A stretch of DNA of 44,340 nt from Candidatus Omnitrophota bacterium (GCA_015233495.1 JADFXQ010000010.1:1-44340), one strand, 5' to 3'; numbered from the stretch's first letter, positions 1-44,340 are shown. The notes: generated by a model from the letters alone, not told the origin. Made by a program: numbers and translations.

Positions 1-38
1 TCCGTCCTAACCATAACCATATCCTCTCTGTCAACCAT
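1..38 (-). CDS. Probable transposase N-terminus (MVDREDMVMVRT...), partial
   Basis: ATG with RBS just inside the IS end; only 12 codons visible. Confidence 0.5.
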   Translation of the reverse strand, partial: MVDREDMVMVRT

Positions 39-125
39 AACGCCCCCTTTTTATCGTTATGGTATGTTATCAGATTAGGACATTTTCATTTTGGCCAATT
101 AGGACATTATCATTTTGGCGTTACA
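1..125 (-). mobile_element. Left end of an insertion sequence (ISNCY/IS1202-like), truncated by the window edge
   Basis: Minus strand starts TGTAACGCCAAAATGATAATGTCCTAAT. Two 22-bp direct repeats (74-95, 98-119; one mismatch) are followed by an RBS-like AGGGGG and an ATG at 38. Confidence 0.75.
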
Positions 126-161
126 AAAAAATCCCCGGTTGTTGTTCTGAACAACCGAGGA
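125..161 (-). terminator. Intrinsic terminator downstream of asd
   Basis: Stem TCCCCGGTTGTT/AACAACCGAGGA with a T-tract on the minus strand, directly abutting the IS end. Confidence 0.7.
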
Positions 162-220
162 ATATTGCTTCTGGCGCTCGTCATCACCGACGGAAACCAT
201 TAAAGAACGCGCCGCCGTTA

Positions 221-1255
221 TCACCAGCCTTTTTTCACCAAGACCTCGGCGATCTGCACGGCATTGGCTGCCGCGCCTTTGCGCAGATTATCCGCGACCA
301 CCCAAAGCCACAAGCCGTTTTTTACATAAGGGTCTTTGCGGATACGGCCCACAAAAGTTTCGTCGCGGCCTTCCGCGTCTTTCGGCATCGGATAAAGACC
401 TTGCTTGGGATCATCGACTAAAATGATGCCCGGCGCTTTTTTCAACAAGGCTTTCACTTTGTCCGGCGCGATGGTTTCTTTAGTCTCGATATAGACCGAT
501 TCCGAATGCCCGGTGCGCACTGGCACACGGATAGTTGTCGCCGAAACTTTGATATTTTTATCGCCCATAATTTTGTGGGTCTCTTTGACTAATTTCCATT
601 CTTCGCTGGTATAATCATCTTCAGCGAACCCGCCAATTTGCGGAAATACATTATACGCCAATTGCTGCGGCATCGACCGGTTGGTCACGCTGACATTAAC
701 ATTGGTGAAACCGCCTTCGGCGATCAAGCCAACTTCTTCATTCAACTGGTCCACTGCCGCCTTGCCGGCGCCCGACGAAGCCTGGAGCGTGGTGACAATC
801 ACGCGTTTGATCCCGACTTTTTTATGGATCGGCATGAGCGCTACCACCATTTGGATCGTCGAACAATTCGGATTGGCAATAATGCCTTGATGCTTCTTAA
901 TCGCTTGCGGGTTTACTTCCGGAACCACGAGCGGGACGTTGGGGTCCATGCGAAAATCCGCGCCATTGTCAATGACCACTGCGCCGCGTTTGACTGCCTC
1001 AGCCGCAAAAGTGACTGCCGCGCCTTTTTCGCCTTCCGTGCCGGCGAACAAAGCGATATCAATCCCCTTAAACGCGTCCGGCGATATCGCCTCCACCGCG
1101 TATTTTTGGCCATCCACGTCAATAGTTCGGGCCGAACGCGCGAAAACTTTCAAATCCCCTACCGGAAATTTTCTTTGTTTAAGCACGCGCAGCATTTCAA
1201 TCCCGACCGCGCCCGCGCCGATCACCGCGACGTTGGCTTGTGTTTTCTTTGCCAT
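221..1255 (-). CDS. asd: Aspartate-semialdehyde dehydrogenase
   Basis: GAGAVG Rossmann motif; ANPNCST catalytic Cys; RVPVRTGHSE; DNLRKGAAANA. Confidence 0.97.
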   Translation of the reverse strand: MAKKTQANVAVIGAGAVGIEMLRVLKQRKFPVGDLKVFARSARTIDVDGQKYAVEAISPDAFKGIDIALFAGTEGEKGAAVTFAAEAVKRGAVVIDNGADFRMDPNVPLVVPEVNPQAIKKHQGIIANPNCSTIQMVVALMPIHKKVGIKRVIVTTLQASSGAGKAAVDQLNEEVGLIAEGGFTNVNVSVTNRSMPQQLAYNVFPQIGGFAEDDYTSEEWKLVKETHKIMGDKNIKVSATTIRVPVRTGHSESVYIETKETIAPDKVKALLKKAPGIILVDDPKQGLYPMPKDAEGRDETFVGRIRKDPYVKNGLWLWVVADNLRKGAAANAVQIAEVLVKKGW

Positions 1256-1273
1256 ATTAATTCCCTTCTTATA

Positions 1274-1297
1274 ACTTATAACTTGCGACTTATAACT
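1274..1297. repeat. Short heptamer tandem repeat (ACTTATA/ACTTGCG/ACTTATA)
   Basis: Direct reading of the leuB-asd spacer. Confidence 0.5.
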
Positions 1298-2351
1298 ATA
1301 ATTGTTTTACAACTAAATCCCCAACTTCCGTCGTCGAATATCCCATTTTCCCGGCGGCGAGATCTTTCAATTTTGTCTGCGCCACGGTTTTCACGGCATT
1401 GACAATCGCTTCCCCAGCCTTATCCTCGCCGATTTGTTCCAGCAGCATCGCGCCGGCGCAGATCGCGGCCAAAGGATTAATCACGTTTTTGCCCGTGTAT
1501 TTCGGAGCGGATCCGCCAATCGGCTCGAACATTGAAACGCCGTTCGGATTAATATTGCCGCCAGCCGCGATACCCATACCGCCCTGGATCATGGCGCCCA
1601 GATCCGTAATAATATCGCCGAACATATTATCCGTCACGATCACGTCAAACCACTCCGGATTTTTCACAAACCACATGGTAGTCGCGTCAACATGGGCGTA
1701 ATCAGTCTGCACATCCGGATATTCTTTTGCCAATTCGTTAAACGTCCGTTCCCACAAATCAAACGCGAAGGTCAAAACATTGGTCTTGCCGCATAAAGTC
1801 AATTTTTTTCGTTTGTTCCTTTTTTGAGTGTATTCAAAAGCGTAACGCAAACAACGTTCAACGCCTTTTCTCGTGTTATGCGACACTTGAATCGCCACCT
1901 CTTGCGCCGTACCCTTATTTTGAAATTCTCCCAGACCTTTATAAAGACCTTCGGAATTTTCCCTTACCACCACAAAATCAATGTCCTCAGGCTTTTTATT
2001 CTTCAGCGGACAAAACCGGTCGTCGTAAAGCTGGACCGGACGCAAATTAATATATTGATCCAGATCAAACCGCAAACGAAGCAATATCCCTTTTTCCAAA
2101 ATCCCCGGTTTGACATCCGGATGCCCGATGGCTCCTAAAAAAATCGAATCAAAAGTCTGCAATTCATCCACTGCGGAAGCTGGCAGAACTTCGCCGGTTC
2201 TCTTATAACGCTCGCCGCCAAAATCATAAACTATTTTTTCATATTTGAATCCGAATTTTTGCGCCGCGGCCGATAACACCTTGAGGCCTTCATTGACCAC
2301 TTCCGGGCCGGTGCCGTCACCGGGGATAATCGCGAATTTATAATGTTTCAT
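1296..2351 (-). CDS. leuB: 3-isopropylmalate dehydrogenase
   Basis: [40 protein letters not shown] motifs. Confidence 0.9.
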
Positions 2352-2359
2352 GTATTTTG

Positions 2360-2396
2360 CCCCCCTTCCCTATCCCTCTCCACAAGGGGGAGGGAA
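2360..2396. repeat. CCCT-rich hairpin repeat between fabF and leuB
   Basis: TCCCTCTCC-ACAA-GGGGGAGGGA hairpin preceded by CCCCCTTCCCTA. Confidence 0.5.
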
Positions 2397-2408
2397 TTAT
2401 CAGCAACA

Positions 2409-3650
2409 TCAAATATATTTTTTGACCCCGATAGTCGCGTTATGCCCCCCGAAACCCAAAGAATTCGAAATCGCGAAATTCACCGTCACTTTTCGCGCTT
2501 GATTGGGCACATAATCCAAATCACAATCCGGATCCGGGGTTTCATAATTGATCGTCGGAGGAATAATGTCATCCCTTATCGCCAAAACAATCGCCGCGAA
2601 CTCTATCCCGCCAGCCGCGCCTAACAAATGTCCAGTCATCGATTTCGTCGAGCTGACCGGTATTTTCTTGGCCAAATCGCCAAACGCGGCTTTAATCGCC
2701 AAAGTTTCGCCTTTATCGTTCAACTCCGTGGATGTGCCGTGCGCGTTAATATAGGAAACATCCGCCAATTTCATACCCGCGTCTTCCACGGTTTGCAGCA
2801 TTGCCCGGGCCGCGCCTTTGCCGCTGGGTTCCGGCGCGGTGATATGATGCGCATCGCACGTGCTCCCATATCCGGCAAATTCGGCAAGTATCTTCGCGCC
2901 GCGAGACTGGGCGTGTTTTAAAGATTCCAAAACCACAATACCCGCGCCTTCGCCCATGACAAAACCATCCCGATGCAAATCAAACGGCCGGCTGGCTTTT
3001 TTCGGTTCCGCGTTACGCCGGGACAAGGCCTTGAGCGCGCAAAATCCGCCAATACCCAACGGCGTAACCGCGCTTTCTGTCCCGCCCGCGATCACCACGT
3101 CCGCTATGCCCCATTCGATCAAACGGGCCGCGTCGCCGATCGCGTTGGTCGCGGTCGCGCAAGCCGTGGTCACGCAGGAAGCCGGCCCTCGCGCGCCTGT
3201 TTCAATCGCGATGTGTCCAGCCGCTTCATTGATGATCATTTTGGGTATAAAAAACGGCGACATCCGGCTGGGACCGCGCGTCCGTAATTTCTCAAATTCT
3301 TCTTCCATTGTCTGCAAACTGCCAATTCCGGAACCGACCAAAACCGCAACCCTATCAAGATTCACTGCCTGAAAATTTAACTTCGCCTGCGCCACAGCCT
3401 CTCGGGAAGCGACTAAAGCGAACTGAATAAAATTGGATAAGTGTCTTGCTTCCTTAGAATCAAAATACTTCAACGGGTCAAAATCCGGAACCATACCGGC
3501 GATCTGGCAATCATAAGCCGCGGAATCAAAGTGCGTGAACCGGCTGATACCGCTTTCGCCGGCAATCAAATTTTGCCAAAACTTTTCTGTGCCTACGCCC
3601 AACGGAGAAACTACACCTAATCCTGTAACCACAACTCTGTGTTTTTGCAT
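2409..3650 (-). CDS. fabF: 3-oxoacyl-ACP synthase II
   Basis: TACAT catalytic Cys; NAHGTST; KSMTGHLLGAAG; SNSLGFGGHN. Confidence 0.97.
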   Translation of the reverse strand: MQKHRVVVTGLGVVSPLGVGTEKFWQNLIAGESGISRFTHFDSAAYDCQIAGMVPDFDPLKYFDSKEARHLSNFIQFALVASREAVAQAKLNFQAVNLDRVAVLVGSGIGSLQTMEEEFEKLRTRGPSRMSPFFIPKMIINEAAGHIAIETGARGPASCVTTACATATNAIGDAARLIEWGIADVVIAGGTESAVTPLGIGGFCALKALSRRNAEPKKASRPFDLHRDGFVMGEGAGIVVLESLKHAQSRGAKILAEFAGYGSTCDAHHITAPEPSGKGAARAMLQTVEDAGMKLADVSYINAHGTSTELNDKGETLAIKAAFGDLAKKIPVSSTKSMTGHLLGAAGGIEFAAIVLAIRDDIIPPTINYETPDPDCDLDYVPNQARKVTVNFAISNSLGFGGHNATIGVKKYI

Positions 3651-3690
3651 GATTGATGATGTCCCTTTAAGACTGGTGAACTATAAATGG

Positions 3691-3716
3691 ACGCCTCGGC
3701 TTTAAAGCCGAGGCGT
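3691..3716. repeat. Perfect 26-bp palindrome between acpP and fabF (RNA stem-loop or terminator-like)
   Basis: ACGCCTCGGCTTTAAAGCCGAGGCGT; no long U-tract. Confidence 0.65.
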
Positions 3717-3750
3717 AAGATTGCAATCCAAACCAAAAAAATTAAAACGG

Positions 3751-3984
3751 TTATTTGGATTTCGCTTCAATGTATTTGATCGCGTCTCCAACCGTTGTCA
3801 TCTTTTCTGCGTCTTCATCCGGGATTTCGATGCTAAATTCTTCTTCCAAGGCCATAATGAGTTCAACCGTGTCCAAAGAATCGGCCCCCAAATCATCAAT
3901 AAAAGACGCTTCCGGTGTCACTTCTTCCGGTTTGACTCCTAATTGTTCAGCAATAATCGATTTTATTTTCTCTTGAACTGCCAT
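3751..3984 (-). CDS. acpP: Acyl carrier protein
   Basis: [12 protein letters not shown] phosphopantetheine site; AGGAG RBS. Confidence 0.98.
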
Positions 3985-4016
3985 TAACTCCTCCTTTGTT
4001 AGTTACCTTTCAAAAT

Positions 4017-4757
4017 TTATATGCCCATACCGCCGTCTATCAAAATCACCTGTCCTGTGATGTAATCTGCTTCCGCTGAGGCCAAAAACAAACAAACATT
4101 GGCCACGTCTTTGGGTGACCCTAATTTTCCTAAGGGAATTTGTTTAAATATCTCTTCTTTGGCTTTTTCGCTCAATTTATCCGTCATATCACTTTGGATA
4201 AATCCCGGAGCCACCGCGTTCGCGGTGATGTTTCGAGAAGCAAACTCTTTCGCTACTGATTTCGTAAAAGCGATGACCCCGCCTTTACTGGCCGCGTAAT
4301 TGGCCTGACCCGCGTTGCCCATAACCCCGATAATCGACGCGATGTTGATCATCTTGCCTTTACGGGCTTTGAGCATCGGCTTGCTGACCACCTTGGTGCA
4401 AATAAACGCGCCTTTGAGATTGGTGGAAAGAACCGCGTCCCACTCATTTTCCGTCATCCGCAAGATCAAATTGTCCCGCGTAATGCCGGCATTGTTAACT
4501 AATATATCAATCGACTTCCACTTGTCAAGGACATTGTTGACCATTTCCTCGACACTTTCCGCCTTGGTCACGTCGCACCCGAAACTTAAGGCTTCAAACC
4601 CCTGCTGACGAAACTCTTCCGCGGTTTTAGCCGCGGATTCGGCGTTTATATCCGAAATAACCACCTTAGCCCCAGCTTGGGCAAAGGTCAAAGCGATTTC
4701 CCGGCCAATCCCGCGGGCCGAACCGGTGATCAAAGCGACCTGGTCTTTAAGTTTCAT
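4017..4757 (-). CDS. fabG: 3-oxoacyl-ACP reductase
   Basis: TGSARGIG, NNAGITRD, YAASK; start reassigned to MKLKDQ. Confidence 0.96.
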   Translation of the reverse strand: MKLKDQVALITGSARGIGREIALTFAQAGAKVVISDINAESAAKTAEEFRQQGFEALSFGCDVTKAESVEEMVNNVLDKWKSIDILVNNAGITRDNLILRMTENEWDAVLSTNLKGAFICTKVVSKPMLKARKGKMINIASIIGVMGNAGQANYAASKGGVIAFTKSVAKEFASRNITANAVAPGFIQSDMTDKLSEKAKEEIFKQIPLGKLGSPKDVANVCLFLASAEADYITGQVILIDGGMGI

Positions 4758-4865
4758 TGGGAGGCACCTCTTTCGTTTGCTGAAACGAAGATATAATAGC
4801 AACGGGTTTTGATTTTGCAAGGAAAAAATTAAAAATGGGTAAAATGAGGCCTGAATGTAAGGTTA

Positions 4866-5297
4866 TTAAACATCAATCACTTCATCATCGTCATTCTGTC
4901 GCCGGGGATAAGACAGATCGACAAAGCGGCCTTGGGCAGTATAGCGTTTGATTTGCCATTTGATCAGCATTTTGACCAAGGACCGGGTCCAGGGGAACAA
5001 TAGGATGAGGCCGAAAATGTCAGTGATGAATCCGGGCACAATCAACAAAATGCCGGCAGTTAAAATCAATACCCCGTCTAAAACCTCGGAATTCGGCGAA
5101 TTGCCTTTGGCTAATTCTTCCTGCATCCGAATCATGACCCGGTATCCTTCGAACCGCGCTATGGCCGATCCCACGACCGCGGAAACAACTAAGAGCATGA
5201 TCGTGTTCAACGCCCCGATATGACTCCCTACCTTAATCAGGACGTACAGTTCCAGGACAGGCAGAGAAATTAAAAATAATAGGATCAATGGCATCAT
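4866..5297 (-). CDS. fxsA: FxsA family membrane protein
   Basis: PVLELYVLIKVG...AGILLIVPGFITDIFGLILLFP signature. Confidence 0.9.
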   Translation of the reverse strand: MMPLILLFLISLPVLELYVLIKVGSHIGALNTIMLLVVSAVVGSAIARFEGYRVMIRMQEELAKGNSPNSEVLDGVLILTAGILLIVPGFITDIFGLILLFPWTRSLVKMLIKWQIKRYTAQGRFVDLSYPRRQNDDDEVIDV

Positions 5298-5303
5298 AAA
5301 CGC

Positions 5304-8300
5304 CTATTTCAAAATCTTGCCGAATATTTGGTCGATGATTTGTCCGGCCGGCGAATTGTTGTTGGCCGGCTGGTCTGCTGCCGGTTGATCTGTTGGTTGG
5401 CCGTCCGGGGTTGATGTATTGGACGGAGTCCCCAGGTTGACCGCGCCGCCCAAGGCCTTTTCCAAGACCTTTTGCAATTCTTCCTTCCCTTTATTCCGGA
5501 TCACGCTTTTAGTCATGTCTACTGCGGTTTTGGTCACCGACACCGACGGCGGCTGAGCCCCTTTGCCTTTCGCGTGGACCGGGATCGCAATATAATTATT
5601 TTCATCATACAAATATTGGAGCTGCGAAACGCCCTTGACCATGGCCGCAGACAATTCCGCGGGGATTTTCACATTGCCGTCAACGTCGTATTCCTGTTGA
5701 AAATTCGCCGTACTTTTTCCCGTAAAGATGAAAGCGTCCGCCTCCACCCGAATCGGGTCCAACACGATCTGACTATTCGCGATTTTCCCGGTCAATGATA
5801 TTGAGCTGATATCCGTATCTTGACTGCTTAGTTCGGTTTTATATTTATCCGGCAACCCGGATTGAATGTTTTCGGAAACGTTCGGGATAAAGGATATCTT
5901 ATCCAAAACCGTTTTCAGGACATTTATATCTTTTAATTTCACTTTGTCGCCGGTGATATTCACATCGCCGGTGACGGAATTTAAATCCGCAGCCTTGCCC
6001 TGCGCCTTGATCTGTCCGGAAATCAGGCCCTCCACTTTCACCTGCGCCTTGTCCTGGTCAAGTATCTTTGCCAAATCAATATCTTTCCATTGGGCTTGGG
6101 CAGTCAAGTCTTGGGTGGTTAAATAATTATTCACCGTAGCATTGACAGTAATTTGCCCTTGACCCAAAGCCGCGGTCAAAGAATCCAGAATGAAATCCGT
6201 TTGGGTTGCTTGAAACGCGGCATCGATTTTTTCAACCGGGATGCCCAATTCTTTCACTTTAACTAATCCGTCTTTTAAAGTCCCTTTACCGTCGAGTTTT
6301 ATCAAACCTTTCGCTCCGGCTTGCGCTGCCGCGATTGAAAAATCAAACTGGCCCCCCATTTTTTCCGGCAAAGGCACATCCTTTAAAGCAGCGACCGCTG
6401 ACTTCAATCCAGTCAGGGACAATTTTGAAAGATCGGCCGAAATCCTGGCATCATTGATTGTTGCGGCTTGCCCGGCAATGTCCAATGACGCGGTCCCTGC
6501 CGCCTTGATATCTGCTTCGTCACCCAGATACGCCATTTCCATGGTAAAGGCAAATGGTTTGGTTAAACTCACATTGTCCAAACCAATTTTCATTTTCGAC
6601 GCGGCAAAAGCCACGCCCGGAGCTACGTCCATTTTGACTACGCCATCAGTCAACCGCACATCCGCGGACAAATCGCCGATTCCCTGCGGCCCGGCAGTAA
6701 GATCTTTAACCGCCACGGATAATTTCCCAGCCAAAATTGACGGCAAAGAAACATTTTTCAAAGCCGCGACCGCGGTTTTCAGCCGCTCCATGGATAGTTG
6801 CGACAAATCAGTATCGATCTGGCTCTGGGTCAAATGGGCCCCGGAGGTTTTTAAATCCACAGTTGTTTTAAACGAAATATTCGACGCATCATTTTCATAC
6901 GCCAGACTCCCGGCAACGGCAAACGGGTCTTGCAGAGAAAAGTCCGTGACATCCACATTGATTTTTTGGGCGTTGACGGAAACCCCAGGGGCAACTTCGA
7001 CGATCCGTATTTTTCCGTCCTGCCAATGAATATCGGTTTTTAACCGGTCCAACCCTTTCGCGGACGCGGCTAAATACTTGATATCCACCCGCACTTGACC
7101 GCCTGCGGTTTGCGGAAACGGCGTTCCGGCGGGAATAAACCCGGATTTTTTAATCTGTTCGAAAGAAATCACGTCTAAGTCTAGCCGGACGGCGGCATTT
7201 TTTAAAGATACGGCTTGATTCGTTAAATCAAGCGCGACATCGCCGTCAAACGCGATATCCGGTGTTTGACTGAACAAAGCGGTTTTTAACGACACGGCAA
7301 ACGGCCGGTTTAATGACAAATCCTTGAGCGTCACATCGGTCTTTGATATCTTCCCGATTCCGGACACAATCCCGGTCAAATCAAACTCCCCTCCGGTCAA
7401 AGCCGCGTCGCACAACACATCCGTGACCCCGGCCGGCGAAGCCTCCAAATTTTTGATGGTCAAATCGATTTTTCCGGTAAGGGATTTGGGCAAGGGCAAG
7501 GTTTTCAGCGGGACCAGAGCCTTTTTCATTTTCTCCAAAGGCCAGGCATTAAGGTCAGTGGCAAAATGACCGGCCGTCACATGAACGGACTGCTTTTTCA
7601 AATCCAATCCGATTTGCCCGGAAAAATCAACGTTCACCGCGTCTTGATAAACCGCGGTACGCACCGACACTTGAAACGGTTTGGAACCGTCCAAATAAAA
7701 TCCGTCTAATTTGAAATCAATTTTATTGGCCTCGATCGAAATGCCGGGCGCCGCTTCCGGAAAAATCAATTTCCCATTGGTCCAGGCAATATCCGCGACC
7801 GCGTTTTCCAGCCCTTTGTCCGATACAGACATTTTCTTGATCACGGCTTTGACTTGACCGTTCAATTCTTTCGGTAAAGGCACGCCTTTTAATAAAGGAA
7901 AGTCCCGCAATTCATTTAAAGCAAACGCGTCAAAATCAACAGTTGTGACCAAATCAGAAATAACGACCCCGCTATGGAACAAGTCCAGCCGGGCTTTTCC
8001 TGACACCTCTAAATTCTTGTCAGCTCCCAAGACCGCCGCACTTGCCAAAAATTCAAAAGGATGATCTAAAGAAAACCTTTTGACCGTAAAATTAAATTTC
8101 TTAACCGCTAAAGTTACCGGCGTTTCCCCGCTTTGATCAATAACCTCGACTTGCGCGTCTTCAATTTTCAGGGAATTAATGAGGATTACCGGCAATGCCG
8201 CTATTCCCGGACCAGATGAACCAGATGCAACGGTAGATTTCGGGCCGATGGTTTGCGCGTTTATAACTCCGGATTTATTACGAATCAGATGCGCTTGCAA

Positions 8301-8657
8301 ATCTCTCACCAAAATATTCGGGATGGAAATTTGCCTTAGCGTCAAAAAGGGAATAATATCGGCCCCCAGCTCAATCGTTCCGACGGATACGAAATTTCCG
8401 GTTCCAAACGCGGGACTTTCTTTAATTGCCAAAGCCGTTAACTTGAACCTTACTCCTTCCTGTAACGATACCCTTAATTGAATATCATCAAAATCAACTA
8501 CCCGGTCCAAAGACTGGGACATGGCCTTAATGATCTGCGGCTTGTATTGCTTGATGTCAAAATTTTTCAGAAAAATGAAAGCGCCGGTCAACCCAAGGAA
8601 AACCAGAACTGCCAGACTTATGACGATAATTTTAAAAATCTTCCAAAACAGGTTCAT
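5304..8657 (-). CDS. AsmA-like envelope protein with ~5 internal repeats
   Basis: N-terminal TM anchor followed by an AsmA-type 'YKPQIIKAMSQSLDRVV' start; beta-rich body; AsmA-like C-terminus. Confidence 0.75.
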   Translation of the reverse strand: MNLFWKIFKIIVISLAVLVFLGLTGAFIFLKNFDIKQYKPQIIKAMSQSLDRVVDFDDIQLRVSLQEGVRFKLTALAIKESPAFGTGNFVSVGTIELGADIIPFLTLRQISIPNILVRDLQAHLIRNKSGVINAQTIGPKSTVASGSSGPGIAALPVILINSLKIEDAQVEVIDQSGETPVTLAVKKFNFTVKRFSLDHPFEFLASAAVLGADKNLEVSGKARLDLFHSGVVISDLVTTVDFDAFALNELRDFPLLKGVPLPKELNGQVKAVIKKMSVSDKGLENAVADIAWTNGKLIFPEAAPGISIEANKIDFKLDGFYLDGSKPFQVSVRTAVYQDAVNVDFSGQIGLDLKKQSVHVTAGHFATDLNAWPLEKMKKALVPLKTLPLPKSLTGKIDLTIKNLEASPAGVTDVLCDAALTGGEFDLTGIVSGIGKISKTDVTLKDLSLNRPFAVSLKTALFSQTPDIAFDGDVALDLTNQAVSLKNAAVRLDLDVISFEQIKKSGFIPAGTPFPQTAGGQVRVDIKYLAASAKGLDRLKTDIHWQDGKIRIVEVAPGVSVNAQKINVDVTDFSLQDPFAVAGSLAYENDASNISFKTTVDLKTSGAHLTQSQIDTDLSQLSMERLKTAVAALKNVSLPSILAGKLSVAVKDLTAGPQGIGDLSADVRLTDGVVKMDVAPGVAFAASKMKIGLDNVSLTKPFAFTMEMAYLGDEADIKAAGTASLDIAGQAATINDARISADLSKLSLTGLKSAVAALKDVPLPEKMGGQFDFSIAAAQAGAKGLIKLDGKGTLKDGLVKVKELGIPVEKIDAAFQATQTDFILDSLTAALGQGQITVNATVNNYLTTQDLTAQAQWKDIDLAKILDQDKAQVKVEGLISGQIKAQGKAADLNSVTGDVNITGDKVKLKDINVLKTVLDKISFIPNVSENIQSGLPDKYKTELSSQDTDISSISLTGKIANSQIVLDPIRVEADAFIFTGKSTANFQQEYDVDGNVKIPAELSAAMVKGVSQLQYLYDENNYIAIPVHAKGKGAQPPSVSVTKTAVDMTKSVIRNKGKEELQKVLEKALGGAVNLGTPSNTSTPDGQPTDQPAADQPANNNSPAGQIIDQIFGKILK

Positions 8658-8661
8658 CGGA

Positions 8662-9855
8662 TTACTCCTCGTCTATTCCCGCGGGGGAAACGATTCTGGT
8701 AATTTTTCCCGGCAATAAGTGTTTCGGCATAAACGCCAGTTGGGCAATCAGGGTTGGCAGCACGGCGCTGGCGATCACCGAAGCGATCAAAAACGAATAT
8801 TGCTCCTGAGTAACAATTCCATGCGAATAACCATAAACCGCGGCAATCGCGCCAAATGTAAGTCCGGTAGACATCAACAGCGTGTAAAACCACCTTTCCG
8901 AACCCTCCCGGTGAAACAGACCGACTACCGGATACAAACCAAAAATTTTCCAGACAATTTTGCCGGCGAGTAAACCCCCAACAATCAAGGGCGCGGACCA
9001 CAGCGCGGGAACTGACACCAAGGTCCCGACCCGCAAAAAATAAAACGGAGTCAAAAACCCCACAGTCAAGGTCCGCATCCTTCTTACCCAATGCTCCTCT
9101 TGCGCGGCGAATTCCGCCAGGACAATACCCGCGACATACGCCGGCAAAACCGCCTCGCTTCCCGACCAAAACGCCAAGGCGCCAATCCCGAATAACACAA
9201 ACATCAACCATTTCGCCCGAATCGCGGCAGTCCGGTTCCCATAAATTCTGGTCAACGCCTTTGTCACCAAAGGAAACAAAATCAAGACCCCGGCCGTAGC
9301 CAAAATAAACACCGTAGTTTTATAAGTGAACGGCGCGAAAATAAGTCCCAGCCCGACAACCGTGCTCAAATCATTAACAAAACTCGCGCCCAGAATACCT
9401 TTGCCAAATTCGGTTTTATTCAGTCCCGTCTCCAGCATCACCGTGTAAATCACCGCCATAGACGTGGTGGACAGCGCGATACCGGCGAGCCAACTGGCCC
9501 GGACATCCCAATGCAAAAGCCAGCGCGCCACAGCCGCGCATCCCAAAAACGGGGCCAAAAATCCAAAAATTCCGACCACGGACACCTCGGTCAATTTCGT
9601 CTTCATGATCCGCGGGTCCAGTTCCGCCCCTGCCAAAAACGTCAACATGACCACGCCGGAGGCAGCCAAAAACTTCAGCCACTCCTGATTGTTACCCAAA
9701 CTGTCGGCTCCCCAAAATCGCGTAGCCACCGCGCCGGCTGCCACGCCGACACAAATCTCAACCAGCGCGATCGACATCCGCAAATGAAAAGCAATGATCG
9801 CGGCCAAAACCGCCAACCCCAACCAAACCGCCGCAATTGTAAATTGCGCTTCCAT
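8662..9855 (-). CDS. Cation:proton antiporter (CPA2/Na+:H+ exchanger family)
   Basis: Multi-TM; FLAGAELD, ALSTTS, FVND motifs; start reassigned to MEAQF. Confidence 0.88.
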   Translation of the reverse strand: MEAQFTIAAVWLGLAVLAAIIAFHLRMSIALVEICVGVAAGAVATRFWGADSLGNNQEWLKFLAASGVVMLTFLAGAELDPRIMKTKLTEVSVVGIFGFLAPFLGCAAVARWLLHWDVRASWLAGIALSTTSMAVIYTVMLETGLNKTEFGKGILGASFVNDLSTVVGLGLIFAPFTYKTTVFILATAGVLILFPLVTKALTRIYGNRTAAIRAKWLMFVLFGIGALAFWSGSEAVLPAYVAGIVLAEFAAQEEHWVRRMRTLTVGFLTPFYFLRVGTLVSVPALWSAPLIVGGLLAGKIVWKIFGLYPVVGLFHREGSERWFYTLLMSTGLTFGAIAAVYGYSHGIVTQEQYSFLIASVIASAVLPTLIAQLAFMPKHLLPGKITRIVSPAGIDEE

Positions 9856-10002
9856 AAATGATGCCCTCTTTAAATTGAAATGCGGGGAGTATATATTCAG
9901 AAAAACTTGACGTGTCGAAATATAATTTCTCTTTAGTCTCTTTACCAACCTTTTTTTACTTAAGTTTATTATAAACTCCTCACAAAGTCGACCGATTTTT
10001 CT

Positions 10003-10025
10003 CGTTTACAATGCGTTTACAATGC
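10003..10025. promoter_or_regulatory. 11-bp direct repeat, possible regulator binding site
   Basis: CGTTTACAATG x2 upstream of the antiporter. Confidence 0.35.
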
Positions 10026-10040
10026 TTACCGCGATAAGAC

Positions 10041-10074
10041 AAAAAAAATCTCCCGTTACTTGGGAGATTTTTTT
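10041..10074. terminator. Intrinsic terminator (symmetric A/T tails) after the glycoside hydrolase gene
   Basis: AAAAAAAATCTCCC-loop-GGGAGATTTTTTT. Confidence 0.8.
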
Positions 10075-10099
10075 CTTTTTTAAAAAGAATGCCGTATCT

Positions 10100-13000
10100 T
10101 TATTTCACCGTAATGACTTTATTCGGCGTAGTTTCCCCAAACCACTGCACGCCTTCCTGCATCATCTTCCACTGGAGGTTGTAATTCCCCGGTTTCGCCG
10201 GCGCCGTGACGCTAAACGTCAGCACCACGGTCTCATTCGGAGCAACATCTTTGGGCATCTCCACGCGCGTCAAACCCCAGATATTATTTCCCGGCCAGTT
10301 CTGGGTTGACAAACGAAACGCATCCGCCTTTTTCCAGGTGTTCGACCCCGTATTCTGCAAGGTCACGCTAACCTGATAATTACCCCCAGCAATCATATTA
10401 TCTGGCGCTGTTTGCGTGATATATTTTGAATCATTCGGTTTAGGCACAGGAATCACGGTAATAACTTTATTCGGCGTAGTTTCGCCGAACCATTGGATTC
10501 CTTCCTGCATCATCTTCCACTGGAAGTTGTAATTCCCCGGTTTCGCCGGCGCTGTGACATTAAAATTAAACTGTGCGGTTTCGCCGGGATTGACATCCTT
10601 ACTCAATTCCACCCGTGACAATCCCCAGAAATTATTGTCAGTTGGGTTTTGTACTGCCAAACGAAAATTATCAGATTTTTTCCAAATATTGCTTCCCGTA
10701 TTTTTAAATGACACGCTTACCGCATACACTTGACCCGCCGTCATCTGGTCCGGGATTGTTTGCCCTGTCCATTGGGAATTATTCGGAGTCGGAATCATGA
10801 TGCTTCGTCCGGAAGACATCTGACTTTCACCCAGGTCATTAAAGGCTGTGAGGGCGATGAAATAAAATTTATTCTGCGCCAATCCCTTGAGCTTGCAACT
10901 CGTCACTGCGCCGACCGACAAATATTTCGTGTACTGACCGGGAGTCGCAGCCACATAGATTTGATAACCTGTCGCATTAGGAATCGCGTCCCATTGCACG
11001 GACAGCTCGTCGTTGACCGGTTGTAATTGTGGAACAGCCGGAGTTTGCAACAATGTTTTGACATATTGAGGCCAGGTCACCCCATCCCCGTCGTGGTCTG
11101 CTGTTTTAAGATAAAATTGATAATTTTTCCCGCCTTGCAGATACAAAGTGACTTCGGTCGCGTCATCGACTTCGGACATCGATTCATGCGTCGACTCAAT
11201 GCCGTAATAAATTTGGCACTTATGCGAACCCGGCGCAAATTTCCATTTGATGGTGGCGGTTCCCGGCCCGCCAACCGCTGACAAAAATGTTGGCGCGTCT
11301 AAAAACGTTGTCGCGCTCTGTTCCTGCGACTTGGCGCTCTCGCCATCCGCGTTGATCGCGGTCATGGCAAAATAATATTTCGTCCCGCCGTCCAGCCAAA
11401 GAGTTGCGGTCCCGTCTTTAGGAAGATCGACGGAATGAGCATACACACCCGGCTGTAATCCATAATAAAATTTGTAGGAAGTCGCGCCCGAAACCAGGTT
11501 CCATTGCAGTGACAGGCTCGCGGCGCCCGGCCTAACTATGACCGTCACCGGCGGGTCGAGCGGCCCCGCTAACGTAGTAACGCTTTGTTCCGCCGATTTG
11601 GGACCCTCCCCTTTTGCAGTAACCGCGCTGATTGCAAAATAGTAAGTGGTCTGGGCTTTAAGGTCTTGTATGGTGTTGACTGTCATAAAATTGCCCATCA
11701 CGATCGAATTGCTGTAAGTGCCTGGTGTAGTCCCATAATATAAAATATAGGATGTGGCGCCATCCACTCTGTCCCAGGTCAAATCCACTTTGTATTTCCC
11801 GCCTACGGCCTTGATGTTTGTAGGCGCTGACTGCACGGAAACATTGACGGCTTTGTTCAGCGTTATTTCACCAAACCATTGCACATGCTCTTGCAACATT
11901 TTCCATTGAAAGTTATATGTGCCAGGTTGCGCCGGTGCTTTAACGTTGAATGTCAAGACCGCTGTCTCACCGGATGCAATTATATCTTTCGGAAGTTCCA
12001 CCCGGTTTAATCCCCAGATATTATTGTCTGTGGAGTTTTGCGTACCCAGCCGAAAATTGTCAACTTTTGTCCAATTGTTCCGGCCCGTGTTCTTTACTGT
12101 GATGCTGATTGAATACGTTTTTCCGCTAATCATGCTGTCCGGCACTGTCTGCGAAATAAATTTCGCGTCTTGGGCCGCGAGTTGCATACTTGTCGGCGTG
12201 GCGCTTGCCTCATTGGAAATAGCGCTTTCTTGAATCCCGTTATAAGCGCTCACCACAAAATAATAGGTCAATCCGTTTGTCATGCCGGCTGTCTGCGTGA
12301 ATGCTGTCCCCGTAACATTAGTCAAGAAAGTATACGGACCTCCTTTTACGGTTGAATACTTTACAAAATAAGACGTAGCTCTGGAACTGGCCGCCCAACT
12401 TAAAGCGACTTGCCGGTCGCCCGCAGTAGCGCTCAATCCGGTCGGAGCATCCGGAGTAGACCATTGCGCCGCCAGATCATAATAAACTTTCCGAGGCGCG
12501 ACGACATCTGCGCCGCCGGCAACCGAATTGGGATTTACGGACATGATGCCAAACCACTCTTCATTCGAAAAATTATCCGGGAAACTGCCCCAAAACGGCA
12601 TACCGAAATATTCTTGTTCTGCATTGCAGCGATCCGACTGATTGCTGCAGTAAAATTCATAAGGTTTCCACCATTCATCCGAATATTCCATGACGTTCGC
12701 GCCAATCGCGATCAAAGAGTGATTGGCGACTTCTTTCCACAAAGACACATCCCAGTCCGACTGCGTGGAAGAATCATACACTCCGGCGCTTTTTTGTTGT
12801 GTGCTGGCCCAATTGTTTATGCCGGAAGCGTTTGTCACTGACCACGCGTCTACTCCATACTCCGAAATCCACAGCGGTTTACGGGATTTTGCGGCGTAAT
12901 CGTCGAATAACGTCCCAAAACTTTTTCCGGTATACACATTGGTCCCCCAAATATCCAGATCTGGCATTTGAGCGTCGGTTGTGCCCTTATCGGAATTTCC

Positions 13001-14044
13001 AATTTCCGCGATCCCGCCATTGACCACCGCGACAGGATGATAGTTTTTTCCGCCATTCGCGCTGGAAGGATTATACGCGGGATCTTCCGCGAGATGCGCA
13101 GCGCAAGCCATTTGATTGACCAAGCTATACCAGGCTTTCAACTGGCTGGCCGTCAAATTTTGTCCGCTGTGTTTCTTCAAGATATTGAAAATGGAATTAT
13201 AGTCCGCCGGATATTGCGTCTTTAAAGCATTCAACGCAGCCGGCGAATTTAAGTCCACAATGATGTCGCCGTTGTAATTCAGAAAATTGCCCGTTTCCCG
13301 CAGCCAAAGAAAAATTTCATCGCCCCGCTGGGTCCCAAACACATTTTCCAAGTCAGCTTTCCCAACCACGCTGGAATTAAGCATCTGATAATTATTCTCA
13401 TTGCCAATCGCCCAAAATAAAATGGCTTTGTGAGTTTTGAACGTGTTAACGTAATCCACAAAACGACTGATGATTTGCGGTTCGGTCAGGACATTGCCGC
13501 TGTCGTCAGTAATCCAGATATGATTATTAGCGTCAAAATTTAAATAATTCATCCAGAATCCCGCAATAACTTTCAAACCATATTGAGCGGCGAGATCCAA
13601 GGTGTTTTGCGTGATATAATTAGGGAAGCGACCATTGTTTGTGCATTGACAACTTACGGTTGTCTTATTTCCTTTCCAAATACGGATAGTATTGGCGTTC
13701 ATTTGCCGCAACAACGCGAAATCGCGATTCAAGATATTCGTATCATCAAAAATGTTATTCGCAGTTTTGTTGAAACGCGGGTCCTCGGGAGAATACCCCC
13801 AATCACTGGGATAGCGGCCGATCGGTGTCGGTTGATATCCGACGCCTTTGATGAAATAGGGCGCATAGGTCCCCGTCTCTGATAACACGCTTAAACGTCC
13901 GTTGGCGATTTTGACCCCGGCGCTCATAGCGACGCTGTCGGCAAAAACCGGAGAGTTAAAAAAAACAAACAAAGAGAATAAGCAACCGCCCCAGATCAGT
14001 TGATTAACGGCGATTGATCGGGTCCCGCGGGAATGTTGTTTCAT
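10100..14044 (-). CDS. Secreted clan-A-type glycoside hydrolase (GH2/GH158-like TIM barrel) with five FN3 and three NBR1-Ig-like domains
   Basis: Signal peptide; KGVGYQPTP, NANTIRIW, WAIGNEN, WISEYG, NEEWFGI motifs; FN3 'YYFVVSA/YYFAISA'; repeated 'NTG.N.W...FRL...PG.YNFQWKM'. Confidence 0.75.
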   Translation of the reverse strand: MKQHSRGTRSIAVNQLIWGGCLFSLFVFFNSPVFADSVAMSAGVKIANGRLSVLSETGTYAPYFIKGVGYQPTPIGRYPSDWGYSPEDPRFNKTANNIFDDTNILNRDFALLRQMNANTIRIWKGNKTTVSCQCTNNGRFPNYITQNTLDLAAQYGLKVIAGFWMNYLNFDANNHIWITDDSGNVLTEPQIISRFVDYVNTFKTHKAILFWAIGNENNYQMLNSSVVGKADLENVFGTQRGDEIFLWLRETGNFLNYNGDIIVDLNSPAALNALKTQYPADYNSIFNILKKHSGQNLTASQLKAWYSLVNQMACAAHLAEDPAYNPSSANGGKNYHPVAVVNGGIAEIGNSDKGTTDAQMPDLDIWGTNVYTGKSFGTLFDDYAAKSRKPLWISEYGVDAWSVTNASGINNWASTQQKSAGVYDSSTQSDWDVSLWKEVANHSLIAIGANVMEYSDEWWKPYEFYCSNQSDRCNAEQEYFGMPFWGSFPDNFSNEEWFGIMSVNPNSVAGGADVVAPRKVYYDLAAQWSTPDAPTGLSATAGDRQVALSWAASSRATSYFVKYSTVKGGPYTFLTNVTGTAFTQTAGMTNGLTYYFVVSAYNGIQESAISNEASATPTSMQLAAQDAKFISQTVPDSMISGKTYSISITVKNTGRNNWTKVDNFRLGTQNSTDNNIWGLNRVELPKDIIASGETAVLTFNVKAPAQPGTYNFQWKMLQEHVQWFGEITLNKAVNVSVQSAPTNIKAVGGKYKVDLTWDRVDGATSYILYYGTTPGTYSNSIVMGNFMTVNTIQDLKAQTTYYFAISAVTAKGEGPKSAEQSVTTLAGPLDPPVTVIVRPGAASLSLQWNLVSGATSYKFYYGLQPGVYAHSVDLPKDGTATLWLDGGTKYYFAMTAINADGESAKSQEQSATTFLDAPTFLSAVGGPGTATIKWKFAPGSHKCQIYYGIESTHESMSEVDDATEVTLYLQGGKNYQFYLKTADHDGDGVTWPQYVKTLLQTPAVPQLQPVNDELSVQWDAIPNATGYQIYVAATPGQYTKYLSVGAVTSCKLKGLAQNKFYFIALTAFNDLGESQMSSGRSIMIPTPNNSQWTGQTIPDQMTAGQVYAVSVSFKNTGSNIWKKSDNFRLAVQNPTDNNFWGLSRVELSKDVNPGETAQFNFNVTAPAKPGNYNFQWKMMQEGIQWFGETTPNKVITVIPVPKPNDSKYITQTAPDNMIAGGNYQVSVTLQNTGSNTWKKADAFRLSTQNWPGNNIWGLTRVEMPKDVAPNETVVLTFSVTAPAKPGNYNLQWKMMQEGVQWFGETTPNKVITVK

Positions 14045-14402
14045 GATTAATCCTTTTTTAAGAACAAATAGTTTCCTATCCTTGGGTTATTTTGTAGATT
14101 TGAGACATCAATTTTGGAATAAGCGCTAAAAGTATATCTGACTTTGGCGGGAAATCAAGGCAATCCGAGCTTGGGAAAAAAAGGCTTTACAACGCCAATC
14201 TCGTCGGAAAAATAAACGACAAAGGAATGAATAAAAAATAATTAAAAAAATTATATTAAATCGGGACGCCCGGTCCTGCGAGGGAACCGATTGCCCACCA
14301 GCCTTTTTTACTGAAATAACCTATTATCGGATGATTTGAACATCAATCCTCTTGTCCCGGCCTTGCGGATTAAATTTCTATCTGATTTTTTTCACCGTAC
14401 TG

Positions 14403-15152
14403 TCATGGTTTACGAGCTGATCTTTTTTGATTAATGTCTTCTTCCCCCTCGGCAATGTCGATGCCGAAAATCACGGACAAATCTGCATCTTTGAGAATTT
14501 TGGATTTCGCGGATTGTTTGGCCGGCACTTTGATCCCGGCCTTATGGATCAAATCCATGTGGTTGACATGACGCAATTTGAACAACAGTTCCGGTTCCTG
14601 GTCCAAACGATTGCCCACGCCGTACAGCACGGCAGCTACGTGTTTGCACATATCCGCCCAGTCCGGACAGGAGCAATCCAAAGCAATCTCTTGCGGCGTC
14701 GGGAAAAGGCCGTTGTGTTTATCGATCATGGTTTTCATGACTCCGGCCGATAACTTACCCTGTAAAAGTTCAATCACGGAATCAATTTGACCGGAGCAAT
14801 GTTGCAAAATCGCGGCCCACTTTTTTGGATCAACTGTTTGAATATCCACCTTGACCTTATAAAGCTCCGAGCCTTGAACCAGGGCCTCTACTTTGCCGTG
14901 ATCAACGTGCAAATGAATCACCGAACCATTGCGGACATAAGTGCGGCCCCGAGGCAGACGATTCGCGTAATCGCTGAATGATTCCAAGTGCGCGCACCAG
15001 GCCTTGCCCCAAAATGTTTTTGCAAGAAGGTGTCCATTGATCACCACCGGCGAAACTTTCTCACCCTTTTTCTTTAATTTCGCCGTAACCTTCTGCGCAT
15101 TTTTGCGCCGTGTCGCGACGGAAACATATGGCCGCCATCCCCAATCGTACAT
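14403..15152 (-). CDS. SWIM zinc-finger protein (SNF2-associated type)
   Basis: RLPRGRTYVRNGSV and CSCPDWADMCKH motifs. Confidence 0.9.
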   Translation of the reverse strand: MYDWGWRPYVSVATRRKNAQKVTAKLKKKGEKVSPVVINGHLLAKTFWGKAWCAHLESFSDYANRLPRGRTYVRNGSVIHLHVDHGKVEALVQGSELYKVKVDIQTVDPKKWAAILQHCSGQIDSVIELLQGKLSAGVMKTMIDKHNGLFPTPQEIALDCSCPDWADMCKHVAAVLYGVGNRLDQEPELLFKLRHVNHMDLIHKAGIKVPAKQSAKSKILKDADLSVIFGIDIAEGEEDINQKRSARKP

Positions 15153-15331
15153 TTTTTACTCCTCATATTTGCAACTTCAAACAAAACATACCAACATCCG
15201 TTTTATGCTATCGATACCTGGTCTCGCCGTCGTAGTTAAGATGGTAACCAGTTGCCCTCAAAGGCAGAGCGTATTACGCTTAGCCTGAGCGCTCAGCCAA
15301 TAATGGCCAGCGAATTAAAAGGAGGCACAAC

Positions 15332-16371
15332 ATGGTTACCATCGGATGCGATGTACATTTAAAAACCACCACCATGACCGTATTAGACCATGATGGCAAC
15401 AAACTCGCGAGAAAAAAACTTGATAATGATCCACAACAACTTACACGGTTTGTACGACAATTCCCTGGGAGCAAACAAATAGCCATGGAAACTTGTTATA
15501 ATTGACCAATATTTTACGAGCTGTTTAAAAACGACGTCGACGATTTTCGTCTTTTGCACGCCCGCAAGTTGCAATCGATCATTGCGTCCCAAGCCAAAAA
15601 CGACACCAATGACGCAGACGAAATCGCCTATTTGGTTCATAGCCGCCGTCCATTGTCCGAGAGCTATGTCGCCGACTTACAAACGCGCGGGTTCCGCCGC
15701 CTGTTGCGGACACGCGCGGGTTTTTCTTTAGATGTCGCGCGAATTAAGAACCAGATCCATGCCATACTTAATTCCCACACGTTTTATAGTCAAAGACCAC
15801 AAACTTTTAAAGATCTGTTCTGCAAACGCGGTCTGGCTTATCTTGAAACGGTGGAGCTTCCCGAGCAAGAGCGTTTTATTCTCAACCGATTGTTAGATAA
15901 AATCGTCGAGCTTGAACGCCGCCGGGATGAATTTGACGAATATATTCAACACATTCATTTTCATCACAAAGATCTGGCATACCTTCAAAGTGTTCCCGGA
16001 ATGCGCGGTAATATTTTAAAATATATTATCCTCGCCGAGATCGACAATGTTGATCGATTCCCTATCGCCCGAAGCCTTGTGGCTTATGCCGGGCTCATTC
16101 CCCGCGACCGATCTTCCGGCGGGAAAATCCGGTTCGGTTCGCTGCGCAGTGAATGCAATCAGTTCCTGCGTTGGGCGCTGATTCAAGCTGTTGTCCATGC
16201 CATTCGGCAAGACCCAGGCATGAAAAATTATTACACCCAAGTTAAAAAAACAATCGGAATAATTCCTCGGCCGCACGAATTGCTACGGCCCGGGCTTTGT
16301 TAAAAGCCATTTATTGTGTTTTGAAAGAGCATCGTATGTATCGTAAACATGTTGTTGTAAACCACGTGTAG
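15332..16371 (+). pseudogene. IS110 DEDD recombinase/transposase, disrupted
   Basis: AGGAGG RBS; GCDVH, AMET, KNDTND (DEDD) and AYAGLIPRDRSSGGK; in-frame TGA at 15503-05; frameshift at the A7 run 16244-50 before AARIATARALLKAIYCVLK. Confidence 0.9.
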
Positions 16372-16560
16372 CTCACCACGCCCCTTTATCGTCCGAGTCT
16401 TTTAGGCGAGGATGGAATGATTCGTAGTTTTGAGTACCGTGGTTCTAATATTAACTTGTGCCGCTTTCACAGGGGCACCGATATAAGGATGCAACACGAA
16501 CGCAAAATTAATTTAACCGGTCGTAAAATTATTTTACTGCCGGGATGTAGATCGTTTGTC
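16372..16560 (+). ncRNA. Predicted bridge/seek RNA of the IS1111-type element (3' end uncertain)
   Basis: Guide-like segments CGCCCCT (16379-85), TCGTAG (16422-27), TTAACTT (16451-57) and ATATAAG (16481-87) match target and circle junction; each pair brackets a hairpin. Confidence 0.8.
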
Positions 16561-16649
16561 TCAAAGAGCAGATGATGATTACTGGTTTTTACAATATTTT
16601 AAAAACACCGACGGAAAAAAAGTCTGTAGAACAAAATTTAATGGGCCGC

Positions 16650-16671
16650 TTGACACTGGTTACTATATAAG
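16650..16671 (+). promoter_or_regulatory. -35 half of the circle-junction promoter
   Basis: TTGACA at 16650-55; joining the ends gives TTGACA-17 nt-TAAGAT. Confidence 0.8.
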
Positions 16672-16741
16672 GGGCGCCCCTTGTGGGCGCCCGTTATCCG
16701 GTCGCGCCAGAACAACGGGCGCCCACGAGGGGCGCCCCTAC
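16670..16741. repeat. REP-like GTAG palindromic element, copy 1 (interrupted by the IS)
   Basis: [GT]AGGGGCGCCCCTTGTGGGCGCCC...GGGCGCCCACGAGGGGCGCCCCTAC. Confidence 0.9.
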
Positions 16742-16752
16742 AACATTTTACA

Positions 16753-18108
16753 TCACAGCGGTAGGCTGTTGTCAATTCGCCCCGCGTCTAAATCTTCATT
16801 GAGCAATAGCCACTTCCCCAGCGGAATATATTCAATCGATTTTCCTTCTAAGGTTTCGCTCGCTTCGTATTCCCCGGTTACGACGATCGCCTTATTTAAT
16901 TTAAATTCCCGCATGGCTTTTAGCAGACTGCGGATTTCCCTGGCCTTCGTCTTCTCGTCGTCAACATTCCAACAAACCTGGATCAGTTCGTTGACCTTCA
17001 GACCGTTTTTAATCACAAAATCAACTTCCCGATGCGCTTCATCTTTCCAGTAATATATTTCCATGCCAAAATCGCCGGCCTGTCTTCGCTTGAGAGAAAG
17101 AAAAACCGCGTTTTCCGCCAATTTCCCCAGATTCTCGCTAAACCGGAATCCAATGACATTGCAAAGCCCGGTATCGATGGCATAAACCTTACGCGGACTT
17201 TTCTCTTGTTCTTTCGTTTTGTAATCAAATCTTTTCACCAAAAACAGCAAATATGCTTCTTCCAGATAACCGGAATAATTCCCGACGGAATTAATGGATA
17301 ATTTCATGGATCGGGTGATGGATTTAAATGTAATCAAACTGCTGATATTGCTCATATAAAATCTGACTAATGCGCGTAATTCCTGAATCTTGCTGATTTT
17401 GTAACGTTGCAAGAGATCATGGGTAATGATGTCTTCAAAATAGCGATATAAAATTTCCTTCTTTTCATTTTTTAACACGACTTCCGGGAAAGCGCCGAAT
17501 TCCAAATATTGATAAAGCCATTTGTTTAATTCCGGTTTATTCAGGAACGCCTCGGCCGAATTTTTAATTTCAACGCCTTGAAACCGCAAAAATTCCCGGA
17601 ATGATAACGGAAAAACCGTAACATCCAAATGCCGGCCGGTCATAATCGTTGCCAAATCCGGACTCAATAAATGGGCATTTGATCCCGAAATAATCATTCT
17701 CGCCTTTTGCAATTCATGAGCTTTTCTTATCCATTTTTCGAAACCAGCAACTTCATGGATTTCATCAAAGAATATTGTCGGTTGTTTGTCCGGTGCAATA
17801 TATTGATAAAAGGCGTCAAAAATTTCATCTAAGAATGCCGCGTCTTTTCGCGCCGGGAAAGATGGGTCTTCAAAATTTACAAAAAGTATATTTTTCGGTT
17901 CCAGGCCATCGGCGATCAATTTCTTGGCCATTTGACGCATAATAAAAGATTTCCCCGAACGCCTTGATCCGGTAACTGCGACCACGAAATTCGTTTGAAC
18001 TAACGAATTTAATTTGGCAAGATATCTTTCCCGCGATATCCCCGTTCTTTGTTCTTTGGTCCAAAAATTCCAGTCTTCCAGCAATAGTCTTAACTCGTTT
18101 TTGTTCAT
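16753..18108 (-). CDS. AAA+ ATPase with DUF4143 and C-terminal nuclease-like motif (COG1373-like)
   Basis: GSRRSGKS Walker A, FFDEIH, SGSNA, KVYAIDTG, EVDFV..IQV; start reassigned to MNKNEL. Confidence 0.9.
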   Translation of the reverse strand: MNKNELRLLLEDWNFWTKEQRTGISRERYLAKLNSLVQTNFVVAVTGSRRSGKSFIMRQMAKKLIADGLEPKNILFVNFEDPSFPARKDAAFLDEIFDAFYQYIAPDKQPTIFFDEIHEVAGFEKWIRKAHELQKARMIISGSNAHLLSPDLATIMTGRHLDVTVFPLSFREFLRFQGVEIKNSAEAFLNKPELNKWLYQYLEFGAFPEVVLKNEKKEILYRYFEDIITHDLLQRYKISKIQELRALVRFYMSNISSLITFKSITRSMKLSINSVGNYSGYLEEAYLLFLVKRFDYKTKEQEKSPRKVYAIDTGLCNVIGFRFSENLGKLAENAVFLSLKRRQAGDFGMEIYYWKDEAHREVDFVIKNGLKVNELIQVCWNVDDEKTKAREIRSLLKAMREFKLNKAIVVTGEYEASETLEGKSIEYIPLGKWLLLNEDLDAGRIDNSLPL

Positions 18109-18123
18109 AATTACCACCTCATA

Positions 18124-18189
18124 TGACAAGATTTGCAAATTTTGTCACTTGCCATATACAAATATGCCATTTTTCTTGCTGAATGTCAA
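18124..18189 (-). promoter_or_regulatory. Sigma70-like promoter with downstream 24-bp palindromic operator
   Basis: TTGACA-17-CATATT on the minus strand; TGACAAGATTTGCAAATTTTGTCA at 18124-47. Confidence 0.6.
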
Positions 18190-18222
18190 CTTTATTTACA
18201 TTAAAGCGCCAACTATAAATAA

Positions 18223-20895
18223 TTAACCCTCGCTGACTGCGGATTTAATATCGAGCGAAACCACCTTTAACAATTCCTCATTCGACATTTCGGTCAGCAC
18301 CGCGCTGTCCGCCCCTTCCAAAATTTCTTTGGACATGGCTTGTTTGGATTCGATCAATGCGTCTATCTTTTCTTCCAGCGTGCCTTTGCATATAAATTTA
18401 TGAACGAGAACATTGCGCTTTTGGCCGATGCGAAACGCGCGGTCAGTCGCCTGGTCCTCAACCGCCGGATTCCACCAGCGGTCAAAATGGATAACGTGCG
18501 ACGCTGCGGTCAAATTCAAACCTGTGCCGCCGGCTTTGAGCGATAACACAAAATACGGCGGGCCATCGTCTTTTTGAAAAGCGGCGACCATGTCCGGCCG
18601 TTTCTTGACCGGGGTGCCGCCATGCAGAATTAAGCCGGTTTTGCCGAATACCGACCGCAAAAAATCCGCCAGCGGCCCGGTCATTTCACGAAACTGCGTA
18701 AAGACCAAAACCTTTTCTTGTTTGTCCGCTATCGTCTCGCAGATTTCTTTCAACCGCATAAATTTGCCGCTGTCCTTTGCCGAAAAATTGCCGTCTTTGA
18801 CAAACTGCGCCGGGTGATTGCAGATCTGTTTAAACCGCATCAAATAAGACAAGATCATCCCGCGGCGTTGAATGCCATCCACTTCCTTAATTTCCCGGGC
18901 TAAAGACTCGACGGATTGCTGATAAAGAACCGCCTGGCCTTTGGAAAGCAAACAATAGGTCTTCACTTCGGTTTTATCCGGCAAATCGCGGATGACCGTG
19001 CGATCGGTTTTAAGCCGTCGTAAAATATACGGCCGCAATAAAGTTCTTAACCCGGCATACGGACCTTCGCCCGTCTGAGTCTTGCGTTTAATAAACCCGT
19101 CAAAATCCCGGGCCGATCCTAAAAGTCCGGGCGAAACAAAATCAAACAGCGACCAAAGGTCAGACAAATGGTTCTCCACCGGCGTGCCGGTCAAGGCGAT
19201 CCGGTTCTGACTTTTCAACGCCTTGATCGCCCGGGTTTGTTTGGCCGCCGGATTCTTAATCGCCTGGGCTTCATCTAAAATCATCACGCTCCATGGCTGT
19301 TCGGGCAACCAGGTCAAACGGATCGCTGAACCGTAGGTCGTGATCACCACATCCAGATCATCTTCCGAAGGCTTGGCCGTGCCCTGGCCGCTGGGATGCG
19401 CGATCCAAAATTTCAGCGACGGCGCGAATCGTTCGAGTTCGGCTTTCCAGTTGCCGATGATCGAAGCCGGGACAATCAACAGCGCCGGAGCCCGTGGGAG
19501 TTCTACGGATCTTTGCCGGAGTAAAAGAAAGGCGATCACCTGAATCGTTTTTCCCAAGCCCATGTCGTCGGCAAGAACCGCGCCCAAATGCATTTGATGA
19601 AGCATATTCAGCCAGGATACCCCTTTGCTTTGATAAGGCCGGAGTTCGGTTTTTAATTTAGTCCGGAGCGTATCCTCAATTTTTTGGTCTTCTTCCGGCG
19701 AGCGCAAGGATTCCAACAGGGTTTTGAGCCACTGACCAGAAACCACCCGGGTATAAAATTGATCCCCGACCAAGTCGTCATCACCCGCCGCTCCCGGAAC
19801 GCCGGAAAGCCAGCGCATCCCTTCCGCGAACGTCAGGCCGCCGTCTTTGACGGACTGGGCCACGGTTTTCCATTTCGACAAAAGATCTTTCAACTTTTCA
19901 GCGTCGACCTCAACCCATTGGCCTTTAAAAAAAACCAAATTCTCACTGCGTTGTAATAAATCCCGAATCTCTTGTTCATTCAACTCCTGATCGCCGACCA
20001 CCACCGACATTTGAAAATCAATGAGCTCTTGAAAACCCATCTTGCCCGGCTGTTTTTCGCCGATGCGAACCTGAACTTGCGGACGATTGGGTTGTTTGGC
20101 TTTCCACCAATTCGGGGCTTTAACATAGATACCGGCCTTCATAAATACAGGAATGTCTTTTAAAAATTGGTAAGTCTCGCCGGGATTCAGGGCTAAGGGA
20201 TGATAAATCTCGCCGGAATCGACGGCCGCTTTGAGATACGCGCTGTCTTGGGCCGCCTTATGAATCGGCGCCAACAGCCGCAGAAGAACGCTTTTGTTCT
20301 TCGCGCTGCCATATTCTTCCAAGGCCTTGCTCAAAGGCAGATGCTGGGCCCGTCCGTCTTTGGTCATGGAAGGGGCATAGGTTGCGAGAAACGCGAACGG
20401 CGTAGATTCGGATGCTTTGTTCTCGGCAAGGTGAAAACATACCCGGCCGAGTAAGCTCCAGCTTGAATGCCGGGCGGCAAAATAATCCGCGACATTCTTC
20501 CCGGAGGCGCGGATTTCTTCGCGCAAGGCGGTTTCGATTTCAAGCCACAGCGCTCGCAGACATTCCTTGTCGCAATACTCCGCGCCCTTCATTGCCGGGA
20601 TCGTGGCTAAAAAACGATTCAAATCATCGTCGGGAACATCAACTTCCGGAGGGTCTTGGGTGAAATCGATTTGTTCCAGATTCGGGGTTGCCGCAAAAAG
20701 CGAAAGATAAAGCCGGGCAAAATCTTTCCAAAACGCGAAACCCGCGTCTTCGGTAAAGGCGTCGTTAACCACATCTAAAAACAACAATCCCGCGCCGGAA
20801 CTCTTGGCAAACGCGTTTAAAAGATCTTTGTTTTGGTCCGCGTCATCAGCTTCAACATAAAGTCGGCGGCCCGGGGAGAGATAGATATTCTGCAT
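18223..20895 (-). CDS. SNF2-family helicase/ATPase
   Basis: LADDMGLGKT, LDEAQ, LTGTPVEN, LRRLK, SLKAGGTGLNL, QATDRAFRIGQ. Confidence 0.95.
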   Translation of the reverse strand: MQNIYLSPGRRLYVEADDADQNKDLLNAFAKSSGAGLLFLDVVNDAFTEDAGFAFWKDFARLYLSLFAATPNLEQIDFTQDPPEVDVPDDDLNRFLATIPAMKGAEYCDKECLRALWLEIETALREEIRASGKNVADYFAARHSSWSLLGRVCFHLAENKASESTPFAFLATYAPSMTKDGRAQHLPLSKALEEYGSAKNKSVLLRLLAPIHKAAQDSAYLKAAVDSGEIYHPLALNPGETYQFLKDIPVFMKAGIYVKAPNWWKAKQPNRPQVQVRIGEKQPGKMGFQELIDFQMSVVVGDQELNEQEIRDLLQRSENLVFFKGQWVEVDAEKLKDLLSKWKTVAQSVKDGGLTFAEGMRWLSGVPGAAGDDDLVGDQFYTRVVSGQWLKTLLESLRSPEEDQKIEDTLRTKLKTELRPYQSKGVSWLNMLHQMHLGAVLADDMGLGKTIQVIAFLLLRQRSVELPRAPALLIVPASIIGNWKAELERFAPSLKFWIAHPSGQGTAKPSEDDLDVVITTYGSAIRLTWLPEQPWSVMILDEAQAIKNPAAKQTRAIKALKSQNRIALTGTPVENHLSDLWSLFDFVSPGLLGSARDFDGFIKRKTQTGEGPYAGLRTLLRPYILRRLKTDRTVIRDLPDKTEVKTYCLLSKGQAVLYQQSVESLAREIKEVDGIQRRGMILSYLMRFKQICNHPAQFVKDGNFSAKDSGKFMRLKEICETIADKQEKVLVFTQFREMTGPLADFLRSVFGKTGLILHGGTPVKKRPDMVAAFQKDDGPPYFVLSLKAGGTGLNLTAASHVIHFDRWWNPAVEDQATDRAFRIGQKRNVLVHKFICKGTLEEKIDALIESKQAMSKEILEGADSAVLTEMSNEELLKVVSLDIKSAVSEG

Positions 20896-20907
20896 TTCGC
20901 GACACCC

Positions 20908-22137
20908 TTATTCATTGCCTGATTTTTTTCTGATGATATTTTGCCGATTAATATACTGATCCAATAAAGGGACAGCGAACGAATATTTCCCATACCGATT
21001 TTTATAGACCAGCCCGGCATTGGCCAATGAACTAAGCATTTGATTGACATGACTGTTGCTAAAAGAATCTATCTCATATTGTTTAGACTCGCTCGCCACT
21101 TCGGCGACCGTAAATTCATCCTGGCTATTGGGAAGCTTCGCGATGACTGCCAATAATTCTCGTTGACGATCCGTTGCTCTCGCCCATCTCCCGGCAAAAA
21201 AATCCATATCCAATTTTGCGATAATTGCCGCCATCGGGACATTACCCTGCTCACCCCGGGCGTTTTGCTGAATAAAGATGTCATAGGTTTCCTTACACAT
21301 GAATTGTATAAAATAAGGATAACCGTTCGATTCTTTCACAATGAGCCCGACGGATTCTTCCGTAAATTTAACCGGACATTTCGCGCTCTCAATCGGTTTT
21401 ATAATAGCGTCGCGGCTTTCTTTCGGGTCTAATTTTTTTAAGAATATCACCCTAAACATTCTCTCCGCGAATGTCCGCGAGTCGACTAATTTAGGAAATA
21501 ATGTCGGCAGACCCGTTAAAACTAACATGATGAATAAACCTTTTTTTTGAATGGATTGAAAAACATCCAATAACAATGCCACGGGATATTGACCTTTTTC
21601 AGCTTGGTCGGAAATCGTTTGCGCTTCGTCATAAGCAAAAATGATCCCTTTCCCATAGTCTTTAGTGACAGTCCAAACAATCTCTAAAATCATTTTTAAT
21701 TTATCCGCGACCAACCCCGGAATACTATTATAAATTTCAAGAAGTTTTTGATAACTCAATTTCTCTTCAATCAATTCCTGATTAGAATTAAAACCAATTT
21801 TATCTAAAATTTGATGTCCAATAACAAAGTCACTGGTAACAATTGATAAATCCGTCATTAAGCGCAAAGCCATTGTCTCTTCCGAAATACTCGCGGATTC
21901 GGATAAATCCGTGCCTGTCCATAACCATTTGTTTTCTATCGCCAGATTTTTAAACTTCTCCAATAATACTGTTTTACCAACTCCACGCAGACCGGTCAAA
22001 ATAACATTTCCTAATATAGTTTCCTGTTGCAGCAATTTGAGAAACTCTTCCGTCTCTTTGCTGCGTCCCGCTAAATACGGCGGACTATGACCGGCTCCAG
22101 GTTTAAATGGATTTTTATAATTTTCTTTAATGTTCAT
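20908..22137 (-). CDS. P-loop ATPase (AAA_16/STAND-like) with probable C-terminal winged helix
   Basis: NPFKPG..PPYLAGR, GLRGVGKT, DEAQ, GYPYFIQ; C-terminal LANAGLVYK.RYGKYSF. Confidence 0.8.
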   Translation of the reverse strand: MNIKENYKNPFKPGAGHSPPYLAGRSKETEEFLKLLQQETILGNVILTGLRGVGKTVLLEKFKNLAIENKWLWTGTDLSESASISEETMALRLMTDLSIVTSDFVIGHQILDKIGFNSNQELIEEKLSYQKLLEIYNSIPGLVADKLKMILEIVWTVTKDYGKGIIFAYDEAQTISDQAEKGQYPVALLLDVFQSIQKKGLFIMLVLTGLPTLFPKLVDSRTFAERMFRVIFLKKLDPKESRDAIIKPIESAKCPVKFTEESVGLIVKESNGYPYFIQFMCKETYDIFIQQNARGEQGNVPMAAIIAKLDMDFFAGRWARATDRQRELLAVIAKLPNSQDEFTVAEVASESKQYEIDSFSNSHVNQMLSSLANAGLVYKNRYGKYSFAVPLLDQYINRQNIIRKKSGNE

Positions 22138-22177
22138 AAGGGGCTTCCTCCTTCTTTAATGAACAATTACTCTTATG

Positions 22178-22210
22178 GCTAAATTTAGCATATCATATAA
22201 ATTTAGTCAA
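22178..22210 (-). promoter_or_regulatory. Promoter overlapped by two TAAATTTA palindromes
   Basis: TTGACT-17-TAAATT on the minus strand; GCTAAATTTAGC plus a second TAAATTTA. Confidence 0.5.
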
Positions 22211-22233
22211 CATAATAATCGGACGTAATTCTA

Positions 22234-22584
22234 TTAAAAACGGTACTTATCGATCTTTACCGCAAGCGGCTGATTTTTGCCTAGTGCATCGGGCTTGGTG
22301 ACGCAGACTTTGACGTTTTGGACGAGCGGTTCTTGAAGGATTAATGCGGCTATCGCAGCGCCTAATTTTTCGAGAAGAAAAAATTGAGTCGGTTGAATAG
22401 CCTCTAGGATTTTCTTCATCATCGCGGCATAATCCAGGGTGTCGGTCAATTGATCTGTTCGCGCCGCTTTTTCGCCTCGGTATTCGATGATGATGTCGAG
22501 AAGTATGTTTTGGCGGCGCCGGCGCTCGACGGGCTTGGTGCCGATAATGAGGGAAACCGGAAATTGTGGGATGTGAATAATCAC
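22234..22584 (-). CDS. folB: Dihydroneopterin aldolase
   Basis: IG..PVER.RRQ, DTLDY, FLLE, VTKPDA; directly after folE. Confidence 0.88.
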   Translation of the reverse strand: MIIHIPQFPVSLIIGTKPVERRRRQNILLDIIIEYRGEKAARTDQLTDTLDYAAMMKKILEAIQPTQFFLLEKLGAAIAALILQEPLVQNVKVCVTKPDALGKNQPLAVKIDKYRF

Positions 22585-22611
22585 TGCGCGCCGCCTCTTC
22601 TCTGTCCCGAA

Positions 22612-23157
22612 TTATTTGATCAGGCTCAAAAATTCCGACCGGGTCGCGCTTTCTTTGCGGAACGAACCCAGCATACAAGAGGTGATCATTTTGGAGTTTT
22701 GTTTTTCCACGCCGCGCATCATGGTGCACAGATGCTGGGCCTCGATCACCACTCCTACCCCCTGCGCCTGGGTGTAGCGCATGATTGTCTCCGCGACCTG
22801 CTTCGTCAGATTCTCCTGCACCTGCAAACGCCGGGCAAAAACATCCACAATCCGAGAAATTTTTGATAAACCCAGAATTTTGCCTTTCGGGAGATACCCG
22901 ACGTGGCATTTGCCAAAAAAAGGTAGCAGATGATGTTCGCACATTGAATACAGCTCAATGTCTTTAACGATGATCATCTCGTCATTATCCGACTCGAACA
23001 AAGCGCCATTGATCACCTCATCCAGATTCTCCCGATATCCTTTGGTGAGAAATTGAAACGCCTGGGCCGCGCGCTGCGGGGTCCGACGCAATCCTTCCCG
23101 TTGAGTATCCTCGCCGATATGAACCAACAAGTCTTTATAAAAATTTTCGAGTTCCAT
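22612..23157 (-). CDS. folE: GTP cyclohydrolase I
   Basis: [29 protein letters not shown]. Confidence 0.97.
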
Positions 23158-23269
23158 ATTACCCCATTGCCCGGAATGTTAAGATTGTGAATAATAACAC
23201 ACCACACAGATTGCTGTCAATCTTGGTCAAATGAAGGTATAATAAAAACTAATATTATGCAGGACTATT

Positions 23270-23330
23270 GTCGGGGCGCCCGTTGCGCGGTCGCGCCAGA
23301 ACAACGGGCGCCCACAAGGGGCGCCCCAAC
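23270..23330. repeat. REP-like element, copy 2 (left arm shortened; GTCG/GTTG ends)
   Basis: Shares GGTCGCGCCAGAACAACGGGCGCCCAC with copy 1. Confidence 0.85.
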
Positions 23331-23341
23331 ATAATCAATTT

Positions 23342-23986
23342 ATGCTGAACTCCCTTTGGCTCAATGCCCTCGTCACCGGACTGGCAACCGGCGGATTTTG
23401 TTTGGCGACTTGCTTCCCTTTTATGGGATCATTGCTGGTCGCGGAAGACCGCGGGTTTAAAAAAAATATTTGGTTTGTTCTCCACTTTCTCGGCGGACGG
23501 TTGGTTGGCTATATCGCGTTTGGGTTTTTGTTTGGTTCGCTGGGACAAATGGTCCGGACTCCGGTCGCCGACTGTGTGACGGATTTGTGTTTGATCATTC
23601 TCTCGCTTGTCTTGATTTTGACCATGATCGGGTTGATCAAAACATCGGAACAAAATTGCCTCGTTCCCCGATTTCATGCGCGTCAGGCCGCGACCATCGG
23701 ATTTCTGTTAGGCGTGAATGTCTGCCCGCCGTTTTTGATGTCTTTGACTTATGTCTTTTCTCTCCACAACTCCTGGCAGGGGGTCTTGTACTTTTTATTT
23801 TTCTTCGTCGCGAGTTCGGTTTATTTTTTGCCTATTGTTTTTTTAGGGTTATTGGCTAAAATGAAAGAAATCCAATGGGTCGGCCGGGTCAGCGGTCTGA
23901 TTTCCGGCGGGCTGTTTTTTATTTACGGCAGTTATTCGCTGGCACGGCACATCTCTTTAATGACAATTTTAAAACCGGGGATGTAA
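23342..23986 (+). CDS. DsbD_2/TauE-like membrane protein
   Basis: CLATC, GRLVGY and G.NVCPP motifs; ~6 TM. Confidence 0.7.
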   Translation: MLNSLWLNALVTGLATGGFCLATCFPFMGSLLVAEDRGFKKNIWFVLHFLGGRLVGYIAFGFLFGSLGQMVRTPVADCVTDLCLIILSLVLILTMIGLIKTSEQNCLVPRFHARQAATIGFLLGVNVCPPFLMSLTYVFSLHNSWQGVLYFLFFFVASSVYFLPIVFLGLLAKMKEIQWVGRVSGLISGGLFFIYGSYSLARHISLMTILKPGM

Positions 23987-24029
23987 GGGCGTCCCTCCAA
24001 TCAAGGTCGCGCACGGAGAACTCGGCACT

Positions 24030-24341
24030 ATGTTTGGCGAAAAAATTATCCGCAAATTGGATCCCTGGGGTTCTTGGCTGCTTCTGCTTGTCACGTTGGC
24101 TTTTGTGTTGACGGGATTCGACATGACCAAGCGGTTTTATAATCCGGCTTTGTCCCACTATATCCACGTGACCATTTTGCCCGCGCCTTTCTTCTTTCTG
24201 GTCATCCTGCACGTTTTAAAACCGGTGCGCGCCGCGCTTAAAAAATGGAATATTTTTACCAGCCATACGGCGCTGGATATTTACACCTACGCGCTCGCCT
24301 TGATTTGTCTGGGCCTGGCGCTCTGGTTCCAATTCCGTTAA
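24030..24341 (+). CDS. Small membrane protein (3 TM, conserved-looking His residues)
   Basis: ORF tightly packed in the operon; hydrophobic. Confidence 0.6.
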   Translation: MFGEKIIRKLDPWGSWLLLLVTLAFVLTGFDMTKRFYNPALSHYIHVTILPAPFFFLVILHVLKPVRAALKKWNIFTSHTALDIYTYALALICLGLALWFQFR

Positions 24342-24344
24342 ATT

Positions 24345-25490
24345 ATGAAAATACCATCATTCATCAATCTCCCTATCATTAAAAAAATATTCGCCTTTCT
24401 CTTTTTAATCCTGCTGATCGGTTCCGGCCTTTTATTGATCGGCCAGAGGGAACGCGTCGCCCGGAGTGAACGCCCTCCGGAAAAATTCCATACAGCCCTG
24501 TTTTTCGATAAGCTATCCAACCGCATGGTCCAATGCCGGCTCTGTCCCAACCAATGCATCCTTTCACCCGGACAAATCGGCGCGTGCAAGGCCCGAAAAA
24601 ACATCGACGGAACACTCGTTTCCATGGTCTATGGGCAGATCGCGTCTCAGCACGTTGACCCCATCGAAAAGAAACCTTTCTTTCACGTCCTGCCCGGCGC
24701 GACCGCGTTTTCCATAGCGACGACCGGCTGCAATATGCAATGCCTGTTTTGCCAGAATTGGGAAATCTCCCAACGCTTTCCTACGGAAGTTTCCACGACA
24801 GCCGCCACGCCGCAGCAAGTCGTTGATGAAGCCGCGGCCAGCGGCGCCCGGGCGATCGCTTTCACTTATAATGAGCCTACCATCGCGTATGAATATATGT
24901 TAGACATCGCGAAATTAGCGCATGCCCGCGGGATAAAAACACTGGTGGTAAGCAACGGCTATATCGAGCCAAAACCGCTCAAGGAACTGCTCCCTTATAT
25001 CAACGCATATAAAATTGACTTCAAAGGTTTCGACGAGGATTTTTACCGGACCATGACCCGCGGTAAATTACAACCGGTTTTGGAAAGCATGAAAACCATC
25101 AAACAAACCGGTGTGTGGCTGGAAGTCGTGACCCTGCTCATCACCGGACAAAATGACAGCGACGATCAAATCCGGTCTTTGTCCCGTTGGGTGAAAGACA
25201 ATCTGGGGCCGGACGTGCCTCTGCATTTTTCCCGGTTTTTTCCCCAATATAAAATGCTCAATACGCCGCCAACTGCCGACGCCAGAGTGATCCGCGCCAG
25301 AACCATTGCATTGAATGAAGGGCTGAAATACGTTTATTCAGGAAACATCGCGTATCCGGACGGGGAAACCACGTTTTGTCCGGAATCAAAACAACCGATC
25401 ATTGTCCGCCAAGGGATGTTCACAACATTCAACGGGCTTGAAAACGGAGCCTGCGCCGACGGCGAAAAAATCCCGGGAATCTGGAATTAA
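24345..25490 (+). CDS. amrS: AmmeMemoRadiSam system radical SAM enzyme
   Basis: CRLCPNQC, DPIEKKPFFH, GCNMQCLFCQNWEISQ, PLHFSRFFP, YVYSGN. Confidence 0.92.
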   Translation: MKIPSFINLPIIKKIFAFLFLILLIGSGLLLIGQRERVARSERPPEKFHTALFFDKLSNRMVQCRLCPNQCILSPGQIGACKARKNIDGTLVSMVYGQIASQHVDPIEKKPFFHVLPGATAFSIATTGCNMQCLFCQNWEISQRFPTEVSTTAATPQQVVDEAAASGARAIAFTYNEPTIAYEYMLDIAKLAHARGIKTLVVSNGYIEPKPLKELLPYINAYKIDFKGFDEDFYRTMTRGKLQPVLESMKTIKQTGVWLEVVTLLITGQNDSDDQIRSLSRWVKDNLGPDVPLHFSRFFPQYKMLNTPPTADARVIRARTIALNEGLKYVYSGNIAYPDGETTFCPESKQPIIVRQGMFTTFNGLENGACADGEKIPGIWN

Positions 25491-27654
25491 ATCTTCCTGA
25501 AATCAAAATGGCTGTCGCGGCATTGATCACTGCCACAAAGATCAGGGTTTGATCCATGCCGTACACCGGAATTAAAAAGCAGCCCGTGATCAAAGCTCCG
25601 CAACCGGAACCAAACAAGTCCGTCGCGTAAAAAACGGCCGCATCCCTTTCCCCGGCTGCTTGGCGGTATAATGCTGTGGAATAAGAAAATTCCACCCCGG
25701 CTAAACCGCCCAGAGCCAAACCGCAGAAAAACAACAACCCTTCCGGCGGAGCGACGCTAAACCGGATTGCATAAGCCAGAGCGGCTAATAAAAACGCGGA
25801 ACAACCGAAAGCCCAAACAAGCTTGTCCGGTTTCGGATCGCGGTTTCTGTTCCCGGCCAGCGTGCCCGCGGCCAGGCCAGCCAAAAACACTGTGAAAATC
25901 GCGGCGATTTTATAATATAAATGTCCGAAATAAATCTGATACGCGTAAATCACTAATACCTCGGCGGACATAACGGAAAACCCGGCAACCGCCGCGGCAG
26001 TTGTGAGACCAAGGCCGGTGCTATTGGGCCGCCGTAAAAAAAGCCCCGCGGCCACAGCCAGAGCCAAACCCAGCCAGACAATCAATGGGACATTCATCAA
26101 GTGCCGCAATGCCCCGGCCAATCCCGGATGAAACCGGCTGAACCAGAAAATCAAATTGTAAAAATACGCGGACGGCCGTATGTCGCGGTTGATCGCTATG
26201 CCTTCATCATGGTTCAACAGGGCTTGGGTGGACAAGACCCGGTCATTGGCGTACCGGTATCTCAAATACTGCTCGCTGACAAAATCATTGCGGATCGAAC
26301 GTTGCGCCATACGGCGGACTAAAACGGCCGGGTCTTTGATCAACGGTCCGGGCGAAGCGATCCAAAACAGATCATCTTCCGGAAGAACGACCGTGAATGG
26401 GAAAACCGATTTGATCGTCTTATGCAAAGATTTTTCCAAATCAGCCAGCGCCGGCAAAACCGTGTCCGAAGACACGGACAAATGCGTCGAGAAAACCGCG
26501 TCCGGTTTCATGTGGGAACGAATTTGCCGGAAAAAATCCTGCGTCGCGTAACGATTGATCAAAGCGGTCGACGGCGCGGGCAAATTGACGATCACTACGT
26601 CCATATCCGTCGGAAGCGCCGCGAGATAGGCCCGCAAGTCTCCTTTCATTAAATGAACCCGCGGATCGCGCAAGGCCAAACGCGATTCCGGCGAGATCAG
26701 CGGTTCGGCGATCGTAAGCATCGCCGGATCCGGCTCGGCGTAAAAAATCTCTGCCGGATTGTGTTTTAAAATTTGCCCGAGGCTGCCGTTAAATCCCGTG
26801 CCGATCAACAAGACTTTCTTAGGCTCGGAGTGGGACAGCATGGGCAAATGAACCAAAGATTCTTTAAAGACATCATTTTGATCCGGGCCAACCGGCTGAC
26901 CGTTCTGATAAAAATGGGCCAGCCCTTCGGCCCGTGTTGCCGTGATCTGGCCATAGACCGTGTTGCGGACTGCGACTATGGTTTCATTCCGAAAGCGGCC
27001 GTTTTCCGTTTTAAGATTGAAATGCGGGCCGGCTGCGTAACAAAACAGGCCGAACATCCCCAGCAAAATCGCCCCGGCCCAATGCGCGTATTGATTTTTT
27101 CCGATTTTAAAAAACGCCCGAGTCAAAAACAAAGAGGCGTTTATCCCCAGAAGAACCGAGCTAATTTGAAACTCGTTCCAAGAGACCAGCCCATAAGTAA
27201 AAACCATTCCGCCGGCCACGCAACCCAACACTTCCGAAAAATAAGCCCGACCCACGGACATTGAACGGCAGGCCACGGAAAATTGCAACCCAAAAACAAA
27301 ACAAAGCGGCGCCGGTATGATCAAAGCGACCGCCAAGGCCGGGATCAAATCCGGGATCTGGCCCCCGGATGCTGTCATGATCATGGGACTTAAACGGATC
27401 AGCGCGATTTCCAGAGGAATTAAAAGAGATGCGATGATAACGCAGAAAACCAGACCGGATTCCCGCCGGGAATCCGGAAAAATCCGGCGGGCCGACCAAC
27501 TGCCCAGCCCGATCCAAAACAGCCACGCGGCCAAAATCCACCCGACAAAAAATTCATTGCCGTACAAACTCACCATCAGCTCGCGTGTGATAACAACCTG
27601 GGCGATAAGCGAAGTGAAGCCGAGCAAGAATAAAGAAAGGTGAAACATAACCAA
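25429..27654 (-). CDS. Membrane-flanked spermidine synthase-like SAM-dependent methyltransferase
   Basis: N- and C-terminal TM blocks; YGQI, ESLVH.PM, VLLIGTG, NRYATQDFF, NRDIRP. Confidence 0.8.
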   Translation of the reverse strand: MVMFHLSLFLLGFTSLIAQVVITRELMVSLYGNEFFVGWILAAWLFWIGLGSWSARRIFPDSRRESGLVFCVIIASLLIPLEIALIRLSPMIMTASGGQIPDLIPALAVALIIPAPLCFVFGLQFSVACRSMSVGRAYFSEVLGCVAGGMVFTYGLVSWNEFQISSVLLGINASLFLTRAFFKIGKNQYAHWAGAILLGMFGLFCYAAGPHFNLKTENGRFRNETIVAVRNTVYGQITATRAEGLAHFYQNGQPVGPDQNDVFKESLVHLPMLSHSEPKKVLLIGTGFNGSLGQILKHNPAEIFYAEPDPAMLTIAEPLISPESRLALRDPRVHLMKGDLRAYLAALPTDMDVVIVNLPAPSTALINRYATQDFFRQIRSHMKPDAVFSTHLSVSSDTVLPALADLEKSLHKTIKSVFPFTVVLPEDDLFWIASPGPLIKDPAVLVRRMAQRSIRNDFVSEQYLRYRYANDRVLSTQALLNHDEGIAINRDIRPSAYFYNLIFWFSRFHPGLAGALRHLMNVPLIVWLGLALAVAAGLFLRRPNSTGLGLTTAAAVAGFSVMSAEVLVIYAYQIYFGHLYYKIAAIFTVFLAGLAAGTLAGNRNRDPKPDKLVWAFGCSAFLLAALAYAIRFSVAPPEGLLFFCGLALGGLAGVEFSYSTALYRQAAGERDAAVFYATDLFGSGCGALITGCFLIPVYGMDQTLIFVAVINAATAILISGRFNSRFPGFFRRRRRLRFQAR

Positions 27655-27676
27655 TGTTTGGAATGGTCCGCTATTT

Positions 27677-27826
27677 TCATTTATTGAAGATCAATTTTTT
27701 AACCCTGCCATTTTCCCAAACCATCAACGGCTTTCCGGATTTTTTATGTTCGGCAACGACTTTTCTGATCGCTTTTTTCATCGCGAGTTCCGCTTTATCA
27801 AGAATCGACAATTTTTTGACCATCAT
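27677..27826 (-). CDS. 49-aa basic protein, partner of the zeta-like ATPase (not in ORF track)
   Basis: MMVKKLSILDKAELAMKKAIRKVVAEHKKSGKPLMVWENGRVKKLIFNK; start overlaps the upstream stop; GGAG RBS. Confidence 0.7.
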   Translation of the reverse strand: MMVKKLSILDKAELAMKKAIRKVVAEHKKSGKPLMVWENGRVKKLIFNK

Positions 27827-28130
27827 TTCTCTCCGATTTTACTAAGGATCTCGGCAAATAATTTTTTATCTTTTATCTCGATACGCGCGTTTTGCTTCTT
27901 CGCGATGATTTCCGGGTGATCATTCGCATTATTGAAGATAATCCACTGATCAGCCAGGCATAGGTAATTTTTGAAAAATTTAACCAGACTTCGTTCAAAA
28001 CGGCGTTTGATATCTTCGATCAGTATATCATGCCCGCCTTTTTTGCGCATTCCGGCAAAAAAATTCTGGCAAAGGTCGTCTTCCCCGATCCGTTGGCCCC
28101 GGCAATGATATAAACATTCTTAATCTTCAT
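27823..28130 (-). pseudogene. Zeta-toxin-like P-loop ATPase (COG4185-like) with internal deletion
   Basis: MKIKNVYIIAGANGSGKTTFA joined out of frame to KGGHDI..EDIKRRF...DQWIIFNN. Confidence 0.8.
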
Positions 28131-28215
28131 AAATTTTATTATATAGAAAAAAAGCCGAGCAACAAAGAAAAATAAAGGCGACACGGTTTTTTCACCCGTG
28201 ACTCTGTTTGACCGC

Positions 28216-28241
28216 GATATAAGTTCTGATATAAGTTCTGA
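28216..28241. repeat. 12-bp tandem duplication GATATAAGTTCT
   Basis: Two exact copies in a divergent promoter region. Confidence 0.7.
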
Positions 28242-28282
28242 AAATGATGTTCGTCACCATTATTTTTGTTATAATTTTATCC

Positions 28283-29086
28283 ATGAAAATTATTTCCGAC
28301 TATCATATGCATACCAAACTCTGCGGCCACGCGGACGGCGAGCCGGCGCAATACGTTGAGCGGGCGCTCGCTTTGGGATTGACCGAAATCGGATTTTCCG
28401 ACCATGCGCCGCTCGTGTCGCACCGCGACCCGGGAATCACGATGGATCACAGCGAACTGCCGCAATATCATCAAATGATCGAAAATATCCGCGCTCAATA
28501 TAAGGGAAAAATCAAAATCCGCACCGGGATTGAAGCGGATTTTCTCCCCGGATTTGAAACCCAGACCCAGGCTTTGCTCGGCAGTTATCCCTATGATTAT
28601 GTAATCGGGTCTATCCATTTTATCAAGCGCTGGGGATTTGACGACCCGATCCAAAGGCAGGAATGGGACAATAAAGACATTGATGAAGTATACCGGGAAT
28701 ATTACGAGCTCTTGCGGCAAAGCGCCGCCTCCGGTTTGTTCGACGTGATGGGCCATGTGGATGTGGTCAAAAAATTCGGGCATAAACCGTCGCAGCCGAT
28801 GATCGACGACGTAAAACGAACCGCACAGACATTTAAAAAAGCCGGGGTAGCGATCGAGTTGAACACCTCGGGCCTGCGCAAACCCGTCAAGGAAATGTAT
28901 CCGTCTTTATGGAGTCTGGAAATCTACGCCGCCGCCGGCGTGCCCCTCACCTTCGGCTCCGATGCCCACAAACCCGAAGAAGTCGGCGCGGATTTCGACC
29001 AAGCCCGCGACCTCGCGTTAAAGGCGGGTTACAAGAAATACGTCATATTTCAAAACAGAAAAATTTTCAAACAGAATTCTTTATAA
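28283..29086 (+). CDS. Histidinol-phosphatase, HisJ/PHP family
   Basis: DYHMHT.LCGHA, FSDH, GIEAD, GSIH, GSDAH; start reassigned to MKIISD. Confidence 0.88.
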   Translation: MKIISDYHMHTKLCGHADGEPAQYVERALALGLTEIGFSDHAPLVSHRDPGITMDHSELPQYHQMIENIRAQYKGKIKIRTGIEADFLPGFETQTQALLGSYPYDYVIGSIHFIKRWGFDDPIQRQEWDNKDIDEVYREYYELLRQSAASGLFDVMGHVDVVKKFGHKPSQPMIDDVKRTAQTFKKAGVAIELNTSGLRKPVKEMYPSLWSLEIYAAAGVPLTFGSDAHKPEEVGADFDQARDLALKAGYKKYVIFQNRKIFKQNSL

Positions 29087-29154
29087 ACTGCCCTAAAAAC
29101 AGCCCCAATTATAAGAGTAAAATTAAGGGAAAATATCGCCGACGCCTCTATAGA

Positions 29155-29287
29155 GTAGGGGCGCTCCTCGTGGGCGCCAGTTGTACGGCCGCGCTAAGAC
29201 GATGGTCGTGCTGAATAGGCACGACACTTAGTCGCCGCTTCGCTCCGCTCGAAACGCGGCGACTACGGGCGCCCACAAGGCGCCTAC
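29155..29287. repeat. REP-like element, copy 3, with extra internal hairpins
   Basis: GTAGGGGCGCTCCTCGTGGGCGCC...GGGCGCCCACAAGGCGCCTAC between convergent genes. Confidence 0.8.
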
Positions 29288-29316
29288 AATAAAAAAGAAA
29301 TTTCTATCGTATGGAT

Positions 29317-29937
29317 TTAGAAAAGCATTTCCTGCTGATCTCGTTTGATTTTGAAAAACGGTTTTTGAACCGAGAATAAATTGTGGATATCTTGGAAGGT
29401 TTTGATGTTCCTGGCTTCCGCGATGCCCAATAAACGGTTGAGAATCCCGCAAGTCAGCTGCACATCGGCAAGGGCCCGGTGGGTCTCCGCGACTTTGACG
29501 CCCAAGGCCACGGCAATGGATTGCAAACGGAAACTCCCCAAGTGCGGCATCAGGGTCTTTGCCATTTTCAGCGTGTCGAACGCCGGGGTCTCGTCTTTCA
29601 GCTTGCGGCCCATCAGGGATAGTTGATAGCAGACAAAATCCAGATCGAATTTCACATTGTGGCCGGCCAAACACGCTCCGCCGATGAACTCGGCGAATTT
29701 CGGCAAAAAATCTTCCGCAACCGGCGCGCCGTCCAGCATATCCACTGTGATATTATTGACCCGTTGGGCTTCAATGGGAAGATCGCGCTGGGGATTGATG
29801 AACGAACTGATCGTTTCCACGATTTTTCCGTTTTTCATTTTAATGCCCGCGATTTCAATGATCCGGTCGCCCCGTTCCGGGAAAAGGCCGGTTGTCTCGA
29901 CGTCAAACACCACGAATTCCGTTTCTGTCGCTTTCAT
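29317..29937 (-). CDS. DEDDh 3'-5' exonuclease (DnaQ-like)
   Basis: FDVETTG, HNVKFD, HRALAD. Confidence 0.92.
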   Translation of the reverse strand: MKATETEFVVFDVETTGLFPERGDRIIEIAGIKMKNGKIVETISSFINPQRDLPIEAQRVNNITVDMLDGAPVAEDFLPKFAEFIGGACLAGHNVKFDLDFVCYQLSLMGRKLKDETPAFDTLKMAKTLMPHLGSFRLQSIAVALGVKVAETHRALADVQLTCGILNRLLGIAEARNIKTFQDIHNLFSVQKPFFKIKRDQQEMLF

Positions 29938-30021
29938 TCCATATCCTTTTGTGATTCGAAATTATATGTTAAATGTTGCCGGGGCGACCGTTATCCTTAC
30001 GCAACCCGATGACGTTTACGT

Positions 30022-30113
30022 GTCGGGGCGCCCCTGGTTGGGGCCGGCGTGCTGGCGCGACCGCACACCGGGCGCCCACGAGCCTGCCTGCCGAAGGCAG
30101 GGGGCGCCCCTAC
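30022..30113. repeat. REP-like element, copy 4 (inverted spacer, 19-nt insert)
   Basis: GTCGGGGCGCCCC...CTGGCGCGACC...GGGCGCCCACGAG[19 nt]GGGCGCCCCTAC. Confidence 0.85.
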
Positions 30114-30388
30114 AGCTTCTTATACACGCAGTCCTGATCTCCGGGCCAGGATTTATGCAAAATCTCTCTTAAGGGAACGCAATTGATTTCGATTCCGCTT
30201 TTCGTCCGATGCAGACCGAACCGGTTGGCATAAACCGCGCATTGATACCGGCCGTCATTGCCGGCGATTAGACACTCGCACGGATCTCCCTCCACACTGC
30301 CGCAGCACGCGCCGCAACGCCGGCATTGTTCTTCCCAAACCGCGGACTGTCTAACTTGATAAATCTGATACTGTTCTTCGTCGGACAT
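30110..30388 (-). CDS. CxxCxxCC (YkgJ-like) cysteine cluster protein
   Basis: CRRCGACC...C..L...C.VYANR. Confidence 0.75.
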   Translation of the reverse strand: MSDEEQYQIYQVRQSAVWEEQCRRCGACCGSVEGDPCECLIAGNDGRYQCAVYANRFGLHRTKSGIEINCVPLREILHKSWPGDQDCVYKKL

Positions 30389-30395
30389 GATTGGA

Positions 30396-31100
30396 TTAAA
30401 ACTTATAATTCACACTCGCCGCGTAAGCAACAGAGTCAACCCATTGGGTTTCCAGATTCAGCCAAACGCGTTTCGTTAAAACGATATCCGTGCCCGCGAT
30501 CACCCCTACCCCGTATTCCGATTTGATCCGATTGCGTTCGGTGTCCACCCAGCGGATTTCATCCATCCGCGACAACTTGAAACCGGCATACGGAGTCAAT
30601 TTTCCGATATCATGCGAAATCAACGCGGAGAATTGCCAATCATCCAGCACCGCTTTGGTTTTCTTGCCATTGTCGACGCTGACCGAGTAAGGATGAATGC
30701 TGATATGCTGAAATCCGGCCACCGCCCGGGTTTTCCCGTCATCGAAAAATTTAACGCGGAATCCATACCCCCCGCCGAGAAAAGTCGGATAAGTAATGTC
30801 ATCGGCGCTGAGCCGCGATTCATAAATATTGCCGACCCCGCCTTTCAAATCCAATGACAGCCAATCCAACACGCCGTAAGACAGCAAAACAAATTCCTGC
30901 CGGCTGTGCATGGCGTCATTCGGGTCGGCTAAATCCCGTTCGGAAACAATATACGTTTGCAGACCTGCCGCCAATTTCCCTTTCTCCGGCATTCGCGTGC
31001 CATAAGCCGGCGCGGACCAACCGGGGTTGGCGAAACAAAAAATTATAACCGAAATCATTCCAAGAAACAAAGTCGTATTCGGCCCGAGTGATTTTATCAT
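30396..31100 (-). CDS. Outer-membrane beta-barrel protein
   Basis: AAGGAG RBS before MIKSLG; signal peptide; amphipathic strands; C-terminal VNYKF. Confidence 0.75.
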   Translation of the reverse strand: MIKSLGPNTTLFLGMISVIIFCFANPGWSAPAYGTRMPEKGKLAAGLQTYIVSERDLADPNDAMHSRQEFVLLSYGVLDWLSLDLKGGVGNIYESRLSADDITYPTFLGGGYGFRVKFFDDGKTRAVAGFQHISIHPYSVSVDNGKKTKAVLDDWQFSALISHDIGKLTPYAGFKLSRMDEIRWVDTERNRIKSEYGVGVIAGTDIVLTKRVWLNLETQWVDSVAYAASVNYKF

Positions 31101-31113
31101 AGCGCTCCTTATC

Positions 31114-33744
31114 TTATTTTTCTTCCGGCCTACCCAAGCGTTGACGCGCTTCATTACGGACATTTTTAATAGAATCGTTTGCCGCAATCTGGGCCAATTT
31201 TCTTTTATTGATAAGCTTACGCACCGCGGTTCGCCGGACTTCCGGATTGGGATCTTGAATTGCAATCTGCGCCAGAAGATTCTGATCCGCCAGATGAGAA
31301 ACTGCAGCCGCCCGGGCCTCGTCATCCGGCGCGTCAACCGCAACCTTGGCTATAAGGGTTTGATCTTTCAGATTGGCGGCCGCTGTGCGGCGAACCCACG
31401 AATCCGGATCTTTCAAAGCAATTCCGGCTAAAACATTTTGATCAGTCAGTTTGACAACCGCGTCGCAGCGGACAAAATCATCCGGATCATCGACTGCCAC
31501 GCGCGACAACAATTTTTGATCGGTGATGTTTTTAACAGCTTCACACCGCACACTAATCGACTGATCGGCAATAACAACTTGAGATAAGACGTTTTGATCG
31601 GAAAGATTCTTGACAGCCGCGAGTCGAACTTCTTTATCCGGATCGGTAAGCGTAATTTTGCCTAAAAGATTTTGATCCGTCAGCTTCGCGGCCACCGCGG
31701 CCCGCACGGCCGGGTCTTGGCTGGCTTGGATAACTTTAGCCAACCGCGCCTGATCTACGAGATTCTTGACCGCCTTGCGCCGGGTACTCTCATCCGTATC
31801 ATTGATGGCAATCTGAGCCAACAAATCCTGATCCGTGATCGTTTCCACAACCATAAAACGCGCGAAATCATCATGGGCTTCGTGATAAATGCGCGCCAAT
31901 AACTGTTGATCCGAAATTTTTTTCAAAGCTTCAATGATCACGCCGTTTTTATCATCTTTCATTGCAATGACAATGTCCGCCAACAATTTTTGATCTGTCA
32001 AAACCTTGATGGCCGCTTCGCTGACATCAGGATTTTTATCGTTGATCGCGATTTTACCCGCGAGGTTCTGATCAGTGAGATATCCGCCCGCGGTCATCCG
32101 AACCGCCGGATCGGCATCCGTTTGCGCTATTTTAGACAAAAATTCCTGGTTCACCGTGCCGCGGGAATCACCGGCAGAAAGCCGCGCCCCTTTGTCTTTC
32201 TCTAAATTGCTTTCCTGGTTCATCAGTTTTTTAATTGCGGCGACGCGGACGATCGGCATTTGATCTTCCACAGTGATCCGGCGGAGTAAATCCGGAATAG
32301 AAATTTGCTCCACTGCCGCCTGCCGCAATTCCGCGATCTTGCCTTGAGTAGCCAATGCAATCAATTCATTTTCGGAACACCGCGTTTTCTGAAGTAAATC
32401 AGCGATCAACTCCGCAATCGGCATATCGGCGGGCAAATACGAACGTCCGCTTGCGTTAAACGACAAAAGCTGTGGAAAAAACGTTTTCCAGGTAACGGAA
32501 ATGGTCTGCGGTTTTTTATCTGTTGGCTCCACCCAATCGAGCGCTACGGAAACTTGTTCGCCGTAGGCTTGGCAAGCATTTCGATAATCAACCGGCCCGA
32601 TACGCTCGGCATCAATTGTGACTTTTATCGGCTCGATTTTTTTCAAATAAGCAACTTCTCTGATCGCTTGACGCAGGCGGATGATCCGTAATAAATTATC
32701 ATCGGATTTCCATTCTCCGGCCAATTTTTCGTCCCAGGAATCTAATTGATACGCCGCAAACCGGCCGACAATCTCATTAGGATATTCCTTAATGATTTGA
32801 ATCAGCGTCTCGCGATCCTTGATTTTCTTCAGCGCTTTCAAACGGCCGTTGATATCAAGACCGGCTGCCCAAAATTCCTCCTTGGCTTGGGCATCCGGGT
32901 TTTGCGCTGTTGTTTCCAAGACCGGAAGCTCCGGGGCAGCGCTCTTGACAGTCGCGAGCCTACTCAACGCCTTAAGCGCCCCTTCCCGCATATTTGGATT
33001 TTTAAGCATCCCCGCCAAAATTGCTTTTGCCGGTTCCCCCAACTGGGCGCAGCCGGCGATATCATCCTTTGCCAAAAGATACGCCAAGCGTTCATCCATG
33101 GTTGAAGGCGACCAATGCCATTTATCCAAAGCCGCGACCGCTGTTAACCGGATATCTGGTTGGTCTTGCAGTAATCCCAGCAACTGAATGTAACCTTCTT
33201 TATTACCCTGCGCTATTAGTGCGTCGGCGCTGTCGACCAAACCGGAATGTTGTTGTCGGTAGAGTTCTTGAAAAGCCACCCGGACCAGATGAGCCTTGGA
33301 TGCAGCGATCTCCGGCATTTTAATCGAAAGACGGGCCGAGGTGTCTTTACATAACATCTCTTTAAAGTTAAACGAGGCGGCAACTTCGACATCAAACGTT
33401 CGTTCATTTTCAAGCGTCACCGGATCAATCAACATCAAAGTTTTTCCGGAATCCAGCAAGCGTAGAGCCGCATCCCTGTCTGGCGGCGGCATCATATTTG
33501 GCAAACCTATGTCCAGCTTGATATTGGTCGCGACTCCGATCCGGCCATCTGCCATTTTTTTCACAAAACCAATCGTATCAAAACCCGGCACAAAAAATGT
33601 TTTGTCAACGGTAAAAGTAAACCGCGAATCCGGGGAATCGGTTTTCTGGTCGTTGCCCGCCCATGAAAAAACCGCCGCTCCCAAAACCAACAGGATCAAA
33701 AAATGAATTGATAACCATTGTTTTGTCCGTTGCCTGCCGCGCAT
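31114..33744 (-). CDS. Exported HEAT-like repeat protein
   Basis: Signal peptide; ~11 repeats of about 31 aa (LTDQ.LLA.IA..D.D..VR.AAV..). Confidence 0.8.
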   Translation of the reverse strand: MRGRQRTKQWLSIHFLILLVLGAAVFSWAGNDQKTDSPDSRFTFTVDKTFFVPGFDTIGFVKKMADGRIGVATNIKLDIGLPNMMPPPDRDAALRLLDSGKTLMLIDPVTLENERTFDVEVAASFNFKEMLCKDTSARLSIKMPEIAASKAHLVRVAFQELYRQQHSGLVDSADALIAQGNKEGYIQLLGLLQDQPDIRLTAVAALDKWHWSPSTMDERLAYLLAKDDIAGCAQLGEPAKAILAGMLKNPNMREGALKALSRLATVKSAAPELPVLETTAQNPDAQAKEEFWAAGLDINGRLKALKKIKDRETLIQIIKEYPNEIVGRFAAYQLDSWDEKLAGEWKSDDNLLRIIRLRQAIREVAYLKKIEPIKVTIDAERIGPVDYRNACQAYGEQVSVALDWVEPTDKKPQTISVTWKTFFPQLLSFNASGRSYLPADMPIAELIADLLQKTRCSENELIALATQGKIAELRQAAVEQISIPDLLRRITVEDQMPIVRVAAIKKLMNQESNLEKDKGARLSAGDSRGTVNQEFLSKIAQTDADPAVRMTAGGYLTDQNLAGKIAINDKNPDVSEAAIKVLTDQKLLADIVIAMKDDKNGVIIEALKKISDQQLLARIYHEAHDDFARFMVVETITDQDLLAQIAINDTDESTRRKAVKNLVDQARLAKVIQASQDPAVRAAVAAKLTDQNLLGKITLTDPDKEVRLAAVKNLSDQNVLSQVVIADQSISVRCEAVKNITDQKLLSRVAVDDPDDFVRCDAVVKLTDQNVLAGIALKDPDSWVRRTAAANLKDQTLIAKVAVDAPDDEARAAAVSHLADQNLLAQIAIQDPNPEVRRTAVRKLINKRKLAQIAANDSIKNVRNEARQRLGRPEEK

Positions 33745-33767
33745 ATAGCTCCTTTCAAAACTATTCC

Positions 33768-34799
33768 TTAACGATCTTCCGGAATGCCCAAACGTTCGCG
33801 CGATAGATTATGAATCGCATCATCCTGATCTTCCAAATATATTTTAGCCAATAGAGCCGGGTCAGACACTTTCTCAACCGCGGCCAAACGCACCAATGAA
33901 GACCGGTCTTCCAAAGCGATTTTGCTTATAATCTCCGGGGCGTTTAATCCTGCAACCGCGGCCCAGCGCAATTCCGGAACAATGCTTTGCGTCGCCAAAA
34001 ATGACAATTCGTTTTCGGAACAAGAAAGCCGCGACAAAAGTTTGGCCATGTACTTATGCATCGGTATGTCCGCTGACCACAGCAAAACATCCTTTGATCC
34101 GCCGGACGTCTCAATCGACCGCGGAAAATCGGTTTCCCATGATTCCCGGACCTCCTGATTCGACTTGGTCTTGAGTCCAGACCATGTCACCGAAATGTCA
34201 ACCTGTTCACCGTATTCGGAAAACGACACTCCCCTCCCGGAATAATAGACCGGACCCAACCTTTTCGCCTGAACAACCACCTTCATATTTTTCAAATTTT
34301 TGAGCTTTTCAAGCTCTTTCCCGGCCCGGCGCAACCGAAGGATTTTTCCCGGGTTATCATGATAATCATCCCATCTTTCCGGTAAATCATCCGGCGATTC
34401 AATCCGATAGGCCGCGAACTGCCGAATCACCGCGTCAACGCCGTTACCTTGAACGATCTTGGCCAAAAGCGGTTGATCCGTGAGTTTGTTAAACGCCGTG
34501 AAACGAACATCCGGGTCCGAGTCTTCAACCGCGCGTTTCGCCAATAAATTTTGATCCGCTATCTGCTCGACAGCGGCTGACCGGACCAGGGCTTGTTCGT
34601 CTTTCACCGCGATTTCCGCTAATTGGGTTGGAGACGCTTCCTGCCGCACAGCGGCAATCCGGTTTTGGCTGTCCGGATATTTCGCCAAATATGCTTCATA
34701 AGCCTTAGTATCCGCCGCGAAAATACCCTTTGCGTAAAAAAGCCCCGTGAGCACGATCATCATTACTTTAAGCATTACGGTCTTTTTCAGTTTCGACAT
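33768..34799 (-). CDS. Exported HEAT-like repeat protein, shorter paralog (start may be 34820)
   Basis: Signal peptide; same repeat and shared central domain with 31114-33744. Confidence 0.78.
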   Translation of the reverse strand: MSKLKKTVMLKVMMIVLTGLFYAKGIFAADTKAYEAYLAKYPDSQNRIAAVRQEASPTQLAEIAVKDEQALVRSAAVEQIADQNLLAKRAVEDSDPDVRFTAFNKLTDQPLLAKIVQGNGVDAVIRQFAAYRIESPDDLPERWDDYHDNPGKILRLRRAGKELEKLKNLKNMKVVVQAKRLGPVYYSGRGVSFSEYGEQVDISVTWSGLKTKSNQEVRESWETDFPRSIETSGGSKDVLLWSADIPMHKYMAKLLSRLSCSENELSFLATQSIVPELRWAAVAGLNAPEIISKIALEDRSSLVRLAAVEKVSDPALLAKIYLEDQDDAIHNLSRERLGIPEDR

Positions 34800-34833
34800 T
34801 TTTTCCCGGCGGTTAATCACAACATTCTCTCGC

Positions 34834-36066
34834 TTATTTTGTTGATTTTAGGGTTCTGATGAACTCATTCAAGATTTTTAAAAATTTGGCGTTCACTTTC
34901 TCACCTTTAATATCACAAAATTTTCGGCCATTCCGGTAAACCACAGCCGAAGGTTTCTCCTGTCGTCCCGGAAGGCTGATGCCAATGTCGGCGTGACAAC
35001 TTTCGCCGGGGCCGTTGACCACACAGCCCATGACCGCGATTTTCAACCGCTCGACTCCGGGAACATTTTTTTTCCAGCGCGGCATTTGGGCCGACACAAA
35101 CGCCCGCACGTCCGCAGCCAAACGCTGAAACTCCTCTCCGGAAGTCCGGCCGCAGCCCGGACAGCTGATGACTTGCGGCATAAAATCCCGCAAACCCAAG
35201 GATTGCAATAAATGCCGGGCCACCTCAACTTCCCGGGCCCGTTTCACACCGGGTTCCGGCGTGAGCGAAACCCGAATCGTATCACCGATCCCCTGCCCCA
35301 AGAGCAAACTCAAGGCCGCGCTGCTCGCCACCACTCCGGGAAGACCGCCGCCCGCTTCGGTCAGGCCCAAGTGCAAAACATAATCGCATTGGTTGGCCAA
35401 TTGTTCATACACTTCAACCATATCCCGGACCGTCGACATTTTAACGCTCAATACGATTTGGGATTTTTTCAGCCCCAATTTTTCCGCAAAGGCCGCGCTG
35501 TCCAAAGCGCTTTTGATCATGGCTTGACTGATAATTTTTTTCGGCGTCTGGCGCTTGGTCCGGCGCGTCATTGCGGCGAGCAGATCCGGGTCTAATGATC
35601 CGCTGTTCACCCCGATGCGTACCGGCTTGTCATATTCAAGGGCCAGCTTAATAAATGTTTCAAAATGCGCGTCATGTCTGGAGCCCCGTCCGACATTGCC
35701 GGGATTGATCCGGTATTTATCCAAAGCCCGGGCGCATTCGGGAAAACTGTTTAATAAAACGTGGCCGTTAAAATGAAAATCGCCGATGATCGGCGTGGAA
35801 ATCCCTTGATCCCGCAGCCGCGCCACAATCAACGGCACTGCTTGGGCCGCGGCTTCGTCATTCACAGTCCAACGCACCAAGTCCGCGCCGGCATCCGACA
35901 ATTCCCGAGTCTGGCGGAATGTCGCTTCCTGATCTGCCGTCAAGGTGTTGGTCATCGATTGAACTGCGATGAGATGACTAGAGCCTAAAAACAAGCCGCC
36001 AATCTTAACGGAAGGCGTTTTTCGACGTACTAAACCCGTCATATTTCTTTTACTCTCTGAATTCAC
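34834..36066 (-). CDS. ispG: 4-hydroxy-3-methylbut-2-enyl diphosphate synthase (start may be 36042)
   Basis: VQSMTNT, GDFHFN, RINPGN, HLGLTEAG, CPGCGRT, MGCVVNGPGE. Confidence 0.97.
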   Translation of the reverse strand: MNSESKRNMTGLVRRKTPSVKIGGLFLGSSHLIAVQSMTNTLTADQEATFRQTRELSDAGADLVRWTVNDEAAAQAVPLIVARLRDQGISTPIIGDFHFNGHVLLNSFPECARALDKYRINPGNVGRGSRHDAHFETFIKLALEYDKPVRIGVNSGSLDPDLLAAMTRRTKRQTPKKIISQAMIKSALDSAAFAEKLGLKKSQIVLSVKMSTVRDMVEVYEQLANQCDYVLHLGLTEAGGGLPGVVASSAALSLLLGQGIGDTIRVSLTPEPGVKRAREVEVARHLLQSLGLRDFMPQVISCPGCGRTSGEEFQRLAADVRAFVSAQMPRWKKNVPGVERLKIAVMGCVVNGPGESCHADIGISLPGRQEKPSAVVYRNGRKFCDIKGEKVNAKFLKILNEFIRTLKSTK

Positions 36067-36147
36067 GTGTTATACTTTTGACGTTGTGGTTTATTATAAA
36101 TAAGGTTTTCGCATAATTCAATTCAAACCTTCAATCTCGTCTACCCC

Positions 36148-37068
36148 ATGGAAGTATATTTAGCTAAAACCCAAGGGTTCTGCGCCGGCGTGACCTACGC
36201 AATTGCCATCGTGGAATCAACGCTCCAACGTTATGGCGCGCCATTGTATGTTTATCACGAAATCGTGCACAACACGCGCGTGGTCGGAGAATTCCGCAAG
36301 CGCGGCGTGATTTTCGTCGAAGATGTGGACACTGTGCCGCTCGGCGCGCGTTTAATTTTCAGCGCCCATGGTGTCTCCCCCGTGGAAATCATCCGCGCCG
36401 AAAAACGGCAATTACATATTTTTGACGCCACCTGCCCTTTAGTCGCCAAAGTGCACGAAGAAGCGGTGCGTTTTTCCCAACAGGGCTGTGAAGTCATTTT
36501 GATCGGCCACAAAGGCCATCAGGAAATCATCGGCACATCGGGATACATTGACCCTCGGCATTTGCACATTATTGAAAACGAAGACGACTTGGAGCTCTTA
36601 ACCATCGAACGCAACGCGAAAGTCGCGTATTTGACCCAAACCACACTGGCTGTGGATGAAACTAAAAAAATCGTCGACCGATTAAAACAAAAATTTCCAA
36701 ACTGCTTGCCGCGGCCGTTGTCGGATTTATGTTACGCCACCCAAAACCGTCAGGACGCGGTGAAAGAATTGGCAACCAGCTGCGATATCATTATCATCTG
36801 CGGCTCAGCCAACAGCTCCAACAGCAACCGCCTGCGCGAGACCGGCGCCAAAACCGGCGTCGAAAGCTATATAATCGACAATGCCCAAGAATTGGACTTA
36901 ACTTTGTTAAAACACAAACGGGCTATCGGTATAAGTTCCGGGGCATCTGTCCCCCGCGACATTGTCGATGAAGTCGTGCAAAAAATCAAAATATTATTTC
37001 CCGCGGCGCAAATTTACACGTTTCCTGACCCGGAAAAAAATATCGTTTTCAAACTGCCGGAGATTTAA
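36148..37068 (+). CDS. ispH: 4-hydroxy-3-methylbut-2-enyl diphosphate reductase
   Basis: GFCAGV, EIVHN, SAHGV, DATCPLV, QTTL, CYATQNRQ, SSNS. Confidence 0.97.
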   Translation: MEVYLAKTQGFCAGVTYAIAIVESTLQRYGAPLYVYHEIVHNTRVVGEFRKRGVIFVEDVDTVPLGARLIFSAHGVSPVEIIRAEKRQLHIFDATCPLVAKVHEEAVRFSQQGCEVILIGHKGHQEIIGTSGYIDPRHLHIIENEDDLELLTIERNAKVAYLTQTTLAVDETKKIVDRLKQKFPNCLPRPLSDLCYATQNRQDAVKELATSCDIIIICGSANSSNSNRLRETGAKTGVESYIIDNAQELDLTLLKHKRAIGISSGASVPRDIVDEVVQKIKILFPAAQIYTFPDPEKNIVFKLPEI

Positions 37069-38024
37069 TGGATTATTCGCTTTTGCAACAACAAAACATC
37101 TCTTACCGCGTCAGCGCCCGGCTCGCCGATTACACGACCTTCCGTTTAGGCGGACCGTGCCGTTGCCTGATTTTTTGCGCTACTCCTGAAGAATTAAAAA
37201 CCGCGTTTTCCCTTTTTACCCCAGCCTCTGAAACCCTTTTGGTCATCGGCGGCGGCTCCAACATCGTAGTCGCGGATCAAGGAGTCGATGCTATCGTTAT
37301 CCGTTACGCCACGGAAACTCCCCGGATTCAAAGGAACGGGACCCGGGTTTCCGTATCCGCGGCCACCTATCTGGACGAACTCGTCAGCTACGCCGCCCAA
37401 CAGGGGCTATCCGGACTCAATTTTGCCTCCGGCATTCCCGGCACTGTCGGCGGAGCTGTGGCAGGAAACGCGGGCGCCTTTGGCCGGCAAATCGGCGATG
37501 CAGTCGGCTCCGCAGTAGTATTGCGCCCAGATAGTCAAACCCGGCAAATCTCGCGCGAAGTGATGGGTTTTGCTTACCGCGATTCGATTTTTAAAAAATC
37601 CCGCGACATCATCCTGACCGTTGATTTTAATCTCTCTCCGGAAGATCCAAGAATTTTACAAAAAGAACGGGCGGACATTTTAAACCTGCGCCGCGAAAAA
37701 CACCCTGACTGGCGGCAAATCCCTTCTGCCGGCAGCTTTTTTCGTAATATCGAGCCTAGCTCGCAAGCCGGGCGGCGGCAGTCCGCCGGATGGTTTTTGG
37801 AACAAGCCGGAGCGAAAGAACTGAATATCAATGGCGGACGCGCTTTTGCCAAACACGCTAATATCCTCATCAAGGCCCCTCAGACAACCGCGCAAGACAT
37901 TCATGACCTCTCTTTACGCCTGCAGGACCTTGTAGTAAAGAAATTCAAATTAAAGCTTGAACGTGAGGTGCTGTTTGTTGGACAATTCAAAGGAAAACCG
38001 CCAACCGCCGGACTGCTTTGGTAA
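37068..38024 (+). CDS. murB: UDP-N-acetylenolpyruvoylglucosamine reductase
   Basis: TTFRLGG, IGGGSN, GIPGTVGGA..NAGA, YRDS, SAGSFFRN, LEREV. Confidence 0.95.
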   Translation: MDYSLLQQQNISYRVSARLADYTTFRLGGPCRCLIFCATPEELKTAFSLFTPASETLLVIGGGSNIVVADQGVDAIVIRYATETPRIQRNGTRVSVSAATYLDELVSYAAQQGLSGLNFASGIPGTVGGAVAGNAGAFGRQIGDAVGSAVVLRPDSQTRQISREVMGFAYRDSIFKKSRDIILTVDFNLSPEDPRILQKERADILNLRREKHPDWRQIPSAGSFFRNIEPSSQAGRRQSAGWFLEQAGAKELNINGGRAFAKHANILIKAPQTTAQDIHDLSLRLQDLVVKKFKLKLEREVLFVGQFKGKPPTAGLLW

Positions 38025-38048
38025 ACCCCGGCTGGAATAAAGAAAACT

Positions 38049-38678
38049 ATGGGAAAAAATATCCTAATTTTTGATTTTGACGGCACCATCGCCGATTCTT
38101 TCCATCACATCCTACGCATCAGCGATGTCTTGGCCGAAGAATTTCGTTTTCTGAAGGTTAAACCGGAAGAAGTGGAACAGATGAAGGACATGAACCTCTG
38201 GCAGGTCATCGAGCACCTGCGCGTTCCAATCTTCAAAGTTCCCATTATCTTGTCCCGCGCCAAAATTCTGGTGGCTCACGGCATCCTGTCGATCGATACT
38301 GTAGATGGGCTAAAAGAGGTTTTAGTCAAAATTAAAGACGCCGGAATCCCTATGGGCATTCTCACCTCCAATTCACCCAAAAACGTCCATCGTTTTTTAG
38401 AGAATCATAAACTTAATCTTTTTGACTTTGTCAATGAGGCTTTTCAATTGTGGGGAAAAAACCACTGCATCAAACGCCTGATGGAAGAAAAAAAGTTCAA
38501 CCCGGCTGACGTGATTTATATCGGAGATGAAATTCGCGATATCGAAGCCGCGCAAAAAATCCGCATCCGCTCGGCGGCAGTCACTTGGGGCTACAATTCC
38601 GGCCGCGCCTTAGCCGCGTTAAAACCGAATTATCTGATCAACACTCCGGAAGATTTACTCCAACTTACCCGGGATTAA
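38049..38678 (+). CDS. HAD-family hydrolase (phosphoglycolate phosphatase-like)
   Basis: FDFDGTIADS; YIGDEIRDI; VTWGYN. Confidence 0.9.
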   Translation: MGKNILIFDFDGTIADSFHHILRISDVLAEEFRFLKVKPEEVEQMKDMNLWQVIEHLRVPIFKVPIILSRAKILVAHGILSIDTVDGLKEVLVKIKDAGIPMGILTSNSPKNVHRFLENHKLNLFDFVNEAFQLWGKNHCIKRLMEEKKFNPADVIYIGDEIRDIEAAQKIRIRSAAVTWGYNSGRALAALKPNYLINTPEDLLQLTRD

Positions 38679-38683
38679 AAAAC

Positions 38684-39385
38684 ATGAAACCGCTCATCCT
38701 TCCCGATTTCCGCACCTTGGCTGATCCAGAGAAAGCCAAAATCCTCCAGGGCTTTTTTAAAACCGGCCCCGGCGAATACGGCGAAGGCGACATTTTTTTA
38801 GGGATTACCGTCCCTAAAATCCGGGCCTTCGCGAAAACCCAAAAACCGCTTTCGCTCGAAGCCATCGCCTCTATGCTCTATAGCGTCTATCACGAAGAAC
38901 GTCTTTTGGCGCTCATCTTGCTCGTGAATCGTTTCAAAAAATCGGACGAAACCGGCCGACAAATCATTTTTGATCTGTATGTGCGGCATACTCCGCGCAT
39001 AAACAACTGGGATTTGGTTGATCTCAGCGCGCCATATATTGTCGGGCCGTTTCTGTTCAATCGTCCCCGGAAGGCGCTCTATGCCCTCGCCGATTCCGCC
39101 GACCTCTGGGAACGCCGCGTAGCTATAGTCGCGACCTTCGCGTTTATCCGGAACAATGATTTTACCGATACGCTTAAAATTGCCGCAAAACTGCTCAACG
39201 ACAAGGCAGATCTCATTCATAAAGCGGTGGGCTGGATGCTGCGGGAGGTTGGAAAGCGGGACCAAAAAATCCTGGAAGATTTCTTAAAAACCCGTTACCT
39301 AAAAATGCCGCGCACCATGCTGCGCTACGCAATCGAGCGGTTTGAGGAAAAACACCGCCAAGCTTACCTGCAAAACAAGATTTAA
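38684..39385 (+). CDS. DNA alkylation repair protein (AlkD-like)
   Basis: FFKTGPGEYGEGD, NNWDLVD, HKAVGWMLREVGK, MPRTMLRYAIE. Confidence 0.92.
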   Translation: MKPLILPDFRTLADPEKAKILQGFFKTGPGEYGEGDIFLGITVPKIRAFAKTQKPLSLEAIASMLYSVYHEERLLALILLVNRFKKSDETGRQIIFDLYVRHTPRINNWDLVDLSAPYIVGPFLFNRPRKALYALADSADLWERRVAIVATFAFIRNNDFTDTLKIAAKLLNDKADLIHKAVGWMLREVGKRDQKILEDFLKTRYLKMPRTMLRYAIERFEEKHRQAYLQNKI

Positions 39386-39407
39386 TCTCCACCACTTACG
39401 GATCTAC

Positions 39408-39638
39408 TTAACCCTGAATTTTCACCACGATCTTCGGGTCGAACTTTTCCCGCAAGGTGTTTTGAATCGCGGACAACGTGCCCATGGCCGCGTGCGGACA
39501 ACACCCGCAGGCGCCCTGATAATTGATCGTCAGGGTTTTATCCGCGTAGGACACAATTTTTAAGTCCCCGCCGTCGCGGTTTAACATCGGGCGAATTTCC
39601 TGATCTATGATTGTTTTAATTTTATCTAAGTCTGCCAT
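39408..39638 (-). CDS. NifU-like domain protein
   Basis: IRPML.RDGGD...YQGACGCCP; GGAGG RBS. Confidence 0.9.
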   Translation of the reverse strand: MADLDKIKTIIDQEIRPMLNRDGGDLKIVSYADKTLTINYQGACGCCPHAAMGTLSAIQNTLREKFDPKIVVKIQG

Positions 39639-39717
39639 AATATCCTCCATTTTTTAAACTACCCTGAAACAATTTTTTAGACTTATCTGCCTTGGGCGGC
39701 AAACCTCCTGCCATATT

Positions 39718-39897
39718 TTATCCGTACAACTTATCCCCTACTGCCCAGTTTTGGCCTTCCAATTCGTCAAAAACAATCTGCGTGACTTCTTTGGGTTTGT
39801 TCGCGACTTTCAGCATAGTTTCGGAAAATTCACTGGCGATTTTTTGTTTTTGTTCTCGTGACAACTTCCCAATGAGCCGAACATTAATATAAGGCAT
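39718..39897 (-). CDS. 4-oxalocrotonate tautomerase family protein (59 aa, not in ORF track)
   Basis: MPYINVRLIGKLSREQKQKIA...NWAVG; Pro-1; AGGAG RBS. Confidence 0.88.
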   Translation of the reverse strand: MPYINVRLIGKLSREQKQKIASEFSETMLKVANKPKEVTQIVFDELEGQNWAVGDKLYG

Positions 39898-39914
39898 GGA
39901 TCTCTCTCCTTTGT

Positions 39915-41027
39915 TTAACCGATCAAACCCGCGACCTTTTTCGCGATAGCCAAACAGGCCGTTAATCCCGGCGATTCGATGCCGATCAAATTGACAAATC
40001 CCGAAAAACCGTTGTCCGTTTCTTCCTGGATCAAAAAATCTTTCACCGCTTCTCCCGGACCTTGCAATTTGGGCCGCATCCCGGCGGAGTCCGGCGTAAG
40101 ATCGTCAAATTCAATAAACGGCAAAAAAGATTTTACGCTTTCGTAAAAATCTTTTTGCTTGGCTGGATCAACCGTATAATGAATTTCCTCCACATATTCC
40201 GTATCCGGTCCCAGCCGCATTTGCCCGGCAAAATCCAAAGTAGCGTGCGTGCCTAAGCCCACATGATTTTGGGTCGGCACCGGATAAATCAAATGACTCA
40301 CCAGCTTCGCTTTCGCGGCGCTCACCCGGAAATAATCGCCTTTGCAAAATTTTAACTGATATTCCGGCTTCTGGATTCCGACCATAGCCGCGATCTTGTC
40401 CGAACTCAATCCTGCCGCGTTGATCACGATCCGTGAAAAAACCTTGTTCAAAGAGCTTGTCCCGTCATCCAAGGTGAGTTCATACCCTCCGTGAACCGGA
40501 TCAATCTTGGTCACCGTTGTCCCATATATAATCATACCACCGCCGTCTTCACAGTGGTAGGCCAAACTTTTCATGAGCTGATGCGAATCAATGATGCCGG
40601 TGCTCGGCGAAAAAATCGCGGCTTGCGCCGCGACCTGCGGTTCGACTTCCTGAATTTCATTTTGCGAAACCGGCCGCAGATCTGCGACCCCATTGGCCTG
40701 ACCGCGCTTTAAAATACTTTCCAACTCTCCGGTTTCTACGGCGTTGGTGGCCACAATATATTTCCCTATCCGTTTATGATCAACGCGAAACTTTTCGCAA
40801 TATTCATAAAGCCTATGCCGGCCTTCCACGCAAAGCTTGGCTTTGAGCGTTCCTGCCGGATAATAAATCCCGGCGTGAATGACTTCACTGTTGCGCGAAC
40901 TCGTCTCCTGGCCAAACGACAAATGCCGCTCAATGACCAAAACATCCGGACGTGTTTGCGCCAGTTCTGCGGCAATAGCGAGACCGACCACCCCCGCGCC
41001 GATTATAGTAATATTCACGTTTTCCAT
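39915..41027 (-). CDS. FAD-dependent oxidoreductase (LhgO-like)
   Basis: IGAGVVG, TSSRNSEVIHAGIYY, GIESPGLT. Confidence 0.88.
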   Translation of the reverse strand: MENVNITIIGAGVVGLAIAAELAQTRPDVLVIERHLSFGQETSSRNSEVIHAGIYYPAGTLKAKLCVEGRHRLYEYCEKFRVDHKRIGKYIVATNAVETGELESILKRGQANGVADLRPVSQNEIQEVEPQVAAQAAIFSPSTGIIDSHQLMKSLAYHCEDGGGMIIYGTTVTKIDPVHGGYELTLDDGTSSLNKVFSRIVINAAGLSSDKIAAMVGIQKPEYQLKFCKGDYFRVSAAKAKLVSHLIYPVPTQNHVGLGTHATLDFAGQMRLGPDTEYVEEIHYTVDPAKQKDFYESVKSFLPFIEFDDLTPDSAGMRPKLQGPGEAVKDFLIQEETDNGFSGFVNLIGIESPGLTACLAIAKKVAGLIG

Positions 41028-41029
41028 AT

Positions 41030-41647
41030 TTATTTTTCGAGAACAAACAATCCGACTTTGGCAAACAAATTGGGCATAACAAAAATGCGGTGGTTGGTCG
41101 AAATTCCGCGCGCCTCTATGATTTTAATTTTCTCCTGGCGGCAAAAAGCCCGGAAATCTTTCAGGCTTAAAAAACTTAAGTTCGGCGTGTCATACCACTG
41201 AAACGGCAATTCTTTCGTTACCGGCACCCGGCCGCGAAAAAATAGCTGCAACCGGGCGCTGATATGGCAAAAATTTGGAATAACCACGACAATTTTTTTG
41301 CCAATGCGCAAGCTCTCCAAAATCACTTCCCGCGGGTTCATTACCTGCTGAATCGTTTCGCTTAAAATCACATAATCAAACCGTTTCGAAGAATAATCAG
41401 CGAGCCCGGTGTCGATATTGCCGTGCGACACTGCCAAACCTTTTGCCACGCATTGATAAATCGCTTTCTCATCAATCTCGATCCCCGTGCCAGTGCATTG
41501 CTTGTATCGGATCAGCAAAGATAACAATGTTCCATCGCCACACCCCAGATCAAGGACTTTGGATTTCTCCGCGACTAAATCAACAATAGTGCGAAAAATC
41601 AAATTTACCTGCATCAGATCAGTGACTAAGGGAGTTTTTTCAGCCAC
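41030..41647 (-). CDS. metW: Methionine biosynthesis protein MetW
   Basis: [17 protein letters not shown]; overlaps the metX stop. Confidence 0.93.
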
Positions 41648-42779
41648 GGGCGGAGTCTCCTTGCATACGGTTTAAAAAGTGAGAAATGATTTGCGCTTGC
41701 CCTTCCACCTCCACTAAAAACGCGTCGTGACCATAATCCGACTGAATTTCAATAAACGAAACATCAACATCATTGGTTTTAAGCGCCTTGACGATTTCCT
41801 TGGTTTGATACGGCGGATAAAGCCAATCCGAGGTAAAGGCGATCACCAAAAAGCTCGACTGAACTGTCTCAAACACTTTAACCAGATCATCTTCCGCCGT
41901 CAGATCAAAATAATCCAAGGCCTTGGAAAGATATAGCCAGGAATTAGCGTCAAACCGCTGCACAAAACTGTCGCCGCGGTATTTCAAATAATTTTCGACC
42001 TCGAAGTCCAAAGAAAAATCATATCCCAGCCGCTCTTTGCTGATCAATTTACGGCCGAATTTCTCCTGCATGGATTTGTCGCTCATATATGTAATGTGAC
42101 CCATCATCCGCGCTAACGCCAGCCCCCGGGCTGGAATTGTTTTGCCATAATAATCCCCGCCATTCCAGTCGGGATCGGACATGATCGCTTGGCGCGCCAC
42201 AACATTGAACGCGATCTGCTGCGCCGAATGCCGCACGCCGGCCGCGATTACAATCGAAGATCGGACGCGTTCGGGATAAAGCACTGACCATTTCAAGGCC
42301 TGAAATCCGCCCATGGACCCGCCAGCCACGCATAACAATTGATCAATGCCCAAGTGATCAATGAGCTGGCGCTGTGCGACCACCATGTCCCTTATCGATA
42401 TTACCGGAAATGCCAGCCCATATGGCTTGCCGGTATTAGGATTAATCGACGCTGGTCCAGTGCTTCCCTTGCAGCTGCCGAGCACGTTAGAGCAGATTAT
42501 AAAATATTTATCGGTATCAAAGGCCTTGCCCGGCCCGACCATATTGTCCCACCAACCGGGTTTGGTTGACCCCGGATGGAATCCGGTCACATGGGCGTCT
42601 CCGGTTAAGGCATGTAAAATAAGAATGGCATTGGATTTAGCAGCGTTGAGTTTGCCCGTGGTTTCATAAGCGAGAGTGACAGGCCCGATTTTGACGCCGC
42701 TTTTTAAGACGAGCTCATTGGGCGGCTCGGCAAAAGTAAAATATTGGGTTTCGACGTAATCGACCGGATTTTGTTCCAT
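41640..42779 (-). CDS. metX: Homoserine O-acyltransferase
   Basis: HALTGD, GGSMGG, RFDANS, GHDAFL. Confidence 0.96.
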
Positions 42780-42837
42780 TTAACAGCCAACATCTCCTCT
42801 CGGCAAACCATAAGAAAGGGAATTGTAAAACGGTGAT

Positions 42838-42866
42838 AATATACAACAAATGCGGGCGGCAATCAA
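42838..42866 (-). promoter_or_regulatory. Candidate metXW promoter
   Basis: TTGATT-17-TATATT on the minus strand. Confidence 0.5.
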
Positions 42867-42883
42867 TCATTAAAACAATCACC

Positions 42884-42967
42884 GCCTCCCCTTTTAAGAC
42901 AGGCGCAGAAGCTCTGGTAAATTTACCAAGAACCTGTCACCCGGGAGGCCAGAGCACTGCGGCAGGA
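42884..42967. ncRNA. Unassigned structured RNA-like element
   Basis: Nested helices plus an alternative or pseudoknot pairing; GC-rich island in an AT-rich spacer. Confidence 0.5.
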
Positions 42968-43012
42968 CAAGAAAATTCCTTCTAACGGCACGAAACAAGT
43001 TGCCGCAAACAT

Positions 43013-43639
43013 TTACGGGTTTTGAATGTCCTTGATGATTTCATTTCCCGAAACCGTAGACACTTTCGATAAAAACAGCTCCTTGTCTCGTAGGAATTCA
43101 TCCGCAACATGAACTTTGCAATCCGCATCCATCTTTAATCCCGTCAAAAAATTGGATTTGGATTTTAACCCTGAGTAGTGAAAATTCCCCGCGTAAACAA
43201 TCTTGCCGCCCACCACAGTAACTTTTTTCGGATCAAAAGAATAGGTTCTGACAATTGAGCCTGAGTTGACAATGACTTGCGGAGTGACTAAATAACGACC
43301 CGCCGGCCACTCGTCAGCGCGTAAATAGACTCTCTTATTATCGAGTATGGCGCCTTGGGCATCTAAAGTATTGTTCGGAGTCGCTCCCGCCTTTTTGTAT
43401 CTTGCGGCAAAATTATCGTTCGCTTCAATGACAGGTTCAATATTGATCCAAGGCCGCATAAGAATGCTCATCGCCTTTTCATCGGCAGCATCATATGAAA
43501 AAGACAAAAGCAAGATCCCGTTCCCGGAGGTCGGGGGAAGCGAATAGTCTTTCGCGACCATGCGCGGTCCAAAAGCGCAGCCGGATAACATGAACAACAT
43601 CCCGACAAAGAACGACGTTAAAAATTTCTTCTTCATCAA
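43013..43639 (-). CDS. Hypothetical lipoprotein
   Basis: Lipobox LSGC; AGGAGG RBS. Confidence 0.8.
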   Translation of the reverse strand: MMKKKFLTSFFVGMLFMLSGCAFGPRMVAKDYSLPPTSGNGILLLSFSYDAADEKAMSILMRPWINIEPVIEANDNFAARYKKAGATPNNTLDAQGAILDNKRVYLRADEWPAGRYLVTPQVIVNSGSIVRTYSFDPKKVTVVGGKIVYAGNFHYSGLKSKSNFLTGLKMDADCKVHVADEFLRDKELFLSKVSTVSGNEIIKDIQNP

Positions 43640-43703
43640 TACTCCCTCCTTATATGTTTAAGATAACATTATTTTCTTTAACGCTTTTTTGCCAAAATTT
43701 TTT

Positions 43704-44174
43704 CTACTGTTTAGGCGTTGTAAAAATAAAATATACATCGTGTTCCCGCGTGCTTCCTGCCCCAACCGAGAGAATATCCGAGCTTGCCCAATTCGCCGAC
43801 CCGCTAACCCGCACTGACCAATAATATGTATGATTGGGTTCCAATTTAATCTCAACACGATGCTCCGGGCCGGAAATATTTTCACGGTAATAGATCCGAT
43901 TATCCCGAAATATGCCGGAAGCCGTCACCAGTGTCTCCCAGATACCCACATCATAATGGGAACCCTTATTGACTTTGCGATCATTCCACCGCAGTATGGG
44001 CTGAAGTGATTCGGTATCCGCGGATACAGAACCAATTTTCGGCGTGACGGGTTCAATGTCAGTGTATTTGATGAATGTACAGCCAGAATAAAAAACCGCT
44101 GTAAACAAAAATAAAATCATTGTCCGCATCACGCGGGAAAAAGTAATCCTTTTTTGCATAGTATAGTCTACCAT
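43704..44174 (-). CDS. Hypothetical lipoprotein with FN3-like fold (start uncertain)
   Basis: Lipobox-like YSGC; P.LRW...LEPNHTYYWSVR. Confidence 0.7.
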   Translation of the reverse strand: MVDYTMQKRITFSRVMRTMILFLFTAVFYSGCTFIKYTDIEPVTPKIGSVSADTESLQPILRWNDRKVNKGSHYDVGIWETLVTASGIFRDNRIYYRENISGPEHRVEIKLEPNHTYYWSVRVSGSANWASSDILSVGAGSTREHDVYFIFTTPKQ

Positions 44175-44268
44175 TTACCATAAAAAATGGTCAACGCCTA
44201 TTTAACCTATCTCTGGGAATGATACCATAGATCCTTACCCCCTATTCCCTGGGGGGGCGAAAAAAATT

Positions 44269-44340
44269 TTAATCATCAAAGCCGATATCTTTGAGGAGCT
44301 CCGGGCTCGATATGAAGCATTTTGCCGGGGTCATATAGGT
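44269..44340 (-). CDS. Possible C-terminus of a gene running off the window
   Basis: Open frame ...TYMTPAKCFISSPELLKDIGFDD*. Confidence 0.35.
   Translation of the reverse strand, partial: TYMTPAKCFISSPELLKDIGFDD

Follow-up and report, generated by a model that had tools for sequence, protein, structure and literature searches.

A Predicted Two-Loop Guide RNA in an IS1111-Group Insertion Sequence Placed at the Head of a REP-like Repeat in a Candidatus Omnitrophota Genome

Introduction

RNA-guided insertion sequences were described in 2024, and the layout of the IS1111 group (its repeats, long downstream end and protein motif) is set out in PMC11187229 and PMC11208160. In a stretch of 44,340 nucleotides from a Candidatus Omnitrophota bacterium (GCA_015233495.1, JADFXQ010000010.1; hereafter, the window), the non-coding DNA behind a broken transposase gene carries four short words resembling the flanks and the ends of the mobile element itself. 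This raises the question of whether this DNA encodes an RNA that guides insertion and, if so, which DNA each part of the RNA would read. An earlier reading of the sequence (the original prediction) placed a bispecific guide RNA at 16372–16560. Here, this proposal is followed up computationally; positions are counted from the first letter of the window, and all features of the element lie on the plus strand.

Borders and Layout of the Element

Based on the sequence and on the reading of both junctions, the insertion sequence is about 1436 bp long and spans 15234–16671. The left junction reads ...TCGT AG/TTAAGATGG, with the core dinucleotide AG at 15234–15235, and the right junction reads ...CTATATA/AG GGGCG, with the core AG at 16670–16671 (slashes mark the junctions). 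The insertion point, CGT/AG/GGGCG, is the head of a multicopy REP-like palindrome. The left target half (15230–15235) consists of TCGT and the core AG and represents the head (..CGTAG) of the interrupted REP-like repeat, whose consensus is YGTAGGGGCGCCCC. The core AG and the remaining target occupy 16670–16741, where a REP-like doublet of two inverted copies was found (repeat pair I1, with 35-nt arms that are 86% complementary).

The left end of the element (15236–15331, 96 nt), delimited by the repeat search and kept in relatives, includes a TTAAG extension, the left repeat, a −10-like TAAGAT (15237–15242) and a ribosome-binding site. The right terminus (16650–16669) is composed of a −35-like TTGACA (16650–16655), the right sub-terminal inverted repeat (16655–16666) and the extension ATA. 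The two sub-terminal inverted repeats (15241–15252 and 16655–16666, pair I8) are 12 nt long, within the 7–17 bp given for such repeats, and 92% complementary; the terminal extensions comprise 5 nt on the left and 3 nt on the right. The non-coding end downstream of the gene measures 298 nt (16372–16669), compared with 96 nt upstream (15236–15331). This organization agrees with the IS1111-group layout cited above, and we class the element as a member of the IS1111 group within the IS110 family.

The Transposase Gene and Its Lesions

The gene between the two ends (15332–16371) encodes an IS110-family (IS1111-group) DEDD transposase and is broken, as indicated by its reading frames, the Pfam matches and the NF033542 model. 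Two ORFs, 15332–15505 and 15554–16303, share one frame and are separated by a TGA codon (15503–15505). A −1 frameshift lies in the A-run at about 16244–16250, and the final 41 codons are in the −1 frame. The TGA takes the position of tryptophan W58, which is invariant in all 43 aligned relatives. Recoding of TGA as tryptophan was considered and rejected, given that TGA terminates 5 of the 19 long frames in the window and that the frameshift is present in addition.

Because the gene is split, the PF01548 scores are partial and below or near the cut-off (E = 8.9e-5 for the 57-aa piece and E = 3.5e-9 for the 249-aa piece). PF02371 was matched with E = 7.4e-19 and 68.4 bits against a cut-off of 21.3 bits. 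Read through the one TGA, the gene scored 153 bits with NF033542 ('IS110 family RNA-guided transposase'; cut-off of 140 bits); the 230-aa fragment alone reached 117.3 bits, which is under the cut-off, and the intact relative P0002 (82% identical) gave 168 bits. The C-terminal motif GL-P----S(t)G, described as a family trait (PMC11187229), is present as GLIPRDRSSG, and G254, S261 and S262 are invariant in the alignment of relatives (A1). In addition, residues 138–211 matched the PDB entry 8wt6 with E = 8.9e-6.

With one TGA and one frameshift, the recombinase gene is, as read from its frames, a pseudogene. Interrupted by a premature stop as well as by a frameshift, this gene leaves the copy in the window unable to move by itself. 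These lesions tell against the activity of this copy, not against its family membership. The original prediction had regarded the element as a candidate programmable recombinase; this description does not hold for the copy in the window and does hold for its intact relatives. No other IS110-family gene than this one was detected in the 2.1-Mb, 91%-complete assembly, and the copy may be a fossil.

The Host Repeat and a Second Copy

The REP-like repeat of the host has the consensus YGTAGGGGCGCCCCTNGTGGGCGCCCGT and often forms inverted doublets. The 9-mer GGGGCGCCC gave 139 matches on both strands of 111 contigs, mostly within YGTAGGGGCGCCCCTNGTGGGCGCCCGT, and AGGGGCG occurs 267 times in the genome. 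The element follows GTAG, on the outside border of one of these doublets, whose remainder lies at 16670–16741. The presumed uninterrupted site, TCGTAGGGGCG, is found 12 times in the 2.1-Mb genome, as against approximately 1 expected, while CGTAGGGGCG and GTAGGGGCG are found 22 and 72 times, respectively (both strands in each case). Genes for RAYT (Y1 transposase, PF01797) were absent from the 91%-complete assembly, and they were detected in the control genomes. Judging from these repeats, we consider the target to be a host repeat of the REP/BIME type.

A second copy of the element is evident from contig C69, which opens with the last 120 nt of the element followed by another REP-like head, AG GGGCGT. 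The left part of this copy was not assembled: a single occurrence of the left-end 14-mer was found among all contigs.

Four Guide Words in the Downstream End

In the 298-nt downstream end, four words correspond to the target and to the element ends. CGCCCCT (16379–16385) is the reverse complement of the core AG with the right flank GGGCG and represents the putative right target guide (RTG). TCGTAG (16422–16427) equals the left flank TCGT with the core AG and is followed by TT, the first two bases of the left end of the element; together, they form the putative left target guide (LTG, 16422–16429). The putative right donor guide (RDG, 16448–16457), a name that follows Durrant et al. (PMC11208160), contains TTAACTT (16451–16457), the reverse complement of which is A-AG-TTAA, i.e., the core with the first bases of the left end; over all ten bases, nine fit the circle junction. 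The putative left donor guide (LDG, 16481–16488) starts with ATATAAG (16481–16487), which equals the last bases of the right end, ATATA, with the core AG; its next base, G, is the first base of the right flank, in a handshake-like manner. All four guides contain the AG core, and the target guides are short, extending 4 and 5 bases past the core in the window. As a separate observation, when the RTG is lengthened to 9 nt, its complement, AGGGGCGTG, suits the flank of the second copy on C69 one base better.

The positions of the four words given in the original prediction were reproduced from the sequence and by script, and each word occurs only once in 16372–16669. As a chance control, the 298-nt end was shuffled 20,000 times with dinucleotides preserved. 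Taken singly and in the above order, the words turned up in 136, 809, 1390 and 484 of the shuffled sequences; two or more appeared together in 130 shuffles, three or more in one and all four in none. The four-word observation is confirmed as real and not due to chance.

Covariation of Guides and Flanks in Relatives

The protein search returned 56 proteins, mostly on contigs of 1.2–2 kb, the best non-self hit being 82% identical. An alignment of 43 of these proteins was then used to scan metagenome contigs, which gave 40 loci. The closer clade was defined as the window together with 20 loci (L024–L037, L039, L040 and L055–L058). Outside this set are L038 and L059 (truncated), the sister clade (L041–L054) and L061–L063 (25% identity).

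All members of the closer clade share a common scaffold 3′ of the gene. It opens with a CTCAC-like strand, a variable stretch of 7–8 nt ending in CT, a hairpin and a variable stretch ending in AG and continues with TTTTGAGTA, ATTTTA-N-CTT, a second hairpin and ATATAAG. The variable stretches lie where the target guides of the window copy are placed. In all 19 loci with a readable left flank, the left guide equals the flank of its own element over 3–6 contiguous bases past the core; L024, which has no left end, and L034, with only 2 nt of flank, were dropped from this test. For the right guide, a 62-nt region that contains the first variable stretch shares at least five contiguous bases with the AG and right flank of its own element in 17 of 18 loci, after L029, L036 and L055, which lack the right end, had been dropped. 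The exception is L024, with four shared bases, i.e., two past the core. It was also observed that the right junction of L033 is irregular.

When flanks were permuted among loci 20,000 times, none of the permutations reached the observed match sums of 77 for the left guide (permuted mean of 14.5, maximum of 45) and 127 for the right guide (permuted mean of 83.1, maximum of 114), and the independence of the loci is overstated in both tests, as permutations ignore kinship and the set consists of related loci, repeated elements included. Covariation between guides and targets in homologs, the lack of which the original prediction had named as refuting it, is therefore present on both sides of the target. 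Furthermore, identical or nearly identical elements at different sites (L039 and L040; L035, L036 and the degraded L060) retain identical flank words, which indicates that one guide set lands at different sites bearing the same words.

Extent and Fold of the Predicted RNA

A covariance model of the family, built from 18 sequences of which the window is one, scored the window with 117.9 bits over 16357–16508, and this span is taken as the conserved structured RNA (a predicted seekRNA or bridge RNA). The conserved structured part stops near 16508 and not at 16560. At the other side, the RNA probably starts upstream of 16372, because a conserved stem strand (16360–16366) lies within the last transposase codons; the likely start is inside the end of the gene, at about 16357–16360. 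Both borders of the region originally proposed, 16372–16560, are corrected accordingly.

Five stems can be named in this RNA. The 5′ strand of P1, AACCACG (16360–16366), is the one situated within the last transposase codons; it pairs with 16438–16444, with 78–79% of the alignment cells paired and five of seven pairs changed on both sides. P2, formed by 16371–16375 and 16431–16435, closes the putative target-binding loop (94.5–96.6% paired) and shows compensatory changes from CTCA/TGAG to CCCA/TGGG. The stem-loop P3 (16389–16415), found in the fold, caps this loop (86–90% paired; six of eight pairs changed on both sides). The stem-loop P4 (16458–16478; GTGCC...GGCAC) caps the putative donor-binding loop (97% paired; three of four pairs changed on both sides). 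The strand CGTGGTTC (16438–16445) is shared: it can serve as the 3′ strand of P1 or as the 5′ strand of P5, which pairs with 16491–16498 and would close the donor-binding loop. P5 is paired in 68–70% of cells, compared with 78–79% for P1; compensatory changes were found in both, and the two stems are mutually exclusive (MAFFT and model-fitted alignments). It is possible that the shared strand could act as a switch between a target-only form, closed by P1, and a bridging form, closed by P5. The first domain, as closed by P1, is approximately 88 nt long (16360–16447) and the full conserved RNA approximately 150 nt, which fits the published short (70–100 nt) and long (145–170 nt) forms of seekRNA (PMC11187229). 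Downstream of the conserved part, a hairpin at 16517–16543 was found by folding in a longer spacer common to the window copy and L024, which has an analogous hairpin; a long form of the RNA may carry it as its 3′ hairpin.

The minimum-free-energy fold has −81.6 kcal/mol (z of −2.51), and none of 100 shuffles was as stable. The two hairpins of the original prediction appear in this fold and are kept by compensatory changes in the relatives. Applied to a MAFFT alignment of the 18 sequences, RNAalifold predicted P2, P3 and P4, with 11 of 16 pairs compensated, and in the relatives these three stems are 86–98% paired with compensatory changes. For the whole named structure, including P1, 88.2% of cells pair, against 28.7–39.9% when the partners are slid by 1–3 columns; both partners have changed in 16 of 24 pairs, which none of 500 shuffles reached. 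The pairing values in the model-fitted alignment were similar to those in the MAFFT alignment. In Rfam, no family, that of the bridge RNA included, was matched: the 10 matches at E up to 10 were all far under their gathering scores. These matches (SprD, BASRCI414 and others) fell on REP hairpins or were spurious and were rejected.

The same data bear on the reading that the four words are leftover duplicates of REP or of the element ends in a decayed copy and have no RNA function. The element is indeed decaying, with a stop codon and a frameshift, the words are short, and G+C-rich REP fragments such as AGGGGCG are common. On the other hand, the four words did not co-occur in any shuffle, the words of relatives with quite different flanks change to fit them at the same scaffold positions, and the stems between the words are maintained by compensatory changes. 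We therefore regard a mere resemblance, by chance or as a relic, as extremely improbable and retain the reading as a guide RNA.

Searched against 53 sources, the covariance model gave 23 matches. Beyond the training set, it recovered L040 (equal to L039), two loci that are cut off (L029, 104.1 bits, and L036, 29.5 bits), L060 (65.6 bits), a degraded L035-like element whose protein is 33% identical to the query, and one member of the sister clade (L047, 22.3 bits). In the same phylum, 5 of 400 other genomes contained a protein match, the best with 41% identity, and among genomes of the same family the number was 0 of 14. The same-phylum loci were not matched by the covariance model at E up to 0.01, which suggests that their RNAs, if any, differ. 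A pattern-limited scan of species-representative genomes yielded six distant loci with 30–37% identity, four of them from archaeal MAGs.

The Second Loop

Within the closer clade, the element ends are nearly invariant. Since they hardly vary, the pairing of the donor guides in this clade has to rest on identity and on comparison with the sister clade. There, the counterpart of ATATAAG is ATAGTGG in 12 loci and ATAGGAG in one (L054), and in all 13 sister-clade loci listed the fourth guide word is identical to the right-end word of its own element.

A further signal lies in the bases just past the 3′ guides of the two loops. In 15 of 18 loci, the fourth guide is followed by the same base with which the right flank begins (permuted mean of 7.3; 15 was reached in 0 of 20,000 permutations), and just 1 of 20 loci has the cognate T there. 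In the target-binding loop, the two bases behind the LTG (TT) are those that open the left end; this holds for 17 of the 19 loci readable at both places. The 3′ guides of both loops thus run 1–3 bases into the non-cognate partner, and the pattern at the base after the fourth guide looks like handshake pairing. In IS621, once strands have been exchanged, bases next to each 3′ guide engage the non-cognate DNA by pairing, and pairing with the cognate DNA does harm (PMC11208158). It is for IS621 that handshake pairing has so far been demonstrated. At the level of titles and abstracts, no report of handshake pairing in IS1111-type elements was found.

These observations allow a joint reading in which the 3′ guides extend 1–3 bases into the non-cognate partner, handshake pairing takes place in the IS1111 group, the second loop reads DNA, and P1 and P5 possibly form a switch. 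Taken as a whole, we put this reading forward tentatively, as one that is somewhat less likely than not to hold.

The second loop can also be explained differently. According to Siddiquee et al. (PMC11187229), an 82-nt RNA of ISEc11 with target matches only sufficed for movement and gave better movement than the long form, so that the need for a second loop in IS1111-type elements is not established. By analogy, the RNA described here could be a seekRNA for the target only, its donor words being scaffold or protein-binding sequence that resembles the ends, with the transposase recognizing the ends via the sub-terminal repeats. The near-invariance of the ends in the closer clade is compatible with this, and of the few variants of the left end, the RNA tracks just two (L031 and, partly, L033). 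What speaks for a loop that reads DNA is that the fourth word and the word at the right end vary in step (three states; all 13 sister-clade loci) and that the base after it tracks the right flank of the target (15 of 18) and avoids the cognate base, which is hard to explain otherwise. In addition, donor loops were predicted by Durrant et al. (PMC11208160) for IS1111-group elements, including ISPa11. A target-only RNA thus appears unlikely to us, and we proceed with two loops, one for the target and one for the circle junction.

Proposed Mechanism

Based on the above results, we suggest that an IS1111-group element inserted in a REP-like head very probably encodes a two-loop guide RNA, located at approximately 16357–16508, for both the target and the circle junction. 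The support for this consists of the sequence matches, of guides that vary with the flanks from relative to relative, and of stems that are conserved. The view of the original prediction that the element has a bispecific guide RNA of the IS1111 type 3′ of the gene, with an AG core and directed to a multicopy GTAG palindrome, is supported by these lines of evidence.

The following pathway is proposed. By analogy with what has been published for ISEc11, ISPa11 and IS621, excision of the element would yield a circle. The joined ends would form a promoter, from which the transposase mRNA and the RNA would be made as one transcript. The RNA would then be trimmed and bound by the DEDD/serine recombinase. 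In the complex, the RNA would keep the circle junction and the REP head side by side, so that the two recombine at AG. In the first loop, 16379–16385, which is complementary to the top strand of the core and right flank, and 16422–16427, which is identical to the left flank and core, would act as the target guides. In the second loop, 16451–16457 and 16481–16487 would act as the matching pair for the excised circle junction. Finally, strands would be exchanged at the AG core carried by all four guides.

A simple scan for promoters returned three promoter-like sites inside the element, all of them on the minus strand and none on the plus strand. Joining of the ends puts TTGACA (16650–16655) 17 nt upstream of TAAGAT (15237–15242), with the spacer running across the AG core; this junction promoter was read by eye and would exist solely in the circle form. 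Hexamers of the same kind (TTGCAA or TTGACA at the right end; TAAAAT, TAAGAT, TAATAT or TATAAT at the left end) were found in most of the 17 loci listed. Siddiquee et al. (PMC11187229) proposed that a junction promoter drives a single transcript comprising the transposase gene and the long RNA, and a dedicated paper on the Pjunc promoter of ISEc11 is cited in PMC13626964.

Comparison with Known Systems

The closest likeness is to the IS1111 elements with seekRNAs described in PMC11187229, such as ISEc11, ISPa11, ISKpn4 and ISPst6. Shared features are a DEDD transposase of approximately 340 aa with the GL-P----SG motif, sub-terminal repeats with short extensions, and a long non-coding region 3′ of the gene. 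In the RNAs, the more 5′ of the two segments is complementary to the top strand and the other to the bottom strand, and the two matches overlap at the insertion point; Siddiquee et al. (PMC11187229) saw this guide order in every IS1111-type seekRNA that they examined. As in those elements, a junction promoter would be expected to drive co-transcription. Like the element in the window, ISPa11 lands in a GTAG-headed REP, with GTAGGGCG as its target (PMC13604230). In contrast to these four elements, the element of the window has a different host repeat, different guide words and a broken gene.

With IS621 (PMC11208160, PMC11208158), the predicted RNA shares two loops, pairs of guides that read opposite strands around a 2-nt core, and a REP target. 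As described for IS621 (PMC11208158), the 3′ guide of each loop is trailed by bases that fit the non-cognate DNA, and the recombinase likewise combines a RuvC-like domain with a serine-bearing C-terminal domain. Unlike IS621, whose RNA is encoded upstream of the gene in the left end, the element has its RNA downstream of the gene in the right end. It also differs in the right-then-left order of guides in both loops relative to the element, in its long sub-terminal repeats, and in its core, AG rather than the CT of IS621; the similarity of the proteins is marginal.

The elements ISPpu9 and ISPpu10 of Pseudomonas putida (PMC12288879) resemble it in occupying a fixed position in REPs, often in doublets (BIMEs), with AG at both boundaries. 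As described in the same source, ISPpu9 encodes its bridge RNA upstream of the gene, as part of a long 5′ transcript, and its circles do not give rise to a hybrid promoter, whereas the element of the window shows the layout of the IS1111 group and what looks like a junction promoter.

The original prediction had put forward the AG core, the right-guide-first order and the homing to REP as distinctive. These traits had already been published: the guide order in PMC11187229, and the AG boundary dinucleotide and REP targeting, for ISPpu9, in PMC12288879. Its further suggestion of a little-studied lineage stands in the limited sense that no close relative was seen outside metagenomes: the transposase is at most 33% identical to any of 746 plasmid-borne IS110-family matches and at most 41% in 401 same-phylum genomes, and identity reaches 82% among metagenome proteins. 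What is new here is the particular element and its clade; the type of system is known.

Conclusions

No new mechanism is revealed by this element. For the host genome, it explains why one REP doublet is interrupted and why the assembly breaks at one place or more. For the family, it adds a natural case of RNA-guided insertion whose guides are cleanly readable, from a clade so far seen almost exclusively in metagenomes. Its approximately twenty relatives with differing targets represent a natural reprogramming series and can inform the choice of an intact relative. The element and its clade also bear on two questions about the IS1111 group: does its second loop read DNA, and does handshake pairing extend to it? 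If the joint reading is true, natural variation would provide evidence for handshake pairing in the IS1111 group, the guide order of which is reversed relative to the element, and the second loop, dispensable in the ISEc11 assay, would indeed read DNA.

Related elements in the sister clade

The sister clade (L041–L054), whose proteins share 38–44% identity, carries the same kind of predicted RNA as the closer clade. Its end word is ATAGTGG, replaced in L054 by ATAGGAG. The insertion site in this clade is another palindromic repeat, with a CCCGC...GCGGG hairpin on one side and (G)AATGACA on the other. The complement of the first guide reads GGAATGACAG, GGGATGACAG or GGATGACAG, and it changes in step with the flank.

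Irregular and decayed copies

Two loci were irregular on their right sides. The right junction of L033, a member of the closer clade, reads ATATA-TG-GAATGA, whereas ATATA-AG-G... was expected and the guide of this locus predicts AG-GGAATGA; either the end is mutated or the assembly is in error. L024 is the closest relative for which DNA is available, its protein being 89% identical to P0002, an intact relative of the broken transposase in the window. Its right guide matches its own right flank for only 2 bases past the core. Such a short match could stem from insertion at an off-target site, from rearrangement at a later time or from a guide that changed recently.

L060 is a decayed copy of an element resembling L035. 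Its protein match has 33% identity to the query over residues 4–302, and its RNA is still recognizable by the covariance model (65.6 bits). The left-flank word AAG-AG is common to L060, L035 and L036.

Host repeats and the right-end spacer

A second class of host repeats was found on contigs C36, C47, C69, C80 and C89; these repeats have the same GGGGCG head as the first class but continue with CCCCATACGTGTCAAGTTAAG. It is in a repeat of this second class that the other copy of the element, on C69, is inserted. The window itself holds a further REP-like doublet at 23272–23327 and another near 30024–30110, the latter belonging to a variant class whose centre is CTGCC..GGCAG.

The right-end spacer (16510–16640) is about 110 nt longer in the window copy and in L024 than in most relatives. 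Within this spacer lies a hairpin (16517–16543), which is kept in L024 with changed bases.

Left end and transposase start codon

The left sub-terminal repeat (GATGGTAACCA, 15240–15250) is 100% complementary over its 11 nt to positions 15333–15343. In this inverted-repeat pair, the partner arm consists of the first transposase codons, with the ATG included. Judged by eye, 10 of the 11 pairs between the left sub-terminal repeat and the gene start are kept in the relatives. The start codon could be hidden by a fold-back in a transcript arriving from outside the element. If transcription is driven by the inferred junction promoter, the transcript would begin within or past the first arm of this pairing.
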